A stretch of 33,433 bases of DNA from an uncultured Oscillospiraceae bacterium (GCA_964523685.1 CAZGAM010000001.1:5774-39206); one strand, 5' to 3'; shown: positions 1 through 33,433, counted from the stretch's first letter. Numbers and translations: made by a program. The notes: generated from the letters alone by a model not told the origin.

Positions 1-559
1 GAATGAAGCCGTAGAGCTGGATGTTGAGATATTGTACACCCTGATCAAGCGTTTCCTGACTGATGCCGGAGCCGCCCATAAAACGAATCATAGGTTCACA
101 GAAAAAGAGACCTATCACCATAAAGAGTATGGCCATAAAAAAGTTCAGCACCATGGCGTGTTTGAATACACGGTTGGCGTCATCTCGGTCCTGTTGGCCC
201 CTGAAACGGGCAATTAAAGCCGTCGCGCCTACATTCATGGCCTGAATCATGGTCATGAGCAGAAATTTAGGCTGGGTAGCCAGTCCAACCGCAGCCAGGG
301 CCATGATGCCCTCCTGACCAGGCAGACGCCCTACCATGATCTGATCAGCCATGCTGGTCAGTTGGGTGAGAACCAGTTCCACCAGACTGGGAAGGGCGAT
401 AAGAATAACATCCCGATACAGCCTCTTTGGCTGGATGCCTGCAGGGATGGGTACCCTGCCAACCCGTCCCGTTGCGTAGGGATCGTTTTCCGGACCATAG
501 GGAAGGTCGTCCAGAGCGGTATAGACAGTTTTCCCCTCTATTTTTTTCTTGTTGTTCAT
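1..559 (-). CDS. MATE family efflux transporter, N-terminal part (runs off the left window edge)
   Basis: Absent from the ORF track because it is edge-truncated. Reverse-strand translation from ATG at 559 gives MNNKKKIEGKTVYTALDDLPYGPENDPYATGRVGRVPIPAGIQPKRLYRDVILIALPSLVELVLTQLTSMADQIMVGRLPGQEGIMALAAVGLATQPKFLLMTMIQAMNVGATALIARFRGQQDRDDANRVF... This is typical of the first MatE repeat. AAGGAG lies 8 nt upstream of the ATG. Confidence 0.8.
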   Translation of the reverse strand, partial: MNNKKKIEGKTVYTALDDLPYGPENDPYATGRVGRVPIPAGIQPKRLYRDVILIALPSLVELVLTQLTSMADQIMVGRLPGQEGIMALAAVGLATQPKFLLMTMIQAMNVGATALIARFRGQQDRDDANRVFKHAMVLNFFMAILFMVIGLFFCEPMIRFMGGSGISQETLDQGVQYLNIQLYGFI

Positions 560-641
560 CCGATTGCAGCTCCTTTTGAGCCATGGCGGACATTCTAGGG
601 ATGATAGGATGAGGGACCAATGGTTGATATTTCGAATTATA

Positions 642-670
642 ATTTTAGAGCGGGTTTCTTTCTCTGTCAA
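642..670 (-). promoter_or_regulatory. Putative sigma-A promoter of the MATE gene
   Basis: On the minus strand: TTGACA (665-670), a 17-nt spacer, then TAAAAT (642-647), about 80 nt upstream of the ATG at 559. Confidence 0.4.
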
Positions 671-1251
671 TAGGTTATTTGAACACAATGGTGCATCACT
701 CTGAGAAAATATGGCAAATCTAAAATACATGATCCGCTGCGTGTATGTATGTGCACGGAGTATAACCTAATAGTTTCAGTGACTTTGAATTTTGATTTAT
801 TTGAAAATCAGAGAGTCGTAATTTCATCATTTGCACAGAAATTTTGTATAGATTAACAAAAAATAGTAGGGAAATGCAGGGGGATTCTATGGAGCCTGCC
901 GTATAAAAAGAGCTTTTATTTATCGAAATGGGAAAAATTGACATTTCTGGGACGAGAAAATTTCGGAAGCCTTAGAAAGTTTGTTCGCAGACGGTGCTTC
1001 TCCAGGAGTGCTTGCCAAAAGCCGACTGCCGGCTATAAAAAACCGCGGTCCCTGCTTGTTTGAGAGGCTGCCGGATGCTTTTCAGGCAAGCGAACCATAG
1101 AAAGAGGGGACGCAAGAGCCGGGGAAAGCCGGTTGGAGCATGGCCCTAGAACAGACAAAGCACATACAGGCGCGGCGGGTTCTCTGCAAGGAAGGCATGG
1201 CATATACGTCGAAATGACGGGCCTCTGCAGTGAGTTATAAAGCAGATAATC

Positions 1252-1290
1252 GGGTAGGAGGCTAGCCCTGAATGGGCCAGCAGCCTACCC
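1252..1290 (-). terminator. GC-rich hairpin downstream of ridA (possible terminator)
   Basis: GGGTAGG (1252-1258) pairs with CCTACCC (1284-1290), with an inner imperfect GCTAGCCC/GGGCCAGC stem. It lies 77 nt past the ridA stop. There is no clean U-tract on either strand. Confidence 0.3.
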
Positions 1291-1366
1291 AATCCGTATG
1301 TTATGACATAATTTCATTTTTCTGTGAATCCCGCTGCCGTCATCGGAGGTTCCGACCTTCAAGGGG

Positions 1367-1744
1367 TTACTGAAATGCTGCGATGACCTCAATTTCGCAG
1401 AGAACTTTCTTAGGCAGATCCTTTACCGCGACACAAGAACGGGCAGGGTTGCTGGTAAAATAAGAACCGTAGACCTCGTTAAAGGCACTGAAATCGGCCA
1501 TGTCAGCCAGATAACAGGTCGTTTTTACCACATTTTCGAAAGTTAGTTCATTGGCTTCCAAAATGGCTTTCACATTTTGGCAGGCTCGGTCAGCCTGCTC
1601 TCCTATCGTTTTTCCGACAATCTCGCCCGTCGCAGGATCCAAGGGAATCTGCCCTGAGGCAAAGAGAAATCCACCAGCAGAGACTGCCTGAGAATAGGGG
1701 CCAATTGCCGCAGGAGCCCTGTCAGTATGAGTTTTTTTGAGCAT
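1367..1744 (-). CDS. ridA: RidA family reactive enamine/imine deaminase (YjgF/TdcF family)
   Basis: The 125-aa ORF reads MLKKTHTDRAPAAIGPYSQAVSAGGFLFASGQIPLDPATGEIV...TTCYLADMADFSAFNEVY...CEIEVIA, the textbook RidA pattern. AGGAG is upstream. Confidence 0.9.
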   Translation of the reverse strand: MLKKTHTDRAPAAIGPYSQAVSAGGFLFASGQIPLDPATGEIVGKTIGEQADRACQNVKAILEANELTFENVVKTTCYLADMADFSAFNEVYGSYFTSNPARSCVAVKDLPKKVLCEIEVIAAFQ

Positions 1745-2026
1745 GATAGCATATTCTCCTTTTAAGTAAATCTAAGCTGCATCTATTTTGGGAATAAGAA
1801 AATTGGGGCGGCCAATGGGATATGCAGATCAGTAACTTCCGGATGTGGCGCCAATCGGACGAAGGACATCATCGTTTCAAGGCGATGCCGCTTCCGAAGG
1901 CCTTTCCATTCCGGAAATCAGTTCGGGCAGAGAGATTTTCAGGGCATGCTGTGTAGACCGCCATGGGTGCAATCACTCCCTTTATCTATCTGCGGGAGAG
2001 TGTAAATCACCAGTGTCATTTGAAAT

Positions 2027-2081
2027 TTTACATGGATTTAACAAGAGAGAGGTAGAGAATTTCACAGTGAGCAGGTATACT
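2027..2081 (+). promoter_or_regulatory. Pho-box-like direct repeats plus a -10-like hexamer upstream of the two-component operon
   Basis: TTTACA (2027) and TTAACA (2038) are spaced exactly 11 bp apart. TTCACA (2061) and TATACT (2076-2081) follow. This matches the B. subtilis PhoP TT(A/T/C)ACA repeat pattern by eye only, and the site is about 400 nt from the regulator start. Confidence 0.3.
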
Positions 2082-2482
2082 TGGCGGAAGAACAGAGAGC
2101 AGGACTTCTGCTTGCGGGCAGCCATCTATTTGCGCCAGCGTGTTTTGGAGTTTTAGAGAGTGCAGGAGTTGACCTTGGCGGGTGAAAACCGGAAGCTGTT
2201 CTGCCAAAGAGGTCCAGAAGCGGTTCCCGCGTTTACCTAAGGACGAGGTCAGAACCACGGGAAACACTTCGGCAGCCGGGAGAATTCAGCCCAGTGCATG
2301 GAAAGCAGCCGGGCAACGAAAGCGGGGTAAGGAGAGGTTTTGAGGGATGCAAATTCGTGTGCATAGTTTGGAAAAGCTGGGGAAAAGGGCTCTGCAGCCG
2401 CCGGAGAGGTACGGCGGGCGGCCCCGTTTGTCAGGACTCTCTTGGCCCATTTGGAATCTGGAGACCTGCGTGAGGTGAGACG

Positions 2483-3163
2483 ATGAACAGAATTTACTGC
2501 CTGGAAGATGACGACAGCATCCGCAACCTGATTCTCTATACGCTCAGCGCATCCGGTTTTGAAGGGTACGGATTCGGCGAAAGTCAATCTTTTTGGGAGG
2601 CGGTCCAGGAAACCATTCCTCAATTGGTGATGCTGGATATTATGCTTCCGGGAGAGGATGGAATCCAGGTGCTGAAGAAAATGAGAGCGAATCCGGCTAC
2701 AGCGAATATTCCAGTAATTATGGCAACCGCCAAGGGCACTGAATACGACAAAGTGGTAGGGCTGGATTATGGGGCGGATGATTATCTGGTGAAACCCTTT
2801 GGCATGATGGAGATGGTGTCCCGCATCAAGGCGGTTCTGCGGCGGTCCGCGCCAAGGGAAGAGGCAGAGCTGCTTCGGTCGGGGGACCTGACGCTGAATA
2901 CAAGGGAACATACAGTTACGATCCAGGGTGAGAGGGTCATTTTAACCTTGAAGGAATATGACCTTCTTCACCTGCTGATGGCCAATCCCGGCAGAGCGTT
3001 TGATCGGGAGACTCTGTTGCGGGAAGTGTGGTCGACAGACTATTCCGGAGAAACCCGGACAGTGGATGTGCATATCCGCTCTCTGCGGACAAAACTGGGA
3101 CAGGCTGCCAGTAGCCTGGAAACGGTCCGTGGAGTGGGTTACCGCTGGGAGGTTTCCCTGTGA
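2483..3163 (+). CDS. OmpR/PhoB-family response regulator (PhoP-like)
   Basis: 226 aa. The receiver domain shows LEDDD...LDIMLPGEDG...ATAKG...DDYLVKPF. The winged-helix output domain shows LTLKEYDLLHLLMANPGRAFDRETLLREVW...RTVDVHIRSLRTKL...VRGVGYR. GAGGTG SD. Its stop overlaps the kinase GTG (GTGA). Confidence 0.92.
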   Translation: MNRIYCLEDDDSIRNLILYTLSASGFEGYGFGESQSFWEAVQETIPQLVMLDIMLPGEDGIQVLKKMRANPATANIPVIMATAKGTEYDKVVGLDYGADDYLVKPFGMMEMVSRIKAVLRRSAPREEAELLRSGDLTLNTREHTVTIQGERVILTLKEYDLLHLLMANPGRAFDRETLLREVWSTDYSGETRTVDVHIRSLRTKLGQAASSLETVRGVGYRWEVSL

Positions 3164-4824
3164 CGAAGAGAATCTTTCATTCTTTCTGTCTGGTAGCATT
3201 TACGGTGTTTTTGGCATCGATCGTGCTGATTATGGGAGTACTGTATGAGTATTTCTCCCGCATTGAGCAGACGCAGCTGCGCATGCAGACGCAATTGGCC
3301 GCCCAGGGAGTGGAACTGGGCGGAAGAGAATATTTCCATGGACTGGATGTCCGGGATTACCGGATTACCTGGATCGGCGGGCAGGGAGATGTCCTTTACG
3401 ACACCGAAGCAGACAGCCGTGTAATGGAAAACCATCTGGAGCGGGCAGAAGTGCGGCAAGCTCTGGAAGAAGGTTACGGAGAAAGTCAACGCTATTCTTC
3501 TACCTTGATGGCCAGGTTCCTGTATGCTGCGCAGAGGCTGGGAGATGGAACCGTGTTGCGACTGTCCATCGCGCAGAACACAGTGTTGACCATGCTGCTT
3601 GGAATGGGTCAGGGGCTGGCGGTGGTAATCGCTATGGCTCTGCTCCTGTCAGTATTATTAGCAGGACGGCTTAGTAAACGCATCGTTCAACCCCTGAACA
3701 ACCTGGACCTTGACCATCCTATGGAAAATAAAGGATATGAGGAGATTTTTCCTTTGCTCTCCCGGATGGAGATGCAGCAGAAGCAGCTTCGGGAGCAGAA
3801 AACGCAGATCAGCCAGCGCAGGGATGAACTGAATGCGGTGACAGACAATATGAAGGAGGGAATCATCCTTCTGAATGCGCAGGGGAAAATTGTAAGTATT
3901 AACAAGGCGGCTGCCAGCCTGCTGAAAGTTCAGCTGCCGGCGGAGGGGAAAGATCTTCCCGCAGTTAGTCAGAATATGGATGTACAGGATGTCTTGACGC
4001 GCGCCGGACAGGGGGAAACCGTAGAAAAATATTTCTCCCTGGACAAGGGAACCTATCGGATGAGTGCCAGTCCTGTGCTCAGCAGAGGGGAACCAACCGG
4101 TGTGGCTGTACTGCTTCTGGATGAGACGGAGAAAGCCCAGGCAGAGGCCATGCGCCGGGAGTTTACAGCCAATGTATCGCATGAGCTAAAAACACCGATG
4201 CACGTCATCTCAGGCTATGCAGAACTGATGCAAAACGGCATGGTCCGGGAAGAGGACATTCGTACTTTTGCCGGCAAAATCTACGACGAGACCCAATTAA
4301 TGGGTAAACTTCTGGACGATATTATCAGCCTCTCTCATCTGGATGAGGGAGCCGGGGATATGTCCTTTGAAACAGTAGATTTGTATGCGGTTGTATGCGG
4401 GGTTCTGCGGGATCTCCAAACGGAGGCAGAAAAGGCCGAGGTGACACTGCAGGTCAGAGGCCGCTCTGTCAGGATGCAGGCTATCCCATCTCTGGTGCAC
4501 TCTATCGTATTCAATCTGTGTGAAAACGGGATAAAATATAATCATGCCGGAGGGCATGTCCAGGTTGTGGCAGAGGAAGAAGAAGGGGTGGCAGTTCTTG
4601 TGGTGCAGGATGACGGCATAGGTATTTCTGCTGAACAGCAGGAGCATATTTTTGAACGATTCTACCGAGGAGAGAAAAGTCATAGCAAACAGGTGCCAGG
4701 TACAGGACTGGGCCTGTCCATCGTCAAGCATGCTGCTATGATCCATAATGCGGCCGTGGAATTGCGCAGTACTCCCGGGGAAGGGACTGAAATTGTGGTT
4801 CGATTCCCCCTTCAAAGGACCTGA
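3160..4824 (+). CDS. Sensor histidine kinase (PhoR-like: 2 TM, PAS, HisKA, HATPase_c)
   Basis: 554 aa. It has an N-terminal TM helix and a second TM around LGMGQGLAVVIAMALLLSVLLAG. PAS-like region NAVTDNMKEGIILLNAQGKIVSINKAA. H-box FTANVSHELKTP. N/G boxes NLCENGIKYN, DDGIGIS and GTGLGLSIVK. Confidence 0.92.
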   Translation: MTKRIFHSFCLVAFTVFLASIVLIMGVLYEYFSRIEQTQLRMQTQLAAQGVELGGREYFHGLDVRDYRITWIGGQGDVLYDTEADSRVMENHLERAEVRQALEEGYGESQRYSSTLMARFLYAAQRLGDGTVLRLSIAQNTVLTMLLGMGQGLAVVIAMALLLSVLLAGRLSKRIVQPLNNLDLDHPMENKGYEEIFPLLSRMEMQQKQLREQKTQISQRRDELNAVTDNMKEGIILLNAQGKIVSINKAAASLLKVQLPAEGKDLPAVSQNMDVQDVLTRAGQGETVEKYFSLDKGTYRMSASPVLSRGEPTGVAVLLLDETEKAQAEAMRREFTANVSHELKTPMHVISGYAELMQNGMVREEDIRTFAGKIYDETQLMGKLLDDIISLSHLDEGAGDMSFETVDLYAVVCGVLRDLQTEAEKAEVTLQVRGRSVRMQAIPSLVHSIVFNLCENGIKYNHAGGHVQVVAEEEEGVAVLVVQDDGIGISAEQQEHIFERFYRGEKSHSKQVPGTGLGLSIVKHAAMIHNAAVELRSTPGEGTEIVVRFPLQRT

Positions 4825-4876
4825 CTGCTTTCATTGTCTCCACAGGGTGCAGCCGCAAATCTATAGAGAAGATTTT

Positions 4877-6631
4877 ATGAATATTTTTGATATACTTTCG
4901 CTGGCAGGAGGGCTGAGTCTTTTCCTGTTCGGCATGAACATTATGGGGCAGGCTTTGGAACGCCGGGCAGGCAATAGTCTTCGAACTCTTCTGGGGAAAA
5001 TGACTACCCAGAAAGTGGCAGGTCTGTTGACGGGGCTTGGGATTACGGCGGTCATCCAGAGTTCCTCAGCCACCACGGTAATGGTAGTTGGTTTTGTCAA
5101 TTCGGGGCTGATGACCCTGAAACAGGCAATCAATGTGATTATGGGCGCCAATATTGGCACGACAGTCACCGCCTGGATTCTTTCCCTAGCGGGAATCGAC
5201 AGTGAAAATTTCTTTGTACAGCTGCTCAAACCCAGCTCTTTTACGCCGGCTGTAGCTTTTGTAGGCATTTTGTTTTACATGTTCAGCCGAAACGAAAAGA
5301 AAAAGGATACGGGAATGATATTCCTGGGGTTTGCTACGCTGATGTTTGGCATGGAGACCATGTCGGAATCGGTTGTCGGTTTACAGAACATGCCGCAGTT
5401 CCAGCGCCTGTTCCTCCTCTTCACCAATCCACTGCTCGGTGTCCTGGTGGGCACGCTGCTTACGGCTATCATCCAGTCCAGTTCCGCCTCTGTAGGTATT
5501 TTGCAGGCTCTGGCAGTGACGGGACAGGTCACTTATGGAGCGGCTATTCCCATTATCATGGGTCAGAATATAGGAACCTGCGTTACGGCCATCATCTCCG
5601 CGGTGGGAGCCAACAAGAACGCCAAAAGAGCCGCCATGGTGCATCTGGCCTTCAATGTGATCGGCACGGTTGTATGGCTGACGGTATTTTGCCTGGTAAA
5701 AGCTTTTTTGCACCCTGCAATCCTGAATGAGAAAGCAACTTTATTGGGCATAGCTGCTGTGCATTCCATTTTTAATGTCCTGTGCACAGTCCTGATGCTG
5801 CCTATGAGCGGTATGCTGGAAAAACTGGTCTGTCATCTGGTACCGGATGCGAAAACACCGGAGGGAGAAAGTGAATTAGACGAACGATTGCTACTGACGC
5901 CACCTATTGCCCTGGAGCGATGCCACGAAGTGGTTTCTGATATGGCCCAGTGCGCCCAAGGGGCGATTCGGGACGCTATATCGTCTATTCAGACCTATAA
6001 TCCTGGCATTGCCCGAAAAATTCGAGATGCGGAGGAACGGGCAGATCATTATGAGGACATTCTGGGTACATATCTTGTCAAATTGAGTACCGGTCAGATA
6101 AGCGAAGAGAACAGCAGCGAGGCGGCAGAGCTGCTGAAGGTGATTGGGGACTTTGAGCGAATCAGCGACCACGCCGTGAATATACTGGACTCTGTAGAAG
6201 AGCTGGTGCAGAAGGAAATGTCACTCAGCGAGGATGCCCGGGAGGAGATGGGTGTGCTGACAGCCGCGGTGGTAGAAATCACCGACCTAGCCATGCAGGC
6301 TTTTCTGCACAGTGACACAGCGCTGGCAGAGGATGTAGAACCACTGGAGCAGGTGATAGATTCTTTGAAAGAAACGTGCAGAACGCATCACATTCAGCGG
6401 CTGCAGCAGCAGAAATGCTCTATTTCAGTGGGGTTCGTATGGAACGATCTGCTGACGGATTTGGAGAGAGTGAGTGACCATTGCTCCAATATAGCCGGAT
6501 GTGTGATGGATGCGGCCCTGGGCAACCTAAACGTCCATGAGTCGGTTCGTGCTGTTCGCAGTGACAGGGCGAAATTTACGGAACGATATGAGGCGTTCTT
6601 AAAAAAATACAGTCTGACGACAGCTGTTTAG
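4877..6631 (+). CDS. Na/Pi cotransporter family protein with C-terminal PhoU-like repeats
   Basis: The start is trimmed to ATG 4877 (MNIFDILSLAGGLSLFLFGMNIMGQALE...). Duplicated QSSSATT / QSSSASV transporter motifs are present. The C-terminal half has two PhoU-like helical repeats (ERISDHAVNI, ERVSDHCSNI). The ORF-track start at 4748 overlaps the kinase gene. Confidence 0.9.
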   Translation: MNIFDILSLAGGLSLFLFGMNIMGQALERRAGNSLRTLLGKMTTQKVAGLLTGLGITAVIQSSSATTVMVVGFVNSGLMTLKQAINVIMGANIGTTVTAWILSLAGIDSENFFVQLLKPSSFTPAVAFVGILFYMFSRNEKKKDTGMIFLGFATLMFGMETMSESVVGLQNMPQFQRLFLLFTNPLLGVLVGTLLTAIIQSSSASVGILQALAVTGQVTYGAAIPIIMGQNIGTCVTAIISAVGANKNAKRAAMVHLAFNVIGTVVWLTVFCLVKAFLHPAILNEKATLLGIAAVHSIFNVLCTVLMLPMSGMLEKLVCHLVPDAKTPEGESELDERLLLTPPIALERCHEVVSDMAQCAQGAIRDAISSIQTYNPGIARKIRDAEERADHYEDILGTYLVKLSTGQISEENSSEAAELLKVIGDFERISDHAVNILDSVEELVQKEMSLSEDAREEMGVLTAAVVEITDLAMQAFLHSDTALAEDVEPLEQVIDSLKETCRTHHIQRLQQQKCSISVGFVWNDLLTDLERVSDHCSNIAGCVMDAALGNLNVHESVRAVRSDRAKFTERYEAFLKKYSLTTAV

Positions 6632-6658
6632 TACCGTTGCTGAGAGCATTTTGGAAAA

Positions 6659-6706
6659 GGCGAAAAGACGGTTTCCCGCAGTTGGGAAACGTCCTTTCGC
6701 CTTTTT
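6659..6706 (+). terminator. Rho-independent terminator of the Na/Pi gene
   Basis: A long imperfect stem GGCGAAAAGACGGTTTCCC / GGGAAACGTCCTTTCGCC (perfect inner 7 bp, loop GCAGTT) is followed by TTTTT (6702-6706). Confidence 0.7.
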
Positions 6707-6885
6707 GATGCAAAGCGATGCTGAAAGCCCCAATTTTAGAGTGTGCCATGCCGCAAACACAAAGCCGGCCTGCGGAAGAAATCCAGAAAAGACAGGGCAA
6801 CAGAAAGCATTCTTCAGAAGGTTATTTTATCTGCAGCAGGCATCTAAGTGAGGCCCTCGTGCAGGCAGCGAACTATCCTGGATGT

Positions 6886-7338
6886 CTAGGTAGCGGGATG
6901 CGCTGAACTGAGTTTATCCAGCAGATCGTATAAGATACTATATAAAAATTGGGCCTTTTCCCCGCTCATGTCCACACAGGCGGCTATACGCTGAGGTACA
7001 CTCAGCGCTTTCTGACGCAGTTCTTCTCCCTTTTTTGTAAGGGAGACAATCAGATCCCGTTCATCTTCGGATGAACGACAGCGGGAGACAAAGCCCTTTT
7101 CCTCCAGCCTTTTCAGAAGCGGTGTCAATGTGCTGGAGTCCAGGTGCAAGTAATGGCCCACCTCTTTTACCCGGATTTCTTTATGTTCCCACATCACCAT
7201 CATGGTGATGTACTGCGTGTAAGTCAGGTTCAATTCGTCCAGAAAAGGTTTGTACGTTTTTACAATCTCCTTTGCGCAGGCGTATAGAGGGAAGCATAGT
7301 TGGTTCTCCAGCTTTAAGGGGTCAAATTCTTCCGGCAT
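6886..7338 (-). CDS. ohrR: MarR-family organic-hydroperoxide-sensing repressor OhrR
   Basis: 150 aa. MPEEFDPLKLENQLCFPLYACAKEIVKTYKPFLDELNLTYTQYITMMVMWEH...LDSSTLTPLLKRLEEKGFVSRCRSSEDERDLIVSLTKKGEEL is colinear with my recollection of B. subtilis OhrR, including the sensing Cys in LENQLCF. Confidence 0.88.
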   Translation of the reverse strand: MPEEFDPLKLENQLCFPLYACAKEIVKTYKPFLDELNLTYTQYITMMVMWEHKEIRVKEVGHYLHLDSSTLTPLLKRLEEKGFVSRCRSSEDERDLIVSLTKKGEELRQKALSVPQRIAACVDMSGEKAQFLYSILYDLLDKLSSAHPAT

Positions 7339-7340
7339 AG

Positions 7341-7757
7341 TTACACTCCCGATGCTGCGATTTTCTTTGCGAACTGTACCGCTTCCTTCAGATCCTCATC
7401 GTTAGGTCTGCCTTTATGGAGCATCAGAAATTGGCCCCGGCAGGAAAATTCGTCCTCCGCCAGGGGGATCTTTTTTTCCTCAAACAGTTTCTCTACATAC
7501 TTGCGGATGGATTTTACAGCGGCAGAAGTACTGAAAAGAACGGCTTTGCCTACCGGTACGTCTATGCTTCTGATAAAGTTTTTTACCTCGTCATCCACAT
7601 CAAAGGCGTAGGGAGCCGTGCAGAGGAACAGAATATCGACCGTTCCCGTCAGTGGTTCAGAGACGGGTTTTGCGGTTAAGCCGAGTTCCGTTGCAATGGT
7701 TTCTGCCAGTCTTTTCGTATTGCCACCTCTGGAGTGATAGCGAATGGAAATTTCCAT
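7341..7757 (-). CDS. Flavodoxin-fold protein
   Basis: 138 aa. The N-terminal MEISIRYHSRGGNTKRLAETIATELG fits the flavodoxin YxSxxGNTxxxAxxIA phosphate-binding loop. GTGAGG SD. Its stop is 2 nt from the ohrR ATG, so the two are likely co-transcribed. Confidence 0.75.
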   Translation of the reverse strand: MEISIRYHSRGGNTKRLAETIATELGLTAKPVSEPLTGTVDILFLCTAPYAFDVDDEVKNFIRSIDVPVGKAVLFSTSAAVKSIRKYVEKLFEEKKIPLAEDEFSCRGQFLMLHKGRPNDEDLKEAVQFAKKIAASGV

Positions 7758-7978
7758 AATGTAAGATACCTCACAATCTGAGAGAGCACCTCATGGATTT
7801 CAAATTCCTTTTTGACTTCCCGAGGTGCTCTCTCCATCATACTAATCAATTCCTGCTCGCCACAGTTCCACCCTTCGACGAACTTCTTCAACTGGCTGCT
7901 GGGTAAAGGAGTGGAAGCTGCCGAGAATCGAACGCTGGCAGCCAGCTCTCCTAGGGGCATCCCGGCGTCACGGTGCAT

Positions 7979-8007
7979 ATTGTACCAAGTTTTGGCGGAT
8001 ATAGCAA
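7979..8007 (-). promoter_or_regulatory. Putative promoter of the flavodoxin-ohrR unit
   Basis: On the minus strand: TTGCTA (8002-8007), a 17-nt spacer, then TGgTACAAT (extended -10, TACAAT = 7979-7984). This leaves a leader of about 215 nt before the flavodoxin SD. Confidence 0.4.
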
Positions 8008-8240
8008 CCGTTCGGGAAGAAAATTGTTGGCGAGCGGATTCCGACCCACATCACGCAGAACGAACGTTGAATATGGATTCGCAAAAGAGTCGCCGGCAGT
8101 GGTTACGGGAAGAGCTGTAGCTGGCGAGGTTTGTCTTTCGAGCTGATGCGGGATGCTCCCTGGCTCGCGCAGCTTTGCCTTTCAAGATCAGGAATCGTTT
8201 CCATGAGAGTGTCTATGGGCCCACTCATGGGGATTGTAAA

Positions 8241-8780
8241 TCACAAGAGTTTCTCGACACTGGCTTTTACGTCATCGAGAGAATCGGTAGGCTCAAAACG
8301 CGCAACAAGTTCTCCATTCCGGTCAATCAGAAATTTCGTAAAGTTCCACTTAATGTTCCCATTGTTTTTGTAATCCTTATCCATCTTCTTGACAGCCGGT
8401 TTCAAAAGCATACTCATCGGGCCATGGAATCCGCCGAAGGTGCTGTTCGCCGTGAGGTACTGATAGAGCGGGATCGCATTTTCACCGATTACATCAACTT
8501 TCGCAAACTGGGGAAACGTGATGCCAAAACGTCCAGTGCAGAAACTGTGAATTTCTTCATTGCTGCCCGGCGCCTGTCCTGCAAACTGGTTGCAGGGAAA
8601 ATCAAGAATTTCCAGCCCATCCTTTGCGTGCAGGTCATACAATGCCTGAAGATCCTTATACTGAGGTGTAAATCCGCATTCCGTTGCGGTGTTCACAATG
8701 AGCAGTACCTTACCGCTGTACTCCGAGAGAGATACCTCTCTGCCGTCCTGCGTCTGTACCGTGTAGTCATAAACACCCAT
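8241..8780 (-). CDS. gpx: Glutathione peroxidase (Cys type)
   Basis: The start is trimmed to ATG 8780, which has AGGAGGG 9 nt upstream. MGVYDYTVQTQDGREVSLSEYSGKVLLIVNTATECGFTPQYKDLQALY...FPCNQF...WNFTKFLIDRNGELV carries the Gpx signatures (NxAxxCG, FPCNQF, WNFxKFL). Confidence 0.9.
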   Translation of the reverse strand: MGVYDYTVQTQDGREVSLSEYSGKVLLIVNTATECGFTPQYKDLQALYDLHAKDGLEILDFPCNQFAGQAPGSNEEIHSFCTGRFGITFPQFAKVDVIGENAIPLYQYLTANSTFGGFHGPMSMLLKPAVKKMDKDYKNNGNIKWNFTKFLIDRNGELVARFEPTDSLDDVKASVEKLL

Positions 8781-8792
8781 AATCTCAAACCC

Positions 8793-8835
8793 TCCTATTA
8801 ATAGCGAAAGATTTAATCTTGCACGATTAATAGGA
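8793..8835. promoter_or_regulatory. 10-bp perfect inverted repeat in the gpx leader, overlapping the SD
   Basis: TCCTATTAAT (8793-8802) and ATTAATAGGA (8826-8835) are reverse complements separated by 23 nt. One arm abuts the -10 box and the other runs into AGGAGGG. This could be an operator or an SD-masking hairpin. Confidence 0.4.
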
Positions 8836-8863
8836 TTATACACATCGAGACAGCATTTGTCAA
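8835..8863 (-). promoter_or_regulatory. Consensus sigma-A promoter of gpx
   Basis: On the minus strand: TTGACA (8858-8863), exactly 17 nt, then TATAAT (8835-8840). Confidence 0.6.
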
Positions 8864-8913
8864 CGATTTTTTAGAATTTTATGCAGGCAGGTCTGAGAGG
8901 GCATGCCTGCTTC

Positions 8914-9297
8914 TCATAGACAAACATTCGTTGTGTCTGGTATTGGGAAGGAACGATTCGAGATATCGGTCAATTGAAAAAGACAAAGGACCAAGACTTG
9001 CAGGAGTTTCGGGCTTAGTACGAAGAACCACGAGGGAAGTCTGCTTGTGCGGTGTGTACATTGTTCCTTAGGAGATACCCTGCACCCAAGCAAAGACGCT
9101 TTTGTATCAGGCTGCGGATTCATATAACTTAGAAAACTGCCTGCATAGTATGAGTGCACACGCAGACACAACGCCAATGTGTAGATAATGTAGTCGTTTT
9201 ATATAGCATTATGTTAATAAATACTACATATTGAATAAGGTCATTCTTCTCTGTGTAATCTGGAACCTGCAATATCTCCTGCTATAGCTCCCAGAAT
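8914..9297 (-). pseudogene. Decayed ADP-ribosylglycohydrolase (ARH/DraG family) remnant
   Basis: Directly after the vWA stop, whose AAGGAG sits in the right place, the minus strand reads ATT-CTG-GGA... = ILGAIAGDIAGSRLHREE-stop. This matches the family N-terminus MLGAIxGDIxGS but has ATT where ATG is expected and a stop after 19 codons. Further downstream a frame reads ...YYAGSFLSYMNPQPDTKASLLGCRVSP..., faintly resembling the AGYGGxFxxWL..NPxPYxSxGNGSAMRVSP block. The remnant spans about 390 nt, against roughly 780 nt for an intact gene. Confidence 0.4.
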
Positions 9298-9299
9298 GA

Positions 9300-9947
9300 T
9301 TACTCCTTTCTTTTTCGGTAATCATCTTCAATGCGCATTTTCCAATCTCTTTGAAGAGGGCTTGAGTTGCGTACGTCACAGATGGCGTCGCTTACTACAT
9401 CAAAATTGAGTCTGGTACCCACGCTGTCGCTGTGATAGCTTACGGAACAGTCCTCGGTAATGCCTATGCTTCCTGCGACGTCAACAGCATCGATGTTCGC
9501 GCCAAGAAAGAGAAACTCCCAGCCATACTTCGTTTTCTCGTGTTCGATCATCGCACGAACCTTGTCACGTGAATAGCGACGGCTTGCATTCTCCATCCCG
9601 TCCGTGGTAATGATAAACAACGTATGCTCTGGAATGTCTTCTTCCCGTGCATACTTATGGATATTTCCTATATGATGAATTGCGCCGCCTACAGCATCCA
9701 GCAGAGCAGTGCTTCCGCGTACATAATAGTCCTTCTCGGTGAGAGGAGCAACAGTCTGCAAATCTGCGCGGTCATGCAGGACCTCAATGCGGTCATCAAA
9801 GAGAATGGTGGAGAGCAGAGCGTTTCCTTCTACCTGCCGCTGCTTCTTGATCATGGAATTAAAGCCGCCGATGGTATCGGCTTCCAGTCCGGTCATCGAA
9901 CCGCTCCGGTCAAGGATGTATACAATTTCCGTCAAATTCTTTTTCAT
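9300..9947 (-). CDS. Cytoplasmic von Willebrand factor type A (vWA) domain protein
   Basis: The start is trimmed to ATG 9947 (GGAGGG 5 nt upstream). MKKNLTEIVYILDRSGSMTGLEADTIGGFN...GSTALLDAVG...FIITTDGMENAS carries the MIDAS elements DxSxS...T...D. There is no signal peptide or TM segment. Confidence 0.85.
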   Translation of the reverse strand: MKKNLTEIVYILDRSGSMTGLEADTIGGFNSMIKKQRQVEGNALLSTILFDDRIEVLHDRADLQTVAPLTEKDYYVRGSTALLDAVGGAIHHIGNIHKYAREEDIPEHTLFIITTDGMENASRRYSRDKVRAMIEHEKTKYGWEFLFLGANIDAVDVAGSIGITEDCSVSYHSDSVGTRLNFDVVSDAICDVRNSSPLQRDWKMRIEDDYRKRKE

Positions 9948-10022
9948 AATTACCCTCCGTTTTTTTAAAATGCAGCCGTATTTGACTATAACTGCATTGT
10001 AGGACGAAGGATTTTGCTTTTG

Positions 10023-10039
10023 GTCGCCTGGCAGGCGAC
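10023..10039. promoter_or_regulatory. 17-bp perfect palindrome between the macro-HTH gene and the vWA gene
   Basis: GTCGCCTG-G-CAGGCGAC. It is unique in the window and sits about 25-40 nt upstream (minus-strand sense) of a TACAAT hexamer preceding the vWA gene. No U-tract follows on either strand, so it looks more like an operator than a terminator. Confidence 0.35.
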
Positions 10040-10071
10040 AAATGAAATTCATACACGGAAAGGAACAATTC

Positions 10072-11094
10072 CTAAGAACCAAGAGTATTTTGTCCGAAAG
10101 AAAACAGGGCTTCGTTAATCTCAAAAATGTTGTAATTTCCACGGCTGATAAAATATTCCACGATGATATCAGCCTTATTGCTGTGGGAGAGTGCAAAACC
10201 TGCTTTCATCAGCATTTCATTCGTCTCACTTAAGGACAGCTCAAGGGAAATGGCTAAAGCAAGAACGGTTGGCTTGCTGGGCCTATAGGACTGGTTGCTG
10301 CGAATTTTTGAAAATAATTTGCGATCGATGTTTGCCTTTTTATAGCATTGAGCATCGGTAATACCGCGTTCGTCTATTTTACGAAGCAGCATCTCCGAAA
10401 AGCTTTCGTCCAGCATGTGGACAGCTTCATCCAACGTTTGCGCCGACTGTATGGTCTGGGCATCGGCAAGGGACAAGGTACTGAAATCATTCTTGCGGTT
10501 GCCTGGTGACAGATCTGCTTCAAGATGCCTTTTTCGTGACTCCTCATAGAGGTAGTCTGTATGTTCCTCTACATAGTGGTCATCAATATATCGCGTGATA
10601 TCCCTGAAGAGTTTTTCGCTGAGCTGAAGGGAAGATCTACTGTAAACAACGACATATACCGTCATCTCATTCTCAAAAAGGAAATCACTTATCGCATCGA
10701 TGGCTACTTTCATAGCTTTATCCTTTGGATAACCGAAAATACCGGCGGATATGAGGGGAAACGCTACAGTAGTGCAGCCATTTTCTTTGGCCAGAAGGAG
10801 AGATTTATGATAACAGGAGGTCAACTTTTCCTGCTCTCCATGATTGCCGCCCTGCCAACGCGGCCCTACCGTATGGATAATATATTTGCAGGGAAGACGG
10901 TACCCCCGGGTAATTTTGGCCTCTCCTGTTTCGCAGCCGCCAAGTAAGCGGCACTCTGCGAGAAGTTCCGGCCCTGCTGCTTGATGGATCGCTCCATCAA
11001 CACCGCCTCCACCCAGCAAGGAGTGGTTAGCTGCGTTCACAATGGCGTCTACATGCATTTTTGTAATATCATTTCGTACAATTTGAAGAGGCAT
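10072..11094 (-). CDS. Macro domain (ADP-ribose binding/hydrolase) protein fused to a C-terminal HTH domain
   Basis: 340 aa. The N-terminal half [37 protein letters not shown]...[10 protein letters not shown]...[14 protein letters not shown] carries the MacroD-type motifs. The C-terminal [58 protein letters not shown] is an XRE-like HTH module. AAGGAG SD. Confidence 0.9.
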
Positions 11095-11206
11095 CTTACG
11101 ACTCCTTTTTTGGTAAGAATGGCTGCATAGAGCGAGAGAGGTGCACAGGCAGAGAATCGCCGCTTGCGTTTCTTGCGGGAAATGGAGAACGGATTACTCT
11201 CTCCGC

Positions 11207-11992
11207 CTATCCGGTATTTTCCCGCAGACGGATACTGACCTCCCCAGAAAACAGGGATTCCTCTGTGCCGTCGTCATATCGGACCCGAAGTCTGCAGCGG
11301 TCATCGATATCAATTACTGTGGCATAGCGGGAAGAGCTGGCAGAAAGTACATTTACCGGCGCACCTATAAGAAAACTACGCTGGCGATACTCTTGTACAA
11401 AATTTCGTTCCGGCAAAGCCGTACAAAGTACATACAGCTCGCGAAGGATCAAAGCTGCCAGCCTGGCTCGAAGATCTTTTCCTCCAGAGGGAAACACAGC
11501 ACCGGCTGCTTGGGCAAGATCTGGGGGAAAACCGCCGGAAGGAGGAAATATATTGATGCCTATTCCCAGTATAACATACTCAAGTTTGGCAGGTCTGAGG
11601 AAATTTGATTCTGCCAGGATGCCGCATACTTTTTTTCCATGGATGAACACATCGTTCACCCATTTGATCTCGGCACGGTCAGAACCCATCCTTTCCAGTG
11701 CACGGCAAACCGCTACGGCCGCGGCGGCTGTAATAAGAGGGACATCCTGCGGCTGGCAAGTTGGACGCAGCAATATACTCATATAGAGTCCGGTTTCAGC
11801 GGGAGAATAGAAGCTGCGGCCCAGCCGCCCCCTTCCTTGTGTCTGTTGGAGGGCAATGAGGGTGTGCCATGCGGGAAGCGCCGAGGCCTGTTCTTTCAGC
11901 ATTAGATTTGTGGAGGTACACTCCGGCAGAACTTCTACTTCTATGCAATCTGCCAGCTCGCCGAGTTCTTTCTGAATATCGCAAACCAACAT
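11207..11992 (-). CDS. birA: Biotin--[acetyl-CoA-carboxylase] ligase (class I, no N-terminal HTH)
   Basis: 261 aa. It contains TSTNLMLKEQA, QQTQGRGRLGRSFYSP (the GRGRxGRxW/F motif), KWVNDVFIHGKKVCGIL and a C-terminal SH3-like tail. The SD at the annotated ATG is weak. Confidence 0.88.
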   Translation of the reverse strand: MLVCDIQKELGELADCIEVEVLPECTSTNLMLKEQASALPAWHTLIALQQTQGRGRLGRSFYSPAETGLYMSILLRPTCQPQDVPLITAAAAVAVCRALERMGSDRAEIKWVNDVFIHGKKVCGILAESNFLRPAKLEYVILGIGINIFPPSGGFPPDLAQAAGAVFPSGGKDLRARLAALILRELYVLCTALPERNFVQEYRQRSFLIGAPVNVLSASSSRYATVIDIDDRCRLRVRYDDGTEESLFSGEVSIRLRENTG

Positions 11993-12630
11993 ACAGTACA
12001 GGCAAAAATCGAGAGGAAGAGATTGCCCGCTCCTTTATTTTGATATTTGGGAAGCAAAAGACGTTTTGCCGTATTCCTGGAGGGTGTGCCAAAGCCCAAA
12101 ACCACAACTGCCAACTTCTTTGTATTTTTGGTAATGTTAGCGGTACCGCTGCCATCCGCATGGTAAGGATTCCCTGCATTGTGTTTAGGCAGGTGGCTGC
12201 CCAGGCAAAGCAGTCAAAGACGTAGTGAGGGCTTTGTTATAAACAGTGATGTATACGCTCGCTTCAGGGAATTGGCAAACAGTGACGAGGAAACGGAGAG
12301 CGTTGATGCGCACGAAGACAGCTGAATTGTTTACCATGCAGAGGTCTGCTTTCTAAATAAAGGGGTAGGCTCATGGCTGCAGGGCAGGGGACGAATAGGT
12401 ATTCCAACGAAAGCATAAGAGACAGTGGGATCAGAAGGAACCGCTCTTTGCAAAAGCTGCTTGTCCCTCTTAATTGGATATTTGTCTCTTTCCACATGCC
12501 AAGGCAGCCCCGCGGTTTGCAATCCAATTTTCAACACCTTCGACTTTGTACAAAACCTGCAGGCATACTCCCGGGGTGTGAAAGCGACCAATATATCGAG
12601 AAATACCGGAGCAAAGCTCTTGTATCATAG

Positions 12631-12654
12631 AAAGAAACTGCCCGCTGAGGCGGG
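12631..12654 (-). terminator. Short terminator after the NlpC/P60 gene
   Basis: On the minus strand: CCCGC-CTCA-GCGGG followed by CAGTTTCTTTC. The stem is only 5 bp. Confidence 0.45.
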
Positions 12655-12688
12655 AGTTCCTGAGTCTTATGTTCGCGAAGAGAGCTTT

Positions 12689-13507
12689 TTACTGCAGGGG
12701 GTAGAGACTGCCTACACAGGTAATCTTTTCAGATAAGTCCTGGCGAAAATCCGGTTTTGCGGGATCGAGGCTGTTTAGCACTACCCCATCGCTCCCGTCC
12801 TTGGCAGTAGAGTGGATATAACTTCCTCCGCCCAAGTACACAGCGACATGTCCCGGGAAAAACAGCAGATCGCCCGGTTTCTTCTGTTCCGGGTCTATGG
12901 CGTGGAGAGGATATCCTTCCCGAAGGGAGGCATCCCGCCATATCGTTACGCCGCTCAATCGATACGACATAAAAGCCAGACCGGAGCAGTCTATTCCCAG
13001 CATGGTTTTCCCACCCCACAGATAGTGGGCATCCAGATACAGTTTTGCCATGGCGGTTACGTGGGCTCGAAACGCCTGTTCCTCGTCCAATTTGGGAATA
13101 TCAAAGAGGAACGATGCTTTGGTATAACCCTCCCGGCCATCTGGAAGGGAAACTTTCTGCCAGCCATTTGCGTCCGGAGCACCGTGCACCGCTGCGGTCG
13201 CTCCACGAAGGAGCCTGCCAATCTGCCAGCCCTGTACCCGGGGTTCTGAGCGAACGGAGGCGATTCCCCGCAGCACAGTGCGCTGTTCCAGCGCCTGCCA
13301 GCGGGCGGCGTTTCCGTCTCCCAGCGTGAGAGCCTCAACAGGGGCATAGCCGGTGTAACCGTAGTCTGTCCGCACCAGGACCCAGCCTGGCGTTTCCCTA
13401 TCCAAAATTTCTACCTGCCACCCCAGAAGAGCCTCGTCCACCAGCTCACACTGGGTGCTGGGCCTCAGGTATAAAGGGCACACGTCGGCAGAAACAACAG
13501 CATTCAA
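12689..13507 (-). CDS. SH3b-SH3b-NlpC/P60 cysteine peptidase, YkfC-like gamma-D-glutamyl-L-diamino acid endopeptidase
   Basis: 272 aa with a TTG start and AAGGGGG SD. There is no signal peptide. Two SH3b-like segments precede the catalytic core YLWGGKTMLGIDCSGLAFMSY...PGDLLFFPGHVAVYLGGGSYIHS. Confidence 0.88.
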   Translation of the reverse strand: MNAVVSADVCPLYLRPSTQCELVDEALLGWQVEILDRETPGWVLVRTDYGYTGYAPVEALTLGDGNAARWQALEQRTVLRGIASVRSEPRVQGWQIGRLLRGATAAVHGAPDANGWQKVSLPDGREGYTKASFLFDIPKLDEEQAFRAHVTAMAKLYLDAHYLWGGKTMLGIDCSGLAFMSYRLSGVTIWRDASLREGYPLHAIDPEQKKPGDLLFFPGHVAVYLGGGSYIHSTAKDGSDGVVLNSLDPAKPDFRQDLSEKITCVGSLYPLQ

Positions 13508-13519
13508 TGCAAAGCCCCC

Positions 13520-14317
13520 TTATAGATTTTTAGCATCTTTATAGGTGTCGAAGATGGCTTTCCCCAGCCGCCCTACAAATTTTTTCTGGCCGGGATCCCC
13601 GTCCGGACTGGGACCATTCCACGTGAAAATACCAGCGTAGAGAGGGCGGGAGAGAGACAGGAAGATTCCACAGTCGTGGGTGACTCCGTCAAGACCGCCG
13701 GTTTTATGAGCAAACACAAGCCGGTCCGGAATGTAGCGCAGCATCACACTCATGTGCCGCTGCCGGCTGAGGATGTCCAGCGCGGTATGGCACAGTTCCG
13801 GCGTCAAAATCTGCTCCTCTTGCAAGAGGAAGAACAGCCGTCTCTGATCCTGGGCTGTGGTTATATTATCACGTCCTGCCCGGGCAGCTTGGAAATCCAG
13901 CATCTTCCGCCGGCACAGGGTGTTTTTCAGACCCAGGGAGGCACAGCAGGCGTTGACCGCATCCATCCCTACGGTGTCCAGGAGCACGTTGGTAGCTGTG
14001 TTGTCGCTGATCGTGATCATCCAGTATAGAAGCTCCTCCAGCGTATAACGATGCTCGCCCCGCTCAAATACGCTGGTGTCCGGAAGGACATCCGACACCT
14101 CCAGAAATTCATCCAGCTTCCGCTGCCCCAGGCGCACCTGCTCCAGAGCGGTGACCAGAATAGGCGTCTTGATGATGGAGGCAGAGGGGACAGGTTCTTC
14201 CCCCAGCCGTTCATGCAGCGGTGGTCCGTCCAAGCTGTCGGCTACCACATAGGCGCAGCTGCCCGGAAAGTTCTCGGCTTCCTCCCGCAGATAGCGGTCC
14301 AGTTCTTCTCTTGACAT
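13520..14317 (-). CDS. Class-A-beta-lactamase-fold serine hydrolase (cytoplasmic, no signal peptide)
   Basis: 265 aa. It has SxxK (PSASIIKTP), SDN (ISDNTATN) and KTG (AHKTGGL) motifs. The N-terminus MSREELDRYLREEAENF is hydrophilic. Confidence 0.85.
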   Translation of the reverse strand: MSREELDRYLREEAENFPGSCAYVVADSLDGPPLHERLGEEPVPSASIIKTPILVTALEQVRLGQRKLDEFLEVSDVLPDTSVFERGEHRYTLEELLYWMITISDNTATNVLLDTVGMDAVNACCASLGLKNTLCRRKMLDFQAARAGRDNITTAQDQRRLFFLLQEEQILTPELCHTALDILSRQRHMSVMLRYIPDRLVFAHKTGGLDGVTHDCGIFLSLSRPLYAGIFTWNGPSPDGDPGQKKFVGRLGKAIFDTYKDAKNL

Positions 14318-14332
14318 GCTGTGTTCCTTTCC

Positions 14333-15274
14333 TTACTCCGTCAGGATTTTCCTGTATCCATCCAGCTCCCGCCGGCTGCCGCGTACAAAATGCCCCGGCT
14401 CCAGTTCCTCCCAGAGGGGCGGATCCGCCTGCGTGTATCCATGCTGGTCCGGGTCGTAAATCAGCAGTTTTTTCTGCCTCTCCCGCACAGGGTCAGGCAT
14501 GGGTACAGCGGAGAGGAGCGCTCGGGTATAGGGGTGCAGCGGGTGGGCAAACAGCTGTTCGCTATCGGCCAGTTCCATCAGTTTCCCCCGGTAAATCACG
14601 GCGATGCGGTCAGAGATATACCGGACCACAGACAGGTCGTGGGCGATAAACAGATAGGTCAGACCCCGCTCTTTCTGCAGCCGGGACATGAGATTGAGCA
14701 CCTGTGCGCGGATGGATACATCCAGCGCCGAGATCGGCTCATCCGCCACAATGAACTCCGGTTCCATGATGAGGGCCCTGGCAATGCCGATGCGCTGACG
14801 TTGTCCGCCGGAGAATTCATGAGGAAAGCGGCTGGCAAACTCCGGCAGCAGTCCCACATCACTCAGGGCTTTGGCGACCCGCTCCTTGCGCTCAGATTCC
14901 GGCATATGTTTATGGATGGAGGAAAGACCTTCGGAGACAATATAATCCACTTTCGCCCGTTCGTTCAGAGAGGCCATGGGATCCTGGAAAACCATTTGAA
15001 TATTGCGGATCACCTGCCGGTCCGTTTTGCGGCTCACTTTGCCGGAGATCACCTCGCCGCGGTACCGGATGGTGCCGCCCGAAACGGGGTTTACCCGGAT
15101 GATGGCCCGTCCAATGGTGGTCTTTCCGGAGCCGGATTCACCCACCAGGCCCAGGGTCTCGCCTTTGTATATGTCGAAGGATACGCCATCTACCGCCGTG
15201 AAAGGGTGACGGCGGGAACCAAAGGTGACCTTCAGGTCCTGTACCTGCAGCAGTTTTTCCCGCGTGTCAGACAT
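14333..15274 (-). CDS. Peptide ABC transporter ATP-binding protein (OppF/DppF-like)
   Basis: 313 aa. Walker [10 protein letters not shown], signature FSGGQRQR and Walker B FIVADEP are present, followed by a C-terminal oligopeptide-type extension. It overlaps the upstream ATPase gene by 8 nt. Confidence 0.92.
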
Positions 15275-16310
15275 AGCTGCCTGCTCCTCTCTCCCGCAGC
15301 TTGCGGATGTGCTCCGGAGGCTCTACTTTAGGCGCTCTGGGATCCAGAAGCCAGGTGCGGGCTTTGTGGGTCGGACTTACATCAAAATAGGGCGGACGTT
15401 TGACAAAATCAATCTTCAGCGCCCAGGGATTGCGGGGGGCGAAAGCATCTCCTTTGACATCGTGGAATAAATTGGGCGGAGTGCCTTTTATCGAGTATAA
15501 TTCCCCACCCTTTACACCCAGTTGAGGCAGGGAAGACAGCAGAGCCCAGGTATACGGGTGGCGGGGATCATAGAATACCTCGTCGCATTGGCCGACCTCC
15601 ACAATGTCCCCTGCATACATTACCGCAATGCGGTCCGCCACATTGGCCACGACCCCCAGGTCATGGGTGATATAGATGGTAGTCAGATTCAGCTTCTTTT
15701 GCAGTTGTCGGATCAGGTCCAGGATCTGGGCCTGAATGGTCACATCCAGGGCGGTCGTGGGTTCATCACATATGAGAATCTTGGGCCGGCAGGCCATGGC
15801 GATGGCAATTACCACCCGCTGGCGCATACCGCCTGAGAATTCATGGGGATATTGTTTGTATCGCTGCTCCGGCTGGCTGATCCCCACGTCTGCCAGGGCA
15901 TCCACCGCGGCTTTCTTTGCCTCGGCGCCTCGGAGTCCCTGGTGCAGTTCTACCGCTTCCAGGATTTGCGCACCCACCGGTTTGAGGGGGTTGAGACTCG
16001 TCATGGGATCCTGCATGACCATGGCAATCTCCTTGCCCCGGATGGTGAGCCACTGCTTTTCTGTCTTAAACGAGGCCAGATCCTGATCGCCATACCAGAT
16101 ATGGCCGCCGGCAATGGTGCCGTTGGCATCCAGAAGCCCCATGGCGGATTTGGTCAGAACGCTCTTGCCAGAGCCGGACTCTCCCACGATGGCCAGCGAT
16201 TCCCCCTTGTATACATCCAGGGAGATGCCCCGAATGGCCTTGAGCACCTGCCCCCGCAGGGTGAATTGGATATCCAGATCCTCAAAGGAGAGAATGACAT
16301 GATCTTTCAT
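15267..16310 (-). CDS. Peptide ABC transporter ATP-binding protein (OppD/DppD-like)
   Basis: 347 aa. It contains [17 protein letters not shown] and [12 protein letters not shown]. Confidence 0.92.
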
Positions 16311-16325
16311 AAAGTTCCTGCTCCT

Positions 16326-17345
16326 TCAGTTCACATGGTTTTTGGGGTCGGCGGCGTCGGCAAAGGAATTGCCTATAACATAAAAGGAGATGGTGATTAC
16401 CGCCAGAATCGCTACGGGGAAAATCAGCTGATAGCGGAGGGAGGCCATCTGCATCAGGGAACGGCCGGTTTGAATGAGGTTGCCCAGCGAGGGGATGGAG
16501 ACCGGCAGGCCGATGCCGATGTAGGTGACAAATACCTCGCTGCCAATGGCGCTGGGAATAGCCAGGGCCATGCGCATGGTGATGACGCTCACCAGGTAGG
16601 GCAGCAGATTGCGGAAAATGATGCGCCCGGTCGATACGCCCAGACAGCGGGAAGCCAGGTTGTAGTCCCGGTCCCGGATGATAATGATCTGGTTGCGAAT
16701 GAAACGCGCCATGCCCAGCCAGCCTGTCAGGGACAGGGCAAAGATGATGGTGGATACCCCGGGTCTCAGGATATAGGAGATGAGAATCAAGAGCAGCGTC
16801 TGCGGGATGTTGTCCAGCACATTATAAAGTTCCGTGAAGATCAGATCCAGTTTGCGGACATATCCCCAAAGGACACCGGCCAGAATTCCCACTACCGCTT
16901 CGACCATGGCGACGGAAAAGCCGATAAACAGACTGGTGCGGGTACCGGCCCAGATGCGGGACCACAGATCCTGTCCGATGGAATTGGTTCCGAACCAGAA
17001 CTCCCGGTTGGGCGGGACATTGTTCAGCGGCAGGCCCCATTCCCCGTAATGAATGAGAAGGGGATCCTTCTGCCCGGGAAGCAGGGGCTGGATGAAGGTA
17101 AACAGCAGCGTCAGGGCCATCAGAAGAAGAAAAAACACAGCGGTCTTGTTGCGGAAAAAGGCGCGCAGCGTAGCCCGCCAATAGGAATAGTTGGAGTAGC
17201 CGCCCCGTTCCGCTTCCTCAGGGTGAAACTCCGCAAAAGAAAAGGCGACTGCGTCATCTGCCAGAACGGCGTCTTCCTCCAGGTCTTTGGCAAGCTGGCC
17301 GTTCAACTTTTCGCCCAGCTCGTCAGCGTTTTTGTGAAAAAGCAT
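16326..17345 (-). CDS. Peptide ABC transporter permease (OppC/DppC-like)
   Basis: 339 aa and multi-TM. It has the N-terminal cytoplasmic extension typical of OppC and an EAA-like loop (ASRCLGVSTGRIIFRNLLP). Its ATG overlaps the upstream stop (TGATG). Confidence 0.9.
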   Translation of the reverse strand: MLFHKNADELGEKLNGQLAKDLEEDAVLADDAVAFSFAEFHPEEAERGGYSNYSYWRATLRAFFRNKTAVFFLLLMALTLLFTFIQPLLPGQKDPLLIHYGEWGLPLNNVPPNREFWFGTNSIGQDLWSRIWAGTRTSLFIGFSVAMVEAVVGILAGVLWGYVRKLDLIFTELYNVLDNIPQTLLLILISYILRPGVSTIIFALSLTGWLGMARFIRNQIIIIRDRDYNLASRCLGVSTGRIIFRNLLPYLVSVITMRMALAIPSAIGSEVFVTYIGIGLPVSIPSLGNLIQTGRSLMQMASLRYQLIFPVAILAVITISFYVIGNSFADAADPKNHVN

Positions 17346-18295
17346 CAGCGGGATCCCTCCTTCTTTGTCAGACTGATCCGGGGATCCACAACAGCCATCA
17401 TGATATCGCCGAAAAGCAGTCCCAGGATAGAGACCACCGCGTAAATCACCACCAGCGCCTGGACCAGGGTGTTGTCCTGCCTCTTAATGGCGGTGACCAG
17501 CAGTCCGCCCATGCCCGGAATGGAATACAGGGATTCCACGTATAGAGAGCCCATCAGGGTGTTCAGAATGGAGCCGGGAATATACTGCACCAGAGGGACC
17601 ATGGCATTGCGGAAAACGTGCTTGCGGGAGATGCTGCCGCTGGAAACACCCTTGGCGCGGGCCAGAAGCACATAATCCTTATTGGCCTCGTCTACCATGT
17701 AGCGGCGCAGCCACATGGCATAGTAGGCGGTGCTGCCAATGGACAGGGAGAGAACGGGCAGAATATAGCTGGCGGGGACATCCTCGCTGAAAAGCATGGG
17801 TATGCCGGCGTATTGAGAGCCCACGAACTGGATCACGATATGGTATACTGCGGCGGGCACAGCCTGAACCACCACGACCAAAATAGTTCCCAGCCTGTCT
17901 CCAATTTTGAAACGGGTGCGGGTGCTGTGTGACATCCAAATTCCCAGAGCCAGACCCATCAACAGGCTCAGAGCAAAGGAGACAAGGCCGAATTTCACGG
18001 AAATGGGGATCTTTTCCGCGATGATGGTGTTGATGGACACCCCTTTGCGGTAGATATTGGAAGTTCCCAGATCACCATGGAACAGCTGATTATAAAAGCG
18101 CGCCAGCTGCTTCCACAGGGGGTCATTGAGCCCCAGAGAATTGAGTTTCACCTGAATCTCCGTGGAGGAGACCTTGTCAAAGTTGTCAAAGTACCCCTCA
18201 ATGGGCATCAGCCGCAGGAGAGAGAACAGGATGGTGATGATAATAAAAAGGGTAATGGATGCCCGAAGGATTCGTTTGAGAATATATTTGGCCAA
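17345..18295 (-). CDS. Peptide ABC transporter permease (OppB/DppB-like)
   Basis: 316 aa with a TTG start and AAGGAGG SD. MAKYILKRILRASITLFIIITILF... and ARAKGVSSGSISRKHVFRNAM (EAA loop) are present. Confidence 0.9.
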   Translation of the reverse strand: MAKYILKRILRASITLFIIITILFSLLRLMPIEGYFDNFDKVSSTEIQVKLNSLGLNDPLWKQLARFYNQLFHGDLGTSNIYRKGVSINTIIAEKIPISVKFGLVSFALSLLMGLALGIWMSHSTRTRFKIGDRLGTILVVVVQAVPAAVYHIVIQFVGSQYAGIPMLFSEDVPASYILPVLSLSIGSTAYYAMWLRRYMVDEANKDYVLLARAKGVSSGSISRKHVFRNAMVPLVQYIPGSILNTLMGSLYVESLYSIPGMGGLLVTAIKRQDNTLVQALVVIYAVVSILGLLFGDIMMAVVDPRISLTKKEGSR

Positions 18296-18360
18296 GGAAA
18301 TTCCTCCTTACTCTGAGCCATGACTGGCCGTACCAGGGATTTTCCCTGGAAGAAGACCAT

Positions 18361-18401
18361 CAAAAGAAGCGGATACCCCCTGCCGGCAAAGCAGCAGGGG
18401 G
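18361..18401 (-). terminator. Hairpin/attenuator after the SBP gene
   Basis: On the minus strand: CCCCCTGC, a 10-nt loop, GCAGGGGG, then TATCCGCTTCTTTTG. This is a typical intra-operon partial terminator following a binding-protein gene. Confidence 0.5.
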
Positions 18402-18416
18402 CACCATGACGGAATA

Positions 18417-20348
18417 TCAGCCCTTGGCGGCAAGCCAGGCCTCATACGCTTCGTTGTATTCGTCAATGCTCATGGATTTCTCCTGGATGTGCTGATCCTT
18501 ATACCGGTAGGTGACGGTGTCAACCATGGCATACTGTCCCTCAAAAACATTCAGCTTGGACATGGAGTAGCTGATCTCATTGGTATGCATGGGGATCACA
18601 AAGGCATGATCCAGCAGGAATGTTTCAGCTTTGGCAAAAGCGGCATACCGGGCATCGGTATCGGTGGTAATGGCCTTGGCCTCATCCACCAGAGCACAGT
18701 ACTCCTCATACAGAGCCTTGGTCTCGGGATCCGTACTCGCATAAATAAAACTGTAGCTGGAGTCGGGGGTGAAGGGGTCGGTCCAGGTCTCTGGGTCGGC
18801 GTAGTCGGCACCCCAGTTGCACTTCATAAAGGCATAGTTGCCGGCACGGCGCACAGCGGCCAGGAATCCGTCAGAGGGACCTGCCTCTACAATAATATCG
18901 ATGTAATCCGTGCCCAGAACGCCCTCAATCTGCTGTTCCACGACCTGGCATTCATTGGCCCAGTTGGTGGTAGCGGGATTGTAGCTCATGAGCACCTTGA
19001 CCGGGAAGGTGGCACCCTCCGCGGTGAGTTCCTCTATCGCCTTATCCCGATATTCCACCGCCAGATCCGCGTCGAAATTATCACCCTCTACATAGGCGGC
19101 AAGCCCCTCATAGGAGGTGTAATCCTTCCCCTCATACAGCGCGAAATTGCTGGGTGTGATGGTGTTGCTGATGTTAGCCATGGGATTGAGAGGATCGTTG
19201 GCAGCCAGGGCGGGAACCCGCTGAAAAGCGTGTACGATGGACTGGCGGAAGTTCTCATTGTTGACCGCCAGAGTCCAGTTTTCCGGCTCGTATTCCTCAT
19301 CGAAATTGGCGTCAAAATTGAATAGATACCAGTAGGAATAGGAGGTACTCGGGCGGGAGGAGTGAATCTGGTCCGCAGTCTCCGGATCCGCCATCATGGC
19401 GGTGAGCAGGTCAGAGGAGATGCTGGCGGAATCCACTTCCCCATTCAGGTACATTGTCGCAGAAATAGAGGACGCCTCCGCGTTGTAGGTCTCCCGAACC
19501 TCGTCAATATACACACACTCCGGCTCCCAGTAGCTGGGGTTCTTGGTCAGCACATGCTCCTGCTGCGGTTTAAAGGAAGACAGAATGTAGGCGCCGCAGT
19601 AGAGAAGGTTTTCATTGTCGGTACCGAAGCTCTCCCCGCACTGCTCCAGGAAAGGACCATACACGGGCATGAAGGCACCGTGGGACAGAAGAGAGACAAA
19701 ATAGGCCTTGGAGCCGGTCAGGGTGAACTCCAGGGTGTAGTCATCTACCGCCTTGACGCCGATATCGTCCAGAGAAGCTTCGGGGGCCTCTTCCAATACG
19801 ACCTCGTTGCCCTCCTCGTCGGTGACGAGCTTGGCGGGGTTGCCGTTCTCATCCTCCCCGTCCTTGGCGGTGGGAAGGGCGATCTGATAGGCGGTATAGT
19901 CATAATAGGCGCTGGCACCGGCAATATTATCCCGCAGCACGCTGTAGGTGCCGCAGTCGTTGGCGGCATCGCAGATGTAGTGGATGGCGGACACCCAGTC
20001 GTTGGCGGTGACATCGGCGACCTCGTTGCCGTCCTTGTCTACCCACTTAACGCCCTCCCGCAGATGGAATGTCCATACCGTGGCGTCCTCGTTGGGTTCC
20101 CACTCGGTTGCCAGAGCCGGCTCCACATTGCCGTAGGAGTCATACTCCACCAGACAGTCGATCAGGTTGAAGGTGAGGGTCGTGGTGACAGCCGCGGTGG
20201 AGTTCAGGTAATTGAGTGTGTCCACCTCGCTGGCATAGAGGGTGCGGTAGACTGCAGGCTCTCCCTCCGCGGAAACAGCGACACAGCCCAGGGATAGAAC
20301 CATGGCGGCACACAGCAGCAGAGTGAGCACTCGGGTGCTTGTTCTCAT
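18417..20348 (-). CDS. ABC transporter substrate-binding protein, family 5 (peptide/muropeptide binding)
   Basis: 643 aa. The N-terminal signal peptide MRTSTRVLTLLLCAAMVLSLGCVAVSAEG has either an SLGC lipobox-like site or an AVSA/EG cleavage site. The family-5 core includes YRTLYASEVDTLNYL and WEPNEDATVWTFHLREGVKW. Confidence 0.9.
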   Translation of the reverse strand: MRTSTRVLTLLLCAAMVLSLGCVAVSAEGEPAVYRTLYASEVDTLNYLNSTAAVTTTLTFNLIDCLVEYDSYGNVEPALATEWEPNEDATVWTFHLREGVKWVDKDGNEVADVTANDWVSAIHYICDAANDCGTYSVLRDNIAGASAYYDYTAYQIALPTAKDGEDENGNPAKLVTDEEGNEVVLEEAPEASLDDIGVKAVDDYTLEFTLTGSKAYFVSLLSHGAFMPVYGPFLEQCGESFGTDNENLLYCGAYILSSFKPQQEHVLTKNPSYWEPECVYIDEVRETYNAEASSISATMYLNGEVDSASISSDLLTAMMADPETADQIHSSRPSTSYSYWYLFNFDANFDEEYEPENWTLAVNNENFRQSIVHAFQRVPALAANDPLNPMANISNTITPSNFALYEGKDYTSYEGLAAYVEGDNFDADLAVEYRDKAIEELTAEGATFPVKVLMSYNPATTNWANECQVVEQQIEGVLGTDYIDIIVEAGPSDGFLAAVRRAGNYAFMKCNWGADYADPETWTDPFTPDSSYSFIYASTDPETKALYEEYCALVDEAKAITTDTDARYAAFAKAETFLLDHAFVIPMHTNEISYSMSKLNVFEGQYAMVDTVTYRYKDQHIQEKSMSIDEYNEAYEAWLAAKG

Positions 20349-20380
20349 AGGAATTCTCCTCTCACAGAAAATTTATTATA

Positions 20381-20397
20381 CCGCCCCGCATGGGCGG
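20381..20397 (-). terminator. Intercistronic GC hairpin between the epimerase and SBP genes
   Basis: On the minus strand: CCGCCC-ATGCG-GGGCGG followed by TATAATAAATTTT. This may be a partial terminator or a processing/stability element. Confidence 0.35.
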
Positions 20398-20409
20398 AAT
20401 ATGACCGTT

Positions 20410-21492
20410 TCAGCGCCAGCAGTCCGGCACCTGTACGCCGATGCCCGGCGTATCATTCAGCGTAATAAAGGGCCCTTCAAAACGGGGGCCGCCGGAAAAA
20501 GGTTCGCTGGCACAAAGGGAAGGGCCGTCCAGGTCGGCCATGGTGACAATGCTCCTGGCTCCGGCCAGCTGGGCTGCCGCTGCCACCGAAATCTGGCTTT
20601 CCAGCATGCACCCAATCATGCACTGGACGCCATAGGATTCGGCGATGGCGCACAGGCGCAGAGCCGGCCAGATGCCACCGGTTTTCATGAGCTTGATGTT
20701 GATCAGGTCGGCAGCATGCATCTGCAGAATGCGCAGGGCATCTACGGGTGAAAAAACACTCTCATCGGCGAGGATGGGGGTATGAACATGCTCTGTCACA
20801 TACCGCAGACCATCCAGGTCAGCGGCGGGTACCGGCTGTTCCACCAGCTGGGCATCTACCCCCGCGTCCTCCAGAGCACAGATAATGCGCACCGCGCTGC
20901 GGGGACTCCAGCCCTGGTTGGCATCCACCCGGAGAATAATCTCCGGTCCTACCGCCCTGCGGATGGCGGTCAGACGCTGGACATCCTGGCGGCTGTCCCT
21001 GCCCACTTTGACTTTCAGGATGCGAAAGCCCCGATCCACCGCCTCCAAGCTGTCCCGAACCATCTCTTCTGTGTCGTTGACGGAGATGGTCAGGTCGGTT
21101 TCCACCCGGGATCTGGCGCCGCCCAGAAGACGCCAGAGCGGCACGCCAAGGCTTTTTCCCCACAGATCCAGCAGAGCCATGTCTACGGCGGCCTTGGCAG
21201 AGGTGTTATGGACCATGCAGTGCTGCAGAACATCCATGACCGCATCCAGATCCATCAGATCCAACCCCGTAACGGCGGGGGCTATGAAATCCTGTATGGC
21301 GCCGGCTATGGATGCGCAGGTTTCTCCGGTGATGACGGCGGTTGCCGGGGCCTCTCCGTATCCCTCCAGGTCATTGTCTCCGATGACCCGAACAACGATA
21401 TCCTCTATGTGCTCTACCGTACGCAGAGCGGTTTTAAAGGGGTGAACCAGCGGGAGAGAGATCTTCCCCAGCTGAATGCTGCGGATACGCAA
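20410..21492 (-). CDS. L-Ala-D/L-Glu (dipeptide) epimerase, enolase superfamily (YkfB-like)
   Basis: The start is trimmed to TTG 21492 (GAAGGTGG SD). (M)RIRSIQLGKISLPLVHPFKTALRTVEHIEDIVVRV...KVKVGRD...LRVDANQGW...LVEQPV...ILADES...DLINIKLMKTGG is colinear with my recollection of B. subtilis YkfB, including KxK, DANQGW, EQP and ADES. Confidence 0.88.
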   Translation of the reverse strand: MRIRSIQLGKISLPLVHPFKTALRTVEHIEDIVVRVIGDNDLEGYGEAPATAVITGETCASIAGAIQDFIAPAVTGLDLMDLDAVMDVLQHCMVHNTSAKAAVDMALLDLWGKSLGVPLWRLLGGARSRVETDLTISVNDTEEMVRDSLEAVDRGFRILKVKVGRDSRQDVQRLTAIRRAVGPEIILRVDANQGWSPRSAVRIICALEDAGVDAQLVEQPVPAADLDGLRYVTEHVHTPILADESVFSPVDALRILQMHAADLINIKLMKTGGIWPALRLCAIAESYGVQCMIGCMLESQISVAAAAQLAGARSIVTMADLDGPSLCASEPFSGGPRFEGPFITLNDTPGIGVQVPDCWR

Positions 21493-21654
21493 AAAACCAC
21501 CTTCTTTATTACCCAATATGCCCTGTTTCCGGGTCAAAAGACAGACCGTGCGCGTCGCGCATGCCGACACCCGGCAGGGTCGGAAGACACGCAGAGGGCT
21601 TCTTGGCGTCTGCTTTCAGGCTCCCTGCGCCAAATAAAAAGGACACTGAATCTT

Positions 21655-21683
21655 ATCATACCACAAACTGCCGGGATATGCTA
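21655..21683 (-). promoter_or_regulatory. Weak candidate promoter of the muropeptide operon
   Basis: On the minus strand there is an extended -10, TGtGGTATGAT (TATGAT = 21655-21660). The -35 is poor (TAGCAT). The leader to the epimerase start would be about 165 nt. Confidence 0.25.
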
Positions 21684-21757
21684 CTTTTTTTTGAGGGCGA
21701 AGCTCAGCTTATCTGCCGTCCCCCCACGGGTAAACGGGGGTTTCGTGCCGGGAGAGT

Positions 21758-22675
21758 TTATGTTGGGAGCCGATCCAGCCAGCGGCAGGCGGCCAGAGCA
21801 GCTACAGCGCCGTCGGCTGTGGCGGTGGTCAGCTGGCGAACCTGTTTGGCTCTGCAGTCGCCGGCGGCAAAAACGCCGGGGGTTGTGGTGAGGCAGTCTT
21901 CGCCCGAGGCGGCATAGCCGTCCGCGTCCAGCTGCAGGAGCGAGGAAAAAATATGGTTGTCCGGCACGTGTCCCACCGCCACAAACAGCCCCTCAGCGGG
22001 AAGGGTGAGATGCTGGTCCCCCTGGCGGACCAGGATGCCTTTCAGGTCATGATCTCCTGCCAGGGCCTCTACCGTGGCGGACAGGAGCAGTTTCACGTTA
22101 TCCCGGGAGGATAGGGCCTGTGTCAGCCCGGCATCGGCACGAAAGCTGTCCCGGCGATGGATCACCGTGACCTGGGAGCAGAACCCGGTGAGGTACAGTG
22201 CGTCCTGGACAGCGGTGTTCCCGCCGCCCACTACGGCAACGGACTTGTTTTTGTAGAAGGCCCCGTCGCATACAGCACAATAACTCACTCCGTTTCCCGC
22301 CAGAGAGTCCTCTCTGTCGATTCCCAGTTTTCTGGGCTTGGCACCGGCCGCAGCGATGAGGGCTCTGCAGCGGTATACCGAACCGGATGCCGTATGTACC
22401 AGCTTCCAATCGCCGTCTCTTTCCACGGAAACCGCTTCTTCCAGTTCTGCCTCCGCGCCCTGCGCCATCGCCTGCTCCAGGAACTTATCGGCCAGTTCCA
22501 GGCCGCTTACCGAGAGAAACCCTGGAAAATTCTCTACCTTGGGCGACCAGGCGATCTGCCCGCCGAAAGTGTCTTTTTCCAGGAGTAGAACAGATTTGCC
22601 GGCCCGGCAGGCGTAGGTGGCGGCTGTCAGTCCGGCTGGGCCTCCTCCGATGATCAGTAAGTCAACTGTTTTCAT
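21758..22675 (-). CDS. trxB: Thioredoxin-disulfide reductase
   Basis: The start is trimmed to ATG 22675 (GGAG SD). It has MKTVDLLIIGGGPAGLTAATYACRAG (FAD GxGxxG), the redox-active site VSYCAVCDGAFY, and VVGGGNTAVQDALYL (NADPH site). Confidence 0.9.
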   Translation of the reverse strand: MKTVDLLIIGGGPAGLTAATYACRAGKSVLLLEKDTFGGQIAWSPKVENFPGFLSVSGLELADKFLEQAMAQGAEAELEEAVSVERDGDWKLVHTASGSVYRCRALIAAAGAKPRKLGIDREDSLAGNGVSYCAVCDGAFYKNKSVAVVGGGNTAVQDALYLTGFCSQVTVIHRRDSFRADAGLTQALSSRDNVKLLLSATVEALAGDHDLKGILVRQGDQHLTLPAEGLFVAVGHVPDNHIFSSLLQLDADGYAASGEDCLTTTPGVFAAGDCRAKQVRQLTTATADGAVAALAACRWLDRLPT

Positions 22676-22686
22676 AAAGCATCTCC

Positions 22687-22725
22687 AAAACAGAAAATCA
22701 TCCCGGCAGGAAAAGCCGGGATGAT
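22687..22725 (-). terminator. Strong intrinsic terminator between nrdD and trxB
   Basis: On the minus strand: ATCATCCCGGC, loop TTTTCCT, GCCGGGATGAT (11 perfect bp), then TTTCTGTTTT. The U-tract runs straight into the trxB SD. Confidence 0.75.
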
Positions 22726-22742
22726 CCAATCGGGCAAAAAGT

Positions 22743-25136
22743 TTACGCAATACCGCTGCTCAAGCCAAGGATATACTGTCTGATCGCGCCGGCACCGGCG
22801 TATTTCTCCACATTTCCGTTCTCGTCAATAAGTACCAGGGTGGGGGCCTGTTTTACACCATAGAGCGCTGCCAGGTCCGCATTTTCCTCAGCCATGAGTT
22901 TTTCATAGGCGAAGCCGGCCTTATCCATGGCAGAACAGGCGATCCGGCAGTTGGGACAGGTAGGCGTGGCGAAAAGAAGGGAGCGTGGGATCTGGGGAAT
23001 CTTTTCCGCGTTCTCGGGGGCGTTTTCGTTTGATACGGGAGCCAGAGGTCCCTGATGCTTCAGAACAGAGTTGGCAACCACATATTCCCGGCGTTCCTTA
23101 TACTCCTGCGTCTTCCCGGCGTTCCAGTTTTGAACAGGGCGGTAGTAGCCGGTGATGCGGCTGTATACTTCCGTCTTCTCGCCGCACACCGGGCAAATGA
23201 ACTGCTCTCCCGTCAGATAGCCGTGATTCTTGCAGACAGAATACGTCGGAGACAAGGTGTAATAGGGCAGACGGTAGTTTTCGGCGATCTTGCGCACCAG
23301 GTTGGCGGCAGCTTCCCAGTCTGGCAGCTTTTCCCCGAGAAAAGCGTGGAACACCGTGCCGGAGGTATAACGGGTCTGGAGATCGTCCTGGATATCCAGC
23401 GCATCGAAGATGTCTTCCGTATAGCCCACAGGCAGATGGGAACTGTTGGTGTAATAGGGGGTGCCACCCGGCTCGGCTGCGGTAATGATATCCGGATAAA
23501 TTTCCACATCATGTTTGGCCAAGCGATACGCGGTAGATTCGGCAGGGGTGGCCTCCAGGTTGTAGAGATCGCCATATTGCTCCTGGTAGTCCTTCAGACG
23601 CTCCCGCATATGATCCAACACCTGTTTGGTGAACTGCTGGCACTTGGGACTGGTCATATCGGCCCGGATCCACTTGGCGTTGAGTCCCGCCTCGTTCATG
23701 CCCACCAGGCCAATGGTGGAGAAGTGATTGTCAAAACTTCCCAGATAATGCTTCGTGTAGGGGTACAGTCCTGCGTCCAGAAGTTTGGTGATCACATCCC
23801 GTTTGATTTTCAGGGAGCGTGCGGCCAGATCCATGAGCTTGTCCAGACGGACATAGAAATCTTTTTCATCCGTGGCAAGATACGCCAGACGGGGCATATT
23901 CAGGGTTACAACACCCACCGAGCCGGTGCTCTCCCCGGAGCCGAAGAAACCACCAGATTTTCTGCGCAGTTCCCGCAGATCCAGGCGGAGGCGGCAGCAC
24001 ATGGAGCGCACATCAGACGGTTCCATATCGGAGTTGATATAATTGGAGAAATAGGGAGTACCGTATTTGGCGGTCATCTCAAAGAGCATTTTATTATTTT
24101 CTGTGGCGGACCAGTCAAAGTCCTTGGTGATGGAATAAGTGGGGATGGGATACTGGAAACCGCGGCCGTTGGCATCGCCGCTGATCATAATATCAATGAA
24201 GGCCTTGTTGACGATGTCCATCTCCGGCTTGCAGTCGCCATAGGTGAAATCCATCTCCCTGCCGCCCACAATCGCGGGCAGATCCTTCAGATCATCCGGG
24301 ACCGTCCAGTCCAGGGTGATATTGGAGAACGGTGCCTGTGTACCCCAGCGGGATGGAGTATTCACGCCGAAGACGAAGGACTGGATGCACTGTTTGACCT
24401 CTTTATAGCTTAAATTGTCCACCTTGACAAAGGGAGCCAGATAGGTGTCAAAAGAGGAGAAAGCCTGGGCACCGGCCCACTCGTTCTGCATGATGCCCAG
24501 GAAATTGACCATCTGGTTGCAGAGCGTGGAGAGATGGCTTGCCGGGGCAGAATTGATTTTGCCTGGGATGCCCAGCCCCTCCTGGATGAGCTGCTTCAGA
24601 CTCCAGCCGGCACAATATCCGGTGAGCATGGACAAATCGTGCAAATGCAGATCGCAGTTGCGGTGGGCGTCGGCAATGGCCTGATCGTAAATTTCACTGA
24701 GCCAGTAGTTGGCTGTGACGGCGCCGGAATTGGAGAGGATCAAGCCTCCCACAGAGTAGGTGACCGTGGAATTCTCCTTTACCCGCCAGTCCTGCACATT
24801 CAAATATTTGTCTACCGTCTCCTTATAATCCAAAAAAGTGGATTTCACATTCCGCAGATTTTCTCTCTGCTTGCGGTAGAGAATATAGGCCTTGGCGACG
24901 GTCTCATACCCGCCGCGGGAAAGGACCGCTTCTACACTGTCCTGTATATCTTCGACAGCCACAAGGCTGTTTCGGATCTTAGCCTGAAAGTCTGCCGTAA
25001 CTTTCAGCGCCAGAAAATCAATGACACTCTCATTGTAATCGGTTTGCGTGGCCTCAAAGGCCTTCTTGATGGCTCCAGCGATTTTACTGATATCAAAGTC
25101 GACGATGGTTCCGTCGCGCTTTGTTACCTGATACAT
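22743..25136 (-). CDS. nrdD: Anaerobic ribonucleoside-triphosphate reductase (class III) with a C-terminal thioredoxin-fold extension
   Basis: 797 aa. The N-terminus is an ATP-cone (MYQVTKRDGTIVDFDISKIAGAIKKAF...). The NrdD core follows, with a Zn-ribbon (CKNHGY...CPVCG) and the glycyl-radical motif SRITGYYRPVQNWNAGK. A further roughly 112 aa end in a Trx fold (LLFATPTCPNCRIA...KQAPTLVLI). Confidence 0.93.
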   Translation of the reverse strand: MYQVTKRDGTIVDFDISKIAGAIKKAFEATQTDYNESVIDFLALKVTADFQAKIRNSLVAVEDIQDSVEAVLSRGGYETVAKAYILYRKQRENLRNVKSTFLDYKETVDKYLNVQDWRVKENSTVTYSVGGLILSNSGAVTANYWLSEIYDQAIADAHRNCDLHLHDLSMLTGYCAGWSLKQLIQEGLGIPGKINSAPASHLSTLCNQMVNFLGIMQNEWAGAQAFSSFDTYLAPFVKVDNLSYKEVKQCIQSFVFGVNTPSRWGTQAPFSNITLDWTVPDDLKDLPAIVGGREMDFTYGDCKPEMDIVNKAFIDIMISGDANGRGFQYPIPTYSITKDFDWSATENNKMLFEMTAKYGTPYFSNYINSDMEPSDVRSMCCRLRLDLRELRRKSGGFFGSGESTGSVGVVTLNMPRLAYLATDEKDFYVRLDKLMDLAARSLKIKRDVITKLLDAGLYPYTKHYLGSFDNHFSTIGLVGMNEAGLNAKWIRADMTSPKCQQFTKQVLDHMRERLKDYQEQYGDLYNLEATPAESTAYRLAKHDVEIYPDIITAAEPGGTPYYTNSSHLPVGYTEDIFDALDIQDDLQTRYTSGTVFHAFLGEKLPDWEAAANLVRKIAENYRLPYYTLSPTYSVCKNHGYLTGEQFICPVCGEKTEVYSRITGYYRPVQNWNAGKTQEYKERREYVVANSVLKHQGPLAPVSNENAPENAEKIPQIPRSLLFATPTCPNCRIACSAMDKAGFAYEKLMAEENADLAALYGVKQAPTLVLIDENGNVEKYAGAGAIRQYILGLSSGIA

Positions 25137-25178
25137 GTACTCCCCTCCTTGTGTTTTTTCTGCAGATCCGCAATCGGA

Positions 25179-25883
25179 TCATATGCCTCTCACCTGTACG
25201 CAGGGCACATAGGGCTCCACGGCTTTGGCGAGATCTCTCATTTCCTGTTCATTGTAGGCGGACAGACCTTCGATGCGGATGATATTGCCGGAATCCTTGA
25301 ACTGCTGCAGATAGTATGCCCGGGCCCCGTGAATCCATTTGGCCGCGTCTATAAGACTTTCCCTGGAGTGGAGTCCCCGCACTACCGTAGTGCGGAACTC
25401 GTAGTCGATCTTTCCGGAGAGAAGAAAGTCCTTAGACCGTTCAACAGCGGCCATGTCCAGGTCCGCCGTACCCGCGGTTTCCCGGTACAGGGCGGGGGCA
25501 TTTTTTATATCCATAGCGACCCGGTCCACCAGATTGTCCCGCACCAGGTCCCTGAGCATGTCCGGGAAACATCCATTGGTGTCCAGCTTGATTTTATAGC
25601 CCAGGGAGCGAATTTTTGCCAGAAAAATTCCGATGTCTTTCTGCATCAGGGGTTCTCCACCGGAGACAGCGACTGCATCAAGAATACCGCGGCGTTTTTT
25701 CAGAAACGCCAGGACATCCTCTTCCCCAAGCTGGGGAAAGGGGGTGATGCCGGGGAGGACAAGAGGCGCATTATGGCAGAAAGGGCATCGAAAATTGCAT
25801 CCACAGGTAAAAACGGTGCAGGCCACCTGCCCCGGATAATCCAAAAGGGTGAGCTTCTGCAGACCGGCTAGTTGCATGTCCAT
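25179..25883 (-). CDS. nrdG: Anaerobic RNR activating protein (radical SAM)
   Basis: 234 aa. GLQKLTLLDYPGQVACTVFTCGCNFRCPFCHN is the CxxxCxxC cluster. The start could be ATG 25877 instead, which has better spacing from GGAGG. Confidence 0.9.
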   Translation of the reverse strand: MDMQLAGLQKLTLLDYPGQVACTVFTCGCNFRCPFCHNAPLVLPGITPFPQLGEEDVLAFLKKRRGILDAVAVSGGEPLMQKDIGIFLAKIRSLGYKIKLDTNGCFPDMLRDLVRDNLVDRVAMDIKNAPALYRETAGTADLDMAAVERSKDFLLSGKIDYEFRTTVVRGLHSRESLIDAAKWIHGARAYYLQQFKDSGNIIRIEGLSAYNEQEMRDLAKAVEPYVPCVQVRGI

Positions 25884-25924
25884 CCTCCATGCCGCCTGGG
25901 AAACAGCGGCTGTACTGCTCTGTT

Positions 25925-25953
25925 ATAATAAAGCAATTCCGGGTTCTTGTCAA
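25925..25953 (-). promoter_or_regulatory. Putative nrdG-nrdD promoter
   Basis: On the minus strand: TTGACA (25948-25953), a 17-nt spacer, then TATTAT (25925-25930). Confidence 0.55.
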
Positions 25954-25963
25954 TAGAGAATTC

Positions 25964-25979
25964 ACACAAGATATAGGAA
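25964..25979. promoter_or_regulatory. Candidate NrdR box 1
   Basis: ACACAAGATATAGGAA matches about 12 of 16 positions of the NrdR consensus acaCwAtATaTwGtgt as I recall it. It sits just upstream of the -35. Confidence 0.35.
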
Positions 25980-26005
25980 CAAATAGCCGTGTATTGCCCG
26001 GAAAG

Positions 26006-26021
26006 GCACAAAATATAGAAA
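26006..26021. promoter_or_regulatory. Candidate NrdR box 2
   Basis: GCACAAAATATAGAAA matches about 11 of 16 positions. It shares the 12-mer CACAAnATATAG with box 1 and lies exactly 42 bp (4 helical turns) away. Confidence 0.3.
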
Positions 26022-26209
26022 AAACAGGTTATGTAAATATAAGGAAAAGAGAGCCTTTTCCCCCGCTGCGACCCGGCGCCGGCCTTTTTTCCGGCGAAGG
26101 GGAGCGGAGAGGAAGGGAATTCTTTCCGGAGGAGATGGTGATCGCCGGGACGGATCAATAGAAACAGCGGCATCAGAGAAACTTTGTGCCGCTTTTGTCT
26201 GGGAAGGGC

Positions 26210-26238
26210 TTGAAAATTGGGCGCTTTCCCATTACAAT
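26210..26238 (+). promoter_or_regulatory. Putative gcv operon promoter
   Basis: TTGAAA (26210-26215), a 17-nt spacer, then TACAAT (26233-26238). The leader to gcvT is about 150 nt. Confidence 0.5.
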
Positions 26239-26393
26239 CAAAGCAACCCCTTGGATGGCGGGATCCGGGAGCAGAAAACCAGATCTCCTGGGAGGGAGCA
26301 GAGAGACAAGACCTGCGGCTTCGGCAGCTTGCTGCATTTTGGGAAACCGTACCTGACAGATGGCGCAGGGTCTTGCGAAGAGGAGGAGTGAGC

Positions 26394-27488
26394 ATGGAGA
26401 GAAAAACACCCCTTTATGATACCCATGGCAGATATGGGGGGAAAATCGTGGAATTTGGCGGTTACCTGCTGCCAGTCCAGTACGGCACCGGCGTGATTGC
26501 GGAGCATATGGCTGTGCGCACTGCCTGCGGTCTGTTTGATGTCTCCCATATGGGAGAGATAACCTGTAGGGGAAAGGATGCCCTCAGGAACCTGAATCAT
26601 CTGCTGACCAACGATTACACAAATCTGGCAGACGGCCGGGCGCGTTATAGTCCCATGTGCAATGAACAGGGCGGTGTGGTGGATGACCTGATCACCTATA
26701 AAGTTCGGGACGATACCTATTTTATTGTAGTCAATGCGGCGAACCGGGAGAAGGATTTTGCATGGATGAAAGAACATGCCTTGGGGGATGTGGTTTTTAC
26801 GGATCTCTCCGATCAGGTGGCCCAGATCGCCCTGCAGGGACCGAAGGCGCAGGAAATTCTGGAAAAACTGGTTTCTGGGGAGCAGATTCCCCGCAAATAT
26901 TACAGCGCTGTCTTCCAGGGACGGATAGGGGAGATGGAGTGTGTCCTCTCCCGAACCGGATACACCGGCGAGGATGGGTTTGAGATCTATCTCGCCGCGG
27001 AAAATGCAGAAAAAATGTGGGATCTACTCATGGAAACCGGACGGGATCAGGGACTGATCTGCTGCGGGCTTGGAGCCCGGGATACCCTGCGCCTGGAGGC
27101 GGGCATGCCTCTGTACGGACATGAGATGAACGAGCAGATCACGCCTTTGGAGGCCGGACTGGGTGCCTTTGTTAAGATGGGAAAAGAAGAATTTTTGGGA
27201 AAAAAGGCTCTGGCGCAGAGAGGAGAGCCGACCCGAAAGAGAGTGGGCCTGCGGGCTACCGGAAGGGGAATCCTGCGGGAAGGCCTGGATGTAGTTGCCG
27301 GAGATCGGAAAGTGGGGATTACCACCTCAGGAACCTTTGCCCCCTATCTGAAGCAGTCTGTAGCCATGGCGCTTCTGGATGCGGCTACTACAAAGCCGGG
27401 AACAGCAGTTGAGGTAGATGTCCGGGGGAGAAAAGTGGCGGCAGAGGTTGTTCCGCTCCCCTTTTACCACAAAGAGAAAAAAACATAA
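26394..27488 (+). CDS. gcvT: Glycine cleavage system aminomethyltransferase (T protein)
   Basis: The start is trimmed to ATG 26394 (AGGAGGAG SD). The sequence reads MERKTPLYDTHGRYGGKIVEFGGYLLPVQYGTGVIAEHMAVRTACGLFDVSHMGEI... Confidence 0.93.
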   Translation: MERKTPLYDTHGRYGGKIVEFGGYLLPVQYGTGVIAEHMAVRTACGLFDVSHMGEITCRGKDALRNLNHLLTNDYTNLADGRARYSPMCNEQGGVVDDLITYKVRDDTYFIVVNAANREKDFAWMKEHALGDVVFTDLSDQVAQIALQGPKAQEILEKLVSGEQIPRKYYSAVFQGRIGEMECVLSRTGYTGEDGFEIYLAAENAEKMWDLLMETGRDQGLICCGLGARDTLRLEAGMPLYGHEMNEQITPLEAGLGAFVKMGKEEFLGKKALAQRGEPTRKRVGLRATGRGILREGLDVVAGDRKVGITTSGTFAPYLKQSVAMALLDAATTKPGTAVEVDVRGRKVAAEVVPLPFYHKEKKT

Positions 27489-27503
27489 AGGAGAGGTAGT
27501 ATT

Positions 27504-27884
27504 ATGAACCAGCCTGCAGATTTGCTCTATTCCAAGACCCATGAGTGGGTGAAAGAGCTCGGGGACGGGACGGCATGGATCGGATTAACCGATTTCGCGC
27601 AGGATTCTCTGGGAGATATTGTCTTTGTGAATCTGCCTGAGGTGGGAGATGCGGTGACAGCCGGGGAGCCCTTCGCAGATGTGGAATCGGTAAAGGCTGT
27701 TTCCGATGTGTATTCACCTGTTTCGGGTGTGGTAGCGCAAGTCAATGAAGCCCTTCTTGATGCGCCGGAGAAGATGAATGAAGATCCATACGGCGCATGG
27801 CTGATCAAAGTAGAGAATATTACGGAAAGGGAAGAACTTCTGGAGGCGGACGACTACAGCAGCTTCTGCGAGAGCGAGGAATAA
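27504..27884 (+). CDS. gcvH: Glycine cleavage system H protein (lipoyl carrier)
   Basis: 126 aa. It contains YSKTHEWV and the lipoyl-lysine motif [18 protein letters not shown]. Confidence 0.93.
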
Positions 27885-27909
27885 GTCAGAACATCTGGGA
27901 GGAAAGAGG

Positions 27910-29235
27910 ATGGGATCCTATTTGTCCAATACGCCGGAAGAGCAGGCGCGTATGCTCCGGGAAATTGGCTTTGACAGCTTTGATGCCCTGTTTGATCATA
28001 TTCCGGAACAGGTAAAATGCGGCGGCCTGCATCTTCCGGAAGGCCTTTCAGAGATGGAGGCATTTCAACAAATAGAGAATATGGCGGATAAAAATATCCG
28101 ATTCCGCCATATTTTTCGGGGAGCAGGGGCTTATAACCATTACATCCCGGCGATTGTGAGAAGTGTAGCTTCCAAAGAGGAATTTGTGACGGCTTATACG
28201 CCCTATCAGGCGGAAATCAGCCAGGGGATTCTTCAGTCCATCTTTGAGTATCAGACCATGATCTGCGAGCTGACCGGGATGGACGGAGCCAACGCATCTG
28301 TCTATGACGGGGGAACAGCGGCGGCAGAGGCTGCGGCTATGTGCCGGGACCGCAAAAGGCAGACAGTCTGTGTCTCTGCGGCGGTTCACCCCCAGGTGAT
28401 TCAGATCCTTCAAACATACTGTTATGGAAGCGGAACAGAGGTTGTTCTGATCCCGGAAAAAGACGGCATAACCGATAGGGAAGCGCTCCGGCGCAGTCTG
28501 GATGATCACAGTGCCTGTTTTTTGATGCAGTATCCGAATTACTATGGAAACATAGAACCTGCGGATAAACTGGGAGAAATTACCCACGAGGCGGGAGCCA
28601 AATTGATCATGAGCTGCAATCCCATAGCACTGGCTGTTCTGAAAACACCGGGGGAGTGCAAGGCGGATATCGCAGTAGGAGATGGCCAGCCGCTTGGCCT
28701 GGGGCTCTCTTTTGGAGGCCCGTATTTGGGATATATGGCGGCCAGCGAGAAAATGGTGCGAAAACTGCCGGGAAGAATTGTCGGACAGACGGTAGACAGG
28801 GATGGAGCCAGAGCGTATGTGCTGACATTGCAGGCGAGGGAGCAACATATACGAAGGGAGAAGGCCAGCAGCAATATCTGCTCCAATCAGGCCCTTTGTG
28901 CGTTGACAGCGGCTGTGTATCTGGCGGCTATGGGAGAAGAGGGACTGAAACAGGCAGCATCTCTTTGTATTTCCAAAGCACACTACCTGCAGCAGAAGCT
29001 GGCAGAAGCAGGGCTGCCTCTGAAATATAAGCAGCCATTTTTTCATGAATTTGTCACAATATCGGAAAAAAAGTCGGATGAGTATCTCGATGCTCTGCAG
29101 AGAAAAGGATTTCTGGGCGGCCTGCCGATCAGCGACCATGAGATTCTCTGGTGCGCTACAGAGAAAAACAGCCGGGAAGAGATGGACACTTTGGCGTCCA
29201 TTGTCATGGAGGTAAGCCATGAAATGTATTTTTGA
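27910..29235 (+). CDS. gcvPA: Glycine dehydrogenase (aminomethyl-transferring) subunit 1
   Basis: 441 aa. It contains YLSNTPEEQARMLREIG, FRGAGAYNHYIPA and TAYTPYQAEISQG. Confidence 0.92.
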   Translation: MGSYLSNTPEEQARMLREIGFDSFDALFDHIPEQVKCGGLHLPEGLSEMEAFQQIENMADKNIRFRHIFRGAGAYNHYIPAIVRSVASKEEFVTAYTPYQAEISQGILQSIFEYQTMICELTGMDGANASVYDGGTAAAEAAAMCRDRKRQTVCVSAAVHPQVIQILQTYCYGSGTEVVLIPEKDGITDREALRRSLDDHSACFLMQYPNYYGNIEPADKLGEITHEAGAKLIMSCNPIALAVLKTPGECKADIAVGDGQPLGLGLSFGGPYLGYMAASEKMVRKLPGRIVGQTVDRDGARAYVLTLQAREQHIRREKASSNICSNQALCALTAAVYLAAMGEEGLKQAASLCISKAHYLQQKLAEAGLPLKYKQPFFHEFVTISEKKSDEYLDALQRKGFLGGLPISDHEILWCATEKNSREEMDTLASIVMEVSHEMYF

Positions 29236-30658
29236 ACGGGGCACACCCGGTCAGCGCTGTACGGTGCTGCCTGACAGCGATGTTCCGGTGGTCACACTGC
29301 CTGTGCCTGAGCGGAAGATCCCTCTTCGGCTGCCCCATGTGTCAGAGAATGAGATCAGCCGTCATTATACAAGTCTTGCTCAGCAGGTGCATGGGGTAAA
29401 CAACGGATTTTATCCCTTGGGCTCCTGCACCATGAAATACAATCCAAAAGTCAACGAAGCAGCGGCGTCGCTTCCCGGATTTACGGCTATTCACCCCCTT
29501 CAGCCGGAGGACACGGTTCAGGGGTGTATGGAAGTCCTGGATTTGGCAAAGAAGATGCTGCTGGAAATTACCGGTATGGATGATATGACGCTGCTGCCGG
29601 CGGCGGGAGCCCACGGAGAGTTTACAGGACTGCTGATGATCAAAGCCTTTCATGACAGCAGAGGGGACATAAAGCGTACGAAAATCCTGGTTCCGGATTC
29701 TGCCCATGGAACGAATCCCGCCAGTGCCGCTATGGCTGGATTTGAAGTGGTCAATATCCCGTCGGGGGAAGATGGATGTGTGGATCTGGAAAAACTGCAG
29801 CAGGCAGTGGGAGAGGACACAGCAGGCTTGATGCTTACCAATCCCAATACCGTGGGACTGTTTGAAAAAAACATCCTGACGATTACCTCCATTGTCCATG
29901 ATGCGGGGGGATTGACATATTATGATGGAGCAAACCTCAATGCGATTATGGGGATTGTGAGACCCGGGGATATGGGGTTTGATGTGATGCACATCAATTT
30001 GCATAAGACTTTCTCCACGCCCCACGGAGGGGGCGGGCCGGGGAGCGGGCCTGTTGCCTGCAAAGCTTTTCTTCAGCCGTTTCTGCCGGGGATGCTGGTG
30101 AAGAAGAAAGAGAGTGGGTACACCTTCGAGGCACCGGAAAAATCGGTTGGCAGAGTGAAAATGTTTTACGGGAACTTCCTGGTGGTTGTGAAAGCCCTGA
30201 CATATCTTCTGATGCTTGGAAAAGAGGGCGTCCGGGAAGCCTCCTGCAATGCGGTTCTGAATGCAAACTATATGAAGCAGAAACTGCAGGACATCTATCC
30301 CATGGCTTATCCGGAAACCTGTATGCATGAGTTTGTCATGAGCCTGGAACAGCTGAAGAAGGAAAAACAGGTTACGGCTACGGATGTGGCAAAGGCGCTG
30401 TTGGACTATGGCATCCATCCGCCAACTATGTATTTCCCCCTGATTGTGCATGAGGCGCTGATGGTCGAACCCACGGAGACGGAAAGCAGAGAGACGCTGG
30501 ATGAAGCAATCAAGGCATTTCGTCAGATCTATGACCGGGCACAGGAAAATGCAGAAAGCCTTCATGCGGCACCGCTGCATACCTGCGTCCGAAGGCCGGA
30601 CGAGGTGCAGGCTGCCCGAAAACCAATCTTGCGGTATTCTTTTTCAGAATCCTCATAA
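29219..30658 (+). CDS. gcvPB: Glycine dehydrogenase (aminomethyl-transferring) subunit 2
   Basis: 479 aa. It contains IFERGTPGQRCTVLP, LGSCTMKYNPK and the PLP-lysine context NLHKTFSTPHGGGGPG. It overlaps gcvPA by 17 nt. Confidence 0.92.
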   Translation: MKCIFERGTPGQRCTVLPDSDVPVVTLPVPERKIPLRLPHVSENEISRHYTSLAQQVHGVNNGFYPLGSCTMKYNPKVNEAAASLPGFTAIHPLQPEDTVQGCMEVLDLAKKMLLEITGMDDMTLLPAAGAHGEFTGLLMIKAFHDSRGDIKRTKILVPDSAHGTNPASAAMAGFEVVNIPSGEDGCVDLEKLQQAVGEDTAGLMLTNPNTVGLFEKNILTITSIVHDAGGLTYYDGANLNAIMGIVRPGDMGFDVMHINLHKTFSTPHGGGGPGSGPVACKAFLQPFLPGMLVKKKESGYTFEAPEKSVGRVKMFYGNFLVVVKALTYLLMLGKEGVREASCNAVLNANYMKQKLQDIYPMAYPETCMHEFVMSLEQLKKEKQVTATDVAKALLDYGIHPPTMYFPLIVHEALMVEPTETESRETLDEAIKAFRQIYDRAQENAESLHAAPLHTCVRRPDEVQAARKPILRYSFSESS

Positions 30659-30662
30659 TCTT

Positions 30663-30701
30663 GCCATTCTGCCCCTTGCTCTTCACAAGGGGCAGAATGG
30701 C
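30663..30701 (+). terminator. gcv operon terminator hairpin
   Basis: A 16-bp perfect stem GCCATTCTGCCCCTTG / CAAGGGGCAGAATGGC has a 7-nt loop. The U-tract is short (TTGTATG). Confidence 0.6.
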
Positions 30702-30754
30702 TTGTATGCACACCTTTCAGAAATGTTTGCGGGGTCGATTTTAAACATAACAAG

Positions 30755-30775
30755 AGCGCTGCTAAAAGCAGTGCT
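30755..30775 (+). terminator. Second hairpin in the convergent intergenic zone
   Basis: AGCGCTGCT-AAA-AGCAGTGCT (9 bp with one G-U pair) is followed by TTGGTTATTT. Confidence 0.3.
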
Positions 30776-30944
30776 TTGGTTATTTGCATCACAAGGCTGC
30801 TGCAGAGCTTCCCGGGCGTCCTCTATTTTATTAGCCGGGCGGCAAAACGGCAAGCGGCAAGGAACCCTGTGTTTGACGGTTATGAAACGAAACAAAACAG
30901 AAGCAGGCTGGTTTCCACGAGTCCTTTTCTTGTTTCTTGAAGAC

Positions 30945-30978
30945 AAAAAGGGACAGACTGCTGCAGCCTGTCCCTTTT
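30945..30978. terminator. Bidirectional terminator
   Basis: AAAAA-GGGACAG-(11-nt loop)-CTGTCCC-TTTT. It serves the minus-strand gene that ends at 30993 and blocks read-through from the gcv side. Confidence 0.7.
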
Positions 30979-30992
30979 GCAGGAATTTGGTC

Positions 30993-31445
30993 TTATTCCT
31001 GCGGAGTTTCTTCCTTTATCTTGGAATACTCTTCTTCAATATAGTTTTCCAGCTCCGTCAAGGCACCGATGATGTCTTCCGCCGCCAGGTCAGCAGCGGT
31101 CAGCAGAGTATGAATCTTGACAGCACGATCTACCAGCGTTGACTCAACTGTGCGGCCGAATACCGACTTCACAGGAACATCATCTCCATCGCGGTAAAAG
31201 GATACTTCATCGGGAATTCCGTTTCCATCATTATCGACCAGGTAAAAATTGAATTCACCATTTCCAGTCAGATCCACAGCAATCGCATTGACATCTCCGC
31301 TCTTGTTCAGATCCAGCAATCCAATGTCTGGGCTCTTGTCACCGTCCAGATCCAGGAGAATCTCGCGCCGGCCCGACCGAACAAGCAGCGGGCTCAGTTC
31401 CTCGTCCTTTTTTATCGCGCTTTTCAATTGTCTCAAAGTTCCCAT
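30993..31445 (-). CDS. Small acidic hypothetical protein with tandem 13-residue Dx[DN]xxG (calcium-loop-like) repeats
   Basis: The start is trimmed to ATG 31445 (AAGGAG 8 nt upstream), because the ORF-track start lies inside the -10 box. The 150-aa protein contains LLDLDGDKSPDIG / LLDLNKSGDVNAI / AVDLTGNGEFNFY / LVDNDGNGIPDEV, then a degenerate SFYRDGDDVPVKS and an acidic helical tail. There is no signal peptide. Confidence 0.7.
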   Translation of the reverse strand: MGTLRQLKSAIKKDEELSPLLVRSGRREILLDLDGDKSPDIGLLDLNKSGDVNAIAVDLTGNGEFNFYLVDNDGNGIPDEVSFYRDGDDVPVKSVFGRTVESTLVDRAVKIHTLLTAADLAAEDIIGALTELENYIEEEYSKIKEETPQE

Positions 31446-31525
31446 CTTGTTGCTCCTTGCTTTTTTATTTCTATGAAGCTGACATAAATGACTTATTAGC
31501 TCAGCTTTAATAACTCTGTAAATCA

Positions 31526-31554
31526 ATTATAAACAATGCAATTCCTTTTGTCAA
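31526..31554 (-). promoter_or_regulatory. Consensus sigma-A promoter of the repeat protein gene
   Basis: On the minus strand: TTGACA (31549-31554), exactly 17 nt, then TATAAT (31526-31531). Confidence 0.6.
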
Positions 31555-32028
31555 GGATCTGACAGGGCATTCTCCCTGCTTTCGCTTTTGCAAACCAAAC
31601 GATCTTTTTCTGAAGCGATCTACCTGGCGGAAGCATACGAAACGTTCACCCTAGAAGATATGAGTCATGGAAAGGCATGATGCTCTTCAGCGATGAGAAT
31701 AGAATGAGAAAAAGCAATAGAGAACCGAACACACATAGAGGCGCTTTCCCCGTATAAAAAACATTCGCTGCGCTCTACTGCAATTTTTAGTTAGACGTTG
31801 TAAGCAGGATAAGAATAAAGTACGGAAAAATGCCGGGGAAAAATTTGAATTTTGAAGCCTTTCATAGCCGCATCAACTGCAACACAATGGAAGGTGAGAC
31901 GCCGGTTTCGAAGTGAAAGATTGATAGCGACATCAAATTATACCACATGTCGTTATAAAAAACATTGCTCAATTCACTATGGCTTTCGGCAGACTCGATA
32001 TTAAAATTTTCTTTTTAGCAAAAAGGGA

Positions 32029-32058
32029 TTAGACAAAATCCTTCCGGATAGATATAAT
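32029..32058 (+). promoter_or_regulatory. Putative promoter of the Rpn-family gene
   Basis: TTAGAC (32029-32034), an 18-nt spacer, then TATAAT (32053-32058). The ORF-track ATG at 32057 lies inside the -10 box. Confidence 0.4.
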
Positions 32059-32143
32059 GCATAACAGAGGCAAAAATGTCAGTCAGAAGAACTGGCTGAA
32101 GCACTATTTTGCTCTCACACTTCTTTTAACGGGAGGAGTACTT

Positions 32144-33154
32144 ATGGGTCTTGCAGATACTGCAGCAAAGGAGTATATCTCTGAGCCGGATGTATTCGCA
32201 GATGTCTTCAATTATGGTATTGGAAGAGAAAAACAGTTGATAGAGCCAGATCAACTGAAAGAACTGGATACTACGAGTATATCCATTCCTTACGAAAAGG
32301 GGAAAAAGAATAAATTACAGCTATATCCAATCCAAAGAGAACAGGATGTCCTTAAGGTAGCAGCTTTAAAAACAGATGGCAAGTTGCAATATTTAATTCT
32401 CAGCTCTGAAATTCAGATGAATGTGCACTATGCGATGCCTGTTCGCGTTATGGAAAACCATTCCTTTTGTTACAGCAATCAAGTGCAGCACTTTAAGGCA
32501 AAGCATCGCAAAGAGAACGACCTCAAGGATTCAGCGGAGTTTCTCTCAGGAATGACGAAAACAGACAGGATATATCCAATGATTACCGCGGTAGTGAATT
32601 TAGGCAAAAAACCATGGGAAAGACCTGTTCATTTGACCGATATGATGGACGAATATCCTGATGATTTCAAGCCTTACCTGAATAATTATAGTTTCATTTT
32701 GATTGATCCTATGAGGATGGACGAGAAGGACTTTGAACTGTTTCGCAGCAGCTTGGGGAAAGTTCTCCATTTGGTGAAGTACCAAAACGACGGAAAGATG
32801 TTGAAGAACCTGTTAGACAGCGATAAAGCCTATCAGGAGATGCCTATAAATGCAGCCATAGCTATGAAAGCCATAATCCATATCGATATTCCAATTGATT
32901 CGAAAGAGGGGAAAAAGATGGGTACAGTGAATGTTTGTAAAGCTGTTCAGGATTTGATGGACGATGCCCGTAAAGAGGAGAAACGCCGTGCCGATCAAGA
33001 GAAGCTCCGTGCCGATCAGGCAACCCAGCGTGCTGATCAGGCTGAGAAAAATATGCGTGAGTCAGCAAGGAAATTGTTGAATATGGGCTTAACGGCGGAG
33101 CAGGTGGCAGTGGTCCTGAATTTCTCGGTCGATGAAGTTCGGAGTCTAGGTTAA
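32144..33154 (+). CDS. Rpn family recombination-promoting nuclease / putative transposase (PD-(D/E)XK, YhgA-like)
   Basis: The start is trimmed to ATG 32144 (GGGAGGAG SD). MGLADTAAKEYISEPDVFADVFNYGIG... and the core LQYLILSSEIQMNVHYAMPVRVMEN fit the hhhhE-x-Q...M-x-x-R pattern of this family. The C-terminal tail is charged and coiled-coil-like. Confidence 0.8.
   Translation: MGLADTAAKEYISEPDVFADVFNYGIGREKQLIEPDQLKELDTTSISIPYEKGKKNKLQLYPIQREQDVLKVAALKTDGKLQYLILSSEIQMNVHYAMPVRVMENHSFCYSNQVQHFKAKHRKENDLKDSAEFLSGMTKTDRIYPMITAVVNLGKKPWERPVHLTDMMDEYPDDFKPYLNNYSFILIDPMRMDEKDFELFRSSLGKVLHLVKYQNDGKMLKNLLDSDKAYQEMPINAAIAMKAIIHIDIPIDSKEGKKMGTVNVCKAVQDLMDDARKEEKRRADQEKLRADQATQRADQAEKNMRESARKLLNMGLTAEQVAVVLNFSVDEVRSLG
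32918..33154 (+). CDS. Possible in-frame internal translation product (78-aa C-terminal tail, RpnS-like)
   Basis: The in-frame ATG at 32918 is preceded by GAGGGG with 6-nt spacing. The product would be MGTVNVCKAVQDLMDDARKEEKRRADQEKLRADQATQRADQAEKNMRESARKLLNMGLTAEQVAVVLNFSVDEVRSLG. Support comes only from the SD context and the E. coli Rpn precedent. Confidence 0.35.
   Translation: MGTVNVCKAVQDLMDDARKEEKRRADQEKLRADQATQRADQAEKNMRESARKLLNMGLTAEQVAVVLNFSVDEVRSLG
32987..33049 (+). repeat. Three tandem 21-nt (heptad) repeats inside the Rpn tail
   Basis: CGTGCCGATCAAGAGAAGCTC / CGTGCCGATCAGGCAACCCAG / CGTGCTGATCAGGCTGAGAAA encode RADQEKL / RADQATQ / RADQAEK. Confidence 0.9.
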
Positions 33155-33282
33155 CGCCAATATGGGAAGGCAGAATCGAGGATTATATCACAAAAAGAAT
33201 CTAGGTTTGATTTGTGCGTAGATGCACGGTAACGCAGCGATTCTGTCTAGCGAATGTTGACTCGGAAAAAGAGGCCACAACT

Positions 33283-33433
33283 ATGCAAACAGGGAAAGCA
33301 TGTAAAGCTGTTCAGGATTTGATGGACGATGCCCGTAAAGAGGAGAAACGCCGTGCCGATCAGGCAACCCAGCGTGCCGATCAGGCTGAGAAAAATATGC
33401 GTGAGTCAGCAAGGAAATTGTTGAATATGGGCT
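33283..33433 (+). CDS. Free-standing paralog of the Rpn C-terminal tail (runs off the right window edge)
   Basis: ATG 33283 has AAGAGG 8 nt upstream. The product is MQTGKA, then CKAVQDLMDDARKEEKRRADQATQRADQAEKNMRESARKLLNMG... It carries two heptads instead of three. Confidence 0.5.
   Translation, partial: MQTGKACKAVQDLMDDARKEEKRRADQATQRADQAEKNMRESARKLLNMG
33301..33433 (+). repeat. Direct duplication of 32936-33089
   Basis: The two copies are nucleotide-identical apart from one C/T difference (CGTGCT versus CGTGCC) and a 21-nt in-frame indel that removes one heptad unit. The duplication starts exactly at the TGT (Cys) codon. Confidence 0.95.

What the first reader, a model, noticed from the sequence alone, without database searches (positions are those of the whole stretch)
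22743..23081. Class III RNR (NrdD) carrying a fused C-terminal thioredoxin-fold domain, next to trxB
Seen in sequence: after the glycyl-radical motif (SRITGYYRPVQNWNAGKTQEYKERREY) NrdD continues for about 112 aa. This extension is a low-complexity linker (GPLAPVSNENAPENAEKIPQIP) followed by a small Trx/Grx-like fold with TCPNC and a cis-Pro-like APT (LLFATPTCPNCRIACSAMDKAGFAYEKL...GVKQAPTLVLIDENGN). A canonical trxB (CAVC) is the next gene downstream. The putative finger-loop region reads SMCCRLRLD, with two adjacent Cys. Established knowledge: E. coli/T4-type NrdD uses formate as reductant. A second subtype (Neisseria bacilliformis, Thermotoga) uses thioredoxin, and methanogen enzymes use an NrdH-like redoxin. 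Inference: here the redoxin is covalently tethered, which would give a self-contained NADPH -> TrxB -> Trx-domain -> NrdD chain.
Basis: partly seen in the sequence, partly recalled or inferred. Interest (0 to 1): 0.65.

Follow-up and report, generated by a model that had tools for sequence, protein, structure and literature searches.

The report
Anaerobic ribonucleotide reductase with tethered thioredoxin
This gut bacterium's only enzyme for making DNA building blocks carries its own small thioredoxin-like electron-carrier domain on a flexible tether, with a matching reductase gene next door; the design is real, common in gut Firmicutes and barely described, and it probably lets the enzyme run on NADPH instead of formate.

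Summary
nrdD (22743-25136, minus strand, 797 aa) is one open frame: ATP-cone, class III RNR core ending near residue 686, a 31-residue variable linker, then an 80-residue thioredoxin-fold domain (C727-P-N-C730, cis-Pro P765; model pLDDT 94).

It is not a frameshift artefact. Contigs from three faecal metagenome runs cross the junction without indels. The fusion recurs in 76 of 400 genomes sampled from the class, and in 78 of 80 named species loci it is in frame.

Fused NrdDs form one clade (100/100 support) with one secondary loss of the tail. trxB lies directly downstream in 20/40 and 42/80 fused loci, against 0/20 unfused loci (p = 3.5e-5).

The core carries the thiol-type signature: C175, the double-Cys finger loop M379-C380-C381-R382, and E528. 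E528 aligns with T. maritima E495, where formate-type enzymes have Tyr or Leu. It also keeps the Met linked to formate chemistry.

Most likely the tail re-reduces the active-site disulfide and is recharged by TrxB/NADPH; no step is biochemically tested. PFL presence does not differ between fused and other genomes, so formate use is not excluded.

The literature I could search holds only a one-line listing of a single Grx:NrdD fusion (2018).

The parts
25925..25953 (-). Sigma-70-like promoter in front of nrdG (TTGACA-17-TATTAT, 11 of 12 matches)
   Evidence: consensus match only.
25965..26018 (-). Two direct copies of CTATATYTTGTG, 42 bp apart (25965-25976 and 26007-26018), just upstream of the -35 hexamer; candidate operator, resembling a half NrdR box
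   Evidence: 2 matches, 0.02 expected by chance. The full NrdR-box consensus is not matched within 3 mismatches. Two NrdR genes are present in the genome. The same 12-mer lies upstream of nrd genes in relatives L013 and L032.
25179..25883 (-). nrdG, radical-SAM activase of class III RNR (234 aa, CNFRCPFC at residue 29)
   Evidence: TIGR02495 NrdG2, 200 bits against a cut-off of 131; Pfam Radical_SAM; motif position.
22743..25136 (-). nrdD, complete fused gene (797 aa plus stop)
24861..25130 (-). ATP-cone (residues 3-92), allosteric on/off domain
   Evidence: Pfam PF03477, 76.5 bits.
23082..24776 (-). Class III RNR catalytic core and glycyl-radical domain (residues 121-685). It holds C175 (24612-24614), finger loop M379-C380-C381-R382 (23991-24002), E528 (23553-23555), the Zn-site residues C635/H638/C648/C651, and G663 (23148-23150).
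   Evidence: Pfam NRDD 7e-188. Residue positions. C175, M379-R382, E528, C635, C648, C651 and G663 are invariant and H638 nearly invariant (at least 90%) in 48 fused relatives. Alignments to solved structures.
22986..23078 (-). Flexible linker (residues 687-717), variable in length and sequence among relatives; no Cys in this genome
   Evidence: pLDDT below 50 for residues 701-715. Linkers of relatives are not alignable. The only difference between samples is P700S, here.
22746..22985 (-). Thioredoxin-fold redoxin domain (residues 718-797), with CPNC at 22947-22958 and cis-Pro P765 at 22842-22844
22695..22727 (-). Terminator-like hairpin (13-bp perfect stem, then a U-rich tract) in the 67-nt gap between the nrdD stop and the trxB start
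   Evidence: RNA fold -27.3 kcal/mol, z = -3.96.
21758..22675 (-). trxB, low-molecular-weight thioredoxin reductase (305 aa), with CAVC at 22268-22279, GGGNTA at 22211-22228 and the NADPH motif HRRDSFR at 22139-22159
   Evidence: TIGR01292, 323.5 bits (cut-off 343.45), full-length match; Pfam Pyr_redox_2; motifs.

Best explanation
The locus is a self-contained, thiol-driven class III ribonucleotide reductase module, nrdG - nrdD::trx - trxB.

1. NrdG makes the glycyl radical on G663.
2. The radical passes to a finger-loop cysteine (C380 or C381), which starts reduction of the NTP.
3. C175 and the second finger-loop cysteine supply the two electrons and end as a disulfide. E528 acts as the base. 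This follows what was shown for the Neisseria bacilliformis enzyme.
4. The C-terminal thioredoxin-fold domain hangs on a disordered linker of about 31 residues. It re-reduces that disulfide by thiol-disulfide exchange, with C727 attacking and C730 resolving.
5. The oxidised domain is recharged by the TrxB encoded next door, using NADPH.

Shown here: the domain architecture, the conserved residues, the single origin of the fusion, and the specific genomic link to trxB. Inferred: every chemical step, the direction of electron flow, and how the tail gets access. Access may need the Cys-Cys loop to flip out of the barrel, as seen in the T. maritima crystal structures.
For: 1. **Architecture.** The fused frame is real and the tail is a confident Trx fold with CxxC and cis-Pro.
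2. **Conservation.** C727, C730 and P765 are invariant across 48 fused proteins that share 65-87% identity overall, while the linker is free to vary. This is the pattern expected of a functional tethered domain.
3. **Single origin.** Fused NrdDs form one clade with 100/100 support. Three unfused sequences are nested inside it, which indicates one secondary loss. The fusion has therefore been kept across many families.
4. **Distribution.** It occurs in 67/201 genomes of the family and 76/400 of the class. At least 450 stretches matched in species-representative genomes, including cultured Faecalicatena, Pseudoflavonifractor, Longicatena and Acetobacterium.
5. **Link to trxB.** trxB is directly downstream in 20/40 and 42/80 fused loci and in 0/20 unfused loci of the same class (Fisher p = 3.5e-5).
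6. **Thiol-type active site.** The double-Cys loop and E528 match T. maritima SCCR and E495. The formate-type enzymes of T4, S. thermophilus and P. copri have a single Cys (MGCR in T4 by PMC4493059; MGCR in P. copri; not read here for S. thermophilus) and Tyr or Leu at the Glu column (motif meaning from PMC9669993, PMC4390871, PMC11226230).
7. **Own genome.** This is the only RNR: no class I/II large-subunit match. No PFL was found in the 88.6%-complete MAG. The nrd-linked TrxB is the only TrxR homologue there with the NADPH motif HRRDSFR.
8. **Precedent.** A glutaredoxin fused to NrdB is a working RNR reductant in Facklamia ignava (PMC6187632).
Against: - **No experiment exists** for any member of this clade.
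- **Met379 is retained.** The motif is MCCR. In E. coli the equivalent Met takes part in formate-dependent chemistry, and Burnim et al. consider MCCR enzymes possibly dual (PMC9669993).
- **PFL is not depleted.** It is as common in genomes with the fusion (46/76) as in the rest of the sample (204/324, p = 0.69). The fusion therefore does not track absence of formate.
- **Shared active site.** Unfused MCCR NrdDs of the same class have the same C175/MCCR/E528 set without a linked redoxin or trxB. The active-site signature alone does not demand a dedicated reductant.
- **trxB is not always adjacent.** About half of fused loci lack it.
- **A terminator-like hairpin** separates nrdD from trxB in this window, so co-transcription is not assured.
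- **The full-length model is weak.** It gave low confidence for the finger loop and the glycyl loop, and no coordinates were available. I could not test whether the tail can reach the active site.
Confidence: 0.65

Rival explanations
1. The tail is a maintenance or activation factor, not the turnover reductant. It would keep the cysteines of the neighbouring Zn-ribbon and glycyl-radical domain (C635, C648, C651), or the active-site cysteines, reduced. That would let NrdG install the radical, for example after brief oxygen exposure. Turnover electrons would come from formate or from free thioredoxin.
For: [quoted passage not shown]
- The tail starts only about 25 residues after the glycyl-radical loop and about 35 after the Zn site, so it is tethered right beside them.
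- Met379 is retained.
- PFL is common in genomes with the fusion.
- The genome also has a separate canonical-length thioredoxin.
Against: - A stoichiometric 1:1 tethered redoxin plus a dedicated NADPH reductase gene is a heavy investment for an occasional repair task.
- The invariant second finger-loop Cys and E528 are the residues tied to thiol-based turnover in the N. bacilliformis enzyme (PMC9669993).
- The window's own genome shows no PFL.
Confidence: 0.15
2. The enzyme uses two reductants. Formate is the main reductant, acting through the C175-M379 pair as in E. coli. The tethered redoxin with TrxB is a back-up route for when formate is scarce.
For: - The MCCR motif holds the elements of both mechanisms (PMC9669993).
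- PFL is present in 46 of 76 genomes with the fusion.
- Four sampled genomes carry both a fused and an unfused NrdD.
Against: - E528 occupies the place where formate would act as base in the formate-type enzymes, which have Tyr or Leu at that column (role of Glu and formate from PMC4390871).
- The window's genome has no detected PFL and no other RNR.
Confidence: 0.15
3. The fusion is an assembly or frameshift artefact, or a recent accidental read-through into a separate redoxin gene with no function in RNR.
For: - One relative (L008) has nrdD ending early, with an overlapping separate 79-aa redoxin ORF.
- One Logan contig (L009) shows the gene broken by two frameshifts.
Against: - There are no indels across the junction in contigs from three samples.
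- The fusion is in frame in 78 of 80 named species loci and in 39 of the 40 class-level loci; L037 gave no tblastn tail match, though its translated tail carries a CAKC redoxin motif.
- It has a single origin and is kept across many families.
- The catalytic residues of the tail are invariant.
Confidence: 0.01

Closest known systems
Thioredoxin-dependent class III RNR, 'NrdD2' (Neisseria bacilliformis NrdD; Thermotoga maritima NrdD, PDB 4coi/4u3e). Wei et al. 2014, read here only through summaries in PMC9669993, PMC4390871 and PMC4493059.
   Same: Glycyl-radical RNR with two adjacent finger-loop cysteines, the conserved beta-A cysteine (C175, matching Tm C125) and an active-site Glu (E528, matching Tm E495). 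The reductant is a thioredoxin-type protein recharged by thioredoxin reductase and NAD(P)H.
   Different: - Those enzymes have SCCR without Met and use a free redoxin. Here the motif is MCCR and the redoxin is covalently tethered, with a dedicated trxB beside it.
- Identity to TmNrdD is low (phmmer E = 7.5e-41 over residues 155-684).
- This clade has an ATP-cone.
Facklamia ignava Grx::ATP-cone::NrdB fusion, and the RefSeq list of Grx-RNR fusions (Rozman Grinberg et al. 2018, PMC6187632). The list includes one Grx:NrdD entry, Lachnospiraceae bacterium TWA4, WP_082039398.1, subclass NrdDd.
   Same: A small redoxin domain fused to an RNR polypeptide and, for NrdB, shown to serve as its reductant. 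The TWA4 entry shows that a redoxin-NrdD fusion had been seen once.
   Different: - The characterised case is class I: N-terminal, on the radical-generating subunit, and glutathione-dependent.
- The NrdD case was only listed. Its position in the protein, its distribution and its link to trxB were not described, and it was not tested.
- I could not fetch the TWA4 sequence to check that it belongs to this clade.
Methanosarcina-type 'NrdD3' class III RNR with an operon-encoded NrdH-like redoxin. From my own knowledge of Wei et al. 2015; the motif is as summarised in PMC9669993.
   Same: A dedicated small redoxin is genetically linked to a class III RNR.
   Different: NrdD3 has QCCR/A with neither Met nor Glu. 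Its redoxin is a separate protein recharged by a ferredoxin:disulfide reductase, not by NADPH-TrxB.
Small archaeal/thermophile thioredoxins and the C-terminal unit of protein disulfide oxidoreductase, also called 'glutaredoxin-like protein' (PDB 2ywm, 2ayt, 1j08, 1a8l; M. jannaschii thioredoxin 1fo5; NrdH 4hs1, 1r7h)
   Same: These are the best sequence-profile matches of the tail (E from 1e-12 to 1e-7). They share the size of about 80 residues and the minimal Trx fold with CxxC and cis-Pro. PDO-type and NrdH proteins are known substrates of TrxR-type reductases (my own knowledge).
   Different: The tail has CPNC and not CPYC, CQYC or CVQC. It is not free-standing, and it forms its own family found almost only at the end of NrdD.

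Membership tests
Class III ribonucleotide reductase catalytic subunit (NrdD) | NRDD catalytic barrel domain recognised by curated models | tested here: met
   Pfam PF13597 E = 7e-188, profile positions 1-562 of 562. NCBIfam NF006126, 1124 bits (cut-off 548). TIGR02487, 500 bits (cut-off 326)..
Class III ribonucleotide reductase catalytic subunit (NrdD) | C-terminal glycyl-radical motif (RxxGY) next to a Zn-binding CxxC ribbon | tested here: met
   SRITGYYRP with G663. C635-x2-H638 ... C648-x2-C651. C635, C648, C651 and G663 are invariant and H638 nearly invariant (at least 90%) in 48 relatives.
Class III ribonucleotide reductase catalytic subunit (NrdD) | Adjacent radical-SAM activase NrdG | tested here: met
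   TIGR02495, 200 bits (cut-off 131), at 25179-25883, 42 nt upstream of nrdD.
Thiol/thioredoxin-dependent class III RNR (NrdD2 sensu Wei et al. 2014) | Two adjacent cysteines in the finger loop | tested here: met
   C380-C381 align with T. maritima C329-C330. Invariant in relatives.
Thiol/thioredoxin-dependent class III RNR (NrdD2 sensu Wei et al. 2014) | Active-site glutamate (Nb E438 / Tm E495 column) | tested here: met
   E528 in NLEATPAE aligns with Tm NIEQVPAE. T4 and S. thermophilus have Tyr and P. copri has Leu at that column. This is a sequence alignment only, without a structural superposition.
Thiol/thioredoxin-dependent class III RNR (NrdD2 sensu Wei et al. 2014) | [quoted passage not shown] | tested here: not met
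   The motif is M379-C-C-R. This is the MCCR majority type of Burnim et al. 2022 (PMC9669993), whose reductant is unassigned.
Thiol/thioredoxin-dependent class III RNR (NrdD2 sensu Wei et al. 2014) | Turnover supported by thioredoxin/TrxR/NADPH and not by formate | not testable with these tools
   Needs an anaerobic enzyme assay.
Thiol/thioredoxin-dependent class III RNR (NrdD2 sensu Wei et al. 2014) | Host lacks formate-producing PFL | tested here: inconclusive
   The own genome has no PF02901 match but is only 88.6% complete. Across the class, 46/76 genomes with the fusion have PFL against 204/324 without (p = 0.69).
Formate-dependent class III RNR (NrdD1: E. coli, T4, P. copri) | Single-cysteine MGCR finger loop and no active-site Glu | tested here: not met
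   Here the loop is MCCR and Glu528 is present.
NrdD3 (methanogen type) | QCCR/A motif with neither Met nor Glu | tested here: not met
   Met379 and Glu528 are both present. Motif definition from PMC9669993.
Thioredoxin-fold dithiol redoxin (superfamily) | Beta-alpha-beta-alpha-beta-beta-alpha fold, with CxxC at the N-terminus of helix 1 and a cis-Pro before strand 3 | tested here: met
   AlphaFold model pLDDT 94.2. C727/C730 lie at the start of helix 728-740, and P765 lies just before strand 766-770. Foldseek returns thioredoxins at probability 1.0, TMq 0.7-0.78. Pfam Thioredoxin 26.5 bits, above the gathering score of 23.5.
Canonical thioredoxin (TrxA type) | WCGPC active site and about 105 aa with an extra N-terminal beta-alpha unit | tested here: not met
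   The active site is TCPNC. The domain is about 80 aa with four strands and three helices. TIGR01068 gives 22.4 bits against a cut-off of 96.8.
Glutaredoxin / NrdH | CPYC with glutathione-binding residues (Grx), or CVQC with the WSGFRP motif (NrdH) | tested here: inconclusive
   All 45 tails hit Pfam Glutaredoxin weakly (best 2.9e-11), and NrdH structures match at about 1e-7. The motifs CPYC, CVQC and WSGFRP are absent from the sequence. Glutathione binding was not assessed.
Low-molecular-weight thioredoxin reductase (TrxB) | FAD and NADPH Rossmann motifs, redox-active CxxC, and the HRRxxxR 2'-phosphate motif | tested here: met
   GGGPAG, CAVC, GGGNTA and HRRDSFR are all present. Pfam Pyr_redox_2 E = 6.7e-44.
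Low-molecular-weight thioredoxin reductase (TrxB) | Score above the curated equivalog cut-off | tested here: not met
   TIGR01292 gives 323.5 bits against a cut-off of 343.45, in a full-length alignment of positions 2-300 of 300. This is a divergent TrxB, just under the threshold.

The most novel reading that the evidence does not exclude
The fusion would act as a natural 'Rosetta stone' for the reductant of the MCCR-plus-Glu lineage of class III RNRs. These are the majority of double-cysteine enzymes, and their reductant is currently unassigned. On this reading the lineage in general runs on protein dithiols (thioredoxin-type redoxins recharged by TrxB/NADPH) and not on formate. The retained finger-loop Met would then not be diagnostic of formate chemistry. 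Unfused members of the same class, which share C175, MCCR and E528, would simply use free thioredoxin.
Probability: 0.3. Interest if true: 0.7.

Novelty: new variant of a known kind. Interest (0 to 1): 0.55.

Why it matters
Class III RNR is the only route to DNA precursors in many strict anaerobes, including much of the gut microbiota, and in this genome it is the sole RNR.

Which electron donor these enzymes use is settled for only a few. Formate serves E. coli, T4 and P. copri. Thioredoxin serves N. bacilliformis. An NrdH-like redoxin serves Methanosarcina. The largest double-cysteine group (MCCR) is explicitly left open in the latest family-wide analysis (PMC9669993).

A clade in which the redoxin is welded to the enzyme, with the NADPH reductase often next door, gives a strong and directly testable pointer to the donor. 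It also provides a three-protein system (NrdG, NrdD-Trx, TrxB) that could be reconstituted from cultured species such as Faecalicatena or Pseudoflavonifractor.

It would also tie dNTP supply in these anaerobes to the NADPH pool and not to formate metabolism. That matters for models of gut anaerobe physiology and for any attempt to target anaerobic RNRs.

Tried and rejected
1. **PFL absence as support for formate independence.** The own genome lacks PFL. Across 400 genomes of the class, however, PFL is equally common with and without the fusion (46/76 against 204/324, p = 0.69). I dropped it as general support.
2. **Free-standing homologues next to unfused nrdD as Rosetta-stone evidence.**
   - Most short hits are C-terminal fragments of fused NrdD.
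   - L009 is a fused gene broken by two frameshifts.
   - L008 has an overlapping separate ORF that a single indel could equally explain.
   - Only 1 of 20 unfused loci (L052) has a small redoxin ORF beside nrdD.
3. **NrdR-box consensus.** No match within 3 mismatches anywhere in the window.
4. **Rfam.** No RNA family in the window.
5. **Reach of the tail to the active site.**
   - The full-length AlphaFold model is only moderate (pLDDT 72.9), with the finger loop, glycyl loop and linker below 50, and no coordinates were returned.
   - So no docking or distance test was possible.
6. **Reading Wei et al. 2014 directly.** The paper is not held, so I relied on summaries in PMC9669993, PMC4390871 and PMC4493059.
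7. **The search for related loci with the tail alignment.** It failed for lack of a conserved 7-10-column stretch. I replaced it with a single tail sequence.
8. **Classifying the tail as Grx, NrdH or Trx.** Sequence profiles favour PDO, mini-Trx and NrdH types, while Foldseek favours thioredoxins. None of the diagnostic motifs fits, so I call it a thioredoxin-fold mini-redoxin of its own family.
Full report
**What is there**

On the minus strand the window carries nrdG (25179-25883), nrdD (22743-25136) and trxB (21758-22675) in a row.

NrdD is 797 aa. It has:
- an ATP-cone at residues 3-92;
- the class III RNR domain at residues 121-685 (Pfam 7e-188);
- a match to NCBIfam NF006126 over residues 1-686 at 1124 bits.

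The family models stop at residue 686, but the frame runs on for 111 more residues. The finding's interval, 22743-23081, is exactly this tail plus the stop codon.
- SRITGYYRP with G663;
- SMCCRLRLD with C380 and C381;
- TCPNC at C727-C730;
- KQAPTLV with P765.

**Is the tail a real domain?**

- Scanned on its own, the tail passes the Pfam Thioredoxin gathering score (26.5 against 23.5 bits). All 45 aligned tails hit Glutaredoxin and/or Thioredoxin models.
- A profile of the tails finds solved redoxins at E = 1e-12 to 1e-7. These are the C-terminal unit of the protein disulfide oxidoreductase / 'glutaredoxin-like protein' group, M. jannaschii thioredoxin, and NrdH.
- AlphaFold gives pLDDT 94.2 for the tail alone. 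The topology is beta-alpha-beta-alpha-beta-beta-alpha. The CxxC sits at the start of helix 1 and P765 sits just before strand 3.
- Foldseek against the PDB returns thioredoxins at probability 1.0, with TMq 0.7-0.78.
- In the full-length model the tail is again confident (about 90), while residues 701-715 of the linker are below 50.

The tail is therefore a minimal thioredoxin-fold redoxin of about 80 residues on a disordered tether of about 31 residues. It lacks the motifs of canonical Trx (WCGPC), Grx (CPYC) and NrdH (CVQC, WSGFRP).

**Is the fusion an artefact?**

No.
- Contigs assembled independently from three faecal metagenome runs cover 22600-23400 without any indel. Their only difference is P700S, in the linker.
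- More than 100 protein clusters of 785-816 aa share 65-71% identity over residues 640-797.
- In 40 fused loci taken from other families of the class, all 40 continue in frame into a CxxC domain; tblastn with the tail matched 39 of them.
- In 80 loci from named species genomes, 78 are in frame. The other two had no detectable NrdD core upstream of the tail: L123 has only 256 nt upstream, and L108 is a free-standing copy.

**Distribution and origin**

- The tail is found in 67 of 201 genomes (52 of 134 genera) of the window's family. It is found in 76 of 400 genomes (49 of 217 genera) of its class. It almost always lies in an open frame of 785-870 aa.
- Named carriers include:
  - Faecalicatena contorta, F. 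orotica and F. fissicatena;
  - Pseudoflavonifractor phocaeensis;
  - Longicatena caecimuris;
  - Acetobacterium malicum;
  - [Eubacterium] hominis;
  - MAGs labelled Christensenellales, Erysipelotrichaceae, Acidaminococcaceae and Bacilli.
- Searching the class with the NrdD core gives two clearly separated groups. Proteins at least 70% identical to the query are nearly all fused. Proteins about 48-55% identical are about 700 aa long and unfused.
- A maximum-likelihood tree of 61 cores puts all fused sequences in one clade with 100/100 support. Three unfused sequences are nested inside it, next to L038. This means one gain and one later loss.

**Link to trxB**

- By tblastn with the window's TrxB, a trxB homologue lies directly after the fused gene in 20 of 40 class-level loci. 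It does so in 42 of 80 named-species loci, with gaps of 0-353 nt. The two samples overlap in part.
- It is absent from all 20 unfused nrdD loci of the same class within about 3.5 kb. Fisher's test for 20/40 against 0/20 gives p = 3.5e-5.
- nrdG is adjacent in most loci of both kinds.
- The window's TrxB has CAVC, GGGNTA and HRRDSFR, so it should use NADPH. It scores just under the TIGR01292 cut-off, 323.5 against 343.45.
- The genome's other TrxR-like gene (C28:9845-10756) has CATC but lacks the NADPH motifs. It lies about 4.4 kb from a thioredoxin with a WCTPC site. The nrd-linked gene is therefore the only canonical NADPH-type TrxB detected in this 88.6%-complete MAG.

**Which class III subtype?**

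Aligned to T. maritima NrdD, the residues correspond as follows:

| This protein | T. maritima NrdD |
|---|---|
| C175 | C125 |
| M379-C380-C381-R382 | S328-C-C-R331 |
| E528 | E495 |

- At the E528 column, the formate-type enzymes of T4 and S. thermophilus have Tyr, and that of P. copri has Leu.
- C175, MCCR, E528 and G663 are invariant in 48 fused relatives. The 20 unfused relatives sampled share C175, MCCR, E528 and the glycyl-loop Gly.
- The enzyme thus has the two features tied to thiol-based turnover in the N. bacilliformis enzyme: a second finger-loop Cys that forms a disulfide with the beta-A Cys, and a Glu as base (PMC9669993, PMC4390871).
- It also keeps the Met that E. coli uses in formate chemistry.
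- Burnim et al. 2022 note that 83% of double-Cys class III sequences are of this MCCR kind and could in principle use either reductant.
- It is therefore not a strict member of 'NrdD2' (SCCR, no Met). It is not NrdD1 (MGCR, no Glu) and not NrdD3 (QCCR, neither Met nor Glu).

**Most likely mechanism**

1. NrdG installs the G663 radical.
2. A finger-loop thiyl radical starts catalysis.
3. C175 and the second finger-loop Cys deliver two electrons and form a disulfide, with E528 as base.
4. The tethered CPNC domain reduces that disulfide.
5. TrxB/NADPH recharges the tail.

A 31-residue linker could span roughly 100 Å if extended. That would be enough to reach either subunit of a dimer; this is an inference, not a measurement. 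In T. maritima crystal structures the Cys-Cys motif lies outside the barrel on an extended loop (PMC4493059). This suggests one way a protein reductant could gain access.

Only the anatomy, the conservation and the gene linkage are shown here. The chemistry is inferred from relatives. I put this reading at 0.65.

**Against it, and rivals**

- PFL is as frequent in genomes with the fusion as without (46/76 against 204/324, p = 0.69). The own genome lacks both PFL and any class I/II RNR.
- Half of fused loci have no adjacent trxB.
- In this window a 13-bp-stem terminator-like hairpin (-27.3 kcal/mol, z = -3.96) lies between nrdD and trxB, and no promoter-like site was found in the gap. trxB is therefore probably expressed by partial read-through, which would give less reductase than reductase substrate.
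- Rival 1: the tail keeps the Zn-ribbon or active-site cysteines reduced for activation. Thioredoxin has such a role for the E. coli enzyme (PMC4390871).
- Rival 2: the enzyme uses both reductants.
- I give each rival about 0.15.

**Comparison with the literature**

- Thioredoxin-driven class III RNR is known (Wei et al. 2014).
- A functional Grx fused to NrdB is known (PMC6187632). [quoted passage not shown]
- Four full-text searches and targeted reads of six RNR or glycyl-radical-enzyme papers, among them the 2022 family analyses, the 2024 P. copri study and a 2026 review, found nothing more. There was no description of a C-terminal redoxin on NrdD, of its spread, or of its link to trxB.
- NCBI names these proteins simply 'ribonucleoside triphosphate reductase'.
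- Earlier notes of this scan report the same architecture in other genomes. I treat them as leads only. My own counts agree that it is common.

**Verdict**

The finding is real and conserved, and it is barely described in the literature. It is a new variant of a known kind: a redoxin-dependent RNR with the redoxin tethered. Its value is that it makes the open question of the MCCR enzymes' reductant directly testable. Interest 0.55.

Noticed in passing
window 22695-22727 (-): A terminator-like hairpin with a 13-bp perfect stem and a U-rich tail sits in the 67-nt gap between the nrdD stop and the trxB start. The trxB GGAG and ATG follow immediately, and no promoter-like site lies in the gap. It may set a lower level of trxB than of nrdD by partial read-through.
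   Followed up: partly
window 25965-25976 and 26007-26018 (-): Two direct copies of CTATATYTTGTG lie 42 bp apart, just upstream of the nrdG promoter (0.02 expected by chance). They resemble the right half of an NrdR box, but the full consensus is not matched. The genome has two NrdR genes (C9:7363-7803, C114:950-1384). The same 12-mer lies upstream of nrd genes in L013 and L032.
   Followed up: partly
L017, L021, L024, L025, L044, L046, L048, L049 (linker regions of fused NrdDs): In several relatives the linker between the NrdD core and the redoxin domain carries extra cysteine motifs (CCCC, CGCC, CxC such as CVC, CAC, CGC, CNC). These recall the C-terminal shuttle cysteine pairs of class I/II RNRs. 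The window's own linker has no cysteine.
   Followed up: no
own genome C28:9845-10756 (-) and C28:5014-5433 (-): There is a second TrxR-like gene with CATC but without the GGGNxA and HRRxxxR NADPH motifs. About 4.4 kb away is a thioredoxin with an unusual WCTPC site. This could be a pyridine-nucleotide-independent (ferredoxin-type) thioredoxin system.
   Followed up: no
L108:2893-3240 (+), Anaerostipes hominis BG01: A free-standing 115-aa copy of the redoxin domain lies between an unrelated 252-aa ORF and two ribosomal-protein-like ORFs that I did not scan. Its N-terminus (RKLYDPKNSVLK) still looks like the NrdD core-linker junction, which suggests a detached copy of a fused gene.
   Followed up: partly
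L150 (MT835493.1 43931-51137, 'Bacteriophage sp.', UNVERIFIED, human faeces): A scaffold deposited as phage carries the whole nrdG - nrdD::trx - trxB cassette (NrdD core 79% identical to the window's). It is either a phage-borne copy or bacterial DNA filed as phage.
   Followed up: partly
L067, L068, L069 (G593, G548, G309): Three NrdDs 72-75% identical to the window's core end a few residues after the core (about 690 aa) and nest inside the fused clade. This indicates a secondary loss of the tail, and none of them has trxB nearby.
   Followed up: partly
P0126, P0145, P0187 (representative-library hits): The same redoxin domain appears in other contexts:
- P0126 has two tandem copies separated by repeated linkers.
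- P0145 has the domain after a truncated TrxB N-terminal half (255 aa, possibly an assembly chimera).
- P0187 is an unrelated 877-aa protein that ends in a degenerate copy lacking the first Cys.
   Followed up: no
window 23184-23232 (-), NrdD residues 635-651: The Zn-ribbon beside the glycyl loop reads C635-x2-H638 ... C648-x2-C651, that is three Cys plus one His. From memory, phage T4 NrdD has four cysteines here. The His is conserved in both fused and unfused relatives.
   Followed up: no
L052 (G307), about 5859-6101 (-): This is the one unfused nrdD locus of the 20 sampled with a separate small redoxin ORF matching the tail profile (E = 4e-8). The ORF lies directly upstream of nrdD, giving a free-standing operon version of the partnership.
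   Followed up: no

Follow-up and report, generated by a model that had tools for sequence, protein, structure and literature searches.

In Escherichia coli, the RpnS part of an rpn gene can also be found as a separate gene downstream of it, as described for rpnE-ypaA (ypaA corresponding to rpnESs) and rpnC-rpnCSs (Zhong et al. 2023, PNAS, PMC10400941). A separate downstream RpnS gene is also mentioned in Koonin's commentary (PMC10400984), and our search of the literature on RpnS found nothing further beyond these two publications. The 2023 study reported that the RpnESs protein is detected in E. coli, that each rpnSs copy clusters with the tail upstream of it, that such copies can be lost by deletion or fusion, that the number of repeats in Rpn tails differs between strains, and that a one-repeat difference abolishes neutralisation in the case of RpnC (PMC10400941). 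The anatomy is seen in E. coli K-12, where ypaA starts 12 nt past the rpnE stop codon with AAGGAGAGATTAATG, which is identical to the internal Shine-Dalgarno (SD)/ATG, and differs from the rpnE tail by one 12-nt (4-aa) repeat. The ypaA gene is listed as a pseudogene by NCBI.

We analysed a locus with the same anatomy, which lies at the end of a 33,433-nt stretch of DNA (hereafter the window) from a Clostridia-type gut bacterium. A first-pass annotation of the window had presented this arrangement, an rpn gene with an internal start followed by a free-standing copy of its tail, as one not known to be described. As the two E. coli pairs make clear, this was wrong, and the locus is a new example of a known layout (that of rpnE-ypaA) and not a new kind of system. 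Other parts of that interpretation stood, namely the assignment to the Rpn family, the conserved internal start, and the paralogous nature of the tail copy; the idea that the copy had acquired a new SD and ATG did not. Our overall reading is that the locus probably comprises a toxin gene with an intragenic antitoxin (rpnL/rpnS) and a downstream free-standing rpnSs copy (ORF2), in the rpnE-ypaA layout. What we show at the level of sequence is the anatomy of the locus, the homology of both domains, the conservation of the SD-backed start, and a duplicated unit that includes this start, whereas use of the internal start by ribosomes, a toxic long protein, and its neutralisation by the short one are taken by analogy with E. 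coli. The features are listed in Table 1.

Table 1. Features of the rpn locus, in positions counted from the first nucleotide of the window
Feature	Position	Strand	Remarks
Sigma-70-like promoter candidate, TAGACA-17-TATAAT	32030-32058	+	5' of rpn; 11/12 consensus match only
SD of rpn CDS, GGGAGGAG	32131-32138	+	Ahead of ATG 32144
rpnL-type CDS, 336 aa	32144-33154	+	PD-(D/E)XK-like domain at the N-terminus (residues ~1-250), then a helical tail
Candidate intragenic rpnS	32906-33154	+	SD GAGGGG 32906-32911, ATG 32918 (Met259), predicted 78-aa product
Three 21-nt (7-aa, RADQxxx) tandem units	32978-33040	+	In long first helix; two units in ORF2
Spacer	33155-33256	+	No detectable Rpn-coding similarity, terminator or promoter match, or unusual RNA fold
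Diverged 5' part of duplicated unit	33257-33300	+	Homologous to 32895-32935; carries AAAGAGG and ATG 33283
ORF2, rpnSs-like free-standing tail copy	33283-33433	+	50 codons inside window; 71 aa if continuing like copy 1
Terminal 55 nt	33379-33433		Identical to 33035-33089

The coordinates originally given for the rpn CDS proved correct, the 336-aa reading frame being preceded by the SD GGGAGGAG and closed by a stop codon at 33152-33154. An ATG at 32057 was ruled out as the start of the gene because homologs open at MG(L/x)xDT and the strong SD belongs to 32144. Sigma-70-like sites, among them the candidate in Table 1, are no more numerous around rpn than in shuffled sequences. The Rpn/YhgA-like hallmarks that had been ascribed to the product could not be detected directly. 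A Pfam scan of the 336-aa protein returned no match, and the TIGR01784 match obtained by HMM scan covered only the tail (residues 276-334, E = 1.1e-4), with 22 bits against a cut-off of 52. An HMM search of the kind proposed earlier therefore matched no family model above cut-off, but it found PF04754 in 64 of the 71 aligned homologs, and it is through homologs and profiles that the assignment holds. There are 123 homologs in the database, with E-values down to 3e-68, most of which carry PF04754; the nearest shares 38-39% identity with the window protein. Scanning genome contigs uncovered relatives at 30-45% identity only, and no genome of the same species.

Six columns are invariant in the 71-sequence alignment: D68, E89, Q91, M98, P99, and W158. 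The catalytic D68/E89/Q91 are kept in the window protein, and they pair with the YSDVL and IEHQ motifs of RpnE. When the clade profile was compared with the E. coli RpnE sequence using hhalign, the two aligned over residues 1-155 with E = 7.9e-5 and 18% identity, at a probability of only 61%, and the motifs matched were DxVxK, YxDVL, IE(H/N)Q, and MxxRxMxY. The full-length profile had no match at E ≤ 1 among PDB sequences. The AlphaFold (AF2) model of the 336-aa protein is confident (pLDDT 89) and closes with a 50-residue helix and, after it, two short ones. A Foldseek search of the PDB with this full model gave nothing significant (best E 0.15) and did not recover 7TH0; the weak matches include the PD-(D/E)XK nucleases HamA, Card1, MspJI, and BamHI. 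The homologs, the conserved catalytic residues, and the profile comparison support placing the gene in the Rpn/YhgA-like family (PF04754 Transposase_31, TIGR01784, COG5464), as a member of a divergent clade, and we regard it as very likely that the locus is of the Rpn L/S type.

Within its clade, the window protein appears as an outlier. It is unlike the other 70 homologs at three otherwise invariant positions (G29E, R67Q, and Y105N), the second of which adjoins the catalytic D68, and it also has D106H. Because of these four substitutions, its predicted activity could be altered or impaired; E. coli RpnE, for comparison, carries the annotation 'inactive'. The GC content of the rpn locus (about 31,350 to the window end) is 42% versus 53% in the remaining window, which is consistent with horizontal acquisition. 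The locus adjoins a glycine-cleavage operon and does not lie in an obvious defence island.

The in-frame ATG at 32918 that had been noticed inside the gene, preceded by GAGGGG at a distance of 6 nt and opening a 78-aa frame, was confirmed on the sequence. In ten clade genes, the strength of anti-SD pairing was computed ahead of each in-frame ATG, GTG, and TTG. Nine of them have their strongest SD at the start that opens the tail, at an equivalent position in the alignment, and in the tenth this start ranks second; in the window gene, the SD of ATG 32918 (dG -8.1) is the best among all in-frame NTG codons. In the relatives, the tail opens with a conserved (N/D)MC(K/E)A motif, and the codon for its Met (GTG in L007, L009, and L015) has a GGAGG-like sequence just 5'. 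The window gene has Val (GTT) at this conserved Met, and the ATG that would be used lies five codons upstream, within a small insertion. This is good comparative evidence, of the kind that sequences can give, that an SD-backed internal start is conserved across the clade.

The tail itself has a recognizable counterpart. When a profile of 22 tails was searched against the PDB, the best natural match was 7TH0_A, that is RpnA (RpnA-S crystal), with E = 4.6e-5. In the AF2 model, the tail forms three helices (6-55, 60-67, and 71-77), a long one and two short ones as described for RpnA-S (PMC10400941). A Foldseek search of the PDB with the tail model recovered generic HTH domains only, none of them significant, and not 7TH0. 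At E ≤ 1, neither PF14261 (DUF4351) nor PF27070 (HTH_Rpn_C) came up with the tail or with ORF2. Within the repeat region, Tandem Repeats Finder reports a period of 21 at 32978-33018, with a third, more diverged unit extending up to 33040. The heptads of copy 1 read RADQEKL, RADQATQ, and RADQAEK, and copy 2 has two heptads of the same kind.

ORF2 opens, as had been reported, with an ATG at 33283 that lies 128 nt after the rpn stop codon and is preceded by an SD of its own (AAAGAGG, 33268-33274). The near-identity of its main block to the rpn tail was also borne out. An exact comparison showed that 33301-33433 equals 32936-33089 except for one C/T change and one 21-nt in-frame indel, up to the point where ORF2 leaves the window. 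The C/T change (33378 C vs 33022 T) is at a third codon position (GCC/GCT, both Ala), and the indel corresponds to one tandem repeat unit, with at least 12 equivalent placements. What did not survive was the view that the duplication boundary falls exactly at a codon and that the copy had gained a fresh SD and ATG. Upstream of the block, the blastn alignment continues between 33257-33300 and 32895-32935, with 28 of 41 columns identical and one 3-nt gap, so that homology extends 44 nt further. Both translation signals lie in the same register as the internal ones, the AAAGAGG being intact at 7/7 and the ATG at 3/3 positions in ORF2. In a block-anchored alignment test, the observed score was reached by 3 of 5000 shuffles and by 2 of 5000 random 60-mers from the window. 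The duplicated unit thus started ~20-25 nt ahead of the internal ATG and brought the internal SD and ATG along; ORF2 inherited both signals and gained none. In strength, its SD (dG -5.8) falls short of the internal one (dG -8.1).

These findings support the claim that the downstream ORF is a true paralogous copy of the tail (the RpnS part), since the block and the in-register SD/ATG both speak for it. ORF2 is a small ORF on the same strand, its start is homologous to the internal start, and its nearest relative is its own upstream tail, as is the case for rpnSs genes. The two parts of the copy differ sharply in divergence. Mismatches number 13/41 in the 5' segment versus 1/133 in the block (Fisher p = 1.5e-8), which corresponds to about 68% and 99% identity, respectively. 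The simplest reading of this mosaic would be an older duplication of which the 3' part was recently homogenised by gene conversion. As for the spacer, blastx of 33155-33256 against family members revealed no similarity (E > 0.5), there is no terminator or promoter match in it, and a structured RNA was rejected (fold z = -0.63). The dissimilarity of the spacer and an in-frame TAA at 33229 rule out that ORF2 is what remains of an entire paralog after decay.

By analogy with E. coli, the locus could work as follows. The full-length protein of 336 aa would be a toxic PD-(D/E)XK nuclease that carries a three-helix tail at its C-terminus. Initiation at the SD-backed ATG 32918 would yield just the 78-aa tail, whose long first helix would pair with the tail of the whole protein and so block the nuclease. 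ORF2 itself goes back to a local tandem duplication from ~20-25 nt upstream of the internal ATG and has since been kept near-identical to its parent from codon 7 on, most simply by gene conversion, with a diverged 5' end. Co-transcription with rpn is probable, as no terminator or promoter match lies in the 128 nt between them, and ORF2 may be translated as its E. coli counterpart is. Whether a second antitoxin results is another matter. Since the two copies differ by one repeat, and since a one-repeat difference abolishes neutralisation in RpnC, an extra antitoxin acting in trans is not a safe default. ORF2 may pair poorly with this RpnL, and we find it doubtful that it neutralises the toxin despite the mismatch in repeats. 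Its possible roles are those of a spare or alternative antitoxin and of a recombination donor changing the length of the helix, or it may have none.

We next considered how widespread such copies are. The survey of homologous loci that had been suggested was run, and it identified tail duplications in L008 and L013; overall, a downstream tail copy is present at one of ten informative homolog loci and absent in the other nine. L008 has a complete copy of 75 aa through the stop codon, located 38 nt past the rpn stop, which matches its parent at 247 of 270 positions with one tetrad fewer, the homology starting from ~30 nt upstream of the internal ATG. In L013, next to the tail of the closest relative (P0002), tail copies stand in a tandem array of three that differ in repeat number, the third being frame-disrupted, and L009 has a 26-aa tail fragment. 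In all four cases compared (the window, L008, L013, and E. coli rpnE/ypaA), the downstream copy and its parent differ in the number of repeats. We also searched 1.84 billion representative proteins with a tail profile, which gave 24,655 matches. Among the best 150 of these, 26 are proteins of at most 100 aa that start exactly at the conserved Met, a figure that is an upper bound because at least one of them, in L014, is just a piece of a full gene located on a short contig.

The question raised by these loci is whether ORF2 is a functional gene. On balance, we lean slightly towards ORF2 being an intact, expressed gene. It might instead be non-functional, not-yet-decayed debris of local Rpn duplications with no regulatory role. 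This is how the pseudogene label given to ypaA, the disrupted third copy of L013, the fragment in L009, and the absence of a copy from nine of ten informative relatives might be read, as might the weaker SD of ORF2 and the position of its end outside the window. Against this, AAAGAGG and ATG are intact and in register in a 44-nt 5' part that has otherwise fallen to about 68% identity, which argues for long retention of the translation signals. Moreover, across 133 nt there is just one substitution, a synonymous one, the indel preserves the frame, the L008 copy is complete to its stop codon, and in E. coli the RpnESs protein has been detected (PMC10400941). We judge debris to be unlikely.

Another way to account for the copy would be that it is mainly a recombination donor and not an antitoxin, replacing the rpnL/rpnS tail by conversion or fusion and so switching pairing specificity. 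The sharp mosaic described above is the footprint expected of gene conversion, and the difference in repeat number between copy and parent in 4/4 cases fits with it as well. Yet a donor would have no need for the SD and ATG that ORF2 has retained, and the roles of antitoxin and donor are not exclusive. We consider it improbable that donation is the main role. Improbable to the same degree is the notion that the tail copy is a standing recombination cassette, part of a small switching system that changes the length of the pairing helix in heptad steps and resets the specificity of toxin and antitoxin, perhaps as an answer to phage counter-measures.

The window stops exactly 55 nt past the last mismatch between the copies (33378), which looks like a k=55 de Bruijn contig break at a repeat. 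Since ORF2 is cut there, its length of 71 aa is conditional on its continuing like copy 1. The parent contig is recorded as 39,206 nt in the protein database. An exact 45-nt tail sequence had 0 matches among JGI metagenome contigs, and a protein search with the 71-aa reconstruction of ORF2 returned no scoring candidate, the window protein itself being missed too. That the second copy is an artefact of metagenome assembly, either a mis-join or a collapsed strain variant of the same tail, is very improbable: such a break at a repeat is typical, and a two-unit allele could coexist in the sample as repeat number varies among strains (PMC10400941), but 33155-33300 (146 nt) is unique sequence with a diverged homolog of the SD/ATG region in it, so it is not derivable from copy 1 or its allele, and the same layout recurs in two independent assemblies (L008 and L013) as well as in E. 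coli K-12, whose genome is finished.

Returning to our preferred reading, an rpnL/rpnS gene with a downstream rpnSs copy, its novelty is modest and consists of a divergent example from a gut Firmicute, with the heptad repeat unit as a small variation. It is of interest in several respects. The rpnL/rpnS plus rpnSs layout, which has been characterised only in E. coli, is now extended to a very divergent clade of the Clostridia type, and the variable unit of the tail can be a heptad and not just a tetrad. The mismatch in repeats between copy and parent in four independent loci offers a handle on the question of what purpose the free-standing copies serve, which the 2023 paper had raised. Such tail duplications also break short-read assemblies, as the window illustrates.

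How does the locus compare with known systems? With the Clostridia/Lachnospiraceae clade (P0008 in L008, P0002 in L011/L013), it shares 1) the order of domains, 2) the invariant D, E-x-Q, MP, and W, and 3) a start backed by an SD where the tail opens; in this clade, downstream copies with different repeat numbers are likewise present in L008 and L013. Unlike the rest of the clade, the window gene has Val in place of the conserved Met, with the start moved five codons upstream into a small insertion, it has heptad repeats instead of EGxx tetrads, and it alone displays G29E, R67Q, and Y105N. ORF2 resembles the free-standing small proteins of the DUF4351 (PF14261) and HTH_Rpn_C (PF27070) families in being a short Rpn C-terminal tail, but neither the window tail nor ORF2 matches either family. 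The closest parallel is E. coli rpnE-ypaA. As in that pair, rpn in the window has an in-frame, SD-backed internal start for its tail, a same-strand tail gene lies just downstream with an SD/ATG homologous to the internal pair, and this copy is nearest to its own upstream tail, from which it is one repeat unit apart. The differences are that the distance between the two genes is 128 nt in the window versus 12 nt in K-12, that the repeats come in units of 7 aa (21 nt, RADQxxx) versus 4 aa (12 nt), and that the pattern of divergence is reversed, the window copy being diverged at its 5' end and 99% identical in the rest, whereas the K-12 copy is identical at its 5' end and diverged towards its 3' end. 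In addition, the N-terminal domain of the window protein has diverged very far from E. coli Rpn (18% identity to RpnE by hhalign, with a probability of 61%), ORF2 is seen without its end, and the host is a Clostridia-type gut bacterium, unlike E. coli.

From the last base that differs between the two tail copies, one inside the rpn gene and the other in the free-standing downstream ORF starting at ATG 33283, to the end of the window, there are exactly 55 nt (33379-33433). The window end is probably an assembly break at k=55, caused by the tail duplication itself. In relatives, a short scaffold (L013 1-1224) carries three Rpn-tail copies in tandem, with a unit of ~360 nt. Their QQGx repeat counts are strongly unequal (~14 and 5), and the third copy is disrupted. 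The middle one has exactly the sequence of the tail in P0002, to which the window protein is most closely related. Another relative harbors, 1.6 kb upstream of its rpn homolog, a tail-like fragment (L009 3235-3345; 51% identity over 39 aa, with an ORF of only 26 aa) that looks like duplication debris.

Searching representative proteins with a profile of Rpn C-terminal tails showed that many database proteins of 140-170 aa consist of two fused Rpn-type tails (e.g., P0122, P0128, P0144, P0153, P0164, and P0196). Some very long proteins, of up to 1557 aa, were matched 7-13 times (long matches include P0139).

The 336-aa window protein itself is unusual. G29E, R67Q, and Y105N are unique to it, at positions invariant in 70 homologs, and R67Q adjoins the catalytic D68; D106H is a further difference. 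Judging from these substitutions, the protein may be attenuated or altered in activity.

GC content is ~42% at 31350-33433 vs. ~53% at 1-31000, which suggests horizontal acquisition of the rpn locus; values of 38-41% are found in the N-terminal domain of the rpn gene and its upstream region. The neighboring 177-aa ORF has no Pfam match, and the region at 22743-30658 is a housekeeping context.

Features of the rpn locus and its neighborhood
Feature	Position	Strand	Remark
NrdD, anaerobic ribonucleotide reductase	22743-25136	-	
gcvT-gcvH-gcvPA-gcvPB glycine-cleavage operon	26217-30658	+	
177-aa ORF	30993-31526	-	DxDGD/NGxxD calcium-binding-like repeats
Promoter match TTGACA-17-TATAAT	31526-31554	-	perfect; directly upstream of the 177-aa ORF
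rpn gene	32144-33154	+	

While the window's rpn gene lies in a metabolic context, rpn homologs in three relatives (neighbors at L015 3998-5680, L007 2268-3210, and L008 9272-9785) are found in conflict-system neighborhoods. The genes around them include one for a NERD-helicase, one for an LHH toxin accompanied by a SUKH immunity gene, and a YoeB/RelB pair together with integrases.
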